Part shown: positions 1 through 64,000 of the stretch, in pieces
How the letters are laid out: every line of letters starts with the position of its first letter
Numbering within the stretch: the stretch's first letter is position 1
NCBI GenBank assembly: GCA_964648105.1
Contig: CAZYMH010000003.1
Coordinates: forward strand, 22,164 to 86,163
Source: an uncultured Candidatus Saccharibacteria bacterium
Lineage (GTDB): Bacteria; Patescibacteriota; Saccharimonadia; Saccharimonadales; 2-12-FULL-41-12
Direction of reading: 5' to 3'
Length of the DNA stretch: 64,000 nucleotides
The notes under the pieces: model-generated
Databases searched by the model: none
What the model was told of the DNA's origin: nothing
What the model saw: only the letters and a program-made list of their open reading frames with translations
Position numbers and translations under genes: made by a program

Positions 1-2
1 CT

Positions 3-1190
3 GTGCTACTTAATCAAGATGTCGGTAGAGCAGATGGAAAAAAGCCTCAAAGTGTTGTGATCTATTATCCTATTTATGCCTCATCAGTTAAAGATGATGT
101 CGCCACAGTTGACCAGAGAAGAGCAAGTTTAATCGGCTATACTTATGCCATTGCCAGAATCGACGATATTATTGCCAATCTGAAAGGACTAGAATCATCG
201 ACAGAATATAAAATTACTGATATTACTTCGAGCCAACCAGAAATTATCAAAAATTATAATTTTCCTGATTCCTTAAATTCGAGTTCTAATGACGTTGGTT
301 CAGAGGTGATTAATATTGCGGGTCGGAAGTGGCAACTTTTGGTCCATGCCAAACTCCAAAATGACAGTATTTTTAATTATCCTGTGGTAGTTTTTATGAC
401 GTCTTTACTGGCCAGCATGACCGTGGCTTGGATGGTGTATATGTACTTGAATCGTCGCTTTAGATTTGTGCGAGAAGTTTACAAAAACGAAGTCGAACAA
501 ACAAAAAATGATCTTTTAGCGTTGGCTTCTCATCAACTGCGAACTCCTGCTACTGGGGTAAGGCAATATATAAATATGCTAATCAATGGCTATTTTGGTA
601 ATTTGACAGATGAACAACTGGCAATTGCTCTTAAAGCCCACTTATCTAATGAACGTCAATTAGAAGTTATCGACCAAATTTTGTATGTCGCCAAAGCCGA
701 TATTGACCAGTTGGCCATGAACTTCGAAGAAATCAACTTAACTAGCTTAACCAAAGACGTGGTTGATACTATGGAAGACACCATCAAACACAAAGAGATG
801 ATAATTAAATTTTCATCAAATCCTAAAGAAATAAAGTGCATAATAGATAAAAAATATATGCGTATGATTATCGAGAATTTACTTAGTAACGCTATCAAAT
901 ATTCTCATCCCAAATCAAAAATTTATATCAAACTCACCAAAAAACATAAACTTATTAAGCTTTCAATTAAAGATAACGGTGTCGGAATTGAAAAAGCTGA
1001 TATTGAGAAATTATTTGTAAAGTTCTCTAGAATACCCAATGCTTTATCAAGAAAAGAAGGCGGCACTGGCTTAGGCTTGTTTTTGGCTAAAAAACTGGCC
1101 GAGGCTCACAGGGGTGATATAGAGGTAATTAGCGAGAATAGCAAAGGCTCAGAATTTATCTTAAGTTTACCGACAAAATTTTCTAAGTAA
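3..1190 (+). CDS. sensor histidine kinase (5'-truncated at window edge)
   Basis: H-box HQLRTPATGV, HATPase_c G-boxes (GGTGLGLFLAKKLAEAHRGDI); the ORF runs off the window start. Confidence 0.8.
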   Translation: MLLNQDVGRADGKKPQSVVIYYPIYASSVKDDVATVDQRRASLIGYTYAIARIDDIIANLKGLESSTEYKITDITSSQPEIIKNYNFPDSLNSSSNDVGSEVINIAGRKWQLLVHAKLQNDSIFNYPVVVFMTSLLASMTVAWMVYMYLNRRFRFVREVYKNEVEQTKNDLLALASHQLRTPATGVRQYINMLINGYFGNLTDEQLAIALKAHLSNERQLEVIDQILYVAKADIDQLAMNFEEINLTSLTKDVVDTMEDTIKHKEMIIKFSSNPKEIKCIIDKKYMRMIIENLLSNAIKYSHPKSKIYIKLTKKHKLIKLSIKDNGVGIEKADIEKLFVKFSRIPNALSRKEGGTGLGLFLAKKLAEAHRGDIEVISENSKGSEFILSLPTKFSK

Positions 1191-1313
1191 TAATCTGTAT
1201 TGCAGCTAACAGAAATACTCAATGCTATTTACTTAGAATATTAGATATAAATTTGAGCAATAATTTAACTAATAACTTTTATTAATTTAATATCAGAAAG
1301 GCAAATAACTAGA

Positions 1314-1703
1314 TTGAAAGAAGCAAAAAAGATTTTACTAGTTGAAGATGATCCAACCTTGAGTGACGCATTTAGCATCTTACTCGAGAAGGAAGGCTAC
1401 GAAATCGAAAATGCCTTCGATGGTAAAGAAGCTTTAGATGTATTAAATGATTTTGAACCAGATATTATTTTGCTCGATTTACTGATGCCTGTCATGGATG
1501 GTCGAGAATTTTTGAAAGCTTTTAAAAACTACAATCAAGTGCCAATAATTGTATTTAGTAATTTAGATAGCAAAGATGAAATCAACGAAGTACTTTCACT
1601 CGGAGCTACAAGATATATGCTCAAAGCTTGGGCTTCCCCAAAAGAATTAGTGCGAATTATTAACGACACGATTAGAGAAGCTCAACTAGTCAATAACTCT
1701 TAA
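1314..1703 (+). CDS. single-domain response regulator (CheY-like receiver)
   Basis: LLVEDDP ... IILLDLLMPVMDG ... KAW receiver signature; 129 aa with no output domain. Confidence 0.8.
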   Translation: MKEAKKILLVEDDPTLSDAFSILLEKEGYEIENAFDGKEALDVLNDFEPDIILLDLLMPVMDGREFLKAFKNYNQVPIIVFSNLDSKDEINEVLSLGATRYMLKAWASPKELVRIINDTIREAQLVNNS

Positions 1704-2338
1704 AGCTGAAGAGATTGACCAATATCATCACCGAAGATAGTAGTTATAGCTACCGTATCAACTAGATAAAACTTATTTTTTTCGATAATTACTTCTTGTT
1801 TTTTTAGTTTGTTAAGTTCTAAGCTAGCTGTTTCTCTAGAAATATTTGCTAAATTAGCTAGAGTTTGTTGAGTTAGCTTAATTTTGATTCGCTTATATTT
1901 TTTGATTGGCATATCTTCACCAAAACGAATTACCAAATAGCGTAGTGTGTGAGCTAATTTTTCGTATGCCGAGGGTTGAACTAGGGCATTTATATGCAAT
2001 AAAGCTCCTAGATATTTAGTGTGATGCTCGTCAAGCATGGTTTGACCAGTTCGCATTTTTATGTATTCATCAGGGAACAGCAGTTCGCTTTCGGTCTCGT
2101 CCATTGTTTCGTGATAAAAATACGAAAATATATTATCCTGACGACTAATTACAGGGAAGTAATCGTTCGGTCCAAATAGTGCAACAATTGCCTCATTGCC
2201 ATTTTCGAGTGTTGTGTAACACTTCACAAGACCAGATTTTATTTTATAAATGTTAGTCGTTGCTTCACCTTGGTATAAAACAATCTGATTTTTGCGGAAT
2301 TTTTTTAATCTACCCATTACTGTCCTTAGTTTATACAA
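1700..2338 (-). CDS. Crp/Fnr-family transcriptional regulator
   Basis: N-terminal cNMP-binding-like beta-roll and C-terminal Crp-type HTH (QQTLANLANISRETASLELNKL); its stop codon overlaps the convergent receiver gene in TTAA. Confidence 0.6.
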   Translation of the reverse strand: MYKLRTVMGRLKKFRKNQIVLYQGEATTNIYKIKSGLVKCYTTLENGNEAIVALFGPNDYFPVISRQDNIFSYFYHETMDETESELLFPDEYIKMRTGQTMLDEHHTKYLGALLHINALVQPSAYEKLAHTLRYLVIRFGEDMPIKKYKRIKIKLTQQTLANLANISRETASLELNKLKKQEVIIEKNKFYLVDTVAITTIFGDDIGQSLQL

Positions 2339-2350
2339 TAAACTAATTAT

Positions 2351-2980
2351 TTAAAAATTTCGCTGACTTATTTTTTTGAAATCATAAAAAATCAATATAA
2401 TTAGCACTCCAAAAACAGCACCAAAAATTCGCTGAACAATTCCATTAATTGGACCATGACCATAATCATATAAATGATACAGACCACTTCCAGCCAAAAT
2501 TATGAATATAAAAGCGAATATTTTGTTATAGCTAAGTGAATTTTTATAGATATAGTAACTAAGCCAAATCATTATAAGAGCAACTACTACGCTCTCTAGT
2601 CCATGCAAAATATTTAGGATATTTTGGAATGCAGATCCACCACAAGTTATTTGGCTTTTTATGCAATCGTTTATGACTATTCCGTCGAAAACAGTCATTA
2701 CACCAACGATTTGAACCGCTTTCTTGACTAGCTTATCGGCCGACTTTTTTATATTAAATAGTTGGTCAGAGAAGTGAACGATCAAATACAAAAATAGCCC
2801 TGAGAGAACTTCTAATAGCCTGAAAAGCCAGTTATATGGAGCCTTCGACACAAATAAATCGCTAATATAATCGTGGACAGAGGAGTGATAAGGATTTAAC
2901 CAATAGGCCAATACCCAATAAAAGCTAACAATGAAATATGAAATTAGTAAATAACTTATTAATTTACTATTATTTTTCAT
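2351..2980 (-). CDS. hypothetical polytopic membrane protein
   Basis: several hydrophobic helices and no recognisable motif; 4-bp overlap with the upstream gene. Confidence 0.4.
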   Translation of the reverse strand: MKNNSKLISYLLISYFIVSFYWVLAYWLNPYHSSVHDYISDLFVSKAPYNWLFRLLEVLSGLFLYLIVHFSDQLFNIKKSADKLVKKAVQIVGVMTVFDGIVINDCIKSQITCGGSAFQNILNILHGLESVVVALIMIWLSYYIYKNSLSYNKIFAFIFIILAGSGLYHLYDYGHGPINGIVQRIFGAVFGVLIILIFYDFKKISQRNF

Positions 2981-4620
2981 AATTTTTGACTATCGACTTT
3001 CATGGCGGCGTTCAAACTTTGAGCAACTTTAACTATGCCGATTGTAGTTGATTTGTAAGCGATATAGCTATCTCTCCAATCTGGATCGAATTTAGATTTG
3101 AACCGATACAAACCTTTAAATGAATAAATTTTTCCACCAAAATTATAAACCAAATTTAAAGCTTTACTGAGTGCATTACTGTCATCTTCATCGCTCATAC
3201 CAACGAGTGGGCATAAACCTAAGTTAAACCGTTTGTAACCACGTAAGTGTAATTCTAAAATTAAACAATACATCATATAGTCAGTAGTATTAGTTAATGA
3301 ATTTTCTCGCTGTCGGAATAAATCCATATTTGCTTCGTCAGCCTCAAAACTTTCAATTAGATTAACAAAACCTACTATATGGTTTTCTTCATTTCTTAGC
3401 ACTCCAATTTCACAATTATTCAAATAATCTTTATCAAAGTACCCCAGTACAAAGCCTCGTTCTGTTCTACCTGGTGATGCTAACCAATCGTCCGAAATAC
3501 GTTTAAGTTCGTCTAAAAGAGTCGAGCTATGGGGCGGCAGACGCATTTCGAAGTTATAGCCTTGTTTAATGAATCGATTTTTAACATTTCGCCAATTTTT
3601 ACTTTTGGCGGTTTGCTCAGAAAATTTAGAAGTATCCACAACCGCTTCTTCACCGATCTTTTGCAAATTAAATCCGTGCTTGTGAAATAAATCTTTGAAT
3701 CTATCTGTTATATGAATAAAACTCGGTGTAAATGCGTGTTTATGGCAAAAATTGATATAATTATTAACTACATTGTCAAAGTCATTGGCATCGCCAATTG
3801 GCCCACCGACAGCCAATGCCGTTCCCCTGAAAACTTTATAGGCAATAAAAGCGGTGTCATTATCGCTGTAAATATAATCTTTATCCTCTGGCCAAAATTT
3901 GAAAAAATCTTCGCTTGAACCGCCATATTTTTCGGCAATATCTCTGGCTTTGTCGATTTTAAATTCATCTTTTTGGTAGCGATAAGCCAGTGGTTTGAGC
4001 ATAGTCCAAGCTGCCATGGTTAGGCTTCCCAGGCCAAGCGTCTGCAGACTCAAGACAAAAGTCCTTGCTGCACGTGAATGGTTATGAGTTATGATTGGAC
4101 GATCGTTGGTAAAGCTAATAACTCTGATAGTCTCAGCTACTGCATCTTTTACGCTTAGTCCGAGGTTATGATTAAGACCATTAAATTGCAAAAAACCTAA
4201 CGTCCCGTAAATGATCGCTAATAATACCAGTCCAATACTAATTCCTAAGCTACTTAGCACTTTAGGTTTTTCTGACTGGGCCTTAAATTCGTTTTTACTG
4301 ATAAACACTAAGCAGGTTAAAGCCACTAAAAATACCAAGCTAAAAAACTGGTTATATTTTATGGCGAAAATTATTTCGCTTAAAATTGCAAAAGCTAACA
4401 AAGCTACGGTTATTAGCCAAGCTCGATATAATTTTTTGTATAAGCTAAGTGATAAATAAATTAATCCCAGGCCAATTAAGGCGTAGTGTACTGGTAAGCC
4501 AATCACTAACGACAATTCTTTTTCTTTGATGCTAGCAATAACAAAGTATAGATATCCAAGCCCAGTCAAAAAAACCAAGCTAGCAATCAGATAGACTAGT
4601 GAGCCTCTTTTTAGTGACAT
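2977..4620 (-). CDS. MprF-like aminoacyl-phosphatidylglycerol synthase (DUF2156/LPG synthase C-terminal domain)
   Basis: N-terminal TM helices plus a C-terminal domain with the conserved GFVLGYFD ... YKRFNLGLCPL ... FKSKFDP block typical of the lysyl/alanyl-PG synthase catalytic domain. Confidence 0.6.
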   Translation of the reverse strand: MSLKRGSLVYLIASLVFLTGLGYLYFVIASIKEKELSLVIGLPVHYALIGLGLIYLSLSLYKKLYRAWLITVALLAFAILSEIIFAIKYNQFFSLVFLVALTCLVFISKNEFKAQSEKPKVLSSLGISIGLVLLAIIYGTLGFLQFNGLNHNLGLSVKDAVAETIRVISFTNDRPIITHNHSRAARTFVLSLQTLGLGSLTMAAWTMLKPLAYRYQKDEFKIDKARDIAEKYGGSSEDFFKFWPEDKDYIYSDNDTAFIAYKVFRGTALAVGGPIGDANDFDNVVNNYINFCHKHAFTPSFIHITDRFKDLFHKHGFNLQKIGEEAVVDTSKFSEQTAKSKNWRNVKNRFIKQGYNFEMRLPPHSSTLLDELKRISDDWLASPGRTERGFVLGYFDKDYLNNCEIGVLRNEENHIVGFVNLIESFEADEANMDLFRQRENSLTNTTDYMMYCLILELHLRGYKRFNLGLCPLVGMSDEDDSNALSKALNLVYNFGGKIYSFKGLYRFKSKFDPDWRDSYIAYKSTTIGIVKVAQSLNAAMKVDSQKL

Positions 4621-4626
4621 ACGAGT

Positions 4627-4896
4627 TTAATTTTTATTAGAATCAATGCTCGAATATTCAGTTTGGTCGGATTTAACAGTATCTTTTGAGGAGTTTTTGT
4701 TGGCAACTGAGCTTTCGAATGAGTTTGTCCCGACTGCCATTCCAAATACAACTGCTCCTAAAAATACTAATATTCCACCAATCCAAAATGGTGTTTTTGA
4801 GGGAGTATCGCTAGCTAGATATGCTCCAAGTAACATACCAATACCGATACAAACGGCTACTGTAGCTAACCAATTATATAATGATGATTTTTTCAT
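4627..4896 (-). CDS. small membrane protein
   Basis: 89 aa with two predicted TM helices. Confidence 0.3.
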   Translation of the reverse strand: MKKSSLYNWLATVAVCIGIGMLLGAYLASDTPSKTPFWIGGILVFLGAVVFGMAVGTNSFESSVANKNSSKDTVKSDQTEYSSIDSNKN

Positions 4897-4959
4897 ACTT
4901 TAACTTTATCATATTTTGCAAGTAGATAAGTTATAATTAGATATAAACTAGGAGGTTTT

Positions 4960-5520
4960 ATGGATATCAAATCAGAGATCAAAAAATATTTAGACAGTAA
5001 CGCCATCAGTCAAATAAGTTCGCAGGCCGATACATCTACCAGTGAAACGAAAAGTGTGATTGATTCAGCTTTACCGATGATTTTAGGTGGTTTAGCTAAA
5101 GAATCAGATCAGCAGGCTTTAGGAAATACGCTTGATCAAAAACACGATGGTTCAATTCTCGACAATATTGTTGAGGCCATCACTAATTCAAATACTCAAA
5201 CTGATGGCAATAAAATTTTAGGCCATATATTTGGCAATCAAGACCAGCAAGTCGCTCAAGTAGTTAGTAAAAAAACAGGGGTAGATTCGGCGAAAATCAT
5301 GATGATATTAGCAATTTTAGCCCCGATTGTACTCGGTAAACTTGGTAAAACTAAATCAGATAACAAATTAGACTCTGGCGGATTAATGGATATCCTAAAA
5401 AATCAAAAAATAGGCAAGAGTGATAGCTCGATTTTAGGTAGTATTTTGGATAAAAATAAAGATGGTAGTGTGCTTGATGACCTTATCAATATCGGCGGTA
5501 ATTTGCTTCGTAAAAAATAA
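4960..5520 (+). CDS. DUF937-like protein
   Basis: repeated DGS(I/V)LD(N/D)(I/L) motifs, SALPMILGGL and ILAILAPIVLGKLGK segments characteristic of the DUF937 family. Confidence 0.5.
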   Translation: MDIKSEIKKYLDSNAISQISSQADTSTSETKSVIDSALPMILGGLAKESDQQALGNTLDQKHDGSILDNIVEAITNSNTQTDGNKILGHIFGNQDQQVAQVVSKKTGVDSAKIMMILAILAPIVLGKLGKTKSDNKLDSGGLMDILKNQKIGKSDSSILGSILDKNKDGSVLDDLINIGGNLLRKK

Positions 5521-6342
5521 TTATTTGTTTCGATAAGATCTTAGTAGATTATCGATCAGATATTTCAGATTTGTTTCTGATAGAGCCATTATCATTAACA
5601 TCGTAAAAATTACTCCTATAGCTGCTAAAAGCTGGAAACTATAAAACATAATTGGATACATCAATACAATTGCCATTTGCGAAGAACCTCTCAGAATATG
5701 AGCAGCTGTGTCAACTTTCTTAAAAATTAAATTTCCTAGACCCAGTAAAATTAATAGCCCGTAAATAATCGCCGAGATACTACCAACGGCTATCATACTT
5801 GTGACGCGATTTTGAAGGGCAGAATAATCAGCCAGATTTTCTAATATATAAACAACCAAACCAACTTGTACCGATGACCAAAAAATAATAAAAATTCTGA
5901 CTAGTAATGGTCTTGGCCATTCGGCGGGCGATAAGAACCTTTGGTCACTACCATGGATAAGAATAAGGCGTGACACGAACCATACGGCCAAAAATGTCAT
6001 ATAAATTATTGTGAAAGTCGGTTCGTAAAAATAATCATTATCGCGTGTAATAAATTTTCCAGTCTCATCGATAAACAAACCAAACCCGATGCCTCCTAAA
6101 ACAGCACTAAAAAATTTATTTGGCTTACTACTAAGCAATAATACGAGTAGAGCAAAAGATAAAAAAAGGCCACCAAACAAAACATGGGCCACATGTAAGT
6201 GATTATTACCAAGTTGCGGATAGCCTGTTATTTCTAAATAAGTTCGGGTTAATAAAACCGTCAAAACTCCACTCAAAACAAAACTATCGAGTAAATCAAC
6301 TTTATTCTTAAAAAGTAAGTTAGGTTTGTCGGGTGTTTTCAT
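5521..6342 (-). CDS. hypothetical integral membrane protein
   Basis: multiple TM helices, no motif recognised. Confidence 0.4.
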
Positions 6343-6506
6343 CAGCTAATACCATAATTATATCTTAAAGATAGATGTATTTGACACTTCTTTTTAAATA
6401 TTACAGGCAAATAATTATTATCTTATGAGCTTAACGACTATGAACATATTATTAAAAATGATAAAATTAAAGTGTTAAAGCTTTACCTCTTGGAGGAGGG
6501 AGTTAA

Positions 6507-7169
6507 ATGCAAGACATTAACGCATATCCAAATAAGTTGAAAGAATTTTTCAAAAAACATCAACTTATTAAGCTCTCTCCTAAAAAAGTCTTGCTAAAAC
6601 CAGGACGAAGACTAGATTATATATATTTCATCAAAGATGGTGAAATAAAAAAATACACTCATTCTTACAAAAAAGACGAAATTATCTTACATGTATACAA
6701 AGCAGGTAGTTTTTTGCCTGTCCCTGATAGTTTAGGACTAAAACTGACCAATCACTTTTATTATACGGCTGTTAATGAAGTAAATGCTTACAAAATACCG
6801 ACTAAAAAAGTTGTTAACTTTATCGAGAAAAATCCTGATGTTGCGGTAGTCTTAGCCAAAAAATTGTACTTCGCCCTTGATGAGTTTTTGGTCAGAGCTA
6901 TCACTATGATGGCTGGCAATGCACTCGACAAGGTAGTTTACGAGCTTTACTGCGAACTAAATCATTATCATCAAGGCAAGACAAATAACGTATTGATCAA
7001 TACCAACGAAAAGATTATTGCTTCTAAAACTGGCTTATCTAGAGAAACAGTTAACAGAGTGATCCGCAAACTAAAAGATATTGGTTGCGTCGAAGTGGAC
7101 CGAGGCAGCATGATAATCAAAGATCCTAGCAAACTAAAAAATTGGGTATATAAAGAGATAATTAGATAG
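6507..7169 (+). CDS. Crp/Fnr-family transcriptional regulator (second paralog)
   Basis: effector-binding-like N-terminus and C-terminal HTH (IASKTGLSRETVNRVIRKLKD); RBS GGAGGAGGG upstream. Confidence 0.6.
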   Translation: MQDINAYPNKLKEFFKKHQLIKLSPKKVLLKPGRRLDYIYFIKDGEIKKYTHSYKKDEIILHVYKAGSFLPVPDSLGLKLTNHFYYTAVNEVNAYKIPTKKVVNFIEKNPDVAVVLAKKLYFALDEFLVRAITMMAGNALDKVVYELYCELNHYHQGKTNNVLINTNEKIIASKTGLSRETVNRVIRKLKDIGCVEVDRGSMIIKDPSKLKNWVYKEIIR

Positions 7170-7241
7170 ACTAATCATTTTAGTTAAGATAAAATACTCA
7201 GCATAATAAGTTAAGTTAACAAACTAATTTAAGAGGAATTC

Positions 7242-9959
7242 ATGAAAAAAACCCGTAAAGCCAATAAACCTAAGAACACTTTTTTACAAAACGTCAGCCT
7301 TTATTTCTTTAAACGACCTCGCAAGACTGCACTTTTGTGCCTCGCACTTGTGTTGTTTGGTGTAGCTTGTTATACAACTCTTCTTAAAAAAGAGGGTTTT
7401 CCTGCGATTAATTCGCCATTTGCTCTTGCTCAAGGTACATATTTTATTGATAATGCCGAAAAAGTTGACGCAGATGCTGCTACAAAGTTAAATGAATTTT
7501 TGCTAAAAGATGACAGTGTAAAAACAGTCCAGACTCAAAGTTTTGGCAATTTTTTTACTGGTCAAGTCCAATACAAAGAGGGAACTAACGCCGAGAGTAA
7601 AACTAGTGAACTAAAGTCAAAAATATCAGCCGAAAAAATTCTACCAGACCAAGCCAATATAAAATTTGACCCTTATAAATTCGGCTACACAGAACGGGGT
7701 GATGATTTAGTGATCTCATTTTACTCCAAAAAAACCATCGACCAACAAACTCTAATCTCAAAAGCCAATGAAATGGCCAATCTATTGAAGAGTAAAAATA
7801 TTAATCTAGTAAGTGATGTTTCGATCATTAATCCAGTCGAGGAAGCTACCAATCCCATAAATGGCCAAACTGAAAAAGCAGCAAAATCTTTTGAGCGATT
7901 TGGTAAAAGACAAGATAATCAAAATAATTTTTACGATGCGATTGTGATAGGTGTTAAATCGGTACCCAAAGCCGATAATTTGGAGTTGTATGACAATGTA
8001 AATAAAGCACTCGGTGAAGTCAAAAGTGATTCAAAATTCAATGATTTCGGGGCCGAAATTAGTGCTTCAAATTCGCCAGGTATCAAGACTCAACTTAGTG
8101 AGCTACAGCGTACATTGCTTGAAGGATTGATAGTTGTATTGATTGTGGGTGCGATAGTTATTGCCGTGCGAGCATCTTTAATCACCGTAATTTCGATGGT
8201 AACTGTACTTGCTATAACTAATGGCGTTTTGTACTTAAGCGGCAATTCACTTAACACTATTACGCTTTTCTCGTTAATTTTGGCACTGTCGTTGATAGTT
8301 GACGACACCATCATCATGGTAGAGGCTATTGTCGCACAAAGAAAAAGGCATAAAGATCCAAATACAGTTATCTCCAATGCAACACGCAAAGTAAGTCGAG
8401 CGATGATCGCCGCCACTTCTACAGCTGCACTTAGCTTTACACCTCTGATATTTGTCAAAGGCATCCTAGGCGATTTTATTAGGGCTATACCGATCACTAT
8501 AATTTCGGCTCTTTTGGTAAGTTTGGTGGTAGCACTAATATTTATTCCATTTTTTGCTCGACTGATTTTATTTAGAAAAGGCAGCAATCCCAAACAAACC
8601 AATGAACATGATTTTTCAGGAAATATCGAGTCAAAAATCGCCGAATTTATTGCTAAGCCGATGCTGTTAGCCAAAAATTCTAAGCCAAAATTAGTAGTTG
8701 TTTGTTTGACTGCTTTTTTGATTAGCTTTGCCTTTATCGGAACGGGTGGCTACTTGTTCAAAAAAGTTAAATTTAACATTTTTCCATCATCAAAAGATTC
8801 AAATCAACTTTACTTAACAGCTTCGTTTGCTCCCAATACAACCCTAGATTCTGCTGAGCAAAAATCTAAAGATATCGAAGCGGTGATATCAAAAGTTATT
8901 AATAACAACTTTGTTTTGGCGGCAAATAACGGCTATAACACTGCCCAAAATGCATCGTATTTTATTGACTTAAATGATTACAAGAACCGAGATGTCACTT
9001 CTCCAGAAATAATCAAACAATTGAATAGTGAACTAGGTAAGCTCGAGGGTGTCCAAATAAAAATTAATCAGGTTGATGCAGGCCCACCAGCCTCAGGCTT
9101 TACAGTTAAAGTTGACACTTCCAAAAACCGCGAAGCGGCAACTAAGCTAGCAACCGATATACAAAAGTATCTGTCAACTCTACAGCTAACTAGAGCTGAT
9201 GGCAGTAAAGCCTCAATTGAATCAGTTAGTCCACCAAACCCTTCGATTTACTCTCGCCAAAACAATAAACCATATATATCCGTCACAGCTCAATACAAAG
9301 ATAGCGACACAACCGCGTTGTTTACTCTGACTCAAGATGCATTAAAGTCAGAGTTTACCCCTGAGAAAGTGGCTAGTTATGGTTTGAAGAAAGATGCCAT
9401 GAGCTTTGATTTGCAGCAAGAAGGCGAAAATCAAGACAGCTTCAAGACATTAGCAATCGCGTTTCCTGTAGTTTTACTGGTCATTTACATTTTATTAGTT
9501 CTTCAATTTAGAAGTTTCCTCCAGCCTGTTTTGATCTTTATGGCTATTCCATTTAGCTTATTTGGTATTACTTTAGGATTATATTTGACCGATAACCCAT
9601 TCAGCTTCTTTGCAATGCTAGGTTTCTTTGCACTCATCGGACTAAGCATCAAAAACACTATTTTGCTTACCGATTATGCCAATCAAGCACGAGCTGCTGG
9701 CATGAGACCTGTTGATGCTATTCATGAGGCTTTAGCCGAGCGTTTCCGACCACTAGTTGCCACCAGCTTAACAGCGGTAGTATCACTAATTCCTTTAGCC
9801 ATTACAAGTCCATTTTGGGAAGGCTTGTCAGTAGTTTTGATTTGCGGATTATTATCTAGTACATTCTTAGTAATAGTTGTGTTCCCATATTACTACTTGG
9901 CAGCAGAATTCCTTAGGATGAGTACCAAAAAACTATTTGTTAGAGCATTCAAGCACTAG
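7242..9959 (+). CDS. RND-superfamily exporter (12-TM, two large extracytoplasmic loops)
   Basis: topology TM1, ~290-aa loop, TM2-6, TM7, ~220-aa loop, TM8-12; conserved RND TM4/TM10-like segments. Confidence 0.65.
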   Translation: MKKTRKANKPKNTFLQNVSLYFFKRPRKTALLCLALVLFGVACYTTLLKKEGFPAINSPFALAQGTYFIDNAEKVDADAATKLNEFLLKDDSVKTVQTQSFGNFFTGQVQYKEGTNAESKTSELKSKISAEKILPDQANIKFDPYKFGYTERGDDLVISFYSKKTIDQQTLISKANEMANLLKSKNINLVSDVSIINPVEEATNPINGQTEKAAKSFERFGKRQDNQNNFYDAIVIGVKSVPKADNLELYDNVNKALGEVKSDSKFNDFGAEISASNSPGIKTQLSELQRTLLEGLIVVLIVGAIVIAVRASLITVISMVTVLAITNGVLYLSGNSLNTITLFSLILALSLIVDDTIIMVEAIVAQRKRHKDPNTVISNATRKVSRAMIAATSTAALSFTPLIFVKGILGDFIRAIPITIISALLVSLVVALIFIPFFARLILFRKGSNPKQTNEHDFSGNIESKIAEFIAKPMLLAKNSKPKLVVVCLTAFLISFAFIGTGGYLFKKVKFNIFPSSKDSNQLYLTASFAPNTTLDSAEQKSKDIEAVISKVINNNFVLAANNGYNTAQNASYFIDLNDYKNRDVTSPEIIKQLNSELGKLEGVQIKINQVDAGPPASGFTVKVDTSKNREAATKLATDIQKYLSTLQLTRADGSKASIESVSPPNPSIYSRQNNKPYISVTAQYKDSDTTALFTLTQDALKSEFTPEKVASYGLKKDAMSFDLQQEGENQDSFKTLAIAFPVVLLVIYILLVLQFRSFLQPVLIFMAIPFSLFGITLGLYLTDNPFSFFAMLGFFALIGLSIKNTILLTDYANQARAAGMRPVDAIHEALAERFRPLVATSLTAVVSLIPLAITSPFWEGLSVVLICGLLSSTFLVIVVFPYYYLAAEFLRMSTKKLFVRAFKH

Positions 9960-9962
9960 AAT

Positions 9963-10406
9963 TTAATTATGATGGTATTTTGAGCCAGATAATATTGTGT
10001 AGGCTCGATATATTTGTTCAGTTAATATCAATCTAACTAATTGATGCGGAAAGACCATGTCCGACAGGCTAATTACCAAATTACTTCTGTTAAAAATACT
10101 ATGATTAACCCCATAAGCTCCGCCAATAACAAAAACTAATTGCTTGAGCGAATTATTTTGGGCCAGCTCAATTGTCTTTGCAAAATCAATACTTGATAAT
10201 TTATTGCCGTTTTCGTCTAACAAAATAACATAATCTTGCTGGTCGATTTGTCGCAAAATATCTGAGGACTCACTGTCGATATGCTTAGTTGTCAAATAAA
10301 CCCACGACAGATTACAAAACTTGTTTAACCTTTTTTGGTAATGATCGATGATAGTTTGAAGTTCTTGAGATGGTTTTTTGCCGACTGATATAACCTTGAT
10401 TTTCAT
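9963..10406 (-). CDS. rlmH: 23S rRNA (pseudouridine1915-N3)-methyltransferase RlmH
   Basis: SPOUT fold, MKIKVISVGKK start, VFVIGGAYG motif, 147 aa. Confidence 0.85.
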   Translation of the reverse strand: MKIKVISVGKKPSQELQTIIDHYQKRLNKFCNLSWVYLTTKHIDSESSDILRQIDQQDYVILLDENGNKLSSIDFAKTIELAQNNSLKQLVFVIGGAYGVNHSIFNRSNLVISLSDMVFPHQLVRLILTEQIYRAYTILSGSKYHHN

Positions 10407-10417
10407 AACTTTTACTT

Positions 10418-11653
10418 TTAGTTACTTGAACGGAGTGACTCAATTGGGTCTTTTCGAGCTGCTTTGGTAGCAGGTATAACACCAAATACTACACCAACCA
10501 CAACCGACATCAAACCTGCCACTACTATCGGTTGCCAAGATAAAACTGGCTCTAGATTTGTAAATATTCTAATAGCTAAGTGCAGCAAAATCGATACGAT
10601 TACACCTAACAATGCCCCCCAAACCGATAAGATCAAAGCTTCAATCATAAACTGATTAGTGATTTGGCGGTTGGTTGCTCCAATCGCTTTACGAATTCCA
10701 ATTTCGCGGGTTCTTTCGGTGACCGAAACTAGCATAACATTCATAATTCCTATACCACTAACAATCAAGGTGATCGCCGCCATACCCAAGATCATACGCG
10801 ATAATGTATCGATCAATTCGCCACTTATTACACCTGCTTCATCTTGTTTAAGTACAGAAAAATCTTCTAATCCTGAGTGGTTTTGCTTGATTGATTCAGT
10901 TACTTGTTTGGCAACTGTATCAATTTTTGCAGGATTTTTGAGTTTGGCGATCACCTGAAAATACGGCATTTTAATATCTTTTAGAGGTGCAGCACCGCTT
11001 TCAGGAACATAAATAATATTATTGTAGTTTATGCCCGAGGCAAGGGGAGTGTCACGAAAAGGTGAGTATATTCCGCCAACAACGTACTGTTGATTTTTGA
11101 CAGTCAGACTTTTGCCAATTGGCACAGTTTCGTTAAATAATTTTTGGGCTACACCCGCACCAATTACAACATAACGTCCAGAGCCACTATCATCTGCGTT
11201 TGGGTAATTACCGAACTCAACTTTATGATCAATTACGTCACTTAATTTACCAGAATATGCGACAACTAATCCATCGTTAAAAACTTTTTTATCATAGGTT
11301 GGTAATGCACTTATTGTCGCAAATGATGTTACCCCCGATATTTCAGGATTTTTGCTGATTGTCTCGACATCTTGCGGCGTAACACTGGCGGAAGCGGTGC
11401 TAGCCAGTAAATTAAGACTAGTGATTTTGCCAGTAGAATCTCGGTTAACTAGCTTGCCTGGTCGGATAGTAATCGCACCATTCGCTAGTTCGGCCGACTG
11501 ATTGTTGACTTGTTTCTTTATACCTTCGCCTAAAGTTACAATCGTTACTACGCTGACCACCCCGATCACAATGCCTAAGATGGTAATCATACTTCTAAAA
11601 CGAGACTTCTTGACAGATGCCAAGCCGATTTTGATATGGTCCGAGAACATCAT
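10418..11653 (-). CDS. ABC transporter permease, MacB/FtsX type
   Basis: N-terminal TM, large periplasmic domain, C-terminal FtsX-like 3-TM bundle; 4-bp overlap with the upstream ATPase gene. Confidence 0.8.
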   Translation of the reverse strand: MMFSDHIKIGLASVKKSRFRSMITILGIVIGVVSVVTIVTLGEGIKKQVNNQSAELANGAITIRPGKLVNRDSTGKITSLNLLASTASASVTPQDVETISKNPEISGVTSFATISALPTYDKKVFNDGLVVAYSGKLSDVIDHKVEFGNYPNADDSGSGRYVVIGAGVAQKLFNETVPIGKSLTVKNQQYVVGGIYSPFRDTPLASGINYNNIIYVPESGAAPLKDIKMPYFQVIAKLKNPAKIDTVAKQVTESIKQNHSGLEDFSVLKQDEAGVISGELIDTLSRMILGMAAITLIVSGIGIMNVMLVSVTERTREIGIRKAIGATNRQITNQFMIEALILSVWGALLGVIVSILLHLAIRIFTNLEPVLSWQPIVVAGLMSVVVGVVFGVIPATKAARKDPIESLRSSN

Positions 11654-12543
11654 TTCTTTTTAGGCCTTCCGCGTTTCGGGCTAGTTTTTTTAGCTTTAGA
11701 ATTTTTACGTTTGGCATGTTTTTTGACTCGTCTGTATGGAATGTTATCGCCAGCTTTTGGTATCCCTTCGACCATAGCCGAGACAGCTTCAAGGTCAGCT
11801 TCTTCGTTGGTAATTGATTGGTACTGGACACTCTCGATGGCACTTTTGGCTACTTCACCTGGGCGATTATGCTCATCTTTGACGATACTGCCATCGATCA
11901 TATATAGAACTCTAGTAGCGTATCGAGTGAGTTCAGGATTGTGGGTGACCATCAAGATAGTATTGCCCATTTCATGGACTTCTTTGAGCAGCTCCATAAC
12001 TAACATCGACGAGCCTGTATCAAGATTGCCTGTTGGCTCGTCGGCAATCACGATGCCTGGCTCATTGATTAAGGCACGAGCGATAGCTACACGTTGAGCT
12101 TGGCCACCACTGAGTTGATTTGGCAGATAATAAGCTCGGCTCGATAAACCAACTCTCTCGAGCATACTATGAGCCATTTTTGTGCGTTTAGAGAAAATTT
12201 TGCCAGTATAGGCAAGTGGCAAAGCGACATTTTCTAGAGCAGTCAAGCCGCCTAACAAACTCGACGACTGAAACACAAAGCCGATTTTATCACGACGAAC
12301 TTTAGCCCTAGTGTTAGGCCGTAGTTTGCTGGCATTTCGACCATCTAATTTATAAGTTCCATGAGTCGGGTGATCTAGAAGGCCAATCACGTTCATCAGC
12401 GTAGTTTTACCCGAGCCACTCGGACCCATGACAGCTACAAATTCGCCTTTTTCCACACTTAAGCTAACTTCTTCGAGAGCTACAGTTGTAGCGTCACCGA
12501 ATCCGTATATTTTACTTACGTCTTCTATTTCTATGATTGCCAT
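11650..12543 (-). CDS. ABC transporter ATP-binding protein (MacB/LolD-like) with Lys/Arg-rich C-terminal tail
   Basis: Walker A GPSGSGKTT, Q-loop, ABC signature LSGGQAQR, Walker B IVIADEPT; tail KKHAKRKNSKAKKTSPKRGRPKKK. Confidence 0.85.
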   Translation of the reverse strand: MAIIEIEDVSKIYGFGDATTVALEEVSLSVEKGEFVAVMGPSGSGKTTLMNVIGLLDHPTHGTYKLDGRNASKLRPNTRAKVRRDKIGFVFQSSSLLGGLTALENVALPLAYTGKIFSKRTKMAHSMLERVGLSSRAYYLPNQLSGGQAQRVAIARALINEPGIVIADEPTGNLDTGSSMLVMELLKEVHEMGNTILMVTHNPELTRYATRVLYMIDGSIVKDEHNRPGEVAKSAIESVQYQSITNEEADLEAVSAMVEGIPKAGDNIPYRRVKKHAKRKNSKAKKTSPKRGRPKKK

Positions 12544-12681
12544 TGTTATACTTAGTTTATTATTCCTGAGAGGTGTTACGCAAGTGTATATGCTTATTAT
12601 ATGTTGCAGATTTTACAACTATATGTAAATTTTTAATTAGTTGATGATTTTAAATGAAGGTTTGTTAAACTACTTAGATAA

Positions 12682-12771
12682 GGAGAGGTGCAAGAGTGGT
12701 TGAATTGGAACGCCTGGAACGCGTTTGTGGCGGCAACGTCACCGAGGGTTCGAATCCCTCTCTCTCCGCCA
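12682..12771 (+). tRNA. tRNA-Ser (anticodon GGA)
   Basis: cloverleaf read by hand: acceptor GGAGAGG/TCTCTCC, anticodon stem AACGC/GCGTT with loop CTGGAAC, long variable arm, T-loop TTCGAAT, encoded CCA. Confidence 0.85.
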
Positions 12772-12781
12772 AACTAAGAAT

Positions 12782-12803
12782 CCACCCCTTTGGGTGGGTT
12801 TTT
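12782..12803 (+). terminator. intrinsic terminator after tRNA-Ser
   Basis: CCACCC-CTTTT-GGGTGG hairpin followed by TTTTT. Confidence 0.5.
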
Positions 12804-12852
12804 AGTTTTGGTGGAAAGGTTTTTAGCATGGTTTACAGGTTAATGTTCAAAA

Positions 12853-13569
12853 TTACTTGATCAGTAACTTCGCTCGATTAGGCAATTCTTTGATTAACTT
12901 GTCTAAACCGTCAATATTCTCTTGAGTAACTAACAATCTCGGTGCCAAAAATTGCCCATAGTCAAATGCAGAATCACAGCTGTAAAGGCGTCGATAACTA
13001 GTGTTAACAGCTTGATCTACAACATCTTTATTATAAAGTCCATAAGGCAAAACAAATGATAAATCCTGAAGCCCAGTAATTGCTCGTATGACATTTCCTG
13101 ATTCTATAAACTGAAACTTAATTTCTTGAACAGATAATACACTTTCCTTGCCATAAGACATATTATGGTAATCGCCATTTTTGGGTGATGGCTGCAAAGT
13201 ATCTTCTAAAAAAATTGCTAATGCTGCATGCGAGACTCCGTGCGAGCATATATTAAAACCTTGTTTTGAGAGTAAAATAATATCTTCTTTTGCTAGTTTA
13301 TTGGACCTACCTATGTGGTCAGTAATAATCGCCATGTAGATGTTATTGCTGCTAACTCCAAGGTTAATATTGTGCAGAACATCAAGCACAGACTTATAGC
13401 CATCGTCAAAAAATATGCGGTAAGAGTCAATGATTCCTTGTGAGCGTAATTTTTTCAATAATTTAATAATCTCTTCGACCTGCTGAAATGTCGTGTCATA
13501 AACTGTTTTCACATCCGACTTATTTGGAACAACGTCATGTAAGCATAAATTTAATATTTTAGCGTGCAT
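12853..13569 (-). CDS. polysaccharide deacetylase-like protein (CE4/NodB-like)
   Basis: LHDV ... FFDDGY motif resembling the CE4 TFDDG Asp-Asp motif; conserved His later (ICSHGVSH). Confidence 0.45.
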   Translation of the reverse strand: MHAKILNLCLHDVVPNKSDVKTVYDTTFQQVEEIIKLLKKLRSQGIIDSYRIFFDDGYKSVLDVLHNINLGVSSNNIYMAIITDHIGRSNKLAKEDIILLSKQGFNICSHGVSHAALAIFLEDTLQPSPKNGDYHNMSYGKESVLSVQEIKFQFIESGNVIRAITGLQDLSFVLPYGLYNKDVVDQAVNTSYRRLYSCDSAFDYGQFLAPRLLVTQENIDGLDKLIKELPNRAKLLIK

Positions 13570-14197
13570 TAATGAACCTCTCGAGTTCTCTTTGTAGAGT
13601 AACGGGCTTATCTATTAGGACGCGTTCAAATCCGAGCTTTTTGTATTTACCACTCTTATCTGGAGAGTCATCTAAAAGTACAGCATCTCCATAATTCCAT
13701 CCTTTCTTTTTTAGGTAATCATCAAAAAACATTATCTTATCAGTCGGTAGTTCGTCGTCTTTTAGATGTCCTATTTCATATGAATTCAATATGTCATCGA
13801 ATAGTTCATCAAGCTTCATGGATGGAATGGTATATTGAGAAAATGTATCCATGTTATCTGTTGCTATTACTACTTGAATATCTTGCTTCTGGATTGTTTT
13901 AACAATTTCCTCTAAATTATTAATGCTATATTGCATAATTTCGCAACTATGTCGCAGTTCATGGATTATTATTTTGCTGTCAACACCTGTATCGCTACTC
14001 ATTATTCTAGCAATTTCAGCTACCGATAGCTGGCCTCTCATCCAATGATTAAGGTAATCCCGATTATCTACAAAAAGCCATTTTTCGATAGATGATAAGT
14101 GCATGTGATTTGGATGTGAGCTATCTTTTAAATGCTCCCAAAAAAGACTATTTGAAAGTGTTTTATTCCAATCGATGAAAATTACTTTTTTAGTCAT
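13559..14197 (-). CDS. HAD-like hydrolase family protein (tentative)
   Basis: N-terminal IFIDWNKTL resembles HAD motif I (DxDGTL) with the second Asp replaced by Asn; VVIATDN resembles motif II. Confidence 0.3.
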   Translation of the reverse strand: MTKKVIFIDWNKTLSNSLFWEHLKDSSHPNHMHLSSIEKWLFVDNRDYLNHWMRGQLSVAEIARIMSSDTGVDSKIIIHELRHSCEIMQYSINNLEEIVKTIQKQDIQVVIATDNMDTFSQYTIPSMKLDELFDDILNSYEIGHLKDDELPTDKIMFFDDYLKKKGWNYGDAVLLDDSPDKSGKYKKLGFERVLIDKPVTLQRELERFINAR

Positions 14198-15141
14198 ATT
14201 TCTTCCTCTAAAAAGGTATTAAAATAATAATCATGTTTTCGCTTAAATATTTGATCTTTTTCGAGTTGAGGTATATTTACTACGCTGTCTTCAATATGTA
14301 TCCCACCTCCGATAAGGCAGGGGATGACAACATTTCCTCGTTCGGCAATCATTTTGGTAACTGCTGAGGTTTCGGTAAAGCCATAGCCTTTAAAACGTGA
14401 GTCAAACATTCCTACAGCATCAATTTCATCTTTGATAAGCGAAAAAACACCTCCAAGTACCATATTTGGCAACATCCATGCTTTATATTGACCACTCCAT
14501 GATCTGAAATTATTGGTTTCATCAACTAATCTTATGTGTTGACCAATATACAGTTTATCATCATCACATCCTATCCACTTTGCATCGTACACACAGTCTA
14601 CCCTAAAATCGTTGATACTAATGTTTTGGCTTGTTAAACGATTTTGTTTAAGCTTGGTCGATTTTGCATCAGAAAATTCAAAAAATCCTACACAAATCGC
14701 TTTTCTTGCTTGCCTGATTGCCTCAATATGTAATTTGACATGATTAACAATTAAATCTTCTTCAACTAATACATCACTATCTAGAAAAAAAATTATTTCG
14801 CCGTTTGCCGCTGATAATCCAGAATTTCTGGCCTCGGTACGTCCTAGATTTTTCTTATGTACAATTATACGAATTTCTTTCTGATTATTTATATAATTAA
14901 TCATCGGCTTCCGAGTCGAACCATCATCAACAACGATGATTTCGCAACTACTTGGGTACTTGCTGATAGCCCGTTTTAGGAAATATAGACATCGACCAAA
15001 ATTTTCGCCCGTTTCATAATAAGGTATAACTATCGATACTGACGGCAGTTTAATCATATTAATAGGTCGAGATAGTACATCATTTACATCAAAACCATAG
15101 TCATTTACGTGCCTTTCTAATAGTTCTCGTCGGGAGGTCAT
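14194..15141 (-). CDS. family 2 glycosyltransferase
   Basis: SIVIPYY ... IIVVDDGS ... DSD GT-A fold motifs. Confidence 0.75.
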   Translation of the reverse strand: MTSRRELLERHVNDYGFDVNDVLSRPINMIKLPSVSIVIPYYETGENFGRCLYFLKRAISKYPSSCEIIVVDDGSTRKPMINYINNQKEIRIIVHKKNLGRTEARNSGLSAANGEIIFFLDSDVLVEEDLIVNHVKLHIEAIRQARKAICVGFFEFSDAKSTKLKQNRLTSQNISINDFRVDCVYDAKWIGCDDDKLYIGQHIRLVDETNNFRSWSGQYKAWMLPNMVLGGVFSLIKDEIDAVGMFDSRFKGYGFTETSAVTKMIAERGNVVIPCLIGGGIHIEDSVVNIPQLEKDQIFKRKHDYYFNTFLEEEI

Positions 15142-15149
15142 ACAATCAA

Positions 15150-15764
15150 TTATAGCCGTTCGGCAAATTTTATTAGTTCTTTGGCAAGCGTTTGGGGAAG
15201 CTTTTTATCAACCTCTAACATCGCACAAACACCATCACCAAGTAATGAAGCTGCATGTTCAACAGATTTTCTAGCAATATGCAGTTGTGTTGCAAACAAT
15301 GTCAGTTCGCCTACTGCCGTTAGCCCGCGTTTTTTAACCCTATTATCAAACTCGTCATTATCATTTATCCTTAATACCGCTATACCATCTGGCGAAGTTA
15401 TCTGTCCAGTCTCAGATAGTTGAATGATTCTTCTTGTAGCATAGTCACGAACTTCAGTGTGTACTTTTTCACTATCACTTGCATGAGCATGGAGTATTTT
15501 CATTTCTTCAAAAGTAATTAGCGAGACTACGGTCCTATCCTCGAAATTAATCTTATGAGGTTCAATCAGTTCACAACGTTGCCTCTCGCGATCAAGAAGC
15601 TCGTCAATGACAGACTTCAATCCTTTAACACTACCATCAGACTCTGGAAATGGCCCAAAAGTATCATATTCAGGAATCACCTTAAAACCCATCTCAAATA
15701 ATTGATTAGCGACTGTAGTTTTACCGACATAACTAGATCCTTCTATACCGATGAGTTTGCTCAT
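15150..15764 (-). CDS. P-loop nucleoside/nucleotide kinase-like protein
   Basis: Walker A IGIEGSSYVGKTT at the N-terminus, ~200 aa, dNK/thymidylate-kinase-like size. Confidence 0.45.
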   Translation of the reverse strand: MSKLIGIEGSSYVGKTTVANQLFEMGFKVIPEYDTFGPFPESDGSVKGLKSVIDELLDRERQRCELIEPHKINFEDRTVVSLITFEEMKILHAHASDSEKVHTEVRDYATRRIIQLSETGQITSPDGIAVLRINDNDEFDNRVKKRGLTAVGELTLFATQLHIARKSVEHAASLLGDGVCAMLEVDKKLPQTLAKELIKFAERL

Positions 15765-17101
15765 GTCGATTTAGTCTTTCGTTTTAAGGGTTTTGTGCCG
15801 CCAATACCAGCAACTATCCAACGATATATTGATACTACAGGGCCAACTGAGTGAGTCAGTACATAAGGTATACCAACAATTACTGAGATATATGAGTTGC
15901 TACCGCCATTTACTAAGGCTGATCTTTTGTATGTGACGAGCAGGGCTGGAATAATCCAATACAACGACAGGGCAACAATCCATAATAAGATATACTCTAG
16001 ACCCGCCAATATACTAGATACTAAACTACCCACCAAAACAAAGCTATGCATGAGCCATACTAGCAAACCACTATATGCTTGGATTGTGAGCCATAATACC
16101 TCAAATTTTGAAATGTATTTTCCTTGACGTACGAGACGTTCACTATAGTTTGCAAATTCGAAGAAAGGGTTAAACCAAGTAGATTTTTGTAGATAAACAT
16201 TGGCTATACGGTTAGGAGTTGAGGCAAGCTCCAAAGAGGGTATTGGAAATATTGATTCGCGTAAAGCACAAGCCTGCAACCCATAAGGTAGGTCTTCGTT
16301 CAATATATCTACAGATAATGGATGCGTAATATAGAAATTGCCAAGTACAAATAAACCATGTCCAATGCAATGGGCAATACGACTAAATCGTAGAGTGTCA
16401 GCAAAGTTATATCCTTGAAGTTTTTGTACTAAAGTCGATTGCTTTCGCAATTTTGGTATCTCATGTACAAGTGTCCATAATGTTTGATGTAATCCTGCAC
16501 CCTCGGCAAGCTTGCTGCTGCCCCGATATTGATAAAGTGCTGACTGCTGTAATATTGTCGGCCACTTACTATCAACACTTAGTTTTTTTGATGTAATCGA
16601 GTTTACCACTTTGAACAGATCGGAATTGACATGCGAATCAGCGTTATATATAACAAAATAAACCCCATTCTTCTTCAATTTATTTTGCAAACTTTCGGCA
16701 ACAAAGTTAACTTGATGAGCCATATAGCCATCTCTGCCAGGATAATGTAAACTATGGACTCTTTTACGGTCAGCCTTAGATAGGGATGCGATATAATCAT
16801 GTATAACTTCTTGGGTTGTCTGTTTACCTGGTGAGGATTTTTCTTTTGCCGATGTAACAATATAAATTGATATTAAGCTTGCTGGATATGACTGACAAAG
16901 GAACGTTTGGATAGTTTCAACGATAGTATTTTGTTCGTAGAGAGCAGGAATACATACTATAAATTCAGCTTTACTTGGAGAGGAGTTGGTATCTTGTCGA
17001 CTAAGCCATTTTAGACTGTCGATTAAATTATAAAGATTCATAACTGATCGAGTTATGATTACTGAACATAAAATTACTGACAAAATTACCCAGATATTCA
17101 T
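15761..17101 (-). CDS. membrane-anchored GT2-like glycosyltransferase
   Basis: N-terminal TM, FIVCIPALYEQNTI GT-A start, several C-terminal TM helices. Confidence 0.5.
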   Translation of the reverse strand: MNIWVILSVILCSVIITRSVMNLYNLIDSLKWLSRQDTNSSPSKAEFIVCIPALYEQNTIVETIQTFLCQSYPASLISIYIVTSAKEKSSPGKQTTQEVIHDYIASLSKADRKRVHSLHYPGRDGYMAHQVNFVAESLQNKLKKNGVYFVIYNADSHVNSDLFKVVNSITSKKLSVDSKWPTILQQSALYQYRGSSKLAEGAGLHQTLWTLVHEIPKLRKQSTLVQKLQGYNFADTLRFSRIAHCIGHGLFVLGNFYITHPLSVDILNEDLPYGLQACALRESIFPIPSLELASTPNRIANVYLQKSTWFNPFFEFANYSERLVRQGKYISKFEVLWLTIQAYSGLLVWLMHSFVLVGSLVSSILAGLEYILLWIVALSLYWIIPALLVTYKRSALVNGGSNSYISVIVGIPYVLTHSVGPVVSIYRWIVAGIGGTKPLKRKTKST

Positions 17102-17435
17102 AGAATTATACTTATTTTAATCGCGTGTAAATAGGCCGCTGACATAAGTGATACTAAGGTAGTAATGCCAAAAAGCGATTCGTTAGAATTGTCACTGTTA
17201 ACCGAAAATACAAAAAGTCTCGACTGTTTAGCCAATCGTGACCTAATATGTTTGAATTCTAAATTATTAAGGCAACTCATAGTATCTATACTATACCATC
17301 TTATATGCTTTAAATCAATGACATACACCTGTCAATAGCCTTAAATAATAAATAAGTTATGATTATTTAAATCATTTATTGTAACGGTGCAGTATGCTAA
17401 TAGACTTAATATAAACTGACAGTGGTGTGTCAAAA

Positions 17436-18143
17436 TTAACTAATTGTGGTGCCGATGTCTTGGCGGTTACAAACTTTTAAGATGGCGTCTTCGTCCATTG
17501 GGTTAAAGACAATGACTTTCATGCCTTGTTCCATGGCCAGGCCAATCGCCGCTTTATCCATAACTTTAATATTCTCATCTTCGACGGCACGCTGAAAGCT
17601 AAGTTCATTAAACCTTTTTGCATCGGTGTGTTTATTAGGGTCTTTATCGTATACACCATCGACTTTAGTGGCTTTAAGAACAATCTGGCAATCCATCTGT
17701 AGGGCCAATGATACAGCGGCTGTATCGGTAGTTAAATATGGCTGGCCAGTTCCACCACCAACTACCACGACTCGGCCGTTTTCGAGGTGTTTATTGGCAA
17801 GCCTAAACACAAACGGTTCGGCTACTTGTTCGGCAAAAATGCTCGTTAAACACCTTGTACGCACATCATTTGCCTCAAAGATATCGGTTAGAGCAAGAGC
17901 ATTGATCATGGTCGCAAGCATGCCCATATGATCTCCTGTGACACGCTTAATACCGTGTCCTGCAATCTGGGCTCCTCGAACAAAATTACCACCACCAACC
18001 ATAATCACTACTTGAGTGCCAGACTCGGCGACTTTTTTGACTTCTTTGGCAAACCAAGCTGCTAGTTCGGCATCGATACCATTTTCATATTTTCCAGCGA
18101 GTTGTTCGCCAGAAAGCTTCAATAAAATTCGTTTGTACTTCAT
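17436..18143 (-). CDS. pyrH: UMP kinase
   Basis: RILLKLSGE ... MVGGGNFVRG ... amino-acid kinase fold; 235 aa. Confidence 0.9.
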   Translation of the reverse strand: MKYKRILLKLSGEQLAGKYENGIDAELAAWFAKEVKKVAESGTQVVIMVGGGNFVRGAQIAGHGIKRVTGDHMGMLATMINALALTDIFEANDVRTRCLTSIFAEQVAEPFVFRLANKHLENGRVVVVGGGTGQPYLTTDTAAVSLALQMDCQIVLKATKVDGVYDKDPNKHTDAKRFNELSFQRAVEDENIKVMDKAAIGLAMEQGMKVIVFNPMDEDAILKVCNRQDIGTTIS

Positions 18144-18193
18144 CTGAAATATTATTATAGCAGTCTGACGAGCGATATTATAAAATTAATATT

Positions 18194-18985
18194 ATGAAGA
18201 TTTATTCGTGGAATGTTAATGGGATTAGAGCGGTCTGGACCAAAGGCGAATTCCAGAAATTTATTAAGGCCCATAACCCAGATATTTTGTGCCTACAAGA
18301 GACCAAAGCCATGCAAGGTGACTCGCCAGTCGACATAGTCGGTTACGAAGAATATTGGAATTCGGCCCAAAAGAAAGGCTACTCTGGCACGGCAATTTTT
18401 ACCAAAATTAAACCCAATGCGATTATCAACGATATACCTGATGAAATAGCTAGCAAATATTCTCTCGATGATAAATACGGCAAAACCAACCAAGAAGGCA
18501 GAGTGCTTGCCGCCGAATTCGATGATTATTATTTGGTAACTGTTTATACCCCCAATTCGAAGGGTGATTTGAGTCGACTGAAACTAAGAGAACAGGCCTG
18601 GGATAAAGCTTTTTTGGAATATGTTGATATGTTACAAGCAACTAAGCCAGTGATTTTTTGTGGCGATTTAAATGTTGCTCACACCGAAGATGACTTAGCA
18701 AGACCCAAAGATAATGTTGGCAAGCATGGCTTTACCGATGAAGAAAGACAAGGCTTTGAGCGAATTTTGAACAAAGGATTTATCGATACTTTTCGGATGT
18801 TTGTAACTGGTAATGGACACTACAGCTGGTGGACTCATTGGGCCAATGCTCGGGCCCGAAATGTTGGCTGGCGGATAGATTATTTTTTGGTTAGTAAAAC
18901 TCTGAAAACTCGCGTAAAGAGTGCCAAAATACATATGAACCAAATGGGGTCAGATCATTGCCCGATTAGTATCGAAATAACTTAA
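18194..18985 (+). CDS. xth: exodeoxyribonuclease III (AP endonuclease)
   Basis: MKIYSWNVNGIRA ... LCLQETK ... GDLNVAH ... SDHCP motifs. Confidence 0.9.
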   Translation: MKIYSWNVNGIRAVWTKGEFQKFIKAHNPDILCLQETKAMQGDSPVDIVGYEEYWNSAQKKGYSGTAIFTKIKPNAIINDIPDEIASKYSLDDKYGKTNQEGRVLAAEFDDYYLVTVYTPNSKGDLSRLKLREQAWDKAFLEYVDMLQATKPVIFCGDLNVAHTEDDLARPKDNVGKHGFTDEERQGFERILNKGFIDTFRMFVTGNGHYSWWTHWANARARNVGWRIDYFLVSKTLKTRVKSAKIHMNQMGSDHCPISIEIT

Positions 18986-19037
18986 AATTTATAAAATATG
19001 ATCTTATGACTTGACGTTTATGGTATAATATTAGAAT

Positions 19038-19937
19038 ATGATAACTCAAAAAACCGCCCCTGAAGTCTGTTTGTCTCGCCCTAATGAAGCAACCTACACA
19101 ACTAATCCTCATAAAATCGCTGCTATTAATGAGGTTATTTTAGGCATACACAATAATACTCACCGAGGACCAGTAAAATTATTCGAAATTTGTGGCGAAT
19201 CAGATTTTAGAGAAATCCAAAAAGTATCAAACGAAACTCCAGGAATCGATGTTGTAGGTATTTGGGACGAAAATAACATGCAAGGTAGCACCAATCAGCC
19301 GACTAACCAACTACCACAATCAACTGGGCAACCATATGCAACTTCAAAATTAATATCTCAAGAAGTTACGGGTGATGAATACTATACTGAAAGCGATTTT
19401 ATATTGGTTAATTTAGGTAAGCGTGGTCTCGAAAATTATTCGACAGATACTAATCCTTCTAAATTCCATTCACTGAAAAACCCTTATGCCATTAGACTGG
19501 GCAGACCGGCCACTAATGAAGCCATAGGCGATCATCTATCTCAAATACATGATATACATCAACAAACTAGAGCGGGTATGGTGATTGTTCCTTATGCAGC
19601 CACCCAAAGTGTAGGCGAAACTGAAGAAATTTTAGAGACTGTCAAAGACAGTAAATTACCACTATTAGTTATGGCTGAAGTCTCATATCCTGGGTTAGCT
19701 AAGTTCTCAGAATTTTTGAATGGGGCGGCAGAAATCACTCCAGCAACCATTACCAAATACCTAAGTTCATACGCTAAAATAGTTGGGCAAACAGGATTAA
19801 AACTATCTGGTATAAGATTAACTGGCGTATGTGGCTTTAGTGCCAGCGATAAACGACGAACTCGACCGCAAGATATGGCTAATGGCACTTTGCACGATGT
19901 TCTCATAAATTTTAATCACCTCTATAACCACCAATAA
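19038..19937 (+). CDS. hypothetical protein
   Basis: 299-aa ORF with an extended -10 promoter (TGGTATAAT) upstream; no motif assigned. Confidence 0.4.
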   Translation: MITQKTAPEVCLSRPNEATYTTNPHKIAAINEVILGIHNNTHRGPVKLFEICGESDFREIQKVSNETPGIDVVGIWDENNMQGSTNQPTNQLPQSTGQPYATSKLISQEVTGDEYYTESDFILVNLGKRGLENYSTDTNPSKFHSLKNPYAIRLGRPATNEAIGDHLSQIHDIHQQTRAGMVIVPYAATQSVGETEEILETVKDSKLPLLVMAEVSYPGLAKFSEFLNGAAEITPATITKYLSSYAKIVGQTGLKLSGIRLTGVCGFSASDKRRTRPQDMANGTLHDVLINFNHLYNHQ

Positions 19938-19964
19938 GCCTCGGCAAGTTGATATAATAAATCT

Positions 19965-20723
19965 ATGACAGATTTTAAGTGGCAGGTCCAAAAAAACGAA
20001 CCGCTATTTCCTGATATTTTATGGTCTCGGCCAGAGAATAAAAATGGAGCAGGCAAGATGTTGCTAGTCGGTGGATCATTAGATAATTTTGCCAATATTG
20101 CCCAAAATTACTCGCTCGCAGAACAAGCAGGAGTTGGTACCTGTTTTTTGCTCGTACCTCAGTCTTTGTATAAAGTAACAAAAAATATACCGTTTATTAA
20201 CTATGCTCCCGCCAATCGAAGTGGTAGTTTTGCCAGTAATGCACTCGCAGATATTCTCGAGCTTGCACGAGGTGTAGATGCAGTGTTTTTAGGAGGGGAT
20301 ATCGGCAAAAATAGCGAAACCAGCTTAATGCTCGAAAAATTTTTGATGAAATATACTTCATTTGTTGCGATTAGCCAAGACAGTCTACTTAGCATAAATA
20401 AGAGTTGGCGGAATTTATTAGCCCGAAATAACACTATAGTCGAAATCAACCTGCATAACTTACAAACTATCGCAATTGAATTGCAATTTGAAAAAGCCAT
20501 ACTTTCCGACTCACCGAATTCTTTAATCGCCAAAACATTACATAAAATCACATCTGATTATGAATCTATACTAGCCTTGCAGACCGACACAAATATCTGG
20601 TTCGCAAAAAGTGGACAAGTGATTGCTTGCAGCAAAAACAACTACAACTACGCCAAAGCAATTGTCTGGCTTATCCAACAACCCAACAAAGTGCTTGAAA
20701 GCCTCGCCTCATCTGTTATTTGA
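19965..20723 (+). CDS. YjeF-C-like (NAD(P)H-hydrate dehydratase family) protein, tentative
   Basis: GKMLLVGGSLDNFANIAQNYSLAEQAGVGTCFLLVP and VDAVFLGGDIG resemble the ribokinase-like YjeF C-terminal signature. Confidence 0.35.
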   Translation: MTDFKWQVQKNEPLFPDILWSRPENKNGAGKMLLVGGSLDNFANIAQNYSLAEQAGVGTCFLLVPQSLYKVTKNIPFINYAPANRSGSFASNALADILELARGVDAVFLGGDIGKNSETSLMLEKFLMKYTSFVAISQDSLLSINKSWRNLLARNNTIVEINLHNLQTIAIELQFEKAILSDSPNSLIAKTLHKITSDYESILALQTDTNIWFAKSGQVIACSKNNYNYAKAIVWLIQQPNKVLESLASSVI

Positions 20724-20742
20724 ATCTTAAAAAAATAATATT

Positions 20743-20830
20743 TGGTACCGTGGGCCGGACTTGAACCGGCACGAGCGTAATGCTCACAAGATTTTGAGTC
20801 TAGCGTGTCTACCAATTCCACCACCACGGC
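20743..20830 (-). tRNA. tRNA-Leu (anticodon CAA)
   Basis: reverse complement reads GCCGTGGTGGTGGAATTGGTAGACACGCTAGACTCAAAATCTTG...GGTTCAAGTCCGGCCCACGGTACCA: class II tRNA with long variable arm, loop CTCAAAA, encoded CCA. Confidence 0.8.
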
Positions 20831-20894
20831 TCATAATTAAGCTTAACAAGGTTAGGCTTTATCTATCTAATTATACTATAATAGCTAAAAGTAT

Positions 20895-22136
20895 ATGAAT
20901 CCAAATGATTTAATTCCACCAGAGCTACTAAAATCTAGCGAAAAAGAGGCTCACGACGAAGCAGTTAATCTTATTCGGCACAAATTAAACGCCATTTATA
21001 GTCACGAACCGAATGCTAAAAAAGAAGCAAGCGAAGTAAGTGAGATGACTGCTCATCATGAAGCACTCTCTAAGCACCAGAGGTATATGAAACAATTGAC
21101 TGATTCGGGTAAAGATATGGCCGATATTCAAACAGCTTGGCATGAATACTACCAAAAATTAAACGATGAAGAAAAAAAGGAAGTCTGGCAAGAGTTTTAT
21201 GCCGAGCAAGCTCATAAAAAGCAACATCATCATTCACAAAAATCACCTGAGCCAACTGAAAATCCTGCAATCGAGAGTTCAAATTCAGTAAAGCCAACCC
21301 ATGGTCAGCCGACAATAACCAATCCTCATCGGCCACACACATCAACACGTCCGAGTAAGAATAATCTAGCCAATATCTCGAGAGTCATCCCTGATAAACA
21401 TCAACAAAAGCTCCATAAAATCAAGCAAAATCACCATGTCAAATCATTAGCCTTTGGCCTAAGTATGGGTTTGGTTGTAGTTTTTGTTTTGTTATTTAGT
21501 TTTTTTAATGAACGATTTATTGTGCCGTTTATTCGACCTAGTGCCACCGTAAGTGCTACGCCGATTATTGTTGACCCTAACTCTAGTGGTCCAGTTGGAG
21601 CGGAACCAAAAATCATTATACCCAAGATTAACCTAGAAGTACCTGTTATTTATGATGTACCGACCATCGAAGAAAAAGATGTTCAAGCAGGACTCGAAAA
21701 GGGCGTTGTTCACTACGTAACTACACCAAACCCCGGCGAAACAGGCAATGTAGTAATCTTCGGCCATTCTAGCGGTAATATCCTCAATAAAGGCAAATAC
21801 AAATTTGCTTTTATCCTTCTCAAAAGTCTCGAGAAAGACGATAACATCATTGTCCAAAAAAATGGTAAACGCTACGTTTACAAAGTCTACGACAAGCACG
21901 TAACCGACCCGACTGATTTTTCTGTCCTCAAGCCAGATGCTCAAAGAAACTCGATTTTGACATTAATTACCTGCGACCCACCTGGTACATCAACTCATCG
22001 GTTAATTGTTAACGCCGAGCAAATCTTCCCAGACCCTAGCACAAACGCCAAAAGCTCATTATCAGAGACTAACTTTGTCAAATCCGATAAACTACCCAGC
22101 AACTCTCCGTCGTTATGGCAACGTTTATTCAATTAA
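20895..22136 (+). CDS. sortase family transpeptidase with long His/Gln-rich N-terminal extension
   Basis: C-terminal catalytic domain with VVIFGHSSGN (His), TLITCDPPG (Cys), R in HRLIV; TM at ~aa 185; first ~180 aa are low complexity. Confidence 0.7.
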   Translation: MNPNDLIPPELLKSSEKEAHDEAVNLIRHKLNAIYSHEPNAKKEASEVSEMTAHHEALSKHQRYMKQLTDSGKDMADIQTAWHEYYQKLNDEEKKEVWQEFYAEQAHKKQHHHSQKSPEPTENPAIESSNSVKPTHGQPTITNPHRPHTSTRPSKNNLANISRVIPDKHQQKLHKIKQNHHVKSLAFGLSMGLVVVFVLLFSFFNERFIVPFIRPSATVSATPIIVDPNSSGPVGAEPKIIIPKINLEVPVIYDVPTIEEKDVQAGLEKGVVHYVTTPNPGETGNVVIFGHSSGNILNKGKYKFAFILLKSLEKDDNIIVQKNGKRYVYKVYDKHVTDPTDFSVLKPDAQRNSILTLITCDPPGTSTHRLIVNAEQIFPDPSTNAKSSLSETNFVKSDKLPSNSPSLWQRLFN

Positions 22137-23654
22137 TTATTTGTCACTATCAAGTCTAAGATCAGTGTAATTTAAGCTATAGCTACTCGGTGTTGTAGGC
22201 GTAGCTGGATTATTCGAAACCGTGTACATAACAGTATAATCTCGATCGAAATAAACGTGATCGGTGCTATCAGCACCTACCAGTGGTTGCTTATTATTGT
22301 TATCGAAATCAACAATTTTTAGCGTCCCATCTATAGTCGAATAAATAATTCTATGGCCATCCATCCATTTTGGCTTAAAGTTAGTTGGGTTAATCGAATC
22401 GCCAATATCAAATGCAAATGTTTCGATTTTTTCGGCATCAAAAACACCCAACTTTTGAGCATTACTAATCAAAATAAATCGACTGTTAGCCGAAAAATTA
22501 GGATTTGCTGAACTGTCAGCAAAACCAAGCGAGATGATTGGTTTAAGGCTGGCTAGGTCTGTTAAACTGGGTTGAGATTTTTGTGGATTTTCATATATAA
22601 AAGTTTTATCATCGCCACTACTCGATACTGCCAAATACCAATTATTATCAAACTCTGTAATTTTCAGGCCAATCACACCTGATTTAAACTTTCCGACTAA
22701 TTTTTCTTCGTTATTTTTGCGAATAAATACTTTTTGTTCGGTGTCTGAACTTTTTTGGGCATAGACTAATGTGTCGTCACCGTGGGAAGTATAACTAGTA
22801 ATTTGATTCTTGATTACCACAGTTTCTTTTTTGCGATTGGTTTGGGTCAAATTTAAGTCTTTATCAGAGTAAAAATACCATTTTGCTGGGTCTTTATCTT
22901 TTAAGTTAACTTTGGATGGACTAAGACCAGAGAGGTCATTTAAATTTATAGATTCTGTCGGCTGTTCGCGGTTGATAATAATAAATTCATGACCACTACC
23001 ATAAACATGTTTGACTAAGAAATTTTTGTTATCTGTCGACCATTCGACTACCTCAAAGCTTTCAGCTCCATCGGCAGGTTTAAGAATATTTGGCAAAGTC
23101 AACTTAGTGTTTTTTGGTATTTTTTGATTTTTATCGATTGATTTTAAATCGAAAACATTAACTACAAATGGTGTAACTGTTTCGGCTTTGACAATCCATC
23201 GCCGATCAGGGCTTGAGGTTACAAACACTGGTGAAGTAGGACCAAAATCAGCAATCTTTGTTTGCTTTAAGTCTTTCATAATAAGTAAAGGGTAAGTAAG
23301 TCGGTAAACTGTTCCGCCAAGAATATTCATCTTACGATTCCAATCTCGATAGCCATTTTTAGAGATTTTTACATTATATTCGCCATCTGGCACTGTTAAT
23401 TTAGTGTTGGTTTGATCGGATAAATTAAAATTAGAATTGACATTTTTCAGCTCAACCTTCGCCTTATCTGGGGCGCTATCGACATATAACAAACCATTAT
23501 GAACAACTTCTCCAGTTTTGCGGTCAAGGTTAAAACCATAGGCGGCATAGACTAAAATACTCGCGATCATAAAAATCATTGTTGCTACCAATCCGTAACC
23601 GAGTAATAACCTTCTGGTGCGACGTTTTTTATATTCTGGGTCTAAAAAATCCAT
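22137..23654 (-). CDS. PEGA-domain / beta-propeller-like membrane-anchored protein
   Basis: N-terminal signal-anchor, PEGA-like segment DGEYNVKISKNGYRDWNRKMNI, long beta-rich C-terminal region. Confidence 0.45.
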   Translation of the reverse strand: MDFLDPEYKKRRTRRLLLGYGLVATMIFMIASILVYAAYGFNLDRKTGEVVHNGLLYVDSAPDKAKVELKNVNSNFNLSDQTNTKLTVPDGEYNVKISKNGYRDWNRKMNILGGTVYRLTYPLLIMKDLKQTKIADFGPTSPVFVTSSPDRRWIVKAETVTPFVVNVFDLKSIDKNQKIPKNTKLTLPNILKPADGAESFEVVEWSTDNKNFLVKHVYGSGHEFIIINREQPTESINLNDLSGLSPSKVNLKDKDPAKWYFYSDKDLNLTQTNRKKETVVIKNQITSYTSHGDDTLVYAQKSSDTEQKVFIRKNNEEKLVGKFKSGVIGLKITEFDNNWYLAVSSSGDDKTFIYENPQKSQPSLTDLASLKPIISLGFADSSANPNFSANSRFILISNAQKLGVFDAEKIETFAFDIGDSINPTNFKPKWMDGHRIIYSTIDGTLKIVDFDNNNKQPLVGADSTDHVYFDRDYTVMYTVSNNPATPTTPSSYSLNYTDLRLDSDK

Positions 23655-23809
23655 ATTTACATATTACTATTTTTTTTGATTATGTGACAAAAGATACTAT
23701 CTCAGTATAAAATCTATTTAATAGCTAGTTAAAAAATTTTGAATTTTTTTATAGTAAGAGTTAATATATAAGCATTAGTATTAAAACCGAAAAATAAAAG
23801 GAATAACCC

Positions 23810-24898
23810 TTGGCAAATTCACCTACTACAATTGAACTTAACGGCGTCAAATATGATGTTAGAACAGGACAGATTATAACAGGCAATACTTCTTTAGAAC
23901 CTGAACAAGTTAAGGCAAGGCCAGCTTTAAAGACTTCGAACGCTCAAGTGTTAGACGGCTTTGTGCGGCAGCCTCAATCTCACTCAAGCAAAGTCGCCAC
24001 CCACCACAAAGCCAAATCTGAGCGAAAAACCAATCTTAATCATGCTCAACGTAAATTGGCCAAGTCGACTACATTAATGCGTCCAGCCCTAAAAAAACCA
24101 ACTCTCAAAAACGATATTGAAGTATCCAAAAAATCAGCTCATATTATTGGCTTGGGTAACTCGTTAAGCCGTCAAAAACGAGCTTTTGAAGCTCATAAAA
24201 GCCCAAATATTAGTAAGTTTGGAGGAGTGAGTGCTTCATTGAATATCGTCAAAAAACAACAACATGTCGAGGTTATTAAGCCTACACACTCCAGTCAAAA
24301 CATTGTCAAGCAGACTAGCGGTTTTGTAAATAATGAGCTTCAACAGATCGAGAACGCACTCTTGAATGCTAATTCACACCTACAGCAGCTTGAGAATTCA
24401 GCAATCAAGAAAGTCCCTTTGCTCAACCGAATTGGACTCAAAAACAGGTTCGCTAATGTCTCGGCTATGAGTTTAGCATTAGTATTATTAATTGGTTTTT
24501 TTGCTTACCAAAATACAGCAATTATTTCGATGAAATTAGCATCTTCCAAATCAGGTATTTCGGCCAATCTACCTACCTATAAACCAGCAGGTTACTCTGT
24601 AAAAAATATTCAGTCTAGCCCTGGGAGCGTTAATGTTGCTTTCAAATCTAATAGCAATGGCAATGAGTTTCAGTTAACTCAAACGGCTAGCAACTGGAAT
24701 AGTTCAACACTTCTATCAGACCAAGTCTTGAAAGAGCAATGTGCTAGTTGTTACCAGACTTATCAATCTGATGGCAAGACAATCTATATCTACGACAATG
24801 CCAACGCCACATGGGTCAACGGTGGAATAATCTACAAAATCGGTGGTAACAGCCAATTATCGAGCGACCAGATTATCAAACTTGCTAACAGCTTATAA
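23810..24898 (+). CDS. hypothetical single-pass membrane protein
   Basis: basic cytoplasmic N-half, TM MSLALVLLIGFFAY, extracytoplasmic C-domain; divergent from the PEGA gene. Confidence 0.4.
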   Translation: MANSPTTIELNGVKYDVRTGQIITGNTSLEPEQVKARPALKTSNAQVLDGFVRQPQSHSSKVATHHKAKSERKTNLNHAQRKLAKSTTLMRPALKKPTLKNDIEVSKKSAHIIGLGNSLSRQKRAFEAHKSPNISKFGGVSASLNIVKKQQHVEVIKPTHSSQNIVKQTSGFVNNELQQIENALLNANSHLQQLENSAIKKVPLLNRIGLKNRFANVSAMSLALVLLIGFFAYQNTAIISMKLASSKSGISANLPTYKPAGYSVKNIQSSPGSVNVAFKSNSNGNEFQLTQTASNWNSSTLLSDQVLKEQCASCYQTYQSDGKTIYIYDNANATWVNGGIIYKIGGNSQLSSDQIIKLANSL

Positions 24899-24940
24899 AT
24901 ATTAATTAGTTTTTAGTGACGATTTGTTATTATAAGATGA

Positions 24941-26413
24941 ATGACTGATCAAAATATTCGTACACGTTTCGCACCTAGCCCGACAGGTTATATGCATGTT
25001 GGCGGCGTAAGAACAGCTCTTTTTGCTTGGCTATTAGCTCGCCAAAATGGTGGAAAATTTATTCTGAGGATCGAAGATACAGATCAGAATCGAGAAGTCG
25101 AGGGTAGTGTTGCTCATATTATTGAAAGTTTAGGTTGGCTAGGGCTTGACTACGATGAGGGTCCAGATATAAGCGGCCAAAAAAATCAATATTTTCAGTC
25201 TGAGCGTCTGAAAATTTATCATGATTTTGCCAAACAACTATTAAATAGTGGCAGAGCTTATATTGACCCTTATTCTTCAGAGGAGATTCAAATTTTTCGT
25301 GAGCAAGCCCAAAAAAGCAAAAAGCCATTTCTTTTTCGTAATCATCGGCCAGAAGTACTGGAAACAACTTTTACACCAGGTAAATCGATTAGATTTTTGT
25401 CTCAACCCAAAGGCTATCAGTGGCATGACGAGGTAATGGGCGACATGATAGCAGGTGAAGAGGTAGTTGATGATTTTGTTCTTCTGAAATCTGATGGCTT
25501 TCCAACTTATAATTTTGCTCATATTATTGACGATTTGGACATGAAAATAAGTCATATTATCAGAGGTCAAGAGTTTTTGGCTAGCACTCCTAATTATCTG
25601 AATTTATATGAAGCCTTAAATATCACACCACCAATTATTGCTTCAGTACCACCAATTATGAACGAAAATGGTAACAAAAAATTATCGAAACGCGATGGAG
25701 CAAAAGATATACTGCAATATCGGGAGGAAGGCTATTTACCAGAAGCTTTTATCAATTTTTTGGCTAGTTTGGGTTGGAACGATGGTAGCCAGCAAGAAAT
25801 TTTTACGCTTACCGAACTAATCGAAAAATTTAGTTTAAATCGGATTCAAAAATCTGGTGCTAAATTCGATGAAAAACGTTTAATTTGGCTGCAAGGCATG
25901 CACATAAGACAGATGGAGTTAGAGAAGTTATACCAACTGGTTTCGCCGTTTGATGATAATCCTAATAATCCTCATTTTTGGCCTAAATCAGCTTATAACG
26001 ACAACTTCGATAAAGATTATCGCATGAATGTACTTAGATTAATTCAAGAGCGGCTAAAAACTTTTGATGAACTAGCTGATTTAAGTCAGTTTTTCTTCGA
26101 GGATTTAGAGATTAATCCTGAATTAACAGAGTCGCACAAGCAACTTAAAAAACTCGATAATCAGGAGTTAAAACAACTTTTGCAAACTTCACACGATCAA
26201 CTCAAGCAAATCTCGGTTTGGTCAACCGAAAATATCCAAGACAATTTGAACCAACTGATACAATTAACAGGTAAAAAGCCTGTTGAATTATTTAGCCTAA
26301 TTCGGATTGCCACCACCGAAAGTCCTGCAAGTCCTGGATTAGCCGACACATTACAACTGTTAGGCCAAGATTTAACCTGTTCGCGTATCCAAAAACATAT
26401 CGACAGTTTGTAG
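24941..26413 (+). CDS. gltX: glutamate--tRNA ligase
   Basis: class I HIGH-type start (PSPTGYMHVGG) and KLSKR motif. Confidence 0.9.
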   Translation: MTDQNIRTRFAPSPTGYMHVGGVRTALFAWLLARQNGGKFILRIEDTDQNREVEGSVAHIIESLGWLGLDYDEGPDISGQKNQYFQSERLKIYHDFAKQLLNSGRAYIDPYSSEEIQIFREQAQKSKKPFLFRNHRPEVLETTFTPGKSIRFLSQPKGYQWHDEVMGDMIAGEEVVDDFVLLKSDGFPTYNFAHIIDDLDMKISHIIRGQEFLASTPNYLNLYEALNITPPIIASVPPIMNENGNKKLSKRDGAKDILQYREEGYLPEAFINFLASLGWNDGSQQEIFTLTELIEKFSLNRIQKSGAKFDEKRLIWLQGMHIRQMELEKLYQLVSPFDDNPNNPHFWPKSAYNDNFDKDYRMNVLRLIQERLKTFDELADLSQFFFEDLEINPELTESHKQLKKLDNQELKQLLQTSHDQLKQISVWSTENIQDNLNQLIQLTGKKPVELFSLIRIATTESPASPGLADTLQLLGQDLTCSRIQKHIDSL

Positions 26414-26460
26414 ACTTTTGTTGATAAGTAGTCCAAAAATTTGTTAAACTAAGCATAACC

Positions 26461-27780
26461 ATGAATGACATAAAACCTAATACTCCTGATAAGAGTGTAA
26501 AAAAATTTAGCGACATCAGTAATGAGCCTGGGGTTTTTGACCCTAATAAATCATTCGACGAACAAGCCTCACCCGTTGCAAATGAACCCGAAACAAATGA
26601 TACGCCAATCGTAATCGATAATAATCAAAATTTTGCAAAATCACCAAGCGAGGAGCCCAAAAAAATGGATTTTACGCCACCCCAAAACCAAAAACAATCA
26701 AGAAATCCGTTCAAACCATTATTTGCTAAGTTTGAGGCTTTGAGCAAAAAACAAAAAATTATTGTTTTGATAGTAGCTTTATTAATTTTAGCAGCGATTT
26801 TGTACGGCGTTTATGCTGTTTTCCTCAAAAAAGACAAACCTGCCCCTGTTAGTCAGCAACCAGTCGCCGAAAAGAAAGTCGAAGCTCCCAAACCGACTAC
26901 CGAAGCATCGACCTTGACAGGCATTCAGGTGCCAATTGGCTCCAATAAGCGGCCAATAACTTCGATTCAAATCGAAAATAGCCCAGATGCTCGACCCCAG
27001 TCAGGACTTTTGCAAGCTGGTGTGGTATTTGAGGCCATCGCCGAAGGTGGAATTACCAGATTCAATGCTTCATTCCAAGAAGCTCAGCCAGATTACATTG
27101 GTCCGATTAGATCCGTTAGACCATATTACGCACAATTAGTAGCCCCATTTGACCCGATTTTTGTCCATGCAGGTGGTAGCGGCGACGGACTTGCCAAATT
27201 GGCGGAATTAGGCTTGAAAGACCTCGATCATGGAGCTAACGGTGCCGCTTTCAAGCGAGTGTCTGATCGCTACGCCCCACACAATTTGTACAGTAGTATG
27301 GCCGACTTAGATAAAGCTGCTCAAGGCAGGGGATATACATCGTCAAATGCCAAAGGCTTCCTACGAAAAGACGAAGTAAAAAACCAGCCACCAACCATCA
27401 CCAGTATCGCTATGAACATCTCAGGACCGCTATACAACACGAGTTACACTTATGATGCGGCAACAAACACCTACAAACGTACTTTGGCTGATCGACCACA
27501 CACCGATTATCGCTCTGGCGAACAAATTTCGCCTAAAGTAGTGGTGGCGATGGTCGCTCCTTGGTCACAAAATGGGATTTACTCAGTTTATGGAATAATT
27601 GGCAGTGGAGAAGTAACTATCTTTCAAGATGGCCAAATGACTAAAGGCACGTGGAATAAACCAAGCGAAAAAGAGCAAATTAGCTTCAAAGACGCAACTG
27701 GCAAGCCAATTGCTCTTGATGCAGGTCAAACCTGGATTACTTTACTCCGTTCACCTGGTGAATTAACAGCTAATCCTTAA
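26461..27780 (+). CDS. DUF3048-domain protein
   Basis: RPITSIQIENSPDARPQSGLLQAGVVFEAIAEGGITRF matches the DUF3048 N-domain signature; N-terminal disordered region plus TM. Confidence 0.65.
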   Translation: MNDIKPNTPDKSVKKFSDISNEPGVFDPNKSFDEQASPVANEPETNDTPIVIDNNQNFAKSPSEEPKKMDFTPPQNQKQSRNPFKPLFAKFEALSKKQKIIVLIVALLILAAILYGVYAVFLKKDKPAPVSQQPVAEKKVEAPKPTTEASTLTGIQVPIGSNKRPITSIQIENSPDARPQSGLLQAGVVFEAIAEGGITRFNASFQEAQPDYIGPIRSVRPYYAQLVAPFDPIFVHAGGSGDGLAKLAELGLKDLDHGANGAAFKRVSDRYAPHNLYSSMADLDKAAQGRGYTSSNAKGFLRKDEVKNQPPTITSIAMNISGPLYNTSYTYDAATNTYKRTLADRPHTDYRSGEQISPKVVVAMVAPWSQNGIYSVYGIIGSGEVTIFQDGQMTKGTWNKPSEKEQISFKDATGKPIALDAGQTWITLLRSPGELTANP

Positions 27781-27790
27781 AAATCAAAAA

Positions 27791-29320
27791 ATGAGCGGTG
27801 GATACCTAGAAAAATTCAAAAAAAATTTCGGTGTTATATTATTTTTTGGTATTTTTCTATCAAGTCTGGTCATAGCATTTGCTGCTTACAGCTTATTTTT
27901 CTATACAAAATTAGGCTCAAATTTAATCTTAATATCGCTTGTTGCAGTTGCAATTTTAGTAAGTCTTGTGTCGAGTTTACTGCTCAAGGGTATTTTAGCT
28001 AAACCATTAGAGTACCTTGCTCAAACAATTTTTCACATTTCGCCTAACGAGCATTTTGTGGCTGCTCCAGATGCCAATAAACTAAGCCTAGGCAAAGAAT
28101 TGGCAATCAGTTTAACTCGTCAAATTTACGATTTAACTACCAACGGAAATTCAATAGTCCAATCTAACATAAATCAAAATGTCTCATTACAATCAGTTTT
28201 AGATAACTTAACCACTCCTATTTTAGGTCTCGATAAATCAAAAAATTTGGTTTATGCCAATAAAAATGCAATTGATAAGTTTAATTTATTGAACTGGCAA
28301 AATACACCTGTAATGGCTCATCTCAATATGAAATTCGATAAAAAAGACCTAGATGATTGGCTAAATGAATCTTCTGGCCAGAGTATTAACTCTTCTTATT
28401 CGTTCAAAAAGGTTAGTTTAGGTGGAATTAATAGTGAGTCTAAAAGTTACTTTGATATTATTGCTTCTCACAACCAATCAAGTGCCAGTGGCATAGAAAC
28501 ACTACTGACATTATTCGAACATTCCGAGATATACGAAGCCGAAGAAAATACCCTGAACTTTATTGCCATGACGGTCCACGAGATTCGGACACCGCTAACA
28601 ATTATGAGAGGTTACGTAGAGGTTATTAAGCAAGAACTCGATGGTAAAGTCGATGATAAAACCCAAGTTTATATCGATCGGCTAAAAGCTTCTAGCGAAG
28701 GTTTGTCGACGTTTATGGCCAATATTCTTAGTGTTGCCAAAGCTGATCAAAACCAGTTAAATCTTAATCTCACCGAAGGGAATTGGGAAACATCATTAAC
28801 CTCAATTGTAAAAAATTTGCAAAATCGAGCGACTGTTCGCGGCAAAATTATTCATCTTAATATTGCTCCTAATTTACCAACTGTGGCCAGTGATATGGTC
28901 AGCTTAAACGAAGTGGTGGCTAACTTAGTCGATAACGCTATCAAGTATTCGCCGCCTGATAAAACCAACATTTGGATTGAGTCCAGTGTAGATACGGATG
29001 ACTCAGTTCTGACAACTGTTCGCGACGAGGGAATTGGTATTGCCCAAACCGTTATACCGAATTTATTTAGTCGATTTTATCGCAATCATCGTAGTCGTAA
29101 CCAAGTTTCTGGTACAGGCCTAGGTTTGTATATATCTAAAGAGATTGTCTCGGCTCATCATGGTAATATTTGGGTAAAATCAATCGAAAATCAAGGTACG
29201 ACAATTGGCTTTACATTAGTTCCATATGCCAAACTTGCCGATAGTCTGCAAACAAGCGATAATGGATTTGTGCCTGTCGCTCATGGCTGGATTAAAAATC
29301 ATAATATGCAGAGAAGATAA
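27791..29320 (+). CDS. membrane sensor histidine kinase
   Basis: two TM helices, H-box MTVHEIRTPLT, N/G-boxes (LVDNAIKYS, GTGLGLYISKEIV). Confidence 0.8.
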   Translation: MSGGYLEKFKKNFGVILFFGIFLSSLVIAFAAYSLFFYTKLGSNLILISLVAVAILVSLVSSLLLKGILAKPLEYLAQTIFHISPNEHFVAAPDANKLSLGKELAISLTRQIYDLTTNGNSIVQSNINQNVSLQSVLDNLTTPILGLDKSKNLVYANKNAIDKFNLLNWQNTPVMAHLNMKFDKKDLDDWLNESSGQSINSSYSFKKVSLGGINSESKSYFDIIASHNQSSASGIETLLTLFEHSEIYEAEENTLNFIAMTVHEIRTPLTIMRGYVEVIKQELDGKVDDKTQVYIDRLKASSEGLSTFMANILSVAKADQNQLNLNLTEGNWETSLTSIVKNLQNRATVRGKIIHLNIAPNLPTVASDMVSLNEVVANLVDNAIKYSPPDKTNIWIESSVDTDDSVLTTVRDEGIGIAQTVIPNLFSRFYRNHRSRNQVSGTGLGLYISKEIVSAHHGNIWVKSIENQGTTIGFTLVPYAKLADSLQTSDNGFVPVAHGWIKNHNMQRR

Positions 29321-29321
29321 A

Positions 29322-29732
29322 ATGGAAGAAAACGTATCTAATCAATCACACAAAAGTAATCTAGGTCCAAATCAAAAAAGTATTTTGTGTATTGAAGATG
29401 AGTTATTTATCGGCGATTTATATCGGCATGCTTTCGAGAAAGCTGGCTATAAGTTTGATCTAGTTGTTAGCGGCGATAATGGCCTCGACATGGCCAAGCA
29501 AAATAACTACGATTTTATCTTGTTAGATATTGTTATACCTGGCATGTTGGGGGTAGAAATCCTGCATGAACTTCGTAAATTGCCAGATCTTAGTAGCAAA
29601 GTTATTATCACTACTAATCTAGAACAAGACCAAGAAACTCGCAGTATGGTCGAAAAAGAAGCCGATGCTTACCTTATCAAAGCCGAAATTACACCTAATC
29701 AGCTCGTAGAATTTATTGATAATTTCAATTAA
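29322..29732 (+). CDS. single-domain response regulator (receiver only)
   Basis: start moved to ATG 29322 (MEENVSN), which avoids overlapping the kinase gene; ILCIEDE ... ILLDIVIPGMLG ... receiver signature; no output domain. Confidence 0.7.
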   Translation: MEENVSNQSHKSNLGPNQKSILCIEDELFIGDLYRHAFEKAGYKFDLVVSGDNGLDMAKQNNYDFILLDIVIPGMLGVEILHELRKLPDLSSKVIITTNLEQDQETRSMVEKEADAYLIKAEITPNQLVEFIDNFN

Positions 29733-30082
29733 TTTTTGTCTAAATAGTGGATTAGTTGGCCAACTGTCGAGACACCTTCGTGATCAAAGAAATTCTGAAT
29801 ATGAGACGTGTCGCTTAACTCTGCTTTGGCTTCCTCGACGCTATAATCACTTCTTAGTGCCATAAAAATTCTTAGTGAGGCATAACTGGCAGTTGGACTA
29901 GGTTTTTCACCGTTAGTACTCAATGCATCAGATATACTTAAGCCCAAATTTAAGTGATTTACGCTTGATCCAGTCCGTTCAGTATAGCCAGCTGGATCTT
30001 GAACAAAATTACCATATCGGACATGTTTTTCACGACCATCAGAATATCTAATATAGACATTTAATTTTTCTCTCGAACTCAT
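29729..30082 (-). CDS. hypothetical protein
   Basis: 117-aa ORF, no motif recognised. Confidence 0.3.
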   Translation of the reverse strand: MSSREKLNVYIRYSDGREKHVRYGNFVQDPAGYTERTGSSVNHLNLGLSISDALSTNGEKPSPTASYASLRIFMALRSDYSVEEAKAELSDTSHIQNFFDHEGVSTVGQLIHYLDKN

Positions 30083-30318
30083 CGAACAAATATTATAGAA
30101 GAACTCCTGTCAAATAGCAAGTAAATTGTACGACAAAATTCGCTCCCGCTGGGATTCATGGTTTCGTCGAGGGAATCGACTCACGTTTCACGCGAGCCCG
30201 TCGCCACATCTTTGCAAAACCAGTTTGCAAGAGTGTACTCCCTTGCGAACTGCCACTGGCAGTTCTCACCCGATAGCAAGCCTTGCAATCGGTGTTCGAT
30301 TCAGTAAAATAAACCAAG

Positions 30319-30346
30319 AAAAGAGTCCCAAAAATGGGACTCTTTT
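30319..30346 (-). terminator. intrinsic terminator downstream of tRNA-Glu
   Basis: 11-bp stem AAAAGAGTCCC/GGGACTCTTTT with 6-nt loop, followed on the minus strand by a U-rich tract. Confidence 0.5.
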
Positions 30347-30348
30347 CT

Positions 30349-30423
30349 TGGTGATCTCACGGGGAATCGAACCCCGATTGCAAGGATGAGAACCTTGTGT
30401 CCTAACCGTTAGACGATGAGACC
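30349..30423 (-). tRNA. tRNA-Glu (anticodon CTC)
   Basis: reverse complement reads GGTCTCATCGTCTAACGGTTAGGACACAAGGTTCTCATCCTTGCAATCGGGGTTCGATTCCCCGTGAGATCACCA; anticodon loop TTCTCAT; encoded CCA. Confidence 0.85.
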
Positions 30424-30663
30424 ATTGAATTATGATTATACAAATTATAACACCTAATTAACAGATACAAAAGTTGCTCCGAATAGACAAGATTGGCATT
30501 TAGCTTAAACATACATATTTTGGTATAATAAACATAAGATTAATTTAAATGTGGGCATGAAAAAAACAACCGTAAAAAATACTAAATGTACAAAAAAATA
30601 TTGTGAAACCAAAAATCTCATCTTATCTGATAAGTTTGTAAGCAACTTTAGGGGTATCTACTA

Positions 30664-31917
30664 ATGGGATTGTTTGGTAAAAAGGCCGAAAATGACAGTC
30701 AAAACAGCCAAAGTCAGTTTAACGCTCTTATAAAAAGCAAGGAGTTGCAAGCTGATATTTTGATTCAATCGATCGGTGATGGGGTAGTTGCTACAGATGC
30801 CATGGGTCGAATTATTACGATTAATCGGGCAGCGGCCGAATTAACAGGCTGGACAGCCGAAGAAGCTACCAATATCGACTCAAGATTAGTGGTTAAATTA
30901 ATTGTTGATGAGAAAAATATGCAACTGATCTCAGAACCTGACCATCCCTTTACTCAGGTGTTAACTTCGGGCAAAACCTTCAATCAAACGCTAATTTTAG
31001 TTAACAGAAATAACCAGCATATTTATATATCAATGATGATTTCGCCGATTATCAATCCAAAAGCCAACAATTTGATCGGTCTAATTGCAATTATTCGAAA
31101 TGTCAATAAAGAAAGACGCGAAGAGCAGAGAAGTGCTGATTTTATAAGTACGGCTAGTCATGAAATGCGAACGCCAGTTGCCGCCATCGAAGGCTACTTA
31201 GCCTTAGCCTTAAACGATAAAGTAAGCAAAATTGATGCCAAGGCCCGCGAATACCTCGATAAAGCTCATGCCAGCACCCAACATCTTGGCCAACTTTTTC
31301 AAGATTTGCTAACTTCGGCCAAAGCCGAGGATGGCCGCCTAACCAGCCACCCTGTTGTAACAGAGATGTGTGCTTTCACCGAAAGCCTAACGGAAGATAT
31401 GCGATTTTCGGCCGAAAAAAAGGGTCTGGCTATCGAATATATTCAGGGTACTCACGGAGTAAGTAGTTCGGTTGATGCTTCGGGGAGTGGAACAATTGGC
31501 AAAACTATCGCCCCACTGATGTATAGTCTCGTCGACCCTGATCGTATGCGAGAAGTGATAACTAATGTCTTCGATAATGCCGTCAAATACACCGAGTCTG
31601 GCAAAATTACTATCTCCATAGCTGCTAACAATGATGTCGTCCAAATTTCGATAGCTGATACTGGTCCTGGCATACCCAAAGAAGATTTGCCTCATTTATT
31701 CCAAAAATTCTACCGAGTAGATAATTCGGCCACTCGGTCAATCGGCGGAACAGGTTTAGGGTTGTTTATTTGTGCAGCTATTGTCAAGTTATATAATGGC
31801 ACAATTTGGGCTGATAGTAAGGTCGGCGAGGGCAGTGTATTTTACATAAACTTACCTAGACTTACCTCGCAACAAGCGGCTCATTTGCAAGCCCAAGAGA
31901 AGCCTCAAATTGTCTAG
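30664..31917 (+). CDS. cytoplasmic PAS-domain sensor histidine kinase
   Basis: PAS-like region (IGDGVVATDAMGRIITINRAAAELTGW), H-box ISTASHEMRTPVAAIEGY, HATPase_c G-boxes. Confidence 0.8.
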   Translation: MGLFGKKAENDSQNSQSQFNALIKSKELQADILIQSIGDGVVATDAMGRIITINRAAAELTGWTAEEATNIDSRLVVKLIVDEKNMQLISEPDHPFTQVLTSGKTFNQTLILVNRNNQHIYISMMISPIINPKANNLIGLIAIIRNVNKERREEQRSADFISTASHEMRTPVAAIEGYLALALNDKVSKIDAKAREYLDKAHASTQHLGQLFQDLLTSAKAEDGRLTSHPVVTEMCAFTESLTEDMRFSAEKKGLAIEYIQGTHGVSSSVDASGSGTIGKTIAPLMYSLVDPDRMREVITNVFDNAVKYTESGKITISIAANNDVVQISIADTGPGIPKEDLPHLFQKFYRVDNSATRSIGGTGLGLFICAAIVKLYNGTIWADSKVGEGSVFYINLPRLTSQQAAHLQAQEKPQIV

Positions 31918-31983
31918 TAGGAAACTATTCAATAATGGTATAATATTAAACATAAGTAATATAAATATAAGAGAGAACAATTT

Positions 31984-33189
31984 ATGGCAAAAATAATGCT
32001 AGTCGAGGACGACAACAATCTGCGAGAGATATACGGTGCAAGATTGCTAGCCGAAGGACATGATATCGTAAGTGCTAAAGACGGAGAAGAAGCTCTAGCA
32101 TTAGCAGTCAAAGAAAAGCCTGAACTTATAATCTCTGATGTAATGATGCCGCGAATTAGTGGTTTTGATATGCTCGATATTTTACGGAATGCCCCCGAAA
32201 CTAAGTTTACAAAAGTAATCATGATGACCGCTTTATCGCAGGCCGAAGACAAAGCTCGAGCTAGCACACTAGGAGCTGATCGTTATTTGGTAAAATCTCA
32301 GGTTACCCTAGAAGATGTTGCTAAAGTGGTGAGAGAAGTGCTAGAAGGCAAAGAATTACCTAAGCAAGAACCACAGCCTGTAGCCACCGCTGGAGCCTCT
32401 CCAGAAAAACTAGCTGCCGATCAATCATCTACTACTAATTACACGCCTGTCGCCAGTGAGACAAGTAGCGGAGCTGCTGCCAGTTCATCACCTACCGCAC
32501 CAGTGAGCGATAGCCCAGTTACCACTGCTGCCGATGCAACAGCTGGTCATGATGTAGTGGCTCCAGTAGCTAACGATAATTCGTCTGATGCTTCGACTAC
32601 TCAAGCAGCTGCCGAAAATAGTACAGCCGAGGTCACAACTGAACCAGTACCTCTTAGTTCTAACACCGAAACTAAACAAATCGATGTACAATTACCCAAC
32701 CTTGATCAAGCGGCCGAAGAACTTAAACAAGAAGCCGCAGTAGCCGAGCCAGCAGTTGAAGCGACTACTCCTGAAGTGAAGGAAAGTGATCTGTCAGTTG
32801 GTCCGAATCTAGCCGAAGCCTTAAAATCAGAATCGACTGAGCCAAGCAACCCAGTACAAGCTAATCCAACAGCTGCCGCTTCGGTAGCTGCAGCTCAGCC
32901 AACGACCACTGCCGAACAACAACCTGCTAGTGAAGTTACGGCCGCCCAAGAAGCCAATCAACCAGCACCTACTTCTCCTGAGTCTGCAAGTGCTGAGTCA
33001 GAGGACCCATCACGTAAAAAAATTGTTATTGAGCCAATTCATGATCTATCTAAGCCAAACATCAATCAACTTGCCGAAAAAGAGCCAGACAACCAACCAA
33101 CACCTTCTTCGGCTACACCAGTTCCTCCACAACCAAGCCCAGCTCAAACTCCGCCGTCAACTAATCCTAACGATCTGATTTCTTTATAA
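31984..33189 (+). CDS. response regulator receiver with ~280-aa Ala/Pro/Thr/Ser/Glu-rich disordered C-terminal tail
   Basis: IMLVEDDNNL ... IISDVMMPRISGFD ... receiver (aa 1-120), then low-complexity sequence to the stop. Confidence 0.7.
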   Translation: MAKIMLVEDDNNLREIYGARLLAEGHDIVSAKDGEEALALAVKEKPELIISDVMMPRISGFDMLDILRNAPETKFTKVIMMTALSQAEDKARASTLGADRYLVKSQVTLEDVAKVVREVLEGKELPKQEPQPVATAGASPEKLAADQSSTTNYTPVASETSSGAAASSSPTAPVSDSPVTTAADATAGHDVVAPVANDNSSDASTTQAAAENSTAEVTTEPVPLSSNTETKQIDVQLPNLDQAAEELKQEAAVAEPAVEATTPEVKESDLSVGPNLAEALKSESTEPSNPVQANPTAAASVAAAQPTTTAEQQPASEVTAAQEANQPAPTSPESASAESEDPSRKKIVIEPIHDLSKPNINQLAEKEPDNQPTPSSATPVPPQPSPAQTPPSTNPNDLISL

Positions 33190-33222
33190 AACTCTAAATT
33201 TATTGTATAATTTGCATACACA

Positions 33223-33912
33223 ATGCGATTAAATAAATTTTTAGCTCAAAATACTGACTATTCTAGGCGAACTAGCGATAGGTTGATCGAACAAGGCCGT
33301 GTCAAAATAAACAATAATTTGGCAAATCTAGGGTCAGAGATAGAAGAGGCTGATAAAGTTTACCTCGACGACAAACTTATTACCAAATCGCTTAATCAAA
33401 TAACGATTATATTCAATAAACCGATCGGTTACATCTGTAGTCGCAAGGGACAAGGTGGCCAGACGATTTACGAAATATTGCCCAAAAAATATCATCATTT
33501 AAAGTCTGTTGGCCGACTTGATAAAAATTCTTCAGGATTACTAGTAATGACTAGCAATGGTGATCTCGCCAATCAACTGACGCACCCTAAATACCATAAG
33601 ACTAAAATTTACCAAGTGACACTCGATAAGTCACTGCAGCCGCTTCATAAACAAATGATTACTGATTACGGAGTGAATTTGGAAGACGGAGTATCTAAAT
33701 TTGTGATTGAAGACAGCGATCAAGTTGATATGCCGAAAAAATATAGAATAATTATGCAAGAAGGCCGTAATCGTCAAATCCGTCGAACATTTTCGGCTCT
33801 TGGCTACCGTGTAGCTAAACTTCATCGAACAGATTTTGGACCATATAGTTTAGGCGAACTTAAATCAAAAGAGATTAAAATATTAAACTCGAACGTTGCC
33901 GACAAGAGTTAA
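33223..33912 (+). CDS. RsuA/RluB-family pseudouridine synthase
   Basis: N-terminal S4 domain (MRLNKFLAQNTDYSRRTSDRLIEQGRVKINN) and catalytic GRLDKNSSGLLVMTSNGDL motif. Confidence 0.8.
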   Translation: MRLNKFLAQNTDYSRRTSDRLIEQGRVKINNNLANLGSEIEEADKVYLDDKLITKSLNQITIIFNKPIGYICSRKGQGGQTIYEILPKKYHHLKSVGRLDKNSSGLLVMTSNGDLANQLTHPKYHKTKIYQVTLDKSLQPLHKQMITDYGVNLEDGVSKFVIEDSDQVDMPKKYRIIMQEGRNRQIRRTFSALGYRVAKLHRTDFGPYSLGELKSKEIKILNSNVADKS

Positions 33913-34473
33913 ATTAGGCGATTTATCAACTCCTAAAAATGAGCCAATTAATCCACTATATTTAGCATATGAAGTTCCATGGTGTTGGACTTTGCCAATT
34001 CCAGCCTTTTTCATTACCTCATCAGCATTGCAACCGACCACTGAACTCATCGTAATTGATCCAGTCAGCATAACTAGTCCATAATTATCTTGAGGAGTCT
34101 TAATGCGGCTGAAAACATCTTGATGCCAATCATCTAATGTTCGTAGTCCGCCCGGTTTTTCTATCTCAATTAAATCTTCAAAAATAATAGTGTGCCCATT
34201 GGAACGGCGAGAGCTGGATAAAAACTTTCTAGCTCTTTGGTATTGCTTCTCGGCTAAATTAAAGGGAATTTCAGGATCATGAACACCTACAAACTGAACA
34301 TTTTGATCAAATTTATAATCATCCTTGGCTAGCCCTGCTGCACCCATAACTCTAAAAAGTTGATCTTTCCACTCATTTTCTTGTTTTTTGCCAAAAAATA
34401 ACAGTTCTGGCTGAGGTAATCCAAAAATTACTAGGTTATTTTGGCTGCGGTTATTTATTTCGATTTGATTCAA
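33883..34473 (-). CDS. hypothetical protein (weak LOG/SLOG-like motif)
   Basis: PGGLRTLDD resembles the LOG PGGxGTxEE motif, but the motif order does not fit canonical LOG. Confidence 0.25.
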   Translation of the reverse strand: MNQIEINNRSQNNLVIFGLPQPELLFFGKKQENEWKDQLFRVMGAAGLAKDDYKFDQNVQFVGVHDPEIPFNLAEKQYQRARKFLSSSRRSNGHTIIFEDLIEIEKPGGLRTLDDWHQDVFSRIKTPQDNYGLVMLTGSITMSSVVGCNADEVMKKAGIGKVQHHGTSYAKYSGLIGSFLGVDKSPNLTLVGNVRV

Positions 34474-34554
34474 TTTTAATTCTTTTAAGGGCTACTTATC
34501 GGTTAATTTGTTATGCTTACATCATACAACTGAATGTACTAATTTTTCAAATTT

Positions 34555-35126
34555 TTATGACCTGAAGGGGGGGACTTGTAACTCTTTCCAAAATAGTACA
34601 CCAGCCTGTGTACTATATATGTTATCAATGACTGGCTCAGGTTTGGTAAGAACGTAGCCTAAGCCATCTGTAGTATATAAGCCTGATGCCTCTTTGTTAT
34701 TGATCATTGTTTTGCTCAATTTATCTTGATCAACCAAAGTCGCCACACCTACCCCTCTATCTGGGGCATCTAACTTATTAATTATCCTAGAGAGGATTTG
34801 GTAGTCTAGGCATGGTATCTGACCGCGATTTGTGGGCCTATAGCTGCAAATTTCGAGTCTTTTTATTTGGCCTTGCATTCTCCGTCGGAAGGTCCCCGTA
34901 ATTCCCCGAAGTGGTGATTCATTTTCGATAATATCTGGGCTTCTCATGTCCACTAAAACCCACTCTGAACAAACCAGCTTACCAAGATTACGTTTAGCCA
35001 TTTGCCTCATCGCAATACCTACCAACAATTCGTCAGATGCTTTTGAAGGCATTGGCAAAACAATCAATCGATCTTTCATAGATTGAAAAGTGCCTAATTT
35101 AGGATTTAATTTAAGTATCTCACTCA
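34555..35126 (-). CDS. hypothetical protein (start moved to internal Met)
   Basis: the ORF-track start at 35358 overlaps der by 170 bp; internal ATG at 35126 (MSEILKLNPK) removes the overlap. Confidence 0.3.
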
Positions 35127-35188
35127 TTTTAGCAATTATGTTATATAAATAGTTTTTAGTCAACTTATTATCTGTTATAATATATACA

Positions 35189-36628
35189 ATGAGTAAGAAA
35201 AAACTACCAATTGTGGCGATTGTTGGCCGAGCTAATGTCGGCAAATCTAGTCTATTTAACGCAATTCTAAACCGTCGTGAAGCGATTGTCTTTGATGAGC
35301 CAGGTACAACTCGCGATTCGATTATTGCTAAAGCTAGTATAGAGGTTGTCGAAGACAAAAAGTTAGTAAACCAAAATTTTTGGCTAGTTGATACAGCTGG
35401 ACTTAAAGATGCAGCTGATGATTTTGAAGCAACAATCCAGGACCAAATTATTCAAGCAGCCGACTCAGCTGATGTAATCATGGTAATGGTCGAGGCAAAT
35501 ACTACCATCACCGAAGAAGACAGACGAGTTGCCAAAATGGCTCTTAGGTCTGGTAAGCCAGTTATTTTAATAATTAATAAGATCGATAAAGCTAAAAATA
35601 CAGATGTTAGCCACTTTGAGAGGTTAGGCATTAAAGCCATATTTGAAACATCAATCCCTCAATATCGCGGTCTAGAAGAACTAACTGATCACTTAGGCGA
35701 AATCCTGCCTAAAGTAAGCCAAGAAGATGACGAAAACCGCATACGTTTAGCGATTTTAGGTAGACCGAATGTTGGTAAGTCGGCCTTATTTAACTGTTTA
35801 TTAAAAAAACAGCAAGCCGTTGTGTCTAATCGAGCTGGTACAACCCGCGACATTAATCGCAATCTTATCCGCTATAAAAATATCGAAATTGAACTAATGG
35901 ACACAGCTGGTATACGTCGTAGCGGCAAGATCGAGAAGGGAATCGAGAGATTTAGTGTAATCCGTAGTTTAGCAGCTATCGAGCAAGCTGATGTCTGTTT
36001 ATTGCTGATTGATGCAAATGAATTAAATGTTCAGCTTGACCAAAAAATTGCTGGCATGATAAAAGAGTCAGGTAAGGGGTTAATTTTGGTGGTTAGTAAA
36101 TGGGATAGTATCGAGAAAGACGCTTTTACTCGCGATACAGATACTGCCCCCAAAATTGCTCATAATTTTGATTTTGTCCCTTGGGCTCCATTAATTTTTA
36201 CTAGTAGCGTATCGGGTCAAAATGTAAGTAAAATATTTGAGTTAACACTTACAATTATTGATGAGCGAGCAAAGCGTATCAAAACAACCGAGCTTAACCG
36301 TTGGCTAAAAAAAGTAACTGATCGTCATCCACCAGCTGGCCTAAAAAATCGGACTCCAAAACTCAATTACATCACTCAAGAAACAGATAACCCAACACCA
36401 GCTTTCAAAGTTTTTGGCTCACATACAAAGTTTATCCACTGGAGTTATCGTCGCCATATGGAACGACGCTTACGAGAAGAGTACGAGTTCAATGGTACCC
36501 CTGTACAATTTTGGTTTATCGAGAAGCATGACACCCATAAACATGGCCTGAGTCCTACGCGAGATGGCGACGCACGAGCCAAAGCAATTCGCCAAAAACG
36601 AAGTCGCAGCAAAGTAAAAAATAATTAG
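35189..36628 (+). CDS. der: ribosome-biogenesis GTPase Der (EngA)
   Basis: tandem GTPase domains (GRANVGKSSLFN, GRPNVGKSALFN, DTAG twice) plus KH-like C-domain; basic C-terminal tail. Confidence 0.9.
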   Translation: MSKKKLPIVAIVGRANVGKSSLFNAILNRREAIVFDEPGTTRDSIIAKASIEVVEDKKLVNQNFWLVDTAGLKDAADDFEATIQDQIIQAADSADVIMVMVEANTTITEEDRRVAKMALRSGKPVILIINKIDKAKNTDVSHFERLGIKAIFETSIPQYRGLEELTDHLGEILPKVSQEDDENRIRLAILGRPNVGKSALFNCLLKKQQAVVSNRAGTTRDINRNLIRYKNIEIELMDTAGIRRSGKIEKGIERFSVIRSLAAIEQADVCLLLIDANELNVQLDQKIAGMIKESGKGLILVVSKWDSIEKDAFTRDTDTAPKIAHNFDFVPWAPLIFTSSVSGQNVSKIFELTLTIIDERAKRIKTTELNRWLKKVTDRHPPAGLKNRTPKLNYITQETDNPTPAFKVFGSHTKFIHWSYRRHMERRLREEYEFNGTPVQFWFIEKHDTHKHGLSPTRDGDARAKAIRQKRSRSKVKNN

Positions 36629-36640
36629 GAGCAAAATAAA

Positions 36641-37309
36641 GTGGGATTATTTCAACGCAACACCTTTACAAATGACAGTCCGTTATATGAGATAGTCGAC
36701 CCTAAGTCGATTACAGGTACGAATTTAGGCATTCCTCAAACTGTACTAATAATTGGCCTTGGCAATATCGGCACAGAATATAATGGTAGTCGCCATAATT
36801 TAGGCTTTGAAATGCTAGATTATTTTGCTCAGATCAATGATTTTCCGAAGTGGTCCCTTAGCAAAAGTCGGTTTTGCCATGAAACATCAGCAACCATAGC
36901 TGGTAAAAAAATCATTTTAGCCAAACCGACTACCTATATGAACGACAGTGGTAAGGCAGTAAAAGCCATGCAGACTTTTTATAATATTAAATCAGAGCAA
37001 ACACTCGTTTTGCACGACGAACTCGATATAAATTTTGGGCAAATTCGCACCCGCGTTGGTGGCGGAAGTGCAGGCAACAATGGTATCAAATCGATTATCG
37101 AGGCGACTAGTGACAATTTTGGCCGAATTCGAGTTGGTATTGGCCCCAAAAAACCAACTAATATTGATTCGGCAAATTATGTTCTTGGCAAATTTACTCA
37201 GGCAGAAATTAAAAATTTAGCAGAAATTAAGGTCGAAATTGCCAGTATTTTAAGTGAGTATATCTCGCTAGGTCAACTAACCGAAGAAACTCGTCATATC
37301 ATTTTTTAG
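36641..37309 (+). CDS. pth: peptidyl-tRNA hydrolase
   Basis: IIGLGNIGTEYNGSRHNLGF ... HDELD motifs; GTG start with a ~35-aa N-terminal extension. Confidence 0.85.
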   Translation: MGLFQRNTFTNDSPLYEIVDPKSITGTNLGIPQTVLIIGLGNIGTEYNGSRHNLGFEMLDYFAQINDFPKWSLSKSRFCHETSATIAGKKIILAKPTTYMNDSGKAVKAMQTFYNIKSEQTLVLHDELDINFGQIRTRVGGGSAGNNGIKSIIEATSDNFGRIRVGIGPKKPTNIDSANYVLGKFTQAEIKNLAEIKVEIASILSEYISLGQLTEETRHIIF

Positions 37310-37504
37310 GGCCAGACAAACTATCGACAATAAATATCATGGGTTTAATGGCTACTTCGCCGATATACTTCATCAATTGCCAACTCCTAGAGAATACATC
37401 GGGTGAGGGCGGTGATTTTTCGGGACTAAACATACCTTTTATCATACCAAAATTATTTTGAAATTTAGAGATATATAGATAAATAATTAATTACATAATT
37501 TAAT

Positions 37505-37895
37505 TTCAACAAAAAAGAGCCTCCAGAGGGGGTGGGCACCGCTGGAAGCTCATTTTCGAGCTCGAAACCACGTATGGCTCAAGCTCACAATATACCCTTC
37601 AACCCACCTTGAAGGCCTTCCAAATAAGTTATTTTCGAAAAAATAAATAGATGGACCCACTCATAGGTTGTGACGTCAATCCACCGCGGCTCAACTAAAA
37701 CGAGGGGGGAATGCGTGGTTAAAGGGACTCTAGGGCTAACAAACTTTGTTAAACCAAGAGTTTGCCCCTAGAGCATCTGGCAAATCCAGATGAGGTTGTA
37801 GTATAGTTATAAAAGTAAGTGGAGGGTACAACTTACAAACTATTTTTATACCTTGCACACTTAAAGGTCCTGTTTGATCAAACTAAACACGACAT
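37505..37895 (-). ncRNA. unclassified structured RNA candidate
   Basis: GC-rich ORF-free segment dense in perfect short hairpins; ends on the minus strand with a terminator (GAGCTTCCAGCGG...CTCTGGAGGCTC + TTTTTTG). Confidence 0.3.
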
Positions 37896-38023
37896 TAAAG
37901 TGTACACTCTAAGAACAATCTAACTTTTGGGGTATGGAATGTACCAAGCAATAAATACATCTATTGCTTACAGATTGACATTTTAGCAAAGAAATTACAT
38001 TATGTCAATACTTTTTAACTAAT

Positions 38024-38902
38024 TTGTTATTTATGCAAGATTTCACTATAAAAACCTTAAGCACTAATCAACTACCAGATTCGCTAACTCGGCTTCACAA
38101 TCCACCGCCGAAATTATATCTGAAGGGTAATTTTGATCTGTTACAGTCGAACTTACCCAAAGTAGGTATAGTCGGAGCCAGAAAATTTACACCTTATGGT
38201 CGTCAAGTTACTGCCGATTTAAGTTCGGCACTAGCTAGGGCAGGGGTAGTTGTTGTTAGTGGACTTGCCTTAGGGGTTGATAGTATAGCTCACAAAGCTT
38301 GTCTTGATAGTAATGGACAGACTATTGCGGTTTTGCCGTGCGGAATTGACACAATTTACCCATCGTCTCATTATCAATTAGCCAAAACAATTTTAGCTAA
38401 AAACAGTCTATTGGTCAGTGAATACGAGGGCAAAACTTCGCCCAAGAAATATAATTTTATCGAACGCAACCGTATAATTGCTTCACTTTGCGATATTTTG
38501 ATCGTAACAGAGGCTGCTGAGGCTAGTGGCAGCCTCCATACGGCTAGTTTTGCCCTAGAGCAGGGGATAACGGTTATGGCCGTACCTGGCAATATAACTA
38601 GCCCGTACAGTCAAGGCACCAACAAACTAATCCAAAATGGTGCATACCCAGTTCTAAAACCACAAGATGTAACAGATCTATTGGGCTTGAAAGGTCATAT
38701 AAACACACTAACTTATAGCTATTTACCAAAAAATCCTCGAGAAAAACTAATTATCGATAGCTTATCCGGTTGCCAACTGACAACCAATGATCTGATAAAA
38801 CAGACCAAGATTGAACCAATCGAACTTCAAACAACACTCACACTTATGGAAATTGAGGGAGTTGTTGAGGTAGACAATGCTTTATGGCGTCTGAAACTAT
38901 AG
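38024..38902 (+). CDS. dprA: DNA-processing protein DprA (Smf)
   Basis: VGIVGARKFTPYGRQV ... VVVSGLALGVDSIAHKA Rossmann motif and C-terminal winged-helix region. Confidence 0.85.
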   Translation: MLFMQDFTIKTLSTNQLPDSLTRLHNPPPKLYLKGNFDLLQSNLPKVGIVGARKFTPYGRQVTADLSSALARAGVVVVSGLALGVDSIAHKACLDSNGQTIAVLPCGIDTIYPSSHYQLAKTILAKNSLLVSEYEGKTSPKKYNFIERNRIIASLCDILIVTEAAEASGSLHTASFALEQGITVMAVPGNITSPYSQGTNKLIQNGAYPVLKPQDVTDLLGLKGHINTLTYSYLPKNPREKLIIDSLSGCQLTTNDLIKQTKIEPIELQTTLTLMEIEGVVEVDNALWRLKL

Positions 38903-39040
38903 TGATTATTGACTGAAAAATCATTTTTAAAGTTATTAACAGTTAATTAATTTGTGGTCCAAATTTGCAAAAATTTGAGCTTATTGATAGATTAGGTATT
39001 TGTAACTAACACATAATAATGTAAGCTAGACATAACCTAT

Positions 39041-41326
39041 ATGACAAAAAACTTAGTAATAGTCGAGAGTCCCGCCAAAGCCAAAACCATCGAGAAATAC
39101 CTCGGTAGTGACTACCAAGTCAAAAGCAGCTTTGGCCATATTCGTGATTTACCAAGCAAAGGCTTATCGATCGATAAAGACAACAACTTCCAGCCTTCAT
39201 ATCAGATTTCTGACGACAAAAAGAAAGTCGCTAGCGAACTCAAAAAGGCAGCCAAAAACGCTGATGAAGTTTGGCTGGCCAGTGATGAAGACCGCGAAGG
39301 AGAAGCTATTGCTTGGCATTTATGTCATGTTTTAGGGCTAGAGCCGACCAAAACTAAACGAATAGTCTTTCATGAAATTACTAAGCCAGCTATCGAAAAT
39401 GCCATCAAAAATCCCCGTACAGTTGATATAAATTTGGTCGATGCCCAACAAGCTCGACGAGTGTTAGACAGGCTAGTTGGTTATGAACTCTCGCCAGTAT
39501 TATGGAAAAAGGTCCAAACTGGTCTCAGTGCTGGCCGTGTCCAATCGGTAGCCGTTCGTTTGATCGTTGAGCGTGAACGAGAAATCGAAAATTTCCAGTC
39601 AAAAGATAAATATAAAGTCTCAGCAATATTTATTATCGATAATCAAGAGGTAAAAGCCGAGCTAAACACCACATTTGAAAATGAACAAGCTGTAAACGAT
39701 TTTTTTGGTAATATTCTAGAGTCAACTTACACGGTTGAGGATATTGCAACCAAACCGTCCAAGCGTAATCCATCGGCACCATTTACTACCTCCAGCCTTC
39801 AGCAAGAAGCTTCAACTAAACTAGGTTTTAGCGTTAAACAAACGATGACTTTGGCTCAAAGATTATACGAAAACGGCCATATCACTTATATGCGTACAGA
39901 TAGTACAAATCTTTCTACTTTATCGCTAAATGCCGCCCAAAAATTCATTACACAAAATTATGGCAAAAATTATCACCGAATTCGTACTTACAAAACCAAA
40001 AATTCTTCAGCTCAAGAAGCTCATGAAGCTATCCGCCCATCTGATTTCAATAATACCGAGGCAGGTAGCGATGCTAATCAACAAAAATTATATAAGTTAA
40101 TTTGGCGGAGAACTCTAGCAAGCCAAATGGCTTCTGCCGAAACTGAGCGAAGTGAAATAACCATTGCTATCAGTGGTAGCAGTCATAAACTAGTTGCTAA
40201 AGGTGAAATATTAAAATTCGACGGATTCTACAAAGTCTATGGCGGCGGCAAGGACGATACGATCTTGCCAGTTGTGTCGAAAGGTGATCAATTAAACCTC
40301 TCAGAAATGCGGGCCATTCAATCATACGATAAACCACCAGCTCGCTATTCAGAAGCCTCATTGGTCAGACGAATGGAAGATTTGGGAATTGGCAGGCCAA
40401 GCACCTACGCTCCGACTATTTCAACAATTCAATCACGAGGTTATATCGAGAAAAGTGACTCTGTCGGCACTGAGCGGGCTTTGAACAATATTATTCTCAA
40501 AAATAACCAAATCTCAATCGAAAAAACTAGTGAAACAACAGGTAATGAACGATCTAAGTTATTTCCAACTCATTTGGCCGATATAACTACTGATTTTTTG
40601 GTCAAACATTTTGGCGAGATAATTGATTATGATTTCACGGCCAACGCTGAAAAATCTTTGGACAAAATCGCCGACGGCAAAACTAAGTGGCAAGCAATAA
40701 TTGCCGAATTTTATAAAGATTTTAGTCCGCTAATTGAAAAATCAGCCGATGTAAGCCGAGCCGAAACATCAAAAGCTCGCATTTTGGGCGTCGACCCAAA
40801 ATCGGGTAAAGCAATTATTGCTCGTTATGGTCGCTATGGTCCGATGCTTCAAAAAGGCGAAACCGAGGACCAAGAAAAGCCCCAATTTGCTCCTCTCCCA
40901 GATGGTAGTGATCTAAAAACTGTAACGCTAGAGCAAGCTTTAGAGATGTTTAAATTACCAAGAAAAGTCGGTGAAACACCAGAAGGCCACGAAATTAATG
41001 CTAATATCGGTCGTTTTGGTCCTTATGTGCAGGTAAATGGCAAATTCATCTCGATTAAACCGCATGATCCGATGAGCATCACGCTCGAAGAAGCCCTAGA
41101 AATCATCAAAGAAAAACAAAAAAAGGAAGCCGACAAATATATTAACCAATTTGCTAGCGGTATATCGATTGTTAACGGTCCCTATGGGCCATATATCACC
41201 GATGGCAAAAAGAATGCTCGGATTGCAAAAGACACCGATGCCAAAACAATTACCGAAGCTGAAGCCAAGAAGTTATTAGATAAAGCACCAGCACGCAAAA
41301 AACGGTCTTTTCGTAGCAAAAAATAA
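39041..41326 (+). CDS. topA: DNA topoisomerase I
   Basis: Toprim start (LVIVESPAKAKTIEKYLG), catalytic Tyr region (ITYMRTDST), C-terminal GRFGPYV repeats, basic tail. Confidence 0.92.
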   Translation: MTKNLVIVESPAKAKTIEKYLGSDYQVKSSFGHIRDLPSKGLSIDKDNNFQPSYQISDDKKKVASELKKAAKNADEVWLASDEDREGEAIAWHLCHVLGLEPTKTKRIVFHEITKPAIENAIKNPRTVDINLVDAQQARRVLDRLVGYELSPVLWKKVQTGLSAGRVQSVAVRLIVEREREIENFQSKDKYKVSAIFIIDNQEVKAELNTTFENEQAVNDFFGNILESTYTVEDIATKPSKRNPSAPFTTSSLQQEASTKLGFSVKQTMTLAQRLYENGHITYMRTDSTNLSTLSLNAAQKFITQNYGKNYHRIRTYKTKNSSAQEAHEAIRPSDFNNTEAGSDANQQKLYKLIWRRTLASQMASAETERSEITIAISGSSHKLVAKGEILKFDGFYKVYGGGKDDTILPVVSKGDQLNLSEMRAIQSYDKPPARYSEASLVRRMEDLGIGRPSTYAPTISTIQSRGYIEKSDSVGTERALNNIILKNNQISIEKTSETTGNERSKLFPTHLADITTDFLVKHFGEIIDYDFTANAEKSLDKIADGKTKWQAIIAEFYKDFSPLIEKSADVSRAETSKARILGVDPKSGKAIIARYGRYGPMLQKGETEDQEKPQFAPLPDGSDLKTVTLEQALEMFKLPRKVGETPEGHEINANIGRFGPYVQVNGKFISIKPHDPMSITLEEALEIIKEKQKKEADKYINQFASGISIVNGPYGPYITDGKKNARIAKDTDAKTITEAEAKKLLDKAPARKKRSFRSKK

Positions 41327-41500
41327 CTACCAAATAACATTTTCTACAACATAAAACTTCTAAGCAATAAATTGAAACCTTTTTTGATTTTGTGTTAATA
41401 TATATTCACAGTAATACATAAATCTGGTCTAATATTGACAAGAGTGGGGGACCATAAAAAGGTATTTTAACAGATTAATTAATAATATAAAAAAATAATG

Positions 41501-41529
41501 TTGACTATAAATGTTTTTTATTTTAAAAT
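41501..41529 (+). promoter_or_regulatory. sigma-70-type promoter (TTGACT-17-TAAAAT)
   Basis: -35 TTGACT at 41501, 17-nt spacer, -10 TAAAAT at 41524; RBS AGAGAGGT before the ATG at 41560. Confidence 0.4.
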
Positions 41530-41559
41530 ATAAATAATATATTATCAAGAGAGGTAAAA

Positions 41560-42594
41560 ATGACCCAAACAGAATTAGAAAACCTGACAAAATCTATACT
41601 CGAAACTATCGATCGTGAACGTGAAAGAGAAATCGTTTCTCGGAGATATGGTCTTTATGATCGCAAAGAGACCCTTGAGCAAATCGGGGAGCTTTTGGGC
41701 ATCACTCGAGAAAGAGTCAGGCAGCTCGAAAAAGCAACTATGACTCAGCTCAGGCATATGGCCGAAACAGGTGAATTACCTCAGTTAAATAAAGTCCAAA
41801 AAACAATTTTTGACCAATTGAACAAAATGGGTGAGGCTAGTCGGATTGCTGTCTTATCGGAAGCTTTAAGCGGTTCAACCCCCACCAAAATTGATCAGAG
41901 TCGTTTGAGTTTTATTGTTGAATTATGTCCAGATCTTACTCTAATCACCGAAGATGATAACTTCTTTCAATCAGCTGTAGTTACCAAAACTCATGATCAA
42001 AAACTGTTTAACAAACGGGTTAACGGCTTTGTGGAAGCCTTGAAAAAAGTCGGCGAGCCAGTCGCTATTGAAGAACTAGCAAAAGAAGCAAAACACACAG
42101 GTAGCACCGAAAATGCCCAAGGATTAGCTTCAACTTCTAAGAAGTTAGCGACACTCCACGATAAATGGGGTTTAATCAAGTGGCCAACTGTAAACCCAAA
42201 AAACATTCGCGATAAAATATATGTAATTTTGCAGCAAAATGGCAAGCACATGCATTTCTCAGAAATTGCAAAAGCTATCAAAGATTCTGAGTTCAAACGA
42301 AAAAACGTCACCACTCAAGCTATTCATAACGAACTAATCAAAGATAAACGATTTATTTTAATCGGTCGAGGAATTTATGCTCTAAAAGAGTGGGGCTATA
42401 AGAAGGGAACAGTCGCCGATATTATTTCCGAAATCTTAAAGCAGTCAAAAGAACCTCTTCACCGCGATGAAATCGTTAAACGAGTACTAAAAAGCCGCTA
42501 CGTCAAAGAAACTACCATCCTTCTAAATTTACAGGGCAAAAAGCAGTTTAAACGAGTTGCCAAAGCCACTTATACACTCGATAACAGCAAATAA
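41560..42594 (+). CDS. sigma-70 region-4 HTH + HARE-HTH domain protein
   Basis: N-terminus ETLEQIGELLGITRERVRQLEKA is a sigma70_r4-type HTH; C-terminal half (HFSEIAKAIKDSEF ... GRGIYALKEWGY) matches the HARE-HTH signature. Confidence 0.45.
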   Translation: MTQTELENLTKSILETIDREREREIVSRRYGLYDRKETLEQIGELLGITRERVRQLEKATMTQLRHMAETGELPQLNKVQKTIFDQLNKMGEASRIAVLSEALSGSTPTKIDQSRLSFIVELCPDLTLITEDDNFFQSAVVTKTHDQKLFNKRVNGFVEALKKVGEPVAIEELAKEAKHTGSTENAQGLASTSKKLATLHDKWGLIKWPTVNPKNIRDKIYVILQQNGKHMHFSEIAKAIKDSEFKRKNVTTQAIHNELIKDKRFILIGRGIYALKEWGYKKGTVADIISEILKQSKEPLHRDEIVKRVLKSRYVKETTILLNLQGKKQFKRVAKATYTLDNSK

Positions 42595-42644
42595 TAATCA
42601 TTTTAGCTGTGATAAGCTAAGATCCAAAGCATTTTGGTAAAAAT

Positions 42645-43001
42645 ATGATAATCGACCCCAACAGATTCTCGCAAAATCCTTCAGACTTAGAGTTTTTACG
42701 ATCAAGTAGATGGGTTGGTAAAAATGATTCAAAATTTTTCAGTCCGATTTGGCGGCCGACAAATCAACATGAGCTGCTCGGCCATGTCATTATTGCTCAT
42801 GTATTTATATCTGATAAAGCTCTTAATCACTTAGAGTTTTATAGTCAAGATCAATCAAAGCCAAATATGAGAATTTTTGCTAATTTACATCTGATAAACA
42901 ATATAATCAGCCAAGAAATTATCCCGACTATATACCACTTATCCACTGAGGAAAGTATTAGTAAAGAATTTGAAGAACAGGCTAATAATCAACCTTACTG
43001 A
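42645..43001 (+). CDS. hypothetical protein
   Basis: 118-aa ORF, no motif. Confidence 0.3.
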   Translation: MIIDPNRFSQNPSDLEFLRSSRWVGKNDSKFFSPIWRPTNQHELLGHVIIAHVFISDKALNHLEFYSQDQSKPNMRIFANLHLINNIISQEIIPTIYHLSTEESISKEFEEQANNQPY

Positions 43002-43682
43002 TCTTGTCAGACTAATAAAAAACCGAACAAATAACGAACTAAGCACGTATTAAATAACGAACAATAAACAAACAGTCAACTAAGATAGTTAATACAAAAT
43101 TTGATGACATAGGAATAATAAATATTAATTAATAAAGCAGTAGGCGAATAATAAAAAATATAAATCTTAAATAGAAAAAATATTTTTAAACCAGCAGGCG
43201 AGCATAAGTGAATGACCAAATGGCTATATCAACTTGACGTCGCACAATGTATATTTTGCGACTCTATATTAAATAAATAAGATGATTGTCTATATGCCTC
43301 TTCTAACAGGGGACTTCCACCGTACAGTACATAAAAAGCTGAAACTATAAATCTTCCGCTAACGATTATACCTACATTTTAAAGCTTATTAACTTACTTA
43401 TACGGTTCTCGTGAGCAACATCTAATCTCAATAGTTATACACAGCCTTTAATTAAATGCATAGTGTTTGCTTTTTTGTTAGAACCATATTATTATTTGCT
43501 TTTTTGGATATTTTAGGCTGTAAATATTTTTTTTGGCTTTTCCCCTTTTTTACTTCAAATAGTTATTTTTTTGCTTTTTCCCTACTTTTACAATATAGTA
43601 TAGTTTTTTTGAGAAATACATTGAGTTTTATAATACGAACATTTTACGAACAAGGGAGCAGTGAAGAAGAGAGGTTGGACGT

Positions 43683-44612
43683 TTATTTCACGTATGCACG
43701 CTCGGCTACCCTAACGTCGATGTATTCGGATGGCAATGCTTTTTCTGCTTCGAGCTGTTGTTTGGTAGCTATAAATGCCCCTGCACTGCGACGAGCATCT
43801 TCATAAAAATTATATTTAACGTAATAGCTTAGCCCACCGTACTTAACATTGATTTGACTGCCTCCTTCGGCAAGTGTGATTGACTCCGTTTTGATGCCAG
43901 ATTTTTCAGTTTGATAAATAATCTCTCTTATATATTTAACCTGTTCTTGACTAAGTGCAGGCTTGCCGACCTCTAGTCTAACTGCAGTTTGATCTTGTAC
44001 TAAAGGTAAATTTAGTTGTGAAATCGCTTGATCTTTATTGGTGGTTATATCACTCAATATCAGTCCGTTATCGGCGACTAGGTACAGTTTACTGCCATCG
44101 GTGATTACCAAACTTGGTTGGTTAAGTGTGACATTAAGAAACACTTTATTCGAAAAAATTTTCGTTCTAACATCGACATTCGACACATAATTATTTCGGT
44201 TTTTTATGTATGATTCTAGACCTTTGCGTTTGAGCGTAAGTTTTGATTTATTAAAAATACTGCTGTTTAGATAGTCGAGTGAGTCTGACTCAATCTGATT
44301 AAGTGATAGTTTAACACCACTGTTTTGGACATTCACCTTATCGGTTCTTAAATAACTCAAATAACCACATAGCATTAGGCATGCCAAAATGATTAAAATA
44401 TGCTTGGACCGATTTATGATATTAGCAGATTTTGAATCATCCTTAGGGTTGATTTGATCGTTATTATATTCGGTTTGGCGACGTCCTACATTGCGTTCCA
44501 TATCTGACCGCACAGAACTATAATGATATGCTCTTTGCTTATTGTAGGAGTTATTAGGTCGACGAATCGTCTCGTTACTATCCTTTTTGGTTAAAATTTT
44601 TTTGAACTTCAT
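43683..44612 (-). CDS. ftsQ: cell division protein FtsQ/DivIB-like
   Basis: single TM (HILIILACLMLCGYLSYL) then POTRA-like region; lies after murG in the dcw block. Confidence 0.55.
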   Translation of the reverse strand: MKFKKILTKKDSNETIRRPNNSYNKQRAYHYSSVRSDMERNVGRRQTEYNNDQINPKDDSKSANIINRSKHILIILACLMLCGYLSYLRTDKVNVQNSGVKLSLNQIESDSLDYLNSSIFNKSKLTLKRKGLESYIKNRNNYVSNVDVRTKIFSNKVFLNVTLNQPSLVITDGSKLYLVADNGLILSDITTNKDQAISQLNLPLVQDQTAVRLEVGKPALSQEQVKYIREIIYQTEKSGIKTESITLAEGGSQINVKYGGLSYYVKYNFYEDARRSAGAFIATKQQLEAEKALPSEYIDVRVAERAYVK

Positions 44613-44624
44613 TGGTAAAATCGC

Positions 44625-45779
44625 TTATTTATTTTTTCCGCCTAACAATACTTTGGCAAGATTTTCAGCTGCATCCTTGGGGGTTGTTGTGGCTAAATTT
44701 TTGGCTAATTGATTAGCCTTAGTCTGATTATCAAGCAAATCAATTATTTTATTTTGTAAATAACCAATACCTTTATCTTTTATCTGAGATTCCTGTACGA
44801 CTTCGCAGGCTTCGATTTGTTTGTAATACTCCGCATTTTTGATCTGATGGCCACCAGCTAAGTCTGGACTAGGAATCAGTAGAACAGTTTTTTGTTGATA
44901 AGCCAGTTCGGCCATAGCGGTCGCCCCTGCCCTAGCTATGACAAGATCAGCCATAGCGGTGTATTCAAATAATTCTGATGTAAATTCTACTACAGTTAAG
45001 TATTTGCTCTCCACTGCTATTTCGCGGAATTTTTGAGCTTTGTTTTGGCCAGTAATACAGATTATGTGAACATTAGCCTTGTTTATTAACTCTTGAGTAA
45101 GCATGGCTATATAGTTATTGAGTCTTTCTGCCCCAAGACTGCCACCAATCAGTAAAATTACGCGACGACTTGGTTCGATCGAGTATTTTTCTTTCAAAAA
45201 TCTAATTTCATCACTAGAGTATTTACGGTATAAATTGTTAATTGGCACACCCGTGTAAATCATTTTATTTTCAGGATAATCATAAAAAGTTGTCGGCATA
45301 CCCGTAGCATGAACATCGGCATAGCGACTAGATAATCGATTGGCCAGTCCTGGCACAGTATCGGAGTCATGTGTGACAATAAATGCACCTGATTTACTGG
45401 CTCCAAAGCCCGCTGGTACGCAGACATATCCCCCCTTTAAAAGCACGCTGCTCGGTTTGATTTTTTTGAATAAAAAGTAGCTCTCTATCATTCCAATCAC
45501 CAATCGAAAAATATCTCGTAAATTCAGCCACATGGTCTTAAGGTCGGTGAGTTTAGTCAATAACGACTCACCATGATAACGACGGTATTTGCCTGCCGAT
45601 AGATAATAATATTGATCGAACAATTTACTTTCGGTGGCGAGATGACTAAATTTTCCGTGCTTTTCACCAATATATATCAACTGTGTGTCAGGAGATAATT
45701 GGCGAATTTTACTAGCGACTCCGAGTAGAGGAATAATATGGCCGCCCGACCCCCCGCCGCACAGTGCGATTTTTTTCAT
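44625..45779 (-). CDS. murG: undecaprenyldiphospho-muramoylpentapeptide beta-N-acetylglucosaminyltransferase
   Basis: MKKIALCGGGSGGHIIPLL start and GT-B C-domain. Confidence 0.9.
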   Translation of the reverse strand: MKKIALCGGGSGGHIIPLLGVASKIRQLSPDTQLIYIGEKHGKFSHLATESKLFDQYYYLSAGKYRRYHGESLLTKLTDLKTMWLNLRDIFRLVIGMIESYFLFKKIKPSSVLLKGGYVCVPAGFGASKSGAFIVTHDSDTVPGLANRLSSRYADVHATGMPTTFYDYPENKMIYTGVPINNLYRKYSSDEIRFLKEKYSIEPSRRVILLIGGSLGAERLNNYIAMLTQELINKANVHIICITGQNKAQKFREIAVESKYLTVVEFTSELFEYTAMADLVIARAGATAMAELAYQQKTVLLIPSPDLAGGHQIKNAEYYKQIEACEVVQESQIKDKGIGYLQNKIIDLLDNQTKANQLAKNLATTTPKDAAENLAKVLLGGKNK

Positions 45780-46986
45780 TCAGATTATCTCCTTTATTTG
45801 TATTGACGCTTCTAACTGATTCAAAATTAGTATAGCGAGAAATATGAAACACCACACCAAGTGCTGCCATAATAAATAGTATACTAGTTCCTCCATAGCT
45901 TATAAACGGTAATGTAATACCTTTTAAAGGTAATATGCCAATCATCGCCCCAACATTGATAATTGTTTGAGTACTTAACCACGCTAGAAAACCAACTACA
46001 AACAATCGGCTGTAAAAGTCCGATGTTCTCTCGATAATTCTTCTTAGGCGAGCAAAAAATACCAGATAGATTCCCAAAACAATTGCCGACCCGATAAAGC
46101 CGAACTTTTCCGCAAAAATTGCAAAAATTGAGTCATTAGCTGCCTCTGGAAGATAACCATAGGCTTGAACACTATTACCAAGTCCTTTACCTGCTAATCC
46201 GCCACTACCTACCGCAATTAATGCCTGACAAGCCTGATAACCGCTGGCTTGACAGTCAGCAGTCGGATTAAGAAACGTGCTTATACGTTGCCGTCGATAT
46301 GGAGTTGAACTAACAGCCAAAATTGTACCAATTGAGATAACTGCTAAAATAATACCGATTTTTTTGAGTGGCAAACCAGCAATAAACGACATTACAGCCA
46401 TAATTGCCATCATTACGCCAGTTGAGCCTAAATCACTCTCAATCATCGCTACAACCACTCCTAAAATGCCAAGAACGATTAAAAGCGGTCGAAAGGTTTT
46501 ATTAAAGTCGTCGATTTCATTATTTTTGTGCCTAGCGACCATAAAATCAGCTAGCCACACAATTAAGGTCAATTTAACGAGTTCTGCCACCTGAAACGAC
46601 AAGCCAGCAACTTGAATCCATCGACTTTTACCATCTGATAGCACTTCTACGACAATCACCGAAATAACCGACATGACTACCAAAACATTTTTAAGTTTTT
46701 TCAGAATATCGTGTGACAAAATGCTGAATACGATGAATGCAACTAGTCCTAAGCCGATTGAAATCATTTGTTTTATGACAAAATAATTTTGGTTAACATT
46801 TTTGGTGATAGCTAGTCCTGGGCTTATCGCATAAACGACAATCAGGCCAATAACACACAAAATCAAGGCCAAAATCAGCAGCAAATAATCAGGCTTATGC
46901 CGCCGCGAAAATTTGTCATTACTCAGAGACGAGCTAGAATATCGTCGACTAGGCTGAACTAAACTCTGTCTATTATATTCTGACAT
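45712..46986 (-). CDS. ftsW: SEDS-family peptidoglycan glycosyltransferase FtsW
   Basis: 10-TM SEDS pattern with conserved segments; sits in the dcw block. Confidence 0.85.
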   Translation of the reverse strand: MSEYNRQSLVQPSRRYSSSSLSNDKFSRRHKPDYLLLILALILCVIGLIVVYAISPGLAITKNVNQNYFVIKQMISIGLGLVAFIVFSILSHDILKKLKNVLVVMSVISVIVVEVLSDGKSRWIQVAGLSFQVAELVKLTLIVWLADFMVARHKNNEIDDFNKTFRPLLIVLGILGVVVAMIESDLGSTGVMMAIMAVMSFIAGLPLKKIGIILAVISIGTILAVSSTPYRRQRISTFLNPTADCQASGYQACQALIAVGSGGLAGKGLGNSVQAYGYLPEAANDSIFAIFAEKFGFIGSAIVLGIYLVFFARLRRIIERTSDFYSRLFVVGFLAWLSTQTIINVGAMIGILPLKGITLPFISYGGTSILFIMAALGVVFHISRYTNFESVRSVNTNKGDNLNEKNRTVRRGVGRPYYSSTRSR

Positions 46987-47008
46987 TTTTTATAATTTCC
47001 TGTTTATT

Positions 47009-48688
47009 TTAGTTGGTTTTGCTAACCGCATAATTTCCGATTAGCATATCTGTTATTTTGCCGAAAAGTGGTGCTGCAGCCGACCTACCTGCATATCCGC
47101 CAATTTTTGGTTCCATAATTGTCACCATAATAACATATTCTGGTTCATTACCGCCGACGTAACCAACGAAAGTTCCATTAAATCTATCGTTGTAATAGCC
47201 GCCTTCTTTTTTAGAAATTTCAGCGGTTCCTGTTTTGCCACCGATTTTGTAGCCATCTTTTTTGAGGAATGTGTAATTTTTGGCAACTGAATTTTCATGC
47301 ATCCCGCGTAAAATCTTCGATAATTCGGGCTTAATAACATCTTTTTTGACAATATCCTTCGAGTTATCGGCTGACTCGACTAAATGAGGACGGTAATAAA
47401 TTCCACCATTTATAGTTGATGAATAAGCGGCCAACATTTGCATCGGTGTTATATTAAGCCCTTGACCGAAAGTAGTGTTGGCGTAAGTGATATCTAACCC
47501 ATCACCGTCGGTAGGTTCAGGGACGTATCCTTCAGCCTCGTAGCCTTGTTCAATACCCGTTTTTTTGCCAAACATGTAATGATTGACCATATAGTCGTGC
47601 CAGGTTGTGCGAGCTTTGTCATTGATCTTGCCCCCGCCCATTTGCATCAAAATATATGTGGCACCTGTGTTGAGCGAATAACGAAGAATATCGGCAGTTG
47701 AACGTGTGGCTGCCCCACCATCTTCTTCGACATTTCTTACTACTGAGTCGCCGATTTTGAAAAAACTAGGATCATAATAAGTTGTGTTTTCGTTAATCGC
47801 CCCACTATCCATACCTGCAGCGACTGTTAAGGTCTTCATGACCGAACCAACCTCCAGCGGGGTTGCTACAGCCGAATTATTAAATAAGCTGGCGTCTTCA
47901 ACTTTATAGAATTCACTGGGATTATATGTTGGATAATTGGCCATGGCCTTAATTTCGCCTGTTTTAGGATCCATAATAATTGCACTTCCCTTGTCTGAGC
48001 GAACTTCTTTCAGATGATTAGTTAGCATGTCTTCAAGCCGCTTTTGCATGGATATATCAATCGTCATGGTTATTCGTTCGCCGTTCACTGCATCACGCTG
48101 AATATTATCCTTATTAGCAGCCAATGGTACACCTTGGGCATCGGTAATAGCTTTTAACTCACCAGCTTGGCCTTTAAGTTTTTGATCTAAAGATTGCTCT
48201 AAGCCGTACTTCCCTTCACCCTCATCATTGACAAAGCCTAGTAACTGAGCCGCCATGCTCCCCTGAGGATAGACCCGTTGTGACACTGCTTGCAGGCCAA
48301 TACCTTTTAATTTCAAATCTTCAATTTTTTTGGCTTTATCGGCTGATAATTTCTTAACCAAAACAGAATACCGCGTATCGGCTTTCATTTTGTTGATGTT
48401 GTTCTGGTAATCACCACCGATATATTGTTGAATTTTTGATAATGTTTCGTCAGGATTTTTGATATATTTTGGATCGGCGTACACGGTATAAACTTGCTCA
48501 TTCAACACAATTGGCACAGCATTTTTGCCATCTTTTGCCATAATCACTCCCCGCTCTGCAGGAATTTCATATTGTTTCAATTGGCCTTTTTGGGCTGATT
48601 TGACATAGTAATCGTGCCTTATCACTTGTAAATAAAAAAGTCGGACCAAAAAAATCGCAAATACCACAACCAAAAAACCATACCACAA
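47009..48688 (-). CDS. ftsI: penicillin-binding protein 2/3 (transpeptidase FtsI)
   Basis: N-terminal anchor and dimerisation domain, transpeptidase motifs SVMK (SxxK), SxN, KTG(T). Confidence 0.85.
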   Translation of the reverse strand: MWYGFLVVVFAIFLVRLFYLQVIRHDYYVKSAQKGQLKQYEIPAERGVIMAKDGKNAVPIVLNEQVYTVYADPKYIKNPDETLSKIQQYIGGDYQNNINKMKADTRYSVLVKKLSADKAKKIEDLKLKGIGLQAVSQRVYPQGSMAAQLLGFVNDEGEGKYGLEQSLDQKLKGQAGELKAITDAQGVPLAANKDNIQRDAVNGERITMTIDISMQKRLEDMLTNHLKEVRSDKGSAIIMDPKTGEIKAMANYPTYNPSEFYKVEDASLFNNSAVATPLEVGSVMKTLTVAAGMDSGAINENTTYYDPSFFKIGDSVVRNVEEDGGAATRSTADILRYSLNTGATYILMQMGGGKINDKARTTWHDYMVNHYMFGKKTGIEQGYEAEGYVPEPTDGDGLDITYANTTFGQGLNITPMQMLAAYSSTINGGIYYRPHLVESADNSKDIVKKDVIKPELSKILRGMHENSVAKNYTFLKKDGYKIGGKTGTAEISKKEGGYYNDRFNGTFVGYVGGNEPEYVIMVTIMEPKIGGYAGRSAAAPLFGKITDMLIGNYAVSKTN

Positions 48689-48776
48689 CTTAATACGTGA
48701 GGCATGTATACGAACATTTGATTGTTGGGAATTTGGATTTATTTCGTCCTACCTTTCTAGCAATTATCATTGCTGG

Positions 48777-49121
48777 CTAACGAATTGTTGCTGATGGTGC
48801 TACTGAGACTAAGTTTTTGTTAGCATCACTACCTGCTACGCGGTCTAATGATTGCATTCGGGCAGCTGTCAATTCTAGTTCTTCATGTTGCTTTTCGAGT
48901 TGCGAATGTTGCTTTTGAAGACTATCAATTTTATAACCGTTGGCGTTTGTTTTTGTAACTTGAGTAAGGTACAAAAGTCCCAAAAGACAACTTAGTACCA
49001 CCAAAATAATTGCATTGCTAACAGGACCCAAACTTTTTGCTTGCTCCCGAAAACTGACAGCATTTTGATGTCTAACCGCAAATTTTTTTCTGCTCATAGC
49101 GAGCGAACTGGAGTATGTCAT
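48777..49121 (-). CDS. ftsL: FtsL-like division protein
   Basis: short bitopic protein with a coiled-coil ectodomain between rsmH and ftsI; start trimmed to Met at 49121 so that it clears the upstream palindrome. Confidence 0.45.
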   Translation of the reverse strand: MTYSSSLAMSRKKFAVRHQNAVSFREQAKSLGPVSNAIILVVLSCLLGLLYLTQVTKTNANGYKIDSLQKQHSQLEKQHEELELTAARMQSLDRVAGSDANKNLVSVAPSATIR

Positions 49122-49154
49122 AATTTTATCTTTGTTTTTGTTTTTTATTTTTGC

Positions 49155-49201
49155 TCCCGCCCTAGTTAATGCCCCTTCTTTTTGCATTAACTAGGGCGGG
49201 A
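49155..49201. repeat. 17-bp perfect inverted repeat (hairpin, 13-nt loop)
   Basis: TCCCGCCCTAGTTAATG ... CATTAACTAGGGCGGGA read directly; GC-rich against the local background. Confidence 0.6.
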
Positions 49202-49302
49202 TCGATGTTTACACTATTAAAGTACTTTTACTTTAACTTTGTAAGCTCGGGAGTTGCTTCTTACCTGAATTGGCATGGTGCTTCCCCCTTTCTTTTTTGT
49301 TT

Positions 49303-50175
49303 TTATTTTCGCTGCGTTACTCGGAGTTTAGCACTTCGAGAACGCGGATTATTAACTAATTCATCTTTACCAGGCACAATTGGATTTTTGGTCAAATTTT
49401 TCAATTCGGCATCATAGTTTGGACCACTGTGATTATTGAAATAATTTTTAACAATTCGATCTTCTAGACTATGAAAAGTTATGATTGCTAATTTACCTTC
49501 GTGATTCAGTAATTTATGCATGATTGGCAAACTTTTCTCTAACTGTCCAAGCTCGTTGTTGACTTCTATACGTAAAGCTTGAAAGACTTGAGCCAAAATA
49601 CGATAACGAACTTTATATTGTCCTGGTATGACCTTGGCAAGATCATTTGTAGAATGGTATGGTCGATTTTCGATTATTCGCTTGGCCAAAAACTGACTAT
49701 TTTTTAGCTCACCGTATTTAAAAAGCACATTACTTAGGTCTACTGCATCGTAATGATTTACGACATCTTGAGCAGTCTGACCACGTGTTCTATCCATACG
49801 CATATCGAGTGGACCATCATTCATAAATGAAAAACCACGATCTGGGTTGTCAAGGTGCGGTGACGAAACTCCAATATCTGCCAAAATATAATCAAATTGC
49901 CTGTTTTTGCTTGCTAATGTAGCTGCAGCCGAGTAATAATCACTGTTAATAATCTCGACCCGACTATCTAAAGCAAATTTTTGCTTGAGATAATCAATCG
50001 AATTAATGTCGCGATCAACCAATGTTGCCTGGCCACTTTTGTTAAGTCGCTTAAGCACCAAACTAGCATGCCCACCGTAACCAGCTGTTAAGTCTAAGTA
50101 ACTTTTACCTTTTACGGGGTCTAGTATACTTATAACTTCATTGGCTAAAACTGGAATATGAATTATTTTTTGCAT
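49303..50175 (-). CDS. rsmH: 16S rRNA (cytosine1402-N4)-methyltransferase RsmH (MraW)
   Basis: HIPVL start, SAM-binding DLTAGYGGHA, DIGVSS motif. Confidence 0.9.
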   Translation of the reverse strand: MQKIIHIPVLANEVISILDPVKGKSYLDLTAGYGGHASLVLKRLNKSGQATLVDRDINSIDYLKQKFALDSRVEIINSDYYSAAATLASKNRQFDYILADIGVSSPHLDNPDRGFSFMNDGPLDMRMDRTRGQTAQDVVNHYDAVDLSNVLFKYGELKNSQFLAKRIIENRPYHSTNDLAKVIPGQYKVRYRILAQVFQALRIEVNNELGQLEKSLPIMHKLLNHEGKLAIITFHSLEDRIVKNYFNNHSGPNYDAELKNLTKNPIVPGKDELVNNPRSRSAKLRVTQRK

Positions 50176-50544
50176 CTATCAAAGTATTATAAACTTTTTT
50201 GTTTTTGTTTTTAAATGTAGTTTACAAGGTCACCTACTTAGCAGCCAATTATTTGTTTTTTTGATGTTTTTGTTTTTGTTTATCTTTGACTAATAATTGC
50301 TTTTCTTTAGATTCTAGAAAACCTAACGATGTTTATAAGCAATTAATTTTTAGCAAAGAATTTTTAAGTTTTAGAGACTTATGTGTGAGGTGGAGTTTTG
50401 GGAGGTGTTTTTTTAGGGAATGTACTAGGGTTTTATCTTGTGGTTGGCCCTATATTTCCACATATTGACTGCCAAGTAGCTGACCTTGTGATAGCTTTTA
50501 CCTTGATACCTGATTTTTAATGTGCATTTTTTATAAAACAAGTC

Positions 50545-50919
50545 CTACATATCGGTATTTTCCTTTGCAATTACTCGCCAGTACTGACCAACTCCAACAA
50601 CTACAACGTCTCGGCTTATGCCTGCGTATTCGAGTTGGTGAGCTTCAAGGGTGATTCTTCCCTGTTTTTCATCGAGCTTAGCTTCAACCTTTCCCATCCT
50701 AAACTTTACGTTAAGGTCGGCAATTTCTTCACTCAATATATCGCCAGCTAAACGAGGTTCAACTTGCAAATCCCAAATTTCTTTTGGATAGATGTGCAAG
50801 TATTTACCAAAGCCACGGGTAATAACTATTCCATCAGAAAACTTGCCTCGAAGCTCAGTCGGTATAGTTAACCGCCGCTTGTCGTCTAGTTTCCTCTCAA
50901 AATAGTCTATTATGGCCAC
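50545..50919 (-). CDS. mraZ: transcriptional regulator MraZ
   Basis: tandem MraZ repeats with DDKRRLTIP-type motif; 124 aa. Confidence 0.85.
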   Translation of the reverse strand: MAIIDYFERKLDDKRRLTIPTELRGKFSDGIVITRGFGKYLHIYPKEIWDLQVEPRLAGDILSEEIADLNVKFRMGKVEAKLDEKQGRITLEAHQLEYAGISRDVVVVGVGQYWRVIAKENTDM

Positions 50920-51059
50920 GAATTGCTCTTACTTGTTTTATTTAATTTACTAGTGGTTTTTATTTTTGCTGCCTGGTAAGCTTTTTTGCCTTACCACGCT
51001 TACCCACTACCAAGAGTTTACTACCCACCATGTCCCACATTCAAGTCTATTTTGATAGT

Positions 51060-51132
51060 TTCCCCACAAAATCTTAAAAGTTATCCACAATTTAGGTTAT
51101 GGCTCTACATATAGCGTAAAAAGTTATCCACA
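51060..51132 (+). promoter_or_regulatory. two perfect DnaA-box consensus 9-mers (TTATCCACA) as a 14-nt direct repeat, plus a degenerate box
   Basis: AAAAGTTATCCACA at 51077-51090 and 51119-51132 (boxes at 51081-51089 and 51124-51132); TTCCCCACA at 51060-51068; region lies between mraZ and the divergent downstream gene. Confidence 0.4.
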
Positions 51133-51247
51133 GGACGCTATAGGTACATGTTTGTATTTAAACAGCCAAAAAAGTGTTCTGGCTAACAGTTTTATTAATC
51201 AAAAGCTATAATAATCAAATATAAATACTCTAAAACAAGGAATATGA

Positions 51248-52087
51248 ATGGCAATTTGGGATAAAATTAATAGTAGCGGTGACGTTCAAGATCGACGAGG
51301 TAGCCCTTTGGCAATTGGAGGAGCTAGTAGTTTGATTGGTTTAGGTATAATACTCCTTTATTCCTTCATGGGTGGAACCGATACTAATACTTTACAACAA
51401 ATTCTTTCGACAGTCGAAAATGTTCAAGTTTCGCGTCAAGCTAATTCGCCTAACGTCGGTATAGACGATGGTTACCAGACTTTTGCTAGTAAAATAGTCG
51501 GCTCATCTAACGATTTGTGGTCGCAAGTTTTTACTAAACAATCCAAAACTTATCAAAAACCTACCCTAGTTTTGTTTCGCTCGGCCACTCAATCTGGTTG
51601 TGGCATTGCTACTTCAGCAGTCGGTCCGCACTACTGCCCTGTTGATCAAACTATATATTTAGATGAGACGTTTTTTGACGAGCTTACTAACAAACTTGGA
51701 GCCAAAGGTGGCGATGTTGCTCAAGCCTACGTGATTGCTCATGAAGTCGGTCATCATGTTCAAAATCAACTTGGTATTATGGACCAAGTTCAATCACGTT
51801 ATGGCAATAGCAATGCCATGTCAGTCAAGCTAGAATTACAAGCCGATTGTTACGCTGGCGTGTGGGCATATTCTGTCGGTCAGCAAGGTGTCTTTGAAAA
51901 CCCGAATGAAATTAATGAAGCGATTGACGCCGCCGAAGCTGTCGGCGACGATCGGATTCAAAAAGAAACTACTGGGCGAGTTAACCCAGAAACTTGGACT
52001 CATGGTTCCGCTAATGACCGTGCTAACTGGTTTAACAAAGGCTACTCAACTGGCAACCCCGCTAGTTGCAATACCTTCGCAAGTTAA
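51248..52087 (+). CDS. putative neutral zinc metallopeptidase (YpfJ/Zn_peptidase_2 family)
   Basis: N-terminal VQDRRG motif, TM, HEVGHHVQN HExxH motif. Confidence 0.7.
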   Translation: MAIWDKINSSGDVQDRRGSPLAIGGASSLIGLGIILLYSFMGGTDTNTLQQILSTVENVQVSRQANSPNVGIDDGYQTFASKIVGSSNDLWSQVFTKQSKTYQKPTLVLFRSATQSGCGIATSAVGPHYCPVDQTIYLDETFFDELTNKLGAKGGDVAQAYVIAHEVGHHVQNQLGIMDQVQSRYGNSNAMSVKLELQADCYAGVWAYSVGQQGVFENPNEINEAIDAAEAVGDDRIQKETTGRVNPETWTHGSANDRANWFNKGYSTGNPASCNTFAS

Positions 52088-53415
52088 GCAACGAAGTTTT
52101 CGCTTTCGAGAGAATCAATTTTTTCGGCAAAATACTTTGCACTTGGCCTAATAGTCCGTTTCATGTGGTTTTGTCTATCTACTTCGACCAATCCGAATTT
52201 CGGCCACCAACCTTCTGCCCACTCAAAATTATCGAGTAAGCTCCAGTGCATATAGCCTACTACCTCAATTCCTTCGCTCATTGCTCTCTCAAGAGCTATA
52301 ATTGTCTCCTCAATCCACCACTTGCGATGAGCATCGTACATGTCAGCTAGACCGTTTTCTGTGATCACTATTGGCTTTTTGTAATGGGCCCAGACTCGTA
52401 CTAATAATGGGTATAGTCCTTCTGGCTCCATATACCAGCCAATATCACTTATCGGGAAGGTAGGATTTTTGCGTTCTGGCAAAAACTTTTTTTGTTTAAT
52501 CAAGTCGATACTCAGCCATTCGTAATAATCAGTAAAATAATAATTAAAGCCGACAAAATCTTGATAATTTTTTATACGATTCAAAAACCACCAGTTCCAG
52601 ATATAACGCATCAGATGAGTCGCCGAGATATCTACAAAATTTTGTGGACGCTTAGATTGAATATTGGCCAGCTGGGCAGCTACACCAATTTGCAAATGAT
52701 CATGATGCTTTTTGATAATTTTATATGATTTTTTGTGAGCTTTAATGAGATTTATATATACTCTCGCCCCTGTGATTTGATTTTTTTTATTTGGCGGCCA
52801 ATCACCAATAATATATGAAAATGTCGTATAGACATTTGGTTCATTCAAAGTAATCATATATTTGAGCTTTTCAAGTGGTAATTCTTGGCAAATTTTTTCG
52901 ACAAATCTAGTAAAATATTTAACGTTACTGGCTTTTTCGAAGCCACCAATCTCATCAAACCAAATTGGCAATGTCCAGTGCCAAATATTTAATATAGGCT
53001 CCAAACCTTGCTTCATAACTTCATCTATATAATCTCGGTAGTGCTGCCACTGCTCATCATTCCATTGGCCTTCCACAGGCTCTAATCTCGACCATTCAAC
53101 ACCAAAACGTAGCGAATTTAGATTAATACTTTTGGCGATTTTTATATCTTCTTTGTAACGTTTGTAATGCTCTACTCCACTGCCAGAAATATAATTTTCA
53201 GGATTAGTGGCGACTTTTTTTAATTCATCCCAATGATCTAATTTTGATTTATCGATACTAGCAGGATTACGGTTTTTTTCGGAATTTTTGGCAAGCCGAA
53301 GTGCATTTTCGAGTTCCCACACCGACCATTGATTGTGATTATCGCCTTCTACTTGATGCGAAGATGTACTTGCACCCCAAAGAAATTTTTTAGGAAAGAT
53401 ATTTTGTTTTTTCAT
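52084..53415 (-). CDS. family 1 glycoside hydrolase (beta-glucosidase)
   Basis: FPKKFLWGASTSSHQVEG N-terminal signature, catalytic LNEP and ITENG motifs. Confidence 0.9.
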   Translation of the reverse strand: MKKQNIFPKKFLWGASTSSHQVEGDNHNQWSVWELENALRLAKNSEKNRNPASIDKSKLDHWDELKKVATNPENYISGSGVEHYKRYKEDIKIAKSINLNSLRFGVEWSRLEPVEGQWNDEQWQHYRDYIDEVMKQGLEPILNIWHWTLPIWFDEIGGFEKASNVKYFTRFVEKICQELPLEKLKYMITLNEPNVYTTFSYIIGDWPPNKKNQITGARVYINLIKAHKKSYKIIKKHHDHLQIGVAAQLANIQSKRPQNFVDISATHLMRYIWNWWFLNRIKNYQDFVGFNYYFTDYYEWLSIDLIKQKKFLPERKNPTFPISDIGWYMEPEGLYPLLVRVWAHYKKPIVITENGLADMYDAHRKWWIEETIIALERAMSEGIEVVGYMHWSLLDNFEWAEGWWPKFGLVEVDRQNHMKRTIRPSAKYFAEKIDSLESENFVA

Positions 53416-53436
53416 TATACTAAAATTGTAACACGA

Positions 53437-54960
53437 CTAATTGACTGCATCTTCACCAAAATGTTTTTTTAGTCTTTGCTTTATCGATCCTGGGTGTCTG
53501 CCGAATTGAGTAGTTAATTTTTCGATATCAATACTAGTGTTTTTCGTAAATAAACCTACCAAAGCTTCGTCATCTTTTTTCGACCAAGGCTTATATGCAT
53601 TGGGGTATTTAGTACGCATTTTTTCTAGCTTATCAGCCCAAGACGAACTGGCTTTTTTATCGTCAATTGATTGATTTTTTTGTTTGAGCCTTTCTTTAGC
53701 ACGTTGCCTGAGATACTCGAATTTTTTGGCATGATTTTTAGTTTGATGTTTGAAGATTTTATCAATTTCTTGGGCTTCGCTACTGACCTTTAAGGCAATC
53801 GAATTGAGTCCGACTAAACTTAAACTTTCTAAGTTTTTTACTCTTGAAAGTGCTACATAGCCCATGCCTTCAACAAAGGCTTTCGACAAATCAATCTTGG
53901 CACCATCGAGCGTCATGCCTTGGCTTTTGTGAATAGTAATAGCCCACGCCAGGCGAAGTGGTATTTGAGTTATACTAGCCCGCTTTTTATCTCCATCACG
54001 TAACTCCCAAGTTTCGGGTGTTATGGTAATTTTACGACCATTTTTTAATTTTACAATCGGATAATTTGTCAGTTTTTCGAAGCCGACTACCACTCCAAGC
54101 GAGCCGTTAACGTACTTTTTTTCAGGATTGTTTCGGATGCACATTACTAAGGCATCTTTTTTCAGAACTAAAATCTCTTGAGCTAAGCAAACATTTTTTA
54201 GAGATTTTACGTAAACTGCACTACCCGTGGTTTCCATTTCGTAACTATGCCCGAGCGTATCGATCTCGCATAATTTTTTATTATTGATTTCATCAACATT
54301 GACATTGTTAGTATGAAGTTCGGTAGCATTTTCGATCTCGATTTCACGCCGAGCAAGTAAAAGATCGATATGCTTTCGCCGTAAGTCACTGCCACGAATT
54401 GAATTCAAAATTTCGAGATAATCATCGTCATTTTGGCGAAATTGTTGGTCTAAATAACAAACAACCATGTCTGAGTTTAAGTAAACATCTGAGTTTACGA
54501 CAAAACCGCCAAACTTACCGTCTGAACGATTGATCGGTGGCAATTGAAAAAAATCTCCGCACAAAATCACTTGAAGACCACCAAATGGCTTATCATTATT
54601 TCGCAAAGTTTTAGTTATTTCATTGATTGTATCTAGTCGAAAATCATGGAGCATAGATATCTCATCGATTATCAAAACATCGGCTTTTTTAATTTGGTCT
54701 ACCCGATTTTTTGATAAATTATCAAAAAATTTTTGGGGTAAATAATCTAATACACCTATGCCACTCCAAGCGTGAATAGTACTACCATTTAAATGAGTGG
54801 CAGCCAGGCCAGTTGTGGCTGTAATCGCCAGAGATTTGCCTTGACTACGAGCAAGCTTAACAAATTGATTCAAAACATAAGTCTTACCAGAGCCAGCAGG
54901 GCCACTAAGCATTACATTATGCCCATCGAGCATTATTTCTAGAGCTAATTCCTGATCCAT
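53437..54960 (-). CDS. PIF1/RecD-family SF1B helicase with C-terminal extension
   Basis: Walker A GPAGSGKTYV, motif II ADVLIIDEISM, ITIHKSQG (motif V/VI), ~70-aa basic C-terminal tail. Confidence 0.75.
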   Translation of the reverse strand: MDQELALEIMLDGHNVMLSGPAGSGKTYVLNQFVKLARSQGKSLAITATTGLAATHLNGSTIHAWSGIGVLDYLPQKFFDNLSKNRVDQIKKADVLIIDEISMLHDFRLDTINEITKTLRNNDKPFGGLQVILCGDFFQLPPINRSDGKFGGFVVNSDVYLNSDMVVCYLDQQFRQNDDDYLEILNSIRGSDLRRKHIDLLLARREIEIENATELHTNNVNVDEINNKKLCEIDTLGHSYEMETTGSAVYVKSLKNVCLAQEILVLKKDALVMCIRNNPEKKYVNGSLGVVVGFEKLTNYPIVKLKNGRKITITPETWELRDGDKKRASITQIPLRLAWAITIHKSQGMTLDGAKIDLSKAFVEGMGYVALSRVKNLESLSLVGLNSIALKVSSEAQEIDKIFKHQTKNHAKKFEYLRQRAKERLKQKNQSIDDKKASSSWADKLEKMRTKYPNAYKPWSKKDDEALVGLFTKNTSIDIEKLTTQFGRHPGSIKQRLKKHFGEDAVN

Positions 54961-55968
54961 TTAGTTATCAGGATCTATCGCTTTTAAAGCTTTTTTGTTA
55001 ACAATTTCATATCGCATACCTGTCATCGGAGATTCGACATAATCATCATTGAGTAGGTTTACAAATTTTGTGGCATCTTTATCATCCATAATAATTATCG
55101 CACCAGTTTCATCTTGCATCAGATCAACCCCCATCTCTTCGGCGTGCGACAACAAATCTTCTTGCGAAACCAACCCAGCATCAACTTTTTGTAGTTTTTT
55201 GATAAGAGCTTTTTTGCCTTCGACAATTTTATTCAAATCCATACCATCATCAAATCTTAGTTTGAAATTTTCTAGAATTTCTTTAACCTTGCTTGCTGCC
55301 ACACTTGCCTCTTTAGCGTCGTAGCCAAACAATTGCTTTAGTTTGGTTTGATTAAAGACATATAAATCATCAGCTAGCAACAAAAGTTGCGGGTCAAGCG
55401 ATAATTGCATTACCGCCTCACCGTCAAATTTTACAAATTTACTATCTTTGAGTAGCCAGCTCATTTTCGAGGTCATAACTTGGCTTTTGGGTAATACTTT
55501 AAATACATAAAACGGATCAATTTTGGTGTTTGGATAAGTCACTTTAGTCATTACACCCCTGATACGCCTAAAGTCATGTTCTTCCTCTGAAAATAATGGT
55601 ATTTCAGCGTATTGGTGGTTTAGCCAGTTCATGACTTCCTTAAGGCTGGCGATATTTTGAATTTTGGTACGTTGCAATACTTTATGCTCGGCTTCGGCTT
55701 CTTCAAAATTTCGAACTACTAATCCTTGCTCAACTCCTTCTAATATATATTCCAGAATTTCATCGATAAAAATTGGTTCTAGGAACTTCTTGAGGCTAGC
55801 GTCGACTTTGGTTTTATATAGAGTGTAATTGCGACTAATAAAAAACAAATCTAGATTCAGTTCGTCTTTATATTGAACAAGGTTATTGGCCCAGGCAAAA
55901 ACATCAGTATCATCAGATGATTCGAGTGGCTTATTTGAGTCAGATTGACTTTGTTTATCGGATTCCAT
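54961..55968 (-). CDS. hypothetical acidic protein, translationally coupled to the helicase
   Basis: stop abuts the helicase ATG with no intergenic base; 335 aa, pI acidic, no recognisable catalytic motif. Confidence 0.4.
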   Translation of the reverse strand: MESDKQSQSDSNKPLESSDDTDVFAWANNLVQYKDELNLDLFFISRNYTLYKTKVDASLKKFLEPIFIDEILEYILEGVEQGLVVRNFEEAEAEHKVLQRTKIQNIASLKEVMNWLNHQYAEIPLFSEEEHDFRRIRGVMTKVTYPNTKIDPFYVFKVLPKSQVMTSKMSWLLKDSKFVKFDGEAVMQLSLDPQLLLLADDLYVFNQTKLKQLFGYDAKEASVAASKVKEILENFKLRFDDGMDLNKIVEGKKALIKKLQKVDAGLVSQEDLLSHAEEMGVDLMQDETGAIIIMDDKDATKFVNLLNDDYVESPMTGMRYEIVNKKALKAIDPDN

Positions 55969-56046
55969 ATAGATATTTTAAACTAAAAATAAGTTATTGG
56001 TGATGTAAAATAGACCATCAATAACTTATTAATTAAGTTTAGTGCG

Positions 56047-56679
56047 TTATTTTTCGCAGGCTATACCGTCATTGTCACGGTCGAGCTTGTTTTGGTAGGC
56101 TTTATCGCTACGTTTGATGTTAAACACTCCAGCGTCAAAAGCAGCTGTACAATTTTCGAATTGACGACCGTTTGAACTATTAGAGGTTGTTTGATTTTTC
56201 ACTTTATCTTTTGCTTCTTGGCTGGCTTCAGAAGCTGGTTTTTCAGCTACGCTGCCGCCGATTTCACCATTTGGCTTAGTTTGGACTGGAGAATATTTAC
56301 CATTCTGATCAACTTGAGCGGGTTCGGTTGCAATTACACCAAAGGCTCCTAACCAAAGTACAAAAAGTGCAATTAAGGCTTTTGCCCAAGGACTTTTCTT
56401 GAAGCCTTCTGGATCATGAACGTACCAAATGATAATTGCAACTAACGGAATAATCGGCAAAAGAATAATCCACAATAACCATCCAATCAAGATACGGCGG
56501 CCACTCGTCCAGTTTTGATACTTGTTTTTGGTCAATGGAAAGCGAGCCAAAATCCAGACTGCCGATCTTAAAAAGAAGCCTGGATGAGCATTTTTTTCTC
56601 GTTCGGCCATAATTTTATCGTTTTCTTTTTGAACATCTTCGTTTGATGTATTTCTTGTAACTTTTGCCATCTCTAGCAA
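56047..56679 (-). CDS. membrane protein with C-terminal Excalibur Ca-binding domain
   Basis: 2-3 TM helices; C-terminal DRDNDGIACE matches the Excalibur DxDxDGxxCE motif. Confidence 0.55.
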   Translation of the reverse strand: MLEMAKVTRNTSNEDVQKENDKIMAEREKNAHPGFFLRSAVWILARFPLTKNKYQNWTSGRRILIGWLLWIILLPIIPLVAIIIWYVHDPEGFKKSPWAKALIALFVLWLGAFGVIATEPAQVDQNGKYSPVQTKPNGEIGGSVAEKPASEASQEAKDKVKNQTTSNSSNGRQFENCTAAFDAGVFNIKRSDKAYQNKLDRDNDGIACEK

Positions 56680-56737
56680 CCTCCTAAATTAATATTTACA
56701 TTATACATTATTATTGCGTGAGCAATATGCTTTTGAT

Positions 56738-57661
56738 TTAATTATCGACCGAGCTAAATCCTATAACATACTGATAAGGCGTACACATCCTGAATCCATT
56801 ATCTTGTTGTCCGACCACAAATAACTGGTTATCAACCTCAGCCCATCTCCCTCCACTTTTAACCGCACACCCTTTAAAGACATCAAAATATTCGGGTTTG
56901 AAGCAGTCGAAGGCTTTTCTGCCGTTCATGTCACGGATAAGCGTGATGATTTCTCGTGAAGCTTTTCTTTGCTGTAGTGTAGTCGGAACATATGGCAGAT
57001 ATAATGGTGTATAGGCATTGATTCCATCAAAAAGCCCTAACGAGTTAATGTAACTTAGCGATTCTTGATTTGTAGAGAATGGATTAAATGTTTCACCTCG
57101 ATTGATTGCCTTGTTGATCTCTTGAGCAGCTATTTTAATCCAGACCGCAGGGTCTCGATTTTTACACCTGAAAAGTCTAGCGTCAACGTTTTGCGAAATC
57201 TCATCGTTGCTGGCAGACATATTAGATAATGAATGTGCATCGACAGGTGCAATTGGCACTAACTCACAATTTTCCGGATCCAATAGTGAATAATATTCAG
57301 TTTTGTGTCTGGCTACTCCCCTTTTTTCCTTGTTAACAACTTTTGTCGTTATGCGGTGCAAGTATTTCATACTCGAATTTTCATCATTTTCCTCCAAATG
57401 ATAGGCATAAGGAAAAAACCCTTCATACATGCCACTTGTAGTGCTAAATTCTTCATCTGTTTCTAGTTGATATGCATCAAAACTCACTTTACATGCGTTG
57501 GCCACGACGTATTTGCCAAGTATATTATGTCTATTTTCTTCTTTAAAAATATCTTCGGTATAAGATGCTTGCTCTCGACTTGAAACAGCCACACCTCTAA
57601 GCTGTTCATTTAATTCAGTTACGTACTGATTAAGCTGGACGAGTCTCTCGTAATTAGTCAT
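56738..57661 (-). CDS. hypothetical protein
   Basis: 307-aa ORF 24 bp downstream of glyQS; no motif recognised. Confidence 0.4.
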   Translation of the reverse strand: MTNYERLVQLNQYVTELNEQLRGVAVSSREQASYTEDIFKEENRHNILGKYVVANACKVSFDAYQLETDEEFSTTSGMYEGFFPYAYHLEENDENSSMKYLHRITTKVVNKEKRGVARHKTEYYSLLDPENCELVPIAPVDAHSLSNMSASNDEISQNVDARLFRCKNRDPAVWIKIAAQEINKAINRGETFNPFSTNQESLSYINSLGLFDGINAYTPLYLPYVPTTLQQRKASREIITLIRDMNGRKAFDCFKPEYFDVFKGCAVKSGGRWAEVDNQLFVVGQQDNGFRMCTPYQYVIGFSSVDN

Positions 57662-57685
57662 TTTTCTACATTCTACTATTACTAT

Positions 57686-58993
57686 TTATTGGTCTAAAAG
57701 TTCCTGCATAGATACGCGTTTTTGGTTAGTTGTATCTCGATCACGCAGCGTAATTGTACCGTCACTTAGACTATCAAAATCAATTACAACGCAGTAAGGC
57801 GTTCCGATTTCATCTTGGCGACGATACCTTTTACCGATATTTCCATTATCATCCCACATGACTGCACCATACTTATTTTTCAATGTTTGATAGACTTCCT
57901 GAGCTTTGGCAACTAATTCGGATTTGTTTTTAAGCAGTGGAGAAACGGCATATTTAACTGGAGCTAAATGATATGGTAATTTCAAAAATATCCGCTTTTC
58001 ACCGTTTATTTCATCTTCTTGATAAGCGGAGATTAGAACAGCCATCAAAGCTCTCTCGACACCAAAACTTGGCTCGATTACATGTGGCACAAATGGCTCT
58101 TGGCCGTCTTTTGGTCGATACAGCATTGACTTGCCACTGTCGCGTTCGACATTTTTAAGATCAAAGTCAGTTCTATAAGCCATGCCTAATAATTCATCAC
58201 GTCCATGCGGATAATCAAACTCGAAATCAATAGTTCGCTTGCTATAATGTGCTAAATCTTCTTTCGGAACCTCAAGTTCATGCACAGCTTCTTTCGGCAA
58301 GCCGAGGGCATCTAACCATTCATGAACGGTGACTCGCCATTTTTCGAATTCTGCTTCCCAATTTTTTTCGTCAATAAAATATTCTATCTCCATTTGCTCA
58401 AATTCTCGTGACCTAAAAACGAAATCCCTTGGACTAATTTCATTGCGAAAAGCCTTACCTTGCTGAGCAATACCAAACGGTAAATCTGGACTAAAGCTAT
58501 CAACTACATTTTTAAAATTTGTGAAGATTCCCTGAGCGGTTTCAGGCCGTAAATAACTAATTGAATTTTCGTCGGCTACTGGACCAACATTAGTTTTAAA
58601 CATCATATTGAATTGCCGAGCTTCACCAAATGGATTTTTTGTACCACATTTTGGACATTGACTAGTATCAATTTTGTCTTCACGAAAGCGACCTTTGCAA
58701 TTGCTACATTCAACCAAAGGGTCGGTAAACGTATCAACATGTCCACTGGCCTTCCAAACTTTTTGGTTCATCAAAATTGCGGCATCGACACCATACATAT
58801 CTTCGCGGTTTTCAACAAACATTGTCCACCATAAATTCATGATATTTCGCTTCAAGCTAACACCCAGTGGTCCATAATCCCACGTTCCAGCTAGTCCGCC
58901 ATAAACTTCACTGCCTTGGTATATAAATCCACGGCGTTTACATAAACTTACAATATCTTCCATTGACACTTTGGTCTGTTTTTTCTCACTCAT
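57686..58993 (-). CDS. glyQS: glycine--tRNA ligase (alpha2 dimeric type)
   Basis: GLAGTWDYGPLG class II motif, C-terminal anticodon-binding domain. Confidence 0.9.
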   Translation of the reverse strand: MSEKKQTKVSMEDIVSLCKRRGFIYQGSEVYGGLAGTWDYGPLGVSLKRNIMNLWWTMFVENREDMYGVDAAILMNQKVWKASGHVDTFTDPLVECSNCKGRFREDKIDTSQCPKCGTKNPFGEARQFNMMFKTNVGPVADENSISYLRPETAQGIFTNFKNVVDSFSPDLPFGIAQQGKAFRNEISPRDFVFRSREFEQMEIEYFIDEKNWEAEFEKWRVTVHEWLDALGLPKEAVHELEVPKEDLAHYSKRTIDFEFDYPHGRDELLGMAYRTDFDLKNVERDSGKSMLYRPKDGQEPFVPHVIEPSFGVERALMAVLISAYQEDEINGEKRIFLKLPYHLAPVKYAVSPLLKNKSELVAKAQEVYQTLKNKYGAVMWDDNGNIGKRYRRQDEIGTPYCVVIDFDSLSDGTITLRDRDTTNQKRVSMQELLDQ

Positions 58994-59026
58994 AGAAGTT
59001 ATTATAATAGATTTAACTAATTCGGG

Positions 59027-59692
59027 CTAATCAAAACTGATCTGGATAAGTTGGTTTTTGATATTTTGAATAACATCGATATTTTTTGGCAATGATTCAA
59101 AATTCATCGGCTGAGAATTTTTGGCCAATAATCGCATAAATTTTATATCATTTTTTTGTAAGCTTCCTTGTGTGTCTGGTACAAAAATTTGCTTTTCATA
59201 GTCAAAAAAATAGTTATCATAATCACCATTTTCGGCAATCAATTCGCCCAGTAAACCTGCACAAAAAAGAGTGTGCATGCCAAACCAGATATCTACAACT
59301 TGATAATTAAAAGTTGGAATATTTAAATACATCAAAAAATTTTTTAAGTTATCGTAACTATAGCTTTCGGTATTTTCTGACGTAATATTACTTGTTAATT
59401 TAAGTCCTGCATAAGCTAAATCAAGCCGCTTAATATCTTTGACAATTTCTTCAAAATAGTCAATCATAGTTGCACCAACAAGCGGTTTCATACTTTTAGA
59501 TGAATCGATAAAACTCATATTGCTAACCGACATTAGCTCCACACCACCCGCTAATTTGCTCTTGCTGGCACGGACATTTTTTGCAAATAAAGTTTGGCGA
59601 CCATGCTGTTTAGTGATTACAGTTAATATCCGATCTTTTTCACCAAAATTTACGCGTTTAAGTACAATTGCTTCGTCAATGATTTTGTTCAT
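59027..59692 (-). CDS. recO: DNA repair protein RecO
   Basis: N-terminal OB-fold (EAIVLKRVNFGEKDRILTVITKQHG), ~220 aa, classic position next to glyQS. Confidence 0.7.
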   Translation of the reverse strand: MNKIIDEAIVLKRVNFGEKDRILTVITKQHGRQTLFAKNVRASKSKLAGGVELMSVSNMSFIDSSKSMKPLVGATMIDYFEEIVKDIKRLDLAYAGLKLTSNITSENTESYSYDNLKNFLMYLNIPTFNYQVVDIWFGMHTLFCAGLLGELIAENGDYDNYFFDYEKQIFVPDTQGSLQKNDIKFMRLLAKNSQPMNFESLPKNIDVIQNIKNQLIQISFD

Positions 59693-59694
59693 GT

Positions 59695-60069
59695 TTATAG
59701 GAGAGTATTTTTAAGCACTATTTTCAAATCACTCAAAGAAGTCTTTGGCTTATATAGATACTTACTTACACCTAGCGACTCTAGGCTTTTATCGATTTGT
59801 TGGTTTTGGCGAGCCAGAAAAGTATGAATAACTATCGGGATTTTTATCCAGTCGCTATAAGACCTAAATTCATGCAAAAAAGCTATTCCGTTTTGATCGG
59901 CTATAGCCAGCTCTAATACAACTACGTCTGGACGTTTATTATCGGCTTCAATAATCGCCTTTTCGGCACTCAGTACGTGACTAACTTTATATTTATTACT
60001 CTCTAGATATTTTTTAATTATATTGCCTAAATCTTGATTTGGTTCAATTAACAAAATTCGCTTCAACAT
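59695..60069 (-). CDS. atypical receiver-domain protein (phospho-acceptor Asp replaced by Glu)
   Basis: receiver fold, but the acidic pocket reads LLIEPNQD and the acceptor position reads VVVLELAIAD (E instead of D). Confidence 0.5.
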   Translation of the reverse strand: MLKRILLIEPNQDLGNIIKKYLESNKYKVSHVLSAEKAIIEADNKRPDVVVLELAIADQNGIAFLHEFRSYSDWIKIPIVIHTFLARQNQQIDKSLESLGVSKYLYKPKTSLSDLKIVLKNTLL

Positions 60070-60749
60070 TAAACTAAACTTAGTTGTTTACTAATTGGTA
60101 AATCTATACTAAAACCGCTATATTTCGAATTACTCTCGGCAGCCAACTTCCCGCCCAAAATGTTTATTACTCTTGAAGCGATTATTATGCCTAGTCCGTT
60201 GCTATCAGAATACTTTGCGTATGGCATATGAGACAATATTTGATGATTGTTGTATCCGTTAACAATACTTTTGAATCGCTTAAAATTTTGGCCATAAATT
60301 TGGATGATAATTTTCTCGCTACTATTTATTGAACTTTTAATAATTAAGTTTTTATTAGACATTTTCAAAAGAAACTCGCAGATCAAAAACAAACTATTAC
60401 CTAGTAGGGTGCTGTTAGTCATTGCAGGTAAATTGCAGGTCTTTTGGACTTCAATATTTTTATCAAAATTCAATTTAATATTATGCGACAAATCATAAAT
60501 TACATTACCAAGCCCTACGGGGTTCAGTTCTAGGGCTAACTGACCAGATTCGTACATCAAGGTAGAAATGTAACTATCGATTAGCGACAATGATTTATCT
60601 GCATGACTTTGTATCAAATTATCATTGCTCTCAATATTGAGTTCGGCGGCTCGAGCTATCATGTAGAGGTTATTTTGAAGTTCTCTTAACAGAGGTAAAA
60701 TTGAAGAAATATCATTTTTTATTTGGCTTTCAGGCACACTATTACTCAT
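60069..60749 (-). CDS. histidine-kinase-like ATPase (degenerate, no canonical H-box)
   Basis: C-terminal G2-box-like GLGIIIASRVINILGG, no HExxTPL H-box; stop overlaps the start of the receiver gene. Confidence 0.4.
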   Translation of the reverse strand: MSNSVPESQIKNDISSILPLLRELQNNLYMIARAAELNIESNDNLIQSHADKSLSLIDSYISTLMYESGQLALELNPVGLGNVIYDLSHNIKLNFDKNIEVQKTCNLPAMTNSTLLGNSLFLICEFLLKMSNKNLIIKSSINSSEKIIIQIYGQNFKRFKSIVNGYNNHQILSHMPYAKYSDSNGLGIIIASRVINILGGKLAAESNSKYSGFSIDLPISKQLSLV

Positions 60750-60825
60750 TCAACTCCCTCTTAGAATAATACTTTTATACTATCATTTTCTGAACACAAA
60801 AAATATACCAAAAAGTATGTAATTT

Positions 60826-61497
60826 TTACGGACTAAATGAGAAGTTTGGCAATATTATATTTTCAAAATCGTTAATATATTGAGTATTTTGGCAAGCAAT
60901 TGTAATTGTTTTGTCGCGGAGTGGCAAGACAACTATGGAGCCTTTGATGCCATTTTCGTATTCTCCGTCGACTCTTGTACCGAGAACTTTTGGCAACTTG
61001 GCTAACCGATAGGCAGAAGCCTTAACTTTTCCGTTTTTAACTAATCCTTCGTATTTTTTTATATTACTATCATACGGTGTATTAATAATTTCAACATTTA
61101 GAGCATAGGTAGCTTTAGGATCGCCCGATACTAAATCGGGATTCATGGACAAATCTAGCGTATCGTCAGTTGATTTTGTGTAACCGCTCCAAGTTTTTGG
61201 ATACATAAAATTAATATCGCCCAAAATCGCCGATGAACGATATTCTTTCAAGGGATTTTTCTCTTTTTCGGTAAATTCATTATCTTTTTGGCTAGCAATC
61301 TTTTTTTCGGCAACATCAACTGCGGCGGCTATCTTTGAATCGACATTATTTTTGTAATCTTGCTTGCCCATATATGCCCAAACACCAAATCCAGTTGCTC
61401 CCAAAAACAGCACCACCACTAATACTAGTGATATCACCAAAGCATTAAGTGACCCAATCTCACTAGTGAGAAATATCTTATTTTTGCCACCGTTCAT
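60826..61497 (-). CDS. hypothetical membrane-anchored protein
   Basis: N-terminal TM and an extracytoplasmic domain of unknown fold. Confidence 0.35.
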   Translation of the reverse strand: MNGGKNKIFLTSEIGSLNALVISLVLVVVLFLGATGFGVWAYMGKQDYKNNVDSKIAAAVDVAEKKIASQKDNEFTEKEKNPLKEYRSSAILGDINFMYPKTWSGYTKSTDDTLDLSMNPDLVSGDPKATYALNVEIINTPYDSNIKKYEGLVKNGKVKASAYRLAKLPKVLGTRVDGEYENGIKGSIVVLPLRDKTITIACQNTQYINDFENIILPNFSFSP

Positions 61498-61544
61498 AAA
61501 GCTAATGTTAATCTAAAAACTGCCAATAGTCAAACTTTAAATAA

Positions 61545-62024
61545 TCAATATTGATATACAAATATGGCGTTTTTTTCATAGCTAGCTTTTTTATTTGGTA
61601 TCTTAAATGCATAACTAGCCAGTTTAGTTCCAGATTTTAATTCGTGAGTTAATTTGTTGTCCAGCTTTTCCATATATTTATCGAGTAAAAATACATATAC
61701 CCCATCGGCGTTAGATAAATCTTGGTTCCAAAAATTTGCTAATCTAACAGATACATTTTTGTATTTATAGGTACGAATTTTGGCAATAAGAAAAATAATT
61801 GGATTCATTTCCCAGCCAACACAAATGTAACCTCTTTTTGCAGCTTGTATCAACACTTTTCCGTCGCCACAACCTAGCTCATAAAATCGATCGCCCGATT
61901 TAAGGTCTAATAAATCAATAGCAGTTTCAGCTGACTGTTTATGAGTTGGTAAATATGGAGCCCCAAAAAGCAATACAAAACCAAAACACATTATAATTAC
62001 AAATATAACAATTAATAAGATCAT
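61545..62024 (-). CDS. class I SAM-dependent methyltransferase
   Basis: motif I FYELGCGDGKVL, 159 aa. Confidence 0.6.
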   Translation of the reverse strand: MILLIVIFVIIMCFGFVLLFGAPYLPTHKQSAETAIDLLDLKSGDRFYELGCGDGKVLIQAAKRGYICVGWEMNPIIFLIAKIRTYKYKNVSVRLANFWNQDLSNADGVYVFLLDKYMEKLDNKLTHELKSGTKLASYAFKIPNKKASYEKNAIFVYQY

Positions 62025-62039
62025 CGATTTTTGCTTAGA

Positions 62040-62207
62040 TTATTCAGTAATTTTGTTCTCAACATCAACTAAATATTGCTCCAATTTAGCAATCAGTTTT
62101 TTGGCTTTTTCATGAAGAATAAGCACTTCGTCGATTGCAATGTCATCAGTCTCTAACTGACTAACAACATCATCAAGTTGGTTTTTCAGTTCGCGGTATT
62201 TACTCAT
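62040..62207 (-). CDS. xseB: exodeoxyribonuclease VII small subunit
   Basis: 55-aa ORF (MSKYRELKNQLDDVVSQLETDDIAIDEVLILHEKAKKLIAKLEQYLVDVENKITE) missed by the >=60-aa track; 4-bp overlap with xseA. Confidence 0.7.
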   Translation of the reverse strand: MSKYRELKNQLDDVVSQLETDDIAIDEVLILHEKAKKLIAKLEQYLVDVENKITE

Positions 62208-63319
62208 TGTTTCACCTTAATTTTACCATCTTTAAATATTAATTTTAATTCATGATGCCCTATGGCGACTTTAGCAGATGCTATATAGTTCCCTGAACTA
62301 TCTTGTACTAAAGCATAGCCTTTTTCTAGTAATTTTTGAGGGTCAGTTAGCTTCAGTATCTGTTTGCAACTATTTATTAGGTGTCTATCGTTAGCGATTA
62401 ATCTTTCGAATTTTTTATTGAATTTCGATTTTATCTCTTTAAACTGATCTTTTTGAGCCTGAACACGCACATTGAGTATATAATCAATTGATTTTTTGTA
62501 TTTTTGTAGTTCACTAAGTTCGCTTTGCCTATCTGGTACTAAGATTTCAGCTGCATTGCTAGGCGTACTGGCCCGCTTATCAGCCACTAATTCACTCAAA
62601 ACTACATCACGCTCATGACCAATCGCTACCAGAGTTGGAACTCTGGAAGTAGCAATTGCTCTTACAACTTGTTCATGATCAAATGCCACCAAATCATCGC
62701 GACTTCCCCCGCCCCGTAAAATGACAATAGCTTCTAGACGGGCTGCGTTATTAGCCGCAACAATTGCCGAAATTATTTTTTCTGGGGCATCTCGACCCTG
62801 AACTAATGTATCAAACACTTCGATGCCAAGCTTAGGCCAACGATTGTTAATAATTTTTATAAAATCTTCATAACCTGCTGATTCTTTGGATGTAATTAAG
62901 CCAATTTTAGTGGGAGGATAGTCGATTGGACGTTTACGTTCACTCGAGAATAAGCCTTCTTTTGCCAATTTTTGTTCGAGTAACTTATAGGCTTTATTTA
63001 TCGAGCCTTGACCACTAACTTTTATATTAGTGATGTTTATGCTAAAACCAAATTGTGGATGTAAATAAGGTTTTCCAGTAACTTCTAGAACCAGTCCGTC
63101 TTCGAGTGGTCCAGGCAACAAGCGAACTGTACCAAAACACTTTAAATTAGCTTGTTCGTCTTTAAGATCAAAAAATAACCAAATATTTTTACTGACTTTA
63201 AAATTTGATAGTTCGCCAACTATTACCACTTCAGGATAAGCATAATCAATTGTTTGATTAAAAATAGCCACAAAATCAGATACAGAAAATATCGGTTTGG
63301 GCGACAAACTTTTATACAT
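62204..63319 (-). CDS. xseA: exodeoxyribonuclease VII large subunit
   Basis: N-terminal OB-fold (VIVGELSNFK), central catalytic region with QGRDA motif; start trimmed to Met at 63319. Confidence 0.8.
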   Translation of the reverse strand: MYKSLSPKPIFSVSDFVAIFNQTIDYAYPEVVIVGELSNFKVSKNIWLFFDLKDEQANLKCFGTVRLLPGPLEDGLVLEVTGKPYLHPQFGFSINITNIKVSGQGSINKAYKLLEQKLAKEGLFSSERKRPIDYPPTKIGLITSKESAGYEDFIKIINNRWPKLGIEVFDTLVQGRDAPEKIISAIVAANNAARLEAIVILRGGGSRDDLVAFDHEQVVRAIATSRVPTLVAIGHERDVVLSELVADKRASTPSNAAEILVPDRQSELSELQKYKKSIDYILNVRVQAQKDQFKEIKSKFNKKFERLIANDRHLINSCKQILKLTDPQKLLEKGYALVQDSSGNYIASAKVAIGHHELKLIFKDGKIKVKQ

Positions 63320-63971
63320 CAATTTTTTTAATTGCTTTTTGATAGTAGTAATAGCCAATTGGCAACTGAATCGCCATGCTGAGTATTCGGTACATAATTG
63401 TTGCTGGTGCGGCAATCGACAATGGTACGCCAGACGCCGCCAAAACTGCCGTCATTAATGCTTCGTAGACACCGATACCTCCTGGCAAAATTGATATCAA
63501 ACCAGCAAAATTTGCCACCGCGTAAGCAAGTATTACAGCCCCAAAATTTACTGGCTGACCAAACGCAACATAGACTGTGTAAACAGTTAATACCTCTGTT
63601 AAATTCGCAAAAAACGCATATATAAACGGTTTTTTTAAATCATTAATTTTTTTAACTAAAATCAAATAATCCTCATGTAGTTCCAAAAATAACTTTTGGA
63701 CTCCCTCGATATTAATTGTTTCTGGATGGTTCGGCCTGACCCAATGCAAAAGTGTATTAAGAAATTTAGCTAAGCCAACCGTAAATTTATCAATCCGTCG
63801 TTTATCGCCGACAATATAGGCTGCTAAAGCTGTTCCTACAGCCAAGAATGTTCCGAGCGAACTAGCAACCAAAATTGTAAAATTATTTGCCTTACCACTA
63901 GATGCTAAAATTAAAACTCCGATTAATAGAAGTATTTGAAACGACAAAAATATCATCACAAATCGCATCAT
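63312..63971 (-). CDS. LPG-synthase-TM/UPF0104-like flippase-type membrane protein
   Basis: 6-8 TM helices with GxxxG packing motifs typical of the MprF N-terminal flippase family. Confidence 0.4.
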   Translation of the reverse strand: MMRFVMIFLSFQILLLIGVLILASSGKANNFTILVASSLGTFLAVGTALAAYIVGDKRRIDKFTVGLAKFLNTLLHWVRPNHPETINIEGVQKLFLELHEDYLILVKKINDLKKPFIYAFFANLTEVLTVYTVYVAFGQPVNFGAVILAYAVANFAGLISILPGGIGVYEALMTAVLAASGVPLSIAAPATIMYRILSMAIQLPIGYYYYQKAIKKIDV

Positions 63972-64000
63972 TTGAACTAGCGTTGACTTACTTATGGCTA

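Follow-up and report, generated by a model that had tools for sequence, protein, structure and literature searches.

Why does a tRNA gene of an uncultured Saccharibacteria bacterium lie next to an inverted copy of its own 3' half and a cluster of GC-rich hairpins? The arrangement occurs in a stretch of 64,000 nucleotides (hereafter the window), and a sequence-only reading had taken it for a decayed tRNA-Glu half lying head to head with the live gene. Our analysis demonstrates instead that positions 30159-30302 of the minus strand constitute one "3'-type" unit of an uncatalogued family. At its center is M, an uncatalogued structured element of ~90 nt that many ultra-small bacteria (CPR/Saccharibacteria) carry within partial copies of tRNAs, next to the intact tRNA genes.

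Organization of the tRNA-Glu locus

The intact gene is tRNA-Glu(CTC) at 30349-30423 on the minus strand, with its CCA encoded, as recognized by ARAGORN and by the Rfam tRNA model in Infernal (59.8 bits). A scan of the window places the first terminator, t, at 30313-30352 (minus strand), where a perfect 18-bp hairpin is followed by a T run; the ACCA of tRNA-Glu forms part of its stem, and the hairpin can be used in both directions. The unit begins ~46 nt past tRNA-Glu in the same orientation. Like other 3'-type units, it is placed between the terminator of the tRNA and a second terminator, and is composed, in order, of an antisense T-arm, a sense T-stem stub, the core M (87-90 nt, three helices) and a copy of the tRNA 3' end. 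In the window its neighbors at the protein level are a histidine kinase and a response regulator, together with an ORFan.

The antisense segment a' (30281-30302, minus strand, GAATCGAACACCGATTGCAAGG) is a copy of tRNA-Glu positions 39-60 with 21 of 22 nucleotides identical. Together with 30364-30385 it makes up the inverted repeat noticed earlier, which is real: its 22 nt are 95% complementary and homologous to the tRNA 3' half, with a BLAST E-value of 2e-4 against the whole window. The proposed tRNA-Glu half on the plus strand, however, is absent, as neither ARAGORN nor Infernal detects a tRNA or pseudo-tRNA there, and no tRNA-like match is returned for that strand by ARAGORN or the Rfam tRNA model even at E ≤ 10. 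The inverted copy is rather the 5' arm of a hairpin in the composite unit on the minus strand, and its partner is a sense copy of tRNA positions 40-52. This partner, segment a (30269-30280, minus strand, CTTGCTATCGGG), covers tRNA-Glu 40-51/52, stops at the 5' strand of the T-stem and is short of one G in its G run. Pairing is possible between the 3' part of a' and segment a, and between the 5' part of a' and segment b on the far side, so that a' bridges both sides of M; the same arrangement recurs in most 3'-type units.

M itself occupies 30179-30268 on the minus strand as a 90-nt core of three hairpins. Our covariance model R1 matches it over its full length (76.4 bits, E = 3.8e-17) and finds a single copy in the 64-kb window, on the minus strand only. 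Its layout is UGAG, helix P1, YGCAAGG, helix P2, CGGG and helix P3 with a GAA-type loop, and UGAGAAC is its near-invariant 5' end. The 7-mer GTTCTCA, which had been likened to the anticodon loop, is indeed present, but the likeness is coincidental because the 7-mer is the reverse complement of UGAGAAC, a 5' end that is also found beside unrelated tRNAs. Among the stems proposed from the sequence, GAACTGCC/GGCAGTTC is real and conserved, corresponding to P1, whereas GTTTGCAAG/CTTGCGAAC is unsupported, its bases being located in the covarying helices P1 and P2. The stem GTCGA-GGGAA-TCGAC does exist in the window, but it is specific to this copy and arises from the end of the element and the decayed copy of the tRNA 3' end. 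The segment is GC-rich as described (0.49-0.52 over 30100-30299 versus 0.38 for the window), and it folds far better than shuffled sequences, with z = -6.3 on the plus strand, the terminator included, and -5.9 on the minus strand.

Downstream of M, segment b-c (30159-30179, minus strand, TCGATTCCCTCGACGAAACCA) is a remnant of the tRNA 3' end, whose first ~10 nt match the tRNA from T55 onward. Its acceptor-strand part is decayed in the window (12 of 23 positions in register), while relatives carry exact 22-nt copies. The position that the second terminator takes in relatives is occupied by a weak hairpin with a T run, CCCAGCGGG..ATTTTG (30133-30153, minus strand), which was read from the sequence and was not called by the consensus terminator scan. 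M is intact in spite of this decayed flank. Since the tRNA 3' repeat is decayed and the second terminator weak, the window copy is probably old and immobile.

Two further features of the minus strand are located after the unit. A promoter-like site (TTGCTA, 17 nt, TATAAT; 30092-30120) lies outside the element and precedes a 117-aa ORFan (29729-30082), which belongs to no family, has itself as its sole homologue, and could be either a cargo gene or spurious. We also considered M as a riboswitch or 5'-UTR of this ORFan and rejected it: the promoter-like site intervenes, the ORF is an ORFan, and the element stands elsewhere beside unrelated genes. The six-frame ORF drawn across the region (87 aa, 30126-30389) overlaps the tRNA and the terminator. 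Neither it nor the two shorter ORFs over the region match any Pfam family, and it is spurious, as had been suspected, because homologous copies differ in length by non-multiples of three and covary in the manner of an RNA.

Conservation and novelty of M

M occurs on at least 120 metagenome contigs retrieved with one strict pattern, and at this same locus in nine of 80 HK-syntenic Saccharibacteria genomes, a set that was not chosen for M. Paired positions are complementary in 96.4% of the alignment cells, compared to 74.9% in shuffles and ~40% in slid controls. Compensatory cells number 619 against 172 in shuffles, none of 500 shuffles attains the observed values, and 27 of the 34 pairs show compensatory changes; because the metagenome set was retrieved by a P1 pattern, these figures carry an ascertainment bias for part of P1. 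Conservation of one G.U pair, in 82 of 88 sequences, implies that the fold is strand-specific. These data show that M folds, that it is specific to the tRNA-sense strand and that it is under purifying selection. The hairpins at the window locus are accordingly not decay products; they are the three covarying helices of M, a conserved element of 87-90 nt that accompanies dozens of different tRNAs. With its invariant junction nucleotides and 27 covarying pairs, the 87-nt core is a candidate ribozyme, protein-binding scaffold or folded recombination site.

A comparison of related genomes leads to the same view. In most of them tRNA-Glu is clean, but the extra sequence of the window is neither unique nor random decay, since nine of 80 genomes share the element here and 12 of 56 share a downstream repeat of the tRNA 3' end. 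The suggestion of recombination aimed at the tRNA gene was sound insofar as the locus bears its marks.

M matches no Rfam family at gathering or relaxed thresholds in the window and 14 related loci, a search that covered ribozymes, riboswitches, sRNAs, RtT, and group I and II introns and returned only tRNAs. A weak DUF3800-VI match, which scored 13.7 bits where the threshold is 35, was put down to similarity between hairpins, and identities with tmRNA, SRP, RNase P, 6S or Y-RNA, considered through their conserved motifs, were not backed by Rfam. Nor is M present in IMG/VR viral contigs or in phage and plasmid collections, where our queries gave tRNA-Glu matches or nothing. The literature that we searched holds no description of M, which is weak evidence as most subscription journals lay outside its scope. 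The family is nevertheless very common in CPR/Saccharibacteria, whose genomes are tiny and poorly understood.

Genomic context of M

M is closely tied to tRNA genes: of 151 copies, 104 have a tRNA within 900 nt on their own strand and only two are near one on the opposite strand. Nearly all tRNA specificities are flanked by it, and M most often starts ~78 nt past the end of the tRNA. The host is nearly always an incomplete tRNA copy with the intact cognate tRNA next to it, and no case was found of M interrupting a complete tRNA. Its left flank is highly constrained, with G at -1 in 90, G at -2 in 76 and a purine at -3 in 89 of 91 copies. Junctions fall in the T-loop, in the D-arm or D-loop, and at anticodon-loop positions 37/38. 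Those in the D-loop and anticodon loop are confined to 5'-type units, as would suit a module providing whichever replacement part is shorter.

The flanks follow a regular pattern. Most 3'-type units, and 17 of the 22 5'-type units with T-loop junctions, have an antisense segment across the junction. The 3' flank of M is usually an exact 20-23-nt copy of the neighboring tRNA end, and a terminator-like hairpin follows 45 of the 57 units that end in ..CCA. Promoter-like sites are found upstream of 5'-type units. The joints are imprecise, with 1-3 target nucleotides missing.

M as a possible insertion module

We consider it about an even chance (probability ~0.5) that M is a non-coding structured insertion or recombination module specialized on tRNA loops, of which the window holds an old copy. 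Several observations are of the kind expected from insertion. M is nested inside other copies of M, after ..CGGG| and with GU lost; it is found in an mRNA leader, accompanied by a duplication of 9 nt, and in the loop of an unknown large RNA. Tandem arrays exist, as do arrays in which tRNA 3' repeats delimit cargo genes (loci L192, L174 and L182). M marks tRNA genes as sites of rearrangement without an integrase, including small cassette arrays with cargo. Sequence identity is 0.675 and 0.665 within the two unit types and 0.672 between them, indicating that 5'-type and 3'-type units draw on one intermixed pool. Private P2 variants are common to the copies on one contig (L174, L198), and the distribution of M is patchy among close relatives.

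As a working mechanism, M would proliferate by joining to steps that end in G, as a rule GG|GU, within the exposed loops of tRNA genes and of a few other structured-RNA genes; it would use the T-loop (53/55), the D-loop or D-arm, and the anticodon loop (37/38). Since tRNA genes are essential, we propose that each surviving copy would be one housed in a truncated tRNA that has an intact tRNA next to it. Such a truncated copy would retain either the promoter and the 5' part (5'-type) or the 3' end and the terminator (3'-type), and the antisense segment would clamp the two exon stubs. In a single-stranded form, the duplex of the uninterrupted target could then be rebuilt with M extruded at the joint, a folded geometry that would resemble integron attC and CTX-phage attP(+). 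The folded species may be ssDNA or RNA, and a candidate enzyme would be supplied in trans. Against this, within 5 kb of M we found no recurrent recombinase, transposase or reverse transcriptase upon clustering 615 neighboring proteins, the largest family being a housekeeping gene at eight of ~115 loci.

Other points also count against the module. The imprecise joint fits no chemistry of the IS200/IS605, integron or intron type, and the module does not account for the origin of the antisense segment. Our searches yielded no pair of empty and occupied alleles and no circular or excised form of M; the only other contigs of the same species, from the Logan assembly, break inside the region. The conserved G.U pair, GAA loops and invariant junction purines of M are RNA-like and would fit a functional RNA as well.

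M units, like integron attC and CTX-phage attP(+) sites, have a strand-specific hairpin of target-like sequence and its inverted copy, and further parallels are the unpaired region at the crossover point, a recombinase that for M would likewise be encoded elsewhere rather than in each cassette, and same-orientation cassette arrays parted by a structured site (L174, L192, L182). Integron crossover takes place at G|TT, and the inferred joint of M likewise follows a G. The extruded part in M, however, is a conserved 87-nt core of three helices instead of a few extrahelical bases. The R'/R'' boxes of attC (GTTRRRY / RYYYAAC) are not matched by the T-loops, which read GTTCRAN, no IntI- or Xer-type gene is linked to M within 5 kb, and most M units have no cargo; the ssDNA form of M is hypothetical.

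MITEs, IS200/IS605-derived PATEs and REP/RAYT elements are also small and non-coding with terminal hairpins, insert in a specific orientation at a short target motif, have to be mobilized in trans and form nested copies. Unlike in these elements, the terminal hairpins P1 and P3 of M are unlike each other, and M is of low copy number (one per 64-kb window) and almost confined to tRNA loops (104 of 151 copies near a same-strand tRNA). Its joints lose 1-3 target nucleotides rather than being precise, and it is accompanied by a partial duplication of the target gene and an antisense bridge.

More speculatively, M might be a protein-free mobile core that attacks exposed GG-ending loops at the RNA level, or a guide-plus-scaffold for a trans-acting recombinase in CPR; we regard this as possible, if doubtful. 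In the first version, M would be a small ribozyme-like or protein-scaffold RNA targeting the tRNA elbow and anticodon loop of abundant structured RNAs, would become fixed in DNA beside the target gene, and would use the antisense segment as an exon-bridging guide. In the second, M as RNA or ssDNA would serve an undiscovered recombinase that builds cassette arrays at tRNA genes. An analogy with IS110 bridge RNA or TnpB/IscB omega-RNA was set aside, as both segments, sense and antisense, correspond to identical positions of the target and would pair together; moreover, no such protein is nearby, and both 5'-flank and 3'-flank versions exist.

Alternative explanations

The strongest alternative is that M units are putative small structured RNA genes of tRNA operons, a CPR counterpart of the tRNA-linked repeats (TLRs) of E. 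coli, namely RtT RNA of the tyrT operon and rrA/rrB/rrF of the rrn operons. TLRs are short non-coding sequences directly downstream of a tRNA or rRNA gene, arranged in 1-5 tandem units, often between two terminators, and each ends in 18-19 nt that exactly repeat the 3' end of the gene upstream; their function is largely unknown, and some are produced by terminator read-through and processed (PMC8144298). The 3'-type M units match them in position, the ~22-nt 3'-end repeat, tandem arrays and dual terminators, and the exact tRNA-end copy as the 3' flank is the defining feature of a TLR (PMC8144298). This TLR-type identity amounts to 20-23 of 23 nucleotides in most relatives and to 12 of 23 in the window, where only the first ~10 nt match. 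The dual-terminator layout, seen in 45 of the 57 units that end in ..CCA, the RNA-type conservation of M (conserved G.U, GAA loops, strong covariation) and the lack of a linked mobility gene would also suit RNA genes, and 5'-type units might be transcribed from a tRNA-type promoter, given the promoter-like sites upstream of them.

In contrast, 3'-type units follow strong terminators and lack their own promoter. The nesting of M in M, its presence in an mRNA leader and in the loop of another RNA, the single pool for both unit types and the patchy occurrence among relatives are insertion-like rather than typical of a gene family, and M persists in the window although the tRNA-like 3' end, the presumed processing signal, is decayed. 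TLRs differ from M units in several other respects: they share no sequence or structural similarity with M, the Rfam RtT model (RF00391) gives no match, and M units possess a three-helix core exactly at the T-loop joint, an antisense T-arm segment and mirror-image 5'-type forms upstream of tRNAs. M further occurs in D-loop and anticodon-loop contexts, self-nested, and in CPR bacteria. We therefore regard an RNA-gene identity as unlikely, while noting that an RNA function and mobility can be compatible, and that M provides a second, independent example for the old puzzle of what tRNA-linked repeats are. At locus L198, the two M copies flanking one tRNA are quite diverged while the tRNA flanks stay exact; this counts against the insertion module, as it could mean that M is selected for an RNA function and was not newly inserted.

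A scar of integration seems improbable. Here, a kb-sized island or prophage would have entered the tRNA-Glu 3' end by a tyrosine integrase and later been deleted between attL and attR, the remains being a duplicated tRNA end and attP-arm DNA. The tRNA 3'-end direct repeats downstream of the gene in 12 of 56 relatives are consistent with such a history, as is the interval between tRNA-Glu and the response regulator, a variable hot spot that holds umuDC, an R-M system or a large serine recombinase depending on the genome; at L182, 4.2 kb of cargo lies between the tRNA and the M unit. Tyrosine-integrase and tycheposon-like islands likewise regenerate an intact tRNA, displace a 3' fragment as a direct repeat, and accrete in tandem at tRNA hot spots with variable cargo adjoining the tRNA. 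In the window, however, the direct repeat is present though degenerate, whereas an integrase or kb-sized element is absent; across ~115 loci no integrase adjoins M and no recombinase recurs within 5 kb of it. The units are ~200 nt, and dozens of different tRNAs show this same architecture, in which M is placed precisely at the T-loop joint, a pattern that independent deletions would not leave. Tyrosine integrases do not make 5'-type units that duplicate the 5' part of a tRNA, and the joint of M is marked by a conserved, covarying folded core that is missing from the viral, phage and plasmid sets.

It is very improbable that M is an intron, or that the pieces are split-tRNA halves, such that removal or joining at the RNA level would yield a functional tRNA. 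The likeness to bacterial group I introns and to archaeal BHB introns and split tRNAs consists in sense-only insertion in conserved loops, including the canonical 37/38 and other exposed sites, in a covarying conserved structure, and in a guide-like antisense segment complementary to both exon ends, as in guides or archaeal split-tRNA leaders. Nonetheless, removal of M in silico never gives a complete tRNA among 111 copies; five give marginal ARAGORN calls, all of them stubs beside an intact gene or boundary artefacts. The exon joints are imprecise and short of 1-3 nt, M never lies within a complete gene, the intact cognate tRNA adjoins, and M, at 87 nt, is much too small for a group I core and matches no Rfam group I, group II or other intron model.

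The view that the locus is a decayed plus-strand tRNA-Glu half whose hairpins arose by chance, a decay product that is unique and has no function, or else a genuine ORF of 87 aa, is refuted: the 22-nt identity to the tRNA, the 7-mer GTTCTCA and an ORF that can be drawn across the region speak for it, but the plus strand lacks a tRNA-like match, the covariance model matches the minus strand only, many genomes (syntenic ones included) hold covarying homologues of M, the ORFs have no family, and copies of the element vary in length out of frame. M also explains the recurrent annotation trouble near tRNA genes, namely spurious ORFs, pseudo-tRNA fragments and assembly breaks at inverted repeats.

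Anatomy of the tRNA-Glu locus

The segment downstream of the tRNA-Glu(CTC) gene (30349-30423, minus strand) contains a 22-nt inverted repeat, 30281-30302 / 30364-30385, which the sequence-only reading had pointed out and which is 95% complementary, with E = 2e-4 against the whole window. The same reading was right that the segment is GC-rich and folds strongly: the 200 nt adjoining the repeat have 49-52% GC versus 38% in the genome, and both strands fold far more stably than shuffles (z = -6.3 and -5.9). We retrieved 80 syntenic loci via the adjacent histidine kinase; nearly all bear a Saccharibacteria or Saccharimonadales label, which places the window in a Saccharibacteria (TM7) genome. Comparison with these relatives demonstrates that the region should be read on the tRNA (minus) strand, not on the plus strand as first done. 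The window shares with three of the retrieved loci (L004, L010 and L072) the layout of a unit following tRNA-Glu: a terminator, an antisense/sense hairpin of the T-arm 5' side, and a conserved core of ~87 nt. In these three, the 22 nt that end the tRNA (T55 to CCA) are repeated exactly after the core, usually with a second terminator behind them.

In the window, the terminator is a perfect 18-bp hairpin (30313-30352) into whose stem the ACCA end of the tRNA is folded. Next on the minus strand come a', an antisense copy of tRNA-Glu 39-60 (30302-30281, 21/22 identical); a, a sense copy of 40-52 (30280-30269); the core, which we call M (30268-30179); and b-c, a copy of the tRNA 3' end (30179-30159) whose match is limited to the first ~10 nt (12/23 in register). 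The window copy looks old: M, a, a' and the initial 10 nt of b have survived, whereas the acceptor-strand repeat has decayed and the second terminator is weak. tRNA-Glu is the sole unit-bearing tRNA of the window; Ser-GGA (12682-12771, plus strand) and Leu-CAA (20743-20830, minus strand) show no direct or inverted fragments of at least 11 nt within 700 nt.

Several short features are thereby reassigned. The heptamer GTTCTCA, once taken for an anticodon-loop mimic, is the reverse complement of the near-invariant M 5' end, UGAGAAC. The stem GAACTGCC/GGCAGTTC is real but corresponds to helix P1 of M, a conserved element of the family, and the GTCGA-GGGAA-TCGAC hairpin also exists but is specific to the window, being built from the end of M and the decayed 3' copy.

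The unit is followed by a 117-aa ORF (29729-30082, minus strand) with its own promoter-like site and no family match, whose sole homologue among 5.8 billion clustered proteins is itself; it could be a lineage-specific cargo gene or non-coding. In independent Logan assemblies of the same organism (L201, L202), the contigs stop at window positions 30205 and 30352, inside the M/inverted-repeat region; no other conspecific contigs turned up, and no pair of empty and occupied alleles was found. M units are likely under-assembled in short-read MAGs.

Fold and extent of the M family

A strict P1 motif with the following GCAAG, used as the retrieval pattern, matches at least 120 metagenome contigs and none of the IMG/VR viral contigs; nothing similar to M was found in plasmid and phage collections. 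In the alignment of 88 distinct copies (84-91 nt), the consensus runs from P1 (8 bp with an NGU loop, closed by U1-A and G2-C pairs) through the junction AG to a long two-segment P2, and through the junction GG to a 7-bp P3 with a GAA-type loop. Covariation is strong. Paired cells amount to 96.4%; column shuffles give 74.9%, and sliding the partners by 1-3 columns gives 27-45%. Of the 34 pairs, 27 show compensatory double changes, with 619 compensatory cells versus 172 expected and none of 500 shuffles matching the observed values; part of P1 is fixed by the retrieval pattern and its covariation is biased there, a bias that does not touch P2, P3 or the outer pairs of P1. One G.U pair in P3 is retained in 82/88 sequences, indicating that the fold belongs to the tRNA-sense strand. 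M is a folded element that is conserved and strand-specific.

The covariance model derived from the alignment finds a single copy in the window, 30179-30268 on the minus strand (76.4 bits, E = 4e-17), and recovers M in 9 of the 80 syntenic loci, which had not been chosen for M, so that the extra sequence is not unique to the window; these nine and the window are the ten Saccharibacteria genomes to which, among all M contigs, the taxon assignment applies. Rfam yielded no family matching M at any locus tested, and in the window region recognised the tRNA alone, even at E <= 10. M accordingly represents a large structured family that is not catalogued in Rfam 15 and of which full-text search, with most subscription journals outside its coverage, found no description.

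Position of M relative to tRNA genes

The positional census comprises 151 copies in 130 loci among the matches listed. A same-strand tRNA lies within 900 nt of M in 104 cases, 52 with M downstream and 52 with M upstream, versus only 2 with a nearby opposite-strand tRNA, and the adjoining tRNAs cover nearly every amino-acid specificity. The base preceding M is G in 90/91 copies, and the one before it in 76/91. In 3'-type units, which lie downstream of a tRNA and keep its 3' end, M is always at the T-loop; the sense stub stops at G53 or one G before, and the right flank restarts at T55 or C56. The upstream, 5'-type units consist of the tRNA's own 5' part, M, a short continuation, a promoter and the intact tRNA, with M at the T-loop (22), D-arm/loop (21) or anticodon 37/38 (4). 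T-loop 54/55 and D-loop 18/19 are in contact at the tRNA elbow, and tRNA introns classically lie at 37/38.

The flank of the unit that faces the intact gene carries the uninterrupted target in antisense, reaching across the joint. This bridge is present in most 3'-type units and in 17/22 of the T-loop 5'-type units; when single-stranded, it can pair with both stubs, leaving M extruded. As a rule, the 3' flank repeats 20-23 nt of the neighbouring tRNA end exactly, and a terminator-like hairpin follows 45 of the 57 units with such a flank. M is embedded at G-ending loop positions of truncated tRNA copies beside intact cognate tRNAs, with an antisense bridge and no linked protein gene.

Two minor observations concern these flanks. 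The tRNA-Gly(GCC) 5'-type units of L126, L128, L149, L153 and L178 have diverged M copies and share a 4-nt insertion (TTGCCA-GGCC-AAGG) in the anticodon arm retained by the post-M stub, reflecting either an inherited unit or a footprint of the mechanism. In L146 (930-1000, minus strand), a 22-nt repeat of the tRNA-Gln 3' end lies 12 nt past the intact gene with M absent, and could be a minimal or M-deleted unit.

Arrays and signs of insertion and turnover

M is nested within M (e.g. L099, L129, L161, L199), always after the junction ..CGGG and with the following GU lost, and in L007 and L159 one stub carries two copies, in its D-loop and T-loop. In L049 (3840-4010), M occupies the 5' leader of the gene orthologous to the window's histidine kinase (30664-31917), where 9 nt of the Shine-Dalgarno (ribosome-binding) region are duplicated on either side of it (CTAAGGAGG / CTTAGGAGG). 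A further setting is a conserved, structured RNA-like region of ~400 nt, shared by L087 (2750-3150, minus strand), L116 (830-1200) and L118 (1380-1750) in blocks that include ACACCCTTCAACCCACC, GTTAAAGGGGTTAGT.TGTTTTAGAAC, AGTGGAGGGTAACAACT and ATAAGGTGCG and with zero Rfam matches at the gathering threshold; its partial 5' copy upstream carries M inside the first hairpin loop (GGAGGG|GG|TGGGC).

Units also occur in tandem (L002, L007, L161) and in cassette-like arrays (L192:11100-12900, L174:1-1100, L182:1-4500), where they alternate with small cargo ORFs, including a GNAT-like acetyltransferase and a 2'-5' ligase-like protein among others, or follow a 4.2-kb copper-resistance segment. The array modules are bounded by 9-22-nt tRNA 3'-end repeats and a terminator, and none of the three contigs carries an integrase. 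Mean M identity is 0.675 and 0.665 within the two unit types and 0.672 between them, and the nearest neighbour is of the same type for only 25/67 copies; the 5'- and 3'-type copies form one intermixed pool. Copies on the same contig share private P2 variants (L174, L198), and among the window's close relatives tRNA-Glu is accompanied by nothing, by M units or by units with a second core.

Origin of the units

In the reading that we tentatively favor, at a probability of about 0.5, M is a non-coding module of insertion or recombination that is mobilised in trans and directed at the exposed loops of tRNA genes. Both architectures would result if a folded unit (bridge, stub, M, stub) underwent one single strand exchange with a duplex tRNA gene. 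At the 3' edge of M, the exchange would leave the tRNA, terminator, a', a, M and the displaced 3' end; at the 5' edge, the intact tRNA would stand behind a new promoter, preceded by the displaced promoter with the 5' part, then M, b and b'. Such an exchange would also explain why integration recurs to build arrays and why joints at the D-loop and anticodon loop are confined to 5'-type units. The bridge/M geometry parallels integron attC and CTX attP(+) sites, although M units do not carry their consensus boxes.

The main rival, which we consider less probable, takes M units for small RNAs that belong to tRNA operons, the CPR counterpart of the tRNA-linked repeats (TLRs) of E. coli. The RNA-like conservation of M speaks for it, as do the exact tRNA flanks that persist beside diverged M copies (L198). 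The defining mark of TLRs is a stretch of 18-19 nt that repeats the upstream tRNA 3' end exactly; some lie between dual terminators and are produced by read-through, and little is known as yet of what they do (PMC8144298). The M family is akin to TLRs and to small non-autonomous tRNA-gene-targeting elements, yet belongs to none of them because one defining feature of each failed when tested. The module and small-RNA readings are compatible, as a mobile module might have M as its functional RNA.

An intron is unlikely: in-silico excision of M, over every plausible shift of its boundaries, restores no complete tRNA. ARAGORN made five marginal calls in 111 copies, which were stubs beside an intact gene or a boundary artefact, and the joints lack 1-3 target nucleotides. 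A conventional island scar is likewise unlikely, with no recurrent recombinase, transposase or reverse transcriptase among 615 clustered proteins within 5 kb of M, and so is chance decay, given the signs of insertion and turnover. Protein coding was rejected, in agreement with the initial view that the ORF across the region is spurious, as the ORFs have no family match and the indels between copies are out of frame; the reading of the unit as a leader for the gene that follows it was rejected as well, the 117-aa ORF being an ORFan with its own promoter-like site.

A second core and the tRNA-Glu hot spot

The second core can be written ..CAAGG-AGCACGCGCAG-hairpin-CGAGCAUGCG.., and its insertion point follows G57. 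In L058 (3480-3700), L061, L066, L001, L002 and L048, on the tRNA strand downstream of tRNA-Glu, it reads ..CAAGG-AGCACGCGCAG-hairpin-CGAGCAUGCGA-CGCGG-hairpin. It occupies the same socket as M, with an antisense/sense T-arm hairpin ahead of it and the tRNA 3' end behind it, has the CAAGG junction in common with M, and shows compensatory changes by eye. The P1 helix of M (GAAnUGCC/GGCAnUUCG) itself resembles a fossil antisense/sense T-arm hairpin, a likeness suggesting that M derived from a unit of this kind. The interval from tRNA-Glu to the conserved response-regulator gene is a variable hot spot across Saccharibacteria, containing, as judged only from N-terminal motifs of ORF translations, umuDC in L059, L061, L010 and L002, a 555-aa large serine recombinase in L027, or an R-M system, with L004 having a methyltransferase and its neighbours.

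Follow-up and report, generated by a model that had tools for sequence, protein, structure and literature searches.

Between pth and dprA (Pfam matches to Pth, E = 2.6e-54, and to DprA, E = 3e-73), the 64,000-nt stretch of Saccharibacteria DNA that we analyzed (the window) contains a gap of 714 bp, for which the ORF list gives nothing but mechanical ORFs of 33 to 48 aa. These ORFs are not conserved and the indels are not multiples of three, and we rejected a coding role for the element described here on these grounds. An initial annotation had proposed that the gap contains a GC-rich, hairpin-dense element and that the minus strand of this element specifies a structured RNA that is stable. The predicted RNA is indeed richer in GC than its surroundings (0.42, and 0.47 over positions 37511 to 37800, compared with 0.32 and 0.20 in the remaining parts of the gap and a window mean of 0.375). 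Folding of the minus strand gave -153.4 kcal/mol (z = -7.0), and none of 100 shuffled sequences was equally stable, implying structure beyond chance; the plus-strand fold had a z score of -3.7.

The minus strand carries a promoter with 11 of 12 consensus matches, plus the TG of an extended -10 element, and its position places the start of the RNA near 37975. The element is real but longer than the ~390 nt, reaching to 37900, of the initial annotation, by ~75 nt on the upstream side. We placed the 5' end by reference to the promoter (±3 nt) and let the 3' end be set by the T-run of an intrinsic terminator, a G+C-rich hairpin followed by a run of T residues at 37551 to 37511. The terminator had been recognized as a textbook one in the initial annotation, in which its loop was overlooked as an invariant element in itself; a simple terminator scan, which allowed loops of at most 8 nt, missed the hairpin because its loop has 9 nt. 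The features of the gene are collected in Table 1.

Table 1. Predicted features of the RNA gene and its promoter region, in the 5'-to-3' direction of the RNA (window coordinates)
Feature	Position	Strand	Sequence or property	Basis or occurrence
RNA promoter	37980-38008	-	-35 TTGACA at 38008-38003, 17-bp spacer, extended -10 TGcTAAAAT at 37988-37980	
Promoter-like dprA site	37975-38003	+	TTGACA-17-CATTAT; full overlap with the opposite-strand RNA promoter	
Whole predicted RNA	37511-37975	-	~460 nt; homologues 309-569 nt	
P1, 5' hairpin	37944-37971	-	GUAAGCAAUA...UAUUGCUUGG	compensatory changes in 10/11 pairs
J1/2, conserved single strand	37925-37943	-	UACAUUCCAUACCCCAAAA in the window; consensus GCACCUUAUACCCCC	
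P3a and P3b, 5' strands	37907-37924	-	GUUAG (P3a 5' strand in relatives), AUU, GUUCUUAGAG (P3b 5' strand)	alignments
Lineage-specific inserted hairpin	37854-37906	-		only window and L001; alignment, predicted fold
P4 hairpin with invariant loop L4	37815-37836	-	UACCCUCCAC at 37828-37819; resembles the 16S rRNA 3' tail (anti-Shine-Dalgarno)	
P5, variable hairpin	37774-37792	-	CAUCUGG/CCAGAUG	sequence and length differ among relatives
P3b, 3' strand	37764-37773	-	CUCUAGGGGC	fold and alignments
Lineage-specific insertion	37727-37763	-	at consensus ACAnACUAAC site; second GUUAG...CUAGAG copy, can pair with 37773-37764	
P6, 5' strand	37718-37726	-	CCCUUUAAC; long-range helix, pairs with 37603-37595	
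P7 hairpin within P6	37672-37717	-		fold
P8 hairpin within P6	37606-37668	-	ACCUAUGAGUGGGUCC...GGAAGGCCUUCAAGGU	fold
GGUGGG tract	37603-37608	-	proposed pseudoknot partner of terminal-loop CCCACC	complementarity
P6, 3' strand	37595-37603	-	GUUGAAGGG; pairs with 37718-37726	
P9, optional hairpin	37558-37586	-	contains palindrome TTCGAGCTCGAA	window, L001, L002, L003, L076, L133
P10, 3'-terminal (terminator) hairpin	37517-37551	-	GAGCTTCCAGCGG...CTCTGGAGGCTC; invariant 9-nt loop UGCCCACCC at 37538-37530	
T-run of intrinsic terminator	37511-37516	-	TTTTTT	directly after P10

Distribution and conservation of the RNA gene

Homologues of the RNA are present in all 11 Saccharibacteria dprA loci examined (with a separate tally of 6/6 for loci obtained by way of DprA), whereas the 66 dprA loci of other phyla have none. 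Metagenome contigs contributed at least 120 further loci, forming 77 clusters at 92% identity. These loci were gathered with a sequence pattern that itself imposes the invariance of P6 and GGUGGG, so that only the 11 loci obtained by way of DprA give independent support for the invariance of these two elements. A covariance model, which covers the 5' domain of the RNA only, found one match per locus.

Main-clade loci have the RNA between dprA/topA and pth, with its neighbors dprA, topA, pth, and der on the opposite strand. The gene can be as near to pth as 47 nt or more than 4.7 kb away from it, with other genes inserted between the two. A divergent, Nanosyncoccus-like clade, which was recovered independently, retains the RNA in a rearranged neighborhood, with topA on the RNA's own strand beyond the terminator. 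The single-copy, syntenic gene is thus not a mobile element or repeat. At a DprA identity of ~40%, the core sequences, namely, P6 CCCUUUAAC/GUUGAAGGG, the loop UUACC(C)UCC, and the terminal loop UGCCCACCC, are unchanged, and the RNA core is conserved more than the neighboring proteins.

The control signals are kept as well. In 113 of 125 loci, the RNA is preceded by TTGAC[AT]...TAnnnT (a contig end cuts most of the others), and the promoter of the Nanosyncoccus clade reads TTGACA-17-TGnTATAAT. The inverted repeat TTGACAT/ATGTCAA at the overlapping promoters is conserved in close relatives. A T-run follows the terminal hairpin in 92 of 108 homologues and is not clear in the other 16.

Covarying helices and invariant loops

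Strong covariation was found in helices P1, P3, and P4 and in the terminator stem. Compensatory changes affect 28 of 34 pairs of the 5' domain in the covariance-model alignment, where 88% of cells are paired (33 to 48% in slid controls), and all 13 pairs of the P10 stem, where 92% of cells are paired. Taken together, the region and its minus-strand promoter and terminator, all kept in relatives, and this covariation support the structured minus-strand RNA of the initial annotation. Its individual stems can all be located: CATCTGG/CCAGATG (37774 and 37786), CCTTCAA/TTGAAGG (37596 and 37609), CTCTAGGGG/GCCCTAGAG, which is read on the minus strand (37765 and 37728 in plus-strand numbering), two palindromes, TTCGAGCTCGAA (37555) and GAAGGCCTTC (37611), and GAGCTTCCAGCGG...CTCTGGAGGCTC (37551 to 37517) followed by TTTTTT (37516 to 37511). 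Two of the local stems, however, are probably not the pairings that evolution has kept. The kept ones are TTGAAGG(G) with CCCTTTAA, over a long range; CCTTCAAGGT with ACCTATGAG; and CTCTAGGGGC with GTTCTTAGAG, which forms helix P3.

In the 5' domain, P3a and P3b are 95 to 97% paired, with compensatory changes in 13 to 15 of 17 pairs; the covariation comparison of P3a with an alternative P2 pairing had little variation to draw on. In the predicted fold of the window, strand 37907 to 37924 pairs with 37773 to 37764. The CTCTAGGGG/GCCCTAGAG stem is the pairing of that same 3' strand with the GUUAG...CUAGAG copy in the insertion at 37727 to 37763, and either of the strands UCUAAC and CUAAC can pair with GUUAGA. 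P3 encloses the P4 hairpin, whose loop, UUACC(C)UCC, measures 9 to 11 nt. The P4 stem shows an A-U to C-G exchange in the covariance-model alignment and presents a loop, UACCCUCC, that is invariant in the alignments and replaced by AUUACCUCC in the Nanosyncoccus clade; the mean unpaired probability of L4 over 77 homologues is 0.92. The single strand J1/2 keeps GCACCU in the Nanosyncoccus clade and loses its CCCCC part there.

The second long-range helix, P6, has a median pair probability of 0.77. Its form in the Nanosyncoccus clade, CCCUCUAAC/GUUAGAGGG, represents a compensatory U-A to C-G exchange. Among relatives, at least two distinct arrangements of the P6 interior occur, P9 is absent from most compact homologues, and large insertions in the RNA are confined to peripheral sites. 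The loop of P10, UGCCCACCC, is invariant in 52 distinct sequences, with an unpaired probability of 0.82. GGUGGG, which is complementary to it, is invariant in the five DprA-found Saccharibacteria loci outside the Nanosyncoccus-like clade; in that clade, the tract sits in the loop of another hairpin and the terminal loop is unchanged. This relocation, with the terminal loop kept, supports a putative pseudoknot or kissing contact between the tract and UGCCCACCC, as a relocation of one partner only and not as true covariation of the pair.

Comparison with described RNA families

A search of the whole window with Rfam 15 (cmscan) at the gathering score returned no family for the element. At E ≤ 10, four homologues of different clades (the window, L029, L196, and L090) gave no family of interest, the matches being only junk of the miRNA, snoRNA, and ctRNA terminator-like kinds. 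ARAGORN, including its search for permuted tmRNA, reported only tRNAs in the window and a tmRNA in 0 of 34 homologous loci. The earlier judgment that the element is not RNase P RNA, tmRNA, or SRP RNA agrees with these results.

In its similar size, strong promoter, conserved core that includes a long-range helix and a predicted pseudoknot, and peripheral helices gained and lost among lineages, the RNA is reminiscent of bacterial RNase P RNA. However, neither RF00010 nor RF00011 matched at the gathering score or, on the four homologues, at E ≤ 10; the alignments lack the P4 pseudoknot sequences CR-I (GGAAAGUCC) and CR-V (ACAGAA..CGGCUUA); and no P1 joins the ends, the 5' end forming its own hairpin and the 3' end the terminator hairpin. 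We also considered by eye a circularly permuted RNase P RNA, with CCCUUUAAC/GUUGAAGGG as P4 and the enclosed hairpins as P1-P2 and P3, but it fails for lack of the P4 sequences, the bulged U, CR-I/CR-V, and the remainder of the catalytic and specificity domains. The remaining universal RNAs fared no better. For tmRNA (RF00023 and permuted forms), there is no Rfam or ARAGORN match, no T-arm, and no tag frame; for SRP RNA (RF00169/RF01854), there is no Rfam match and the helix-8 motif is absent from the alignments; and for 6S RNA (RF00013), there is no Rfam match, the fold being multibranched with two long-range helices and not a rod of ~180 nt with a large central bubble. There were no local matches to large- or small-subunit rRNA. 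A riboswitch or other cis-acting leader was rejected for lack of a same-strand downstream gene that it could regulate; in the main-clade loci, the RNA's terminator faces the 3' end of pth, and the same-strand topA of the Nanosyncoccus-like clade lies past the terminator.

Among the regulatory RNAs, RsaE/RoxS (Bacillota) and 6C RNA (Actinomycetota) resemble the Saccharibacteria RNA as stand-alone genes with their own promoter and intrinsic terminator, conserved throughout a lineage, whose invariant unpaired C-rich loops could pair with G-rich Shine-Dalgarno regions; such loops are found here in L4 and the terminal loop (0.92 and 0.82 unpaired). The Saccharibacteria RNA, however, is 4 to 6 times longer, has two long-range helices, a predicted pseudoknot, and a conserved multidomain core, and shows no sequence or model similarity to them (no match to RF01066 or RF01820 even at E ≤ 10). 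OLE, GOLLD, ROOL, the raiA motif RNA, and HEARO share with it a length of more than 300 nt, a complex covarying fold in which the core is invariant and the periphery variable, restriction to one lineage, and a function not deducible from context. It matched none of their covariance models and differs in being restricted to Saccharibacteria, single copy, and strictly syntenic, with no evident associated protein genes; GOLLD, ROOL, and HEARO are linked to phages or mobile elements, whereas this RNA is not.

The 3' tail of 16S rRNA, taken here in its textbook form, AUCACCUCC, is the anti-Shine-Dalgarno sequence. L4, as AUUACCUCC in the Nanosyncoccus clade or UUACCCUCC in the main clade, has the same CCUCC core as this tail (...GAUCACCUCCUUA-3'), and J1/2 contains CACCU; unlike the tail, L4 belongs to a different RNA, where it forms the loop of a hairpin and not a 3' end, and in the main clade it has an extra C. 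We regard this likeness as a lead, a case of candidate mimicry.

We found no description of this RNA in the literature on Saccharibacteria or the candidate phyla radiation (CPR), and a preprint on the TM7x transcriptome states that no small RNAs of TM7x have been validated (bioRxiv 10.1101/2022.03.25.485537). The novelty of the RNA lies in the fact that no known RNA family fits it. Thus, the pth-dprA element is almost certainly an independent minus-strand gene, with transcription inferred from its signals, for a stable and highly structured noncoding RNA that is single copy and syntenic throughout the Saccharibacteria and belongs to no described family.

Possible functions of the RNA

RNAs that function through their folded shape typically combine an invariant core with a variable periphery, as is seen here. 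The reading that we tentatively favor, on the basis of sequence comparison, is that the RNA may be a stable, trans-acting folded scaffold displaying anti-Shine-Dalgarno-like C-rich loops. The two long-range helices, P3 and P6, and the loop-to-G-tract contact would create a rigid core that exposes pyrimidine-rich single strands, and the G-rich partner bound by these strands would be one of two, either the Shine-Dalgarno-like GGAGG(G) stretches of mRNAs or, alternatively, a factor that normally recognizes the 16S 3' tail. With either partner, an abundant RNA of this kind would tune translation initiation or small-subunit biogenesis. Base-pairing small RNAs are usually far smaller and less deeply conserved, which counts against this reading, as does the loss of the CCCCC part of J1/2 in the Nanosyncoccus clade. 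Moreover, a Shine-Dalgarno-like motif was found for 13 of the 47 genes in the window, many of which look leaderless, so that only a minority of genes would be within reach of Shine-Dalgarno targeting. L4 might just as well bind a protein or dock within the RNA itself.

It is possible, if somewhat doubtful, that the invariant loops are sites of protein contact or of RNA-RNA docking and take no part in Shine-Dalgarno pairing, the RNA being a Saccharibacteria-specific ribonucleoprotein RNA or scaffold, or a self-assembling structural RNA like OLE, ROOL, GOLLD, and raiA, in which the GGUGGG:CCCACC contact could be intermolecular. Its size, its conserved core with peripheral expansions, its strong promoter, and its lineage-wide single-copy gene would suit such a role, as would the invariance of P6 and the loops while other helices covary freely, and the shift of the G-tract shows that what matters is the contact and not its position. 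However, no candidate partner protein is linked to the gene, which is flanked, on the opposite strand, by ordinary housekeeping genes, and the same evidence fits the anti-Shine-Dalgarno scaffold alike. Less likely, the RNA senses a ligand or is catalytic, as an orphan small RNA of the riboswitch type or a ribozyme would be, with the junctions, P6, and the pseudoknot as its pocket or active site. Invariant nucleotides do cluster at the junctions and in the pseudoknot involving the terminator hairpin, and the choice of UCUAAC or CUAAC as the partner of GUUAGA is a possible switch. Against this, no locus compared has a same-strand gene downstream to control, no cleavage-site signature was seen, and Rfam 15 gave no match to a riboswitch or ribozyme family.

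The gene might also act in cis, with its strong promoter occluding the divergent dprA/topA promoter or with read-through antisense to the convergent pth, the RNA itself being secondary. The back-to-back, overlapping promoters conserved in close relatives and the 16 of 108 homologues that have no clear T-run are consistent with such an effect, but occlusion needs neither 300 nt of covarying structure nor invariant loops, the distance to pth varies widely, with other genes intervening, and the Nanosyncoccus clade keeps the RNA despite its rearranged neighbors; we consider this reading quite improbable. The idea of an extremely diverged or rearranged universal RNA (RNase P, tmRNA, SRP, or 6S RNA) missed by standard models is the least credible and seems to us very improbable. 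Its size, signs of abundance, and universality would suit a housekeeping RNA, and ACAnAC...CCCUUUAAC and GGGUUGAAGGGUG bear a loose likeness to what we take to be the sequences of CR-V and E. coli GGGUGAAAGGGUG, respectively. For a Nanosynbacter genome, PGAP annotates no more than 2 ncRNAs (PMC8830319), and CPR RNase P RNAs can fall below Rfam thresholds (PMC8172020); that same study, however, found RNase P RNAs with recognizable features via RF00010 in 35 of 35 CPR genomes, including two Saccharimonadia (PMC8172020), and locus L090, which has the Saccharibacteria RNA, has no RF00010 match. The failure of RF00010, RF00011, and the tmRNA, SRP, and 6S models on four homologues at E ≤ 10, the lack of an ARAGORN tmRNA in the window or the 34 loci, the two ends that form separate hairpins and do not pair with each other, and the lack of P4 (GGAAAGUCC/ACAGAA..CGGCUUA), a T-arm, a tag frame, a helix-8 motif, or a central-bubble rod all argue against this idea as well.

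A conserved folded core that matches no described family makes this RNA a candidate new housekeeping or regulatory RNA, and as a new class (300 to 570 nt, strongly promoted, single copy, and syntenic) it would extend the small set of large structured RNAs recognized in bacteria. The locus also matters for annotation; in public assemblies, it is empty or occupied by apparently spurious ORF calls. Saccharibacteria, which are ultrasmall parasitic bacteria and, to our knowledge, the only cultivated members of the Patescibacteria (CPR), are now genetically tractable, and the gene coordinates, structural model, invariant loops, and proposed pseudoknot offer a concrete experimental target. The RNA may possibly prove to be an unrecognized housekeeping RNA of the Saccharibacteria, a lineage-specific ribonucleoprotein subunit, ribozyme, or sensor as universal there as RNase P RNA and tmRNA are elsewhere. 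If so, it might be connected with their epibiotic lifestyle or with a translation system that is reduced and largely leaderless.

The RNA gene between pth and dprA

The 714-bp gap between pth and dprA contains only mechanical ORFs of 33 to 48 aa, so that the initial annotation was right to call the region free of ORFs. The GC richness that it had noted also held: the GC content is 0.47 over 37511-37800, compared with a window mean of 0.375 (0.42 for the RNA as a whole, 0.32 and 0.20 in the other parts of the gap). Every stem and palindrome that it had reported is present where it had been placed, and the minus-strand terminator is as described. The element was correctly recognized, and its extent required revision by about 75 nt, as the position of a near-consensus promoter puts the start of the unit near 37975 on the minus strand. 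Measured from this promoter-derived start to the T-run, the RNA is ~460 nt long. Strong promoter and terminator signals in the sequence thus show the predicted RNA to have the layout of an independent gene. The minus-strand fold (−153.4 kcal/mol; z = −7.0) was equaled in stability by none of 100 shuffles, and the same shuffle comparison gave z = −3.7 for the plus strand. Together with conservation and compensatory changes, the minus-strand value supports the proposal that the element is a structured RNA read from that strand, as judged by sequence and folding models.

The RNA promoter and a dprA promoter-like site overlap fully, forming an inverted repeat, TTGACAT/ATGTCAA (37975-38008). Close relatives keep this arrangement, and other lineages use a palindromic TTGCAA. 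RNA polymerase would have room for one promoter at a time, so that the strong promoter of the RNA may curb expression of dprA/topA.

Features of the locus and of the predicted RNA, in the window and in the Nanosyncoccus-like clade
Feature	Position	Strand	Description
pth	36641-37309		Pfam Pept_tRNA_hydro, E=2.6e-54
dprA	38024-38902		DNA_processg_A, E=3e-73
RNA promoter	38008-37980	minus	TTGACA-17 bp-TGcTAAAAT; 11 of 12 matches plus TG; near-consensus
RNA promoter boxes	−35 38008-38003; −10 37985-37980	minus	
dprA promoter-like site	−35 37975-37980; −10 37998-38003	plus	
RNA terminator	hairpin 37551-37517; T-run 37516-37511	minus	hairpin followed by TTTTTT
P1			5' hairpin
J1/2			GCACCUUAUACCCCC; follows P1
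P2			optional hairpin, UCUAAC/GUUAGA
P3a			GUUAG/CUAAC; long-range helix with P3b
P3b			consensus GUUUUAGAGC/GCUCUAAAAC; long-range helix with P3a
P4			hairpin within P3; loop L4 UUACCCUCC
P5			variable hairpin within P3
P6			CCCUUUAAC/GUUGAAGGG; encloses hairpins varying in number and form by subclade
P9			optional hairpin
P10			terminal hairpin; 9-nt loop UGCCCACCC
Peripheral insertions	37906-37854; 37763-37727	minus	
Gene after topA	41560-42594	plus	344 aa
ORF overlapping der	34555-35358	minus	267 aa
Second unmatched ORF	33883-34473	minus	196 aa
Clade promoter			TTGACA-17-TGnTATAAT
Clade P1			present
Clade strand after P1			CGCACCUAAAUAA
Clade P3 equivalent			16-bp helix; A-U to U-A exchange within clade
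Clade L4			hairpin loop AUUACCUCC
Clade P6			CCCUCUAAC ... GUUAGAGGG
Clade terminal hairpin			loop GAUGCCCACCCUU

A conserved two-domain fold with invariant single-stranded elements

Comparison of the homologues shows a fold of two conserved domains with invariant single-stranded elements. P3, P6, and P10 were recovered by RNAalifold unaided. A MAFFT alignment of 39 5' domains had 84% of its cells paired, versus 31 to 46% in slid controls, and P3 within it was 97% paired, with compensatory changes at 13 of 17 pairs. In the model alignment of the 5' domain (80 distinct sequences), 88% of cells were paired (33 to 48% in slid controls) and 28 of 34 pairs showed compensatory changes, a count as high as this occurring in none of 500 shuffles. 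The terminal hairpin, aligned without gaps in 52 distinct sequences, gave 92% (controls, 40 to 54%), with compensatory changes at all 13 pairs and an invariant loop. The invariance of P6 in pattern-derived loci was imposed by the search pattern; among the loci found through DprA, P6 is identical in five, and in the Nanosyncoccus clade one U-A pair has become C-G, a compensatory change, and one U.G pair has become U-A. Single-sequence folding gave P6 a median pair probability of 0.77, and the unpaired probabilities of L4 and the terminal loop were 0.92 and 0.82.

Immediately 5' of the 3' strand of P6 lies a G-tract, GGUGGG, to which the terminal loop has a complementary CCCACC. The Nanosyncoccus clade lacks a G-tract at that place; its GGUGGG is instead found as the loop of an internal hairpin (GUGUGA-GGUGGG-UUACGC, whose stem is altered in locus L195), and the terminal loop is unchanged. 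That one partner moved while the other was kept is good, though not conclusive, sequence evidence for a GGUGGG:CCCACC pseudoknot or kissing contact.

Insertions are confined to the periphery (the P2 loop, the P3b-P4 interval, P5, the P8 tip, and P9) and reach ~250 nt; the window and locus L001 carry two. The second of these (37763-37727), found only in this pair, holds another copy of the GUUAG...CUAGAG strand, so that the P3b 3' strand (37773-37764) has two possible partners; the CTCTAGGGG/GCCCTAGAG stem of the initial annotation is a local alternative pairing of that strand. Both UCUAAC (5') and CUAAC (3') are complementary to GUUAGA (window 37924-37920; columns 62-68, 101-107, and 228-232 of homologue alignment A3), so that most homologues can form P2 or P3a but not both, possibly as a conformational switch or a folding intermediate. 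The 5' UCUAAC copy is absent from eight lineages, the window among them, and L157 has two GUUAGA copies, so that P2 and P3a could form together there. The interior of P6 has at least two unrelated architectures, one of two hairpins with CUCGUUUUAUUUGAG and ACCUAUGAGUGGGCC...GGAGGCCUUCAAGGU and another with GAGCCUAAAUGGUUC and ...GAUGCUUCGCUGGGG, which consists of three to four hairpins. Peripheral modules are thus interchangeable on one and the same core.

Distribution, synteny, and neighboring genes

A DprA search with one genome per species yielded 72 dprA loci from all phyla (6 from Saccharibacteria, 66 from others). The closest DprA relatives are from Candidatus Saccharibacteria MAGs (L001, 70%; L029, 59%; L002, 58%; L057, 53%; L003, 47%), all of which keep the intergenic element upstream of dprA; DprA of the Nanosyncoccus locus L035 stood at 41% in this search. 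Covariance model R1, which covers the 5' domain rather than the full-length RNA and gives rough E-values, matched the window and five of the set's six Saccharibacteria loci, with no match elsewhere in it; the sixth, L035, was missed because its 5' domain has diverged too far. The motif TGCCCACCC lies within a hairpin in all six Saccharibacteria loci and in none of the 66 from other phyla (517 kb, both strands).

Scanning metagenome contigs for two invariant blocks, CCCTTTAAC N81-111 GGTGGGTTGAAGG, identified at least 120 loci carrying the element, a set biased by the search pattern; clustering at 92% identity left at least 77 different sequences of 309 to 569 nt. Among the matches listed, TTGAC[AT]-15..19-TAnnnT occurs at the expected upstream distance in 113 of 125 loci (contig ends cut most others), a T-run follows the terminal hairpin in 92 of 108 homologues, and DprA is 37 to 54% identical to that of the window. 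Synteny is near constant in these matches, with dprA (or topA where dprA is missing) divergent and pth and then der (EngA) convergent, the RNA lying on the strand opposite to all of them. R1 found one genuine match per metagenome locus (99 matches, 100 loci). A weak second match in L077 (4263-4380, plus strand; 34.6 bits, E ~9e-4), which lies immediately downstream of the genuine copy and on the other strand, is probably spurious. In roughly one in four of the metagenome loci among the matches listed (including L074, L078, L097, L101, L114, L117, L118, L129, L131, and L134), no DprA match lies between the RNA and topA, and the RNA is directly upstream of topA; dprA seems to have been repeatedly lost or moved and the RNA retained.

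The L035 homologue is recognizable and much changed. DprA homologues 63 to 71% identical to that of L035 led to four more loci with distinct sequences (L193, L195, L196, and L198), and in all of these loci the RNA has the same form, ~320 nt between topA and dprA. In this clade, by contrast, topA is found beyond the terminator of the RNA and on the same strand as it. Public gene calls of 104 to 126 aa without a Pfam match run antisense over the RNA gene in L195 (2349-2663) and L196/L197 (2272-2652, plus strand) and are absent from L193 and L198; they are probably false ORF calls, made because the RNA is not annotated.

The gene after topA, syntenic in most loci among the matches listed, combines sigma-70 region 4 (residues 20 to 66) with a C-terminal HARE-HTH domain like that of RNA polymerase subunit delta, two accessory modules of the polymerase in an unusual fusion. 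Two ORFs on the minus strand had no Pfam or NCBIfam match. The longer, which as drawn overlaps the der start by 170 nt, keeps its synteny on the RNA's strand at 31 to 82% identity in most loci among the matches listed and may encode a Saccharibacteria-specific protein. Many gene starts in the window lack a Shine-Dalgarno motif and have a TATAAT-like box only 6 to 12 nt before the ATG (e.g., 19038, 19965, 33223, and 35189 on the plus strand; 18143 and 58993 on the minus strand), so that their mRNAs are probably leaderless.

Identity and possible function

Rfam 15 at gathering score returned only three tRNAs in the whole window. Neither the element nor homologues from three other lineages matched an RNase P, tmRNA, SRP, 6S, rRNA, riboswitch, or large-ncRNA family at E ≤ 10, L090, which carries the RNA, gave no RF00010 match, and ARAGORN found no tmRNA in the window or in 34 homologous loci. 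Inspection agreed, in line with the initial annotation, which could not match the element to RNase P, tmRNA, or small SRP RNA: it lacks the end-closing P1, the P4, and the CR-I/CR-V of RNase P RNA, the T-arm and tag frame of tmRNA, and the SRP helix-8 motif, and its fold is branched rather than rod-like. The RNase P RNAs of CPR bacteria can be diverged; RF00010 recovered RNase P RNAs with recognizable features in 35 of 35 circular CPR genomes from more than one clade, two Saccharimonadia among them (PMC8172020). A universal RNA in hidden form is a very improbable identity. As no gene follows on its strand ahead of the terminator, the element is not a riboswitch or leader; single copy and synteny exclude a mobile element, and indels and compensatory changes exclude a coding sequence. 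The open-access literature yielded no description of a structured RNA like the element in Saccharibacteria or CPR: according to a TM7x transcriptome preprint, no small RNAs have been validated in TM7x (bioRxiv 10.1101/2022.03.25.485537), the locus goes unmentioned in the Southlakia genetics paper, and PGAP annotation of a Nanosynbacter genome reported two ncRNAs only (PMC8830319).

We infer a stable, abundant RNA that works in trans as a folded particle. Its conserved core and variable periphery are typical of RNAs that work as three-dimensional objects. Among the invariant elements, only the pyrimidine-rich L4, UUACC(C)UCC, and GCACCU(U) have no intramolecular partner that is conserved, and the 16S rRNA 3' tail, AUCACCUCC, differs from L4 of the Nanosyncoccus clade by one base. 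We tentatively favor a scaffold displaying an anti-Shine-Dalgarno-like loop, which would bind GGAGG(G) stretches of mRNA, or a factor recognizing the 16S tail, thereby modulating translation initiation or 30S biogenesis. Two points weigh against this reading: many window genes look leaderless, a Shine-Dalgarno-like motif preceding only 13 of 47 gene starts, and purely base-pairing RNAs seldom reach such a size or such deep conservation. A dedicated RNP or self-assembling RNA is nearly as likely as the displayed loop, a sensor or ribozyme is unlikely, and an effect exerted mainly in cis by the overlapping promoters is more doubtful still. Whichever function applies, the element is, by its sequence, a new RNA family, present in every Saccharibacteria locus examined and well defined by sequence, structure, and context.

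Follow-up and report, generated by a model that had tools for sequence, protein, structure and literature searches.

Four co-directional genes on the minus strand of an uncultured Candidatus Saccharibacteria bacterium, enclosed between conserved housekeeping genes, raise the question of whether they constitute an undescribed anti-phage system, as was proposed in a preliminary description, or a module of another kind. The window, i.e. the whole stretch of DNA analysed, was 64,000 nt long, and the region studied extended from 53437 to 57661. The layout given in that description was upheld: ORF coordinates confirmed the four genes and their common strand, domain matches identified the flanks as GlyRS (tRNA-synt_2b and HGTP_anticodon), RecO_N and GH1 (PF00232, 6e-78), and the stop codon TAA of the gene for a 335-aa protein indeed abuts the ATG of a helicase gene with zero gap (TAAATG junction, '...gataacTAAATGgatcag'). 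Scans for promoter and terminator consensus returned counts not above the shuffled expectation, and the look-up of encoding contigs held no record for the exact window protein (P0001).

The 335-aa protein (54961..55968, minus strand; pI 4.85) was initially described as acidic and unassigned, with a DUF4868/KwaB profile check suggested. This check did assign it: the protein matched Pfam KwaB PF16162 with 46.5 bits (cut-off 26.3) and, over its full length, PADLOC KwaB PDLC00233 (5e-13), its near relatives carry the NCBI name 'Kiwa anti-phage protein KwaB-like domain-containing protein', and its fold agrees with that of solved KwaB. It is a KwaB homologue by both sequence profile and fold. Sequence searches against solved structures, with the single sequence or the A1 profile, reached KwaB only at E 0.15-0.5, so that the case for homology is carried by the family HMMs and the fold; the score against the NCBIfam KwaB equivalog NF041623 was 49.7 bits, below the cut-off of 200. 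Acidity was discarded as a distinguishing feature, canonical KwaBs being equally acidic. The protein consists of a disordered, variable acidic N-terminus (aa 1-21), an alpha/beta part (~aa 22-150) and DUF4868 (~aa 151-335). Comparison with the DNA-contacting residues of DUF4868 in E. coli KwaB (R142, R167, K187, R233, N134 and D169) relied on a weak alignment (E 0.16-0.54), in which K/R occupies the R142/R167 positions in most clade members, T166 and Q188 take their place in the window protein, and a K adjoins the K187 position; within the limits of this alignment, T166 and Q188 count against the reading favoured below.

The second gene (53437..54960, minus strand) encodes a 507-aa Pif1/Dda-like SF1B DNA helicase, matching PIF1 PF05970 (1.5e-31, 110 bits, cut-off 25.9) and the Dda-like phrog_325 (3e-61). 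The PIF1/RecD SF1B motifs recognised earlier were visible in the translation, namely GPAGSGKT (Walker A), DEISM, GDFFQLPP, TIHKSQG and YVALSR, together with the Pif1-type stretch PFGGLQVILCGDFFQLPP. The Pif1_2B_dom PF21530 match was borderline (23.6 bits vs cut-off 23.9), and the score for the RecD2 equivalog TIGR01448 was 82.6 bits, below its cut-off of 500. In Southlakia epibionticum, the orthologue SEML1_0264 is placed by KEGG in K15255 (PIF1), and DPAM classed its residues 236-345 as SH3 and 436-505 as a tri-helical domain (PMC10633639 Table S2). The extra basic tail of the window helicase, also noticed previously, corresponds to aa 426-507 (53440..53685, minus strand; pI 9.7); it is poorly conserved, with per-block conservation of 0.13-0.29, and gave no Pfam match at E<=0.1.

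The KwaB-like protein is encoded by at least 206 species-representative Saccharibacteria genomes, a count that carries no denominator of total species searched, and the backbone recO-glyQS … KwaB-like, helicase … mraZ-rsmH-ftsL is kept in this lineage. In 65 of the 71 evaluable loci, the flank fetched around the KwaB-like gene contained a co-oriented helicase orthologue, which was the next ORF in 22 of these 65 and lay immediately upstream in two; in the remaining six, the flank contained none. The pair is thus recurrent, as had been supposed, and its linkage is strong but not absolute. In the closest relative (L001) the two genes are separated by ~230 bp, and in other loci by 5 bp to several kb, or their order is reversed. 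The zero-gap junction, and with it translational coupling, is peculiar to the genome studied; since spacing and order vary, the 'obligate pair' claimed earlier does not follow from the junction. Mean pairwise identity was 65-67% for KwaB-like proteins, 67% for GlyRS, 61% for RsmH, 60% for the helicase and 52% for RecO, and KwaB-like divergence correlated with that of RsmH (r 0.70) and of the helicase (r 0.69); these figures point to vertical inheritance and strong purifying selection. Furthermore, 60 columns were invariant across 29 diverse KwaB-like members, and every locus had the pair genes uninterrupted and at full length. S. epibionticum has the two genes side by side, as SEML1_0264 (helicase) and SEML1_0265 (DUF4868), and published Tn-seq classed both as non-essential at each of its three time points (PMC10633639 Table S1). 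Synteny and GlyRS-level conservation are largely those of a core operon beside glyQS-recO, which the preliminary description had named as an outcome speaking against a defence module, but the Tn-seq data do not fit an essential replication operon. The slot bordering the pair collects toxin-antitoxin genes and, in one saccharibacterium (L099), a canonical Kiwa system.

Outside Saccharibacteria, the nearest relatives of the KwaB-like protein were examined in eight contexts, all of them metagenomic phage or phage-like contigs. In seven, the neighbourhood included genes for replication or recombination (RecT, YqaJ or PD-(D/E)XK exonucleases, SSB, VRR-NUC, RusA, O-like replication initiator), and in the eighth the neighbours were ParB-like and RtcB genes. 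A Pif1 helicase adjoined the KwaB-like gene in only one of the eight (L088), where a single base separates the KwaB-like gene from a 422-aa helicase that is 43% identical to that of the window and has no basic C-terminal tail. A tblastn search of 50,697 GenBank phage records with three family members produced no homologue. In a rough NJ tree, calculated without support values, the Saccharibacteria clade nested among phage sequences, with KwaA-linked KwaBs outside. The pair appears to be related to a phage replication/recombination module, with transfer possible in either direction.

The reading we favour, with confidence no better than evenly balanced, is that of a KwaA-independent KwaB-family pair with an accessory Pif1/Dda helicase, acting on replication or recombination intermediates. 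The KwaB-like protein would dimerise as KwaB of Kiwa does, would bind ssDNA or ssDNA-dsDNA junctions (forks, gaps, recombination intermediates) and may assist the helicase, whether as cofactor or as targeting subunit; the helicase itself, with a predicted 5'-3' activity, would then unwind or clear such structures. It should be added that KwaB binds ssDNA and dsDNA via DUF4868 and was proposed to stall forks (PMC11785009). In support of this reading, RNase HI lies no more than three genes away in 27 of 80 loci, with recO also nearby. Together, the two proteins would serve replication restart or recombination as an accessory, non-essential module.

The same two genes may instead form a chromosomally fixed, KwaA-independent antiviral pair, whose KwaB-like protein would bind invading DNA and block its replication, with the helicase as sensor or motor, the part that helicases play in systems of the Hachiman or Gabija type; we consider this possible, albeit rather unlikely. 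To our knowledge, characterised members of the KwaB family are antiviral effectors only, and family membership speaks for immunity, as do the proximity of the slot with toxin-antitoxin and Kiwa genes and partial helicase matches to the PADLOC candidates PDC-S68 and PDC-M16A; dispensability of both genes in phage-free co-culture equally fits defence. However, those PADLOC matches cover the generic ATPase core only, and KwaA is absent: PADLOC KwaA did not match any of the four window proteins at E<=1, and phmmer with two genuine KwaA queries was negative for every ORF of the window (best E 0.026, for one of 64 aa) and for the 1359 ORFs of 80 related loci. This absence is based on PADLOC and phmmer controls, the Pfam copy used being one without PF28043; as a positive control, PADLOC KwaA models scored KwaA of L099 and L090 at 1e-25 to 1e-28. 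The lineage-wide, syntenic and vertical occurrence of the pair at GlyRS-level conservation also contrasts with Kiwa genes, ~53% of which co-localise with mobile elements (PMC11785009), and the phage relatives reside in replication/recombination modules, not in moron or defence positions. Moreover, the core KwaB-like gene is kept in L099 as well, where a true KwaA+KwaB system is present, and its retention alongside Kiwa suggests that the two are not redundant. The original anti-phage proposal is thus retained as regards the KwaB family and the recurrent pair, and lost as regards the four-gene module and the behaviour of a mobile defence: with its single syntenic position, vertical inheritance, missing KwaA and relatives in phage replication/recombination modules, the pair resembles DNA maintenance more than a new mobile defence system.

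Saccharibacteria are known for natural competence and nucleotide salvage. The pair might accordingly process imported DNA, binding and unwinding it for recombination or degradation, which we regard as improbable. The preference of KwaB for ssDNA (PMC11785009) is in line with this, as is the proximity of recO and RNase HI, and since the Tn-seq mutants were obtained via wild-type transformation (PMC10633639), a role in competence would have escaped the essentiality calls. Against it, com genes showed no linkage to the pair in any locus, and phage homologues indicate replication/recombination rather than uptake.

The two other genes of the region bear on the notion of a four-gene defence module, in which an Excalibur protein would sense infection and a 307-aa protein would be a further component. 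The Excalibur membrane protein (56047..56679, minus strand; 210 aa) was correctly recognised at the outset: it has two hydrophobic segments (59-90 and 97-121), and its C-terminal part is an Excalibur domain (aa 174-209, nt 56053-56160, minus strand; PF05901, 3.4e-12, 46.9 bits vs cut-off 22) with the motif DxDxDGxxCE in the form DRDNDGIACE, and gave no PADLOC match. It was considered and rejected as a KwaA analogue, in view of the lack of PADLOC/phmmer similarity and a BLASTP E-value of 2.1 against KwaA. Between its stop and the KwaB-like start, the repeat search found an AT-rich inverted repeat with 20-nt arms followed by a U-run (I1; 55988..56030, minus strand), whose RNA fold reaches -16.5 kcal/mol (z -5.3), with none of 200 shuffles folding as well; it is probably an intrinsic terminator parting the Excalibur and KwaB-like transcription units, or possibly an operator.

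The 307-aa acidic protein (56738..57661, minus strand), encoded between glyQS and the Excalibur gene, had been described as an orphan, and this is nearly so: it has no family match and found only itself among 5.8 billion proteins, but two remote relatives exist (L015:2458-3468 and L075:3285-4253), both adjoining KwaB-like genes. A three-sequence profile retrieved only its seeds from the 5.8e9 proteins, an iterative HMM added nothing over the 1359 locus ORFs, the AF2 single-sequence model was unusable (pLDDT 30.9), and repeats flanking the insertion were short, chance-level matches only. None of the 80 related loci has the gene, and L001 shows only 83 bp in its place; it is a near-orphan confined to this strain and sitting in a hypervariable slot. 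Co-directionality, tight spacing and the placement of both remote relatives would suit a four-gene module, yet no more than 14 of 80 loci have the Excalibur gene in the neighbourhood of the KwaB-like one, as a rule with a DUF937 gene between the two, a terminator-like hairpin separates them here, the Excalibur protein is not similar to KwaA, and the 307-aa gene is missing even in the closest relative. Comparative genomics has already largely refuted this module, which we hold to be highly improbable; the Excalibur protein and the 307-aa near-orphan are unrelated occupants of a variable slot beside the pair and do not belong to it. Similarly, a decaying ancient prophage remnant without current function, suggested by the phage-borne nearest relatives, is hardly credible against intact genes in all loci, ~65% identity, the 60 invariant columns, the purifying selection already seen and the lack of other phage genes at the window's locus.

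Returning to the pair presumed to act on replication or recombination intermediates, its significance lies in the fact that KwaB is so far known only as the effector of the membrane-anchored Kiwa complex, with its action on DNA only partly understood. Here we have a large KwaA-less KwaB branch, conserved at about GlyRS level in a genome-reduced lineage, tied to a Pif1-type helicase and present also in phage replication/recombination modules, which suggests a cellular, non-immune activity of the DUF4868 fold, namely fork or junction binding alongside a helicase. Were this true, it would be relevant to the mechanism by which phage replication is stalled in Kiwa defence. Only tentatively, we propose that in a whole lineage of phylum level, the Saccharibacteria, a KwaB-like/Pif1 pair of phage type became established as a core chromosomal module, DUF4868 being ancestrally a cofactor of replication-fork or recombination helicases, or else that this lineage possesses KwaA-independent Kiwa-like immunity. 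In the former case Kiwa immunity would be a later exaptation, tethering a fork-binding DUF4868 protein to a membrane sensor; in the latter, these ultrasmall epibionts would provide the first example of a Kiwa-like immune mechanism that is inherited vertically and works without KwaA. The pair offers a testable function for two conserved genes of Saccharibacteria, a group now open to genetic work, and since SEML1_0264/0265 are non-essential, they are deletable. Where 'Kiwa anti-phage protein KwaB-like' has been assigned automatically to a saccharibacterial protein, the label should not be scored as a defence system.

Among known systems, Hachiman HamAB, Gabija GajAB, PDC-S68 and PDC-M16A share the two-gene logic of a helicase with a non-enzymatic or nuclease partner. 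The Hachiman/Gabija partners proposed for checking were not recovered: PADLOC HamA, HamB and GajA had no matches at window genes, GajB reached only E 0.068, and in contrast to those systems the locus has no HamA or GajA homologue. RecT plus YqaJ or PD-(D/E)XK exonuclease modules of uncultivated phages embed relatives of the 335-aa protein (29-48% identity), one of them in the same order of KwaB-like then Pif1 gene; unlike these, the window's pair sits amid housekeeping genes, with no RecT, exonuclease or other phage genes at the locus. Pif1 and T4 Dda-like SF1B helicases (PF05970, phrog_325) share with the window helicase its set of motifs, a Pif1-type segment lying between motifs II and III and, at a borderline score, the 2B/SH3-like insert, but the window helicase carries an extra basic, poorly conserved C-terminal tail of ~80 aa and shows genetic linkage to a DUF4868 protein; the literature searched does not describe such a partnership for Pif1 or Dda. 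The closest known system is Kiwa (KwaA + KwaB; PF28043 + PF16162; PDB 9mrx, 9mtn, 9nyu, 9o0i), in which the adjacent KwaA is a 4-TM protein of ~180-200 aa, a partner lacking from the window and the 80 related loci. In contrast to Kiwa, the 335-aa protein is only 12-15% identical to solved KwaB, its gene is fixed at a syntenic core position and not on mobile elements, and its partner is a helicase.

The 335-aa protein encoded at 54961-55968 on the minus strand is a KwaB homologue. The profile-HMM comparison with DUF4868/KwaB suggested in the preliminary description, which had left this protein without an assignable family, placed it above the Pfam gathering score (46.5 vs. 26.3 bits), and the PADLOC KwaB model was aligned over its full length (5e-13). 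The AF2 model, obtained from 29 homologues (pLDDT 78.8), was in agreement with the sequence data. The score against the NCBIfam KwaB equivalog (49.7) was far under the cut-off of 200, and since the direct sequence comparison with the solved KwaB was only marginal (E 0.15-0.5), the protein is to be considered a distant member of the family. Its acidity (pI 4.85) is a family-wide trait, equally pronounced in KwaA-linked KwaBs. It should also be said that the KwaB-like label is already present in public annotation; the identity of the protein is therefore not new, and its pairing with the helicase does not represent the undescribed defence architecture for which it had been considered a candidate. 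KwaB possesses an N-terminal Rossmann-like and a C-terminal DUF4868 domain, dimerises and binds both ssDNA and dsDNA without cleavage; it is anchored by the 4-TM KwaA, and stalling of phage replication forks has been proposed (PMC11785009).

The four minus-strand genes described between glyQS/recO and the GH1 gene were reproduced by the ORF list and Pfam-assigned flanks. They encode a 307-aa protein (56738-57661), a 210-aa Excalibur protein (56047-56679), the KwaB-like protein and a 507-aa helicase (53437-54960), with GlyRS (57686-58993) and RecO (59027-59692) in the upstream flank and a GH1 glycosidase (52084-53415) downstream. Past the latter, a convergent Zn-peptidase gene is followed by mraZ-rsmH; the 3' ends of the GH1 and Zn-metallopeptidase (51248-52087, plus strand) genes overlap by 4 bp (52084-52087). 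GC content over 53-58 kb (0.36-0.39) was similar to that of the remaining window. The helicase, matching PF05970 (1.5e-31) and phrog_325 (3e-61), is by its sequence a Pif1/Dda-like SF1B enzyme, and it does carry the extra basic tail reported earlier (aa 426-507, pI 9.7). The zero-gap junction was likewise confirmed: it reads GATAACTAAATGGATCAG, so that the stop codon of the KwaB-like gene and the ATG of the helicase abut.

Among 5.8 billion proteins, 1827 relatives of the 335-aa protein were detected; the best 120 of these were full-length and 58-100% identical, and their named sources were all Saccharibacteria. Relatives were encoded in 206 stretches of one-genome-per-species contigs, nearly all titled Saccharibacteria or Saccharimonadales. 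In a set of 1.84 billion cluster representatives (50% identity), the profile matched 309 clusters only, with the Saccharibacteria clade accounting for a handful of them. Alignment of 29 sequences showed a mean column identity of 69% and 60 invariant columns.

Eighty fetched loci with the KwaB-like gene (L001-L080) were compared by tblastn and ORF clustering. In their common backbone, HK-RR-recO-glyQS is followed by a variable slot and then by the KwaB-like and helicase genes; genes for a signal peptidase, NYN-domain and MBL-fold proteins, an aldo-keto reductase and YvcK come next, and mraZ-rsmH-ftsL-pbp last. Of the 71 evaluable loci, 65 have the helicase gene co-directional with the KwaB-like gene inside the fetched flank, and in 22 of them it is the next ORF (gaps of 5-266 bp); in two loci it lies directly upstream, in the same order as in Southlakia epibionticum. 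Where the fetched flank extended for 7 kb or more on the side concerned, glyQS was present upstream in 28/52 loci and mraZ/rsmH downstream in 36/49. In L001, the closest relative of the window, about 230 bp separate the two genes, and the gapless junction is therefore local to the window genome. The pairing is supported by lineage-wide synteny, and the obligate pair deduced earlier does not follow from the junction itself. In the subclade of the window, a PaaX-like regulator (Cas2-like PaaX_M domain) and an ORF of about 73 aa, both missing in the window, were often observed between the KwaB-like and helicase genes (L028, L034, L036, L038, L043, L048, L049 and L053).

Mean pairwise identity of the KwaB-like proteins (65-67%) was close to that of GlyRS (67%), the values for the other products being 76% (MraZ), 61% (RsmH), 60% (helicase) and 52% (RecO). 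KwaB-like divergence correlated with that of RsmH (r 0.70) and of the helicase (r 0.69). These values are the signature of vertical inheritance under strong purifying selection, and not of a mobile defence gene. As a separate observation, identities of the GlyRS orthologues in L001-L080 to the window protein were bimodal (45-52%, e.g. L002, L024, L030, L041 and L077, vs. 58-87%) and did not follow KwaB-like divergence (r 0.12), which hints at two GlyRS lineages or xenologous replacement within Saccharibacteria.

The stretch from glyQS to the KwaB-like gene (55969-57685 in the window) is hypervariable across the 80 loci. It holds elsewhere genes for RNase HI, AbrB/Doc-like toxin-antitoxin pairs, Zeta toxins, an RND transporter, DAP decarboxylase, YaaA-like proteins and UppP, as well as orphans, and could represent a hot spot of integration in Saccharibacteria. 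The Excalibur protein, which has two hydrophobic segments and, at its C-terminus, the Excalibur domain, is encoded in 14/80 loci only, all from the subclade of the window, and a DUF937 gene usually intervenes before the KwaB-like gene. In the window, the stop codon of the Excalibur gene is separated from the KwaB-like start by a hairpin (55988-56030) with an AT-rich perfect stem of 20-nt arms and a following U-run (-16.5 kcal/mol, z -5.3), which was not picked up by the GC-based terminator scan. In the simplest reading it could be the terminator of the Excalibur gene, a palindromic operator being the alternative. The 307-aa gene was missing in 80/80 loci, with 83 bp in its place in L001; the search of 5.8 billion proteins returned the protein itself only, and its AF2 model failed to give a usable fold. 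Relatives could be detected in two genomes only, as proteins of 322-336 aa (about 20-22% identity, shared motif SYINSLGL) encoded at L015:2458-3468 and L075:3285-4253. Both directly adjoin the KwaB-like gene, a curious recurrence resting on three genomes. The four-gene module put forward initially was accordingly rejected, given the scarcity of the Excalibur gene, the intervening hairpin and the absence of the 307-aa gene.

In S. epibionticum, SEML1_0264 (a helicase, KEGG K15255 PIF1, marked as belonging to a CPR 'core family') and SEML1_0265 (DUF4868 protein, PF16162) are neighbours, with GH1, YvcK and rsmH coming next; both were scored as non-essential at 3/3 Tn-seq time points, with rsmH and ftsL essential (PMC10633639, Tables S1 and S2). 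The pair is hence conserved yet dispensable in phage-free co-culture of this genetically tractable organism.

The next-best full-length family members and three IMG/VR contigs led to eight contexts of phage or phage-like nature, of which seven have replication/recombination genes nearby. L083 and L094 carry RecT, the KwaB-like gene and a PD-(D/E)XK nuclease fused to an FtsK-type ATPase, and L085 has the same fusion; L092 has SSB and VRR-NUC upstream and terminase and portal downstream, L084 has RusA, and L082 an O-like replication initiator upstream. The exception, L081, has a ParB-like gene upstream and RtcB downstream. In L088 (RecT, YqaJ, ..., HTH, KwaB-like, Pif1 helicase, HerA-like), a single base separates the KwaB-like and helicase genes, and the helicase is 43% identical to that of the window over 406 aa, as close as many Saccharibacteria orthologues. 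The nuclease-FtsK/SpoIIIE-type ATPase fusion (about 700 aa; L083:7114-9267, L085:3686-5773, L094:7369-9516) beside RecT and the KwaB-like gene is an unusual recombination-module architecture. In an approximate NJ tree, calculated without support values, the Saccharibacteria clade was placed among phage-borne sequences, with KwaA-linked KwaBs outside. Queried by tblastn with three family members, 50,697 GenBank phage records contained no match, and the phage relatives therefore stem from uncultivated viruses.

We suggest that the KwaB-like protein would, like KwaB, bind DNA or DNA junctions and cooperate with the helicase, that the pair may act on replication or recombination intermediates, and that it was probably exchanged with phages at some point; this reading as a whole we hold with moderate confidence. 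A fixed, KwaA-independent antiviral role, which agrees with the known biology of the family, the non-essentiality and the adjoining variable slot, fits poorly to the phage contexts, to the distribution and to how strongly the gene is conserved, and we consider it rather unlikely. Handling of imported DNA by the pair is improbable. In the literature searched, no link of DUF4868 to Saccharibacteria, Pif1 helicases or phage recombination modules was found.

PADLOC KwaA models had no match among the four window proteins, while scoring the genuine KwaA proteins of two further contexts, L099 and L090, at 1e-25 to 1e-28; phmmer with these two as queries found nothing in all window ORFs or in 1359 ORFs from the 80 loci, and the Excalibur protein had no similarity to KwaA. 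KwaA is thus absent and the locus is not a Kiwa system. L099, on the same contig as L096 and L097, contains in its slot a complete canonical Kiwa (KwaA and KwaB, 7466-8945) straight after glyQS, and retains 5 kb downstream, past a Zeta-toxin gene, the core KwaB-like gene (14202-15281, 53% identical to that of the window); two KwaB paralogues of different kinds therefore occupy one locus. The more distant family member P0174 has a textbook Kiwa setting, its KwaA+KwaB pair adjoining genes for an HNH endonuclease and a methylase. The Kiwa study was restricted to complete KwaA+KwaB systems (PMC11785009). Whereas Kiwa combines KwaA and KwaB, the window locus has a KwaB-like gene without KwaA and with a helicase as neighbour; and whereas canonical Kiwa genes are found together with mobile elements in about 53% of cases (PMC11785009), the Saccharibacteria gene bears the signature of vertical inheritance.
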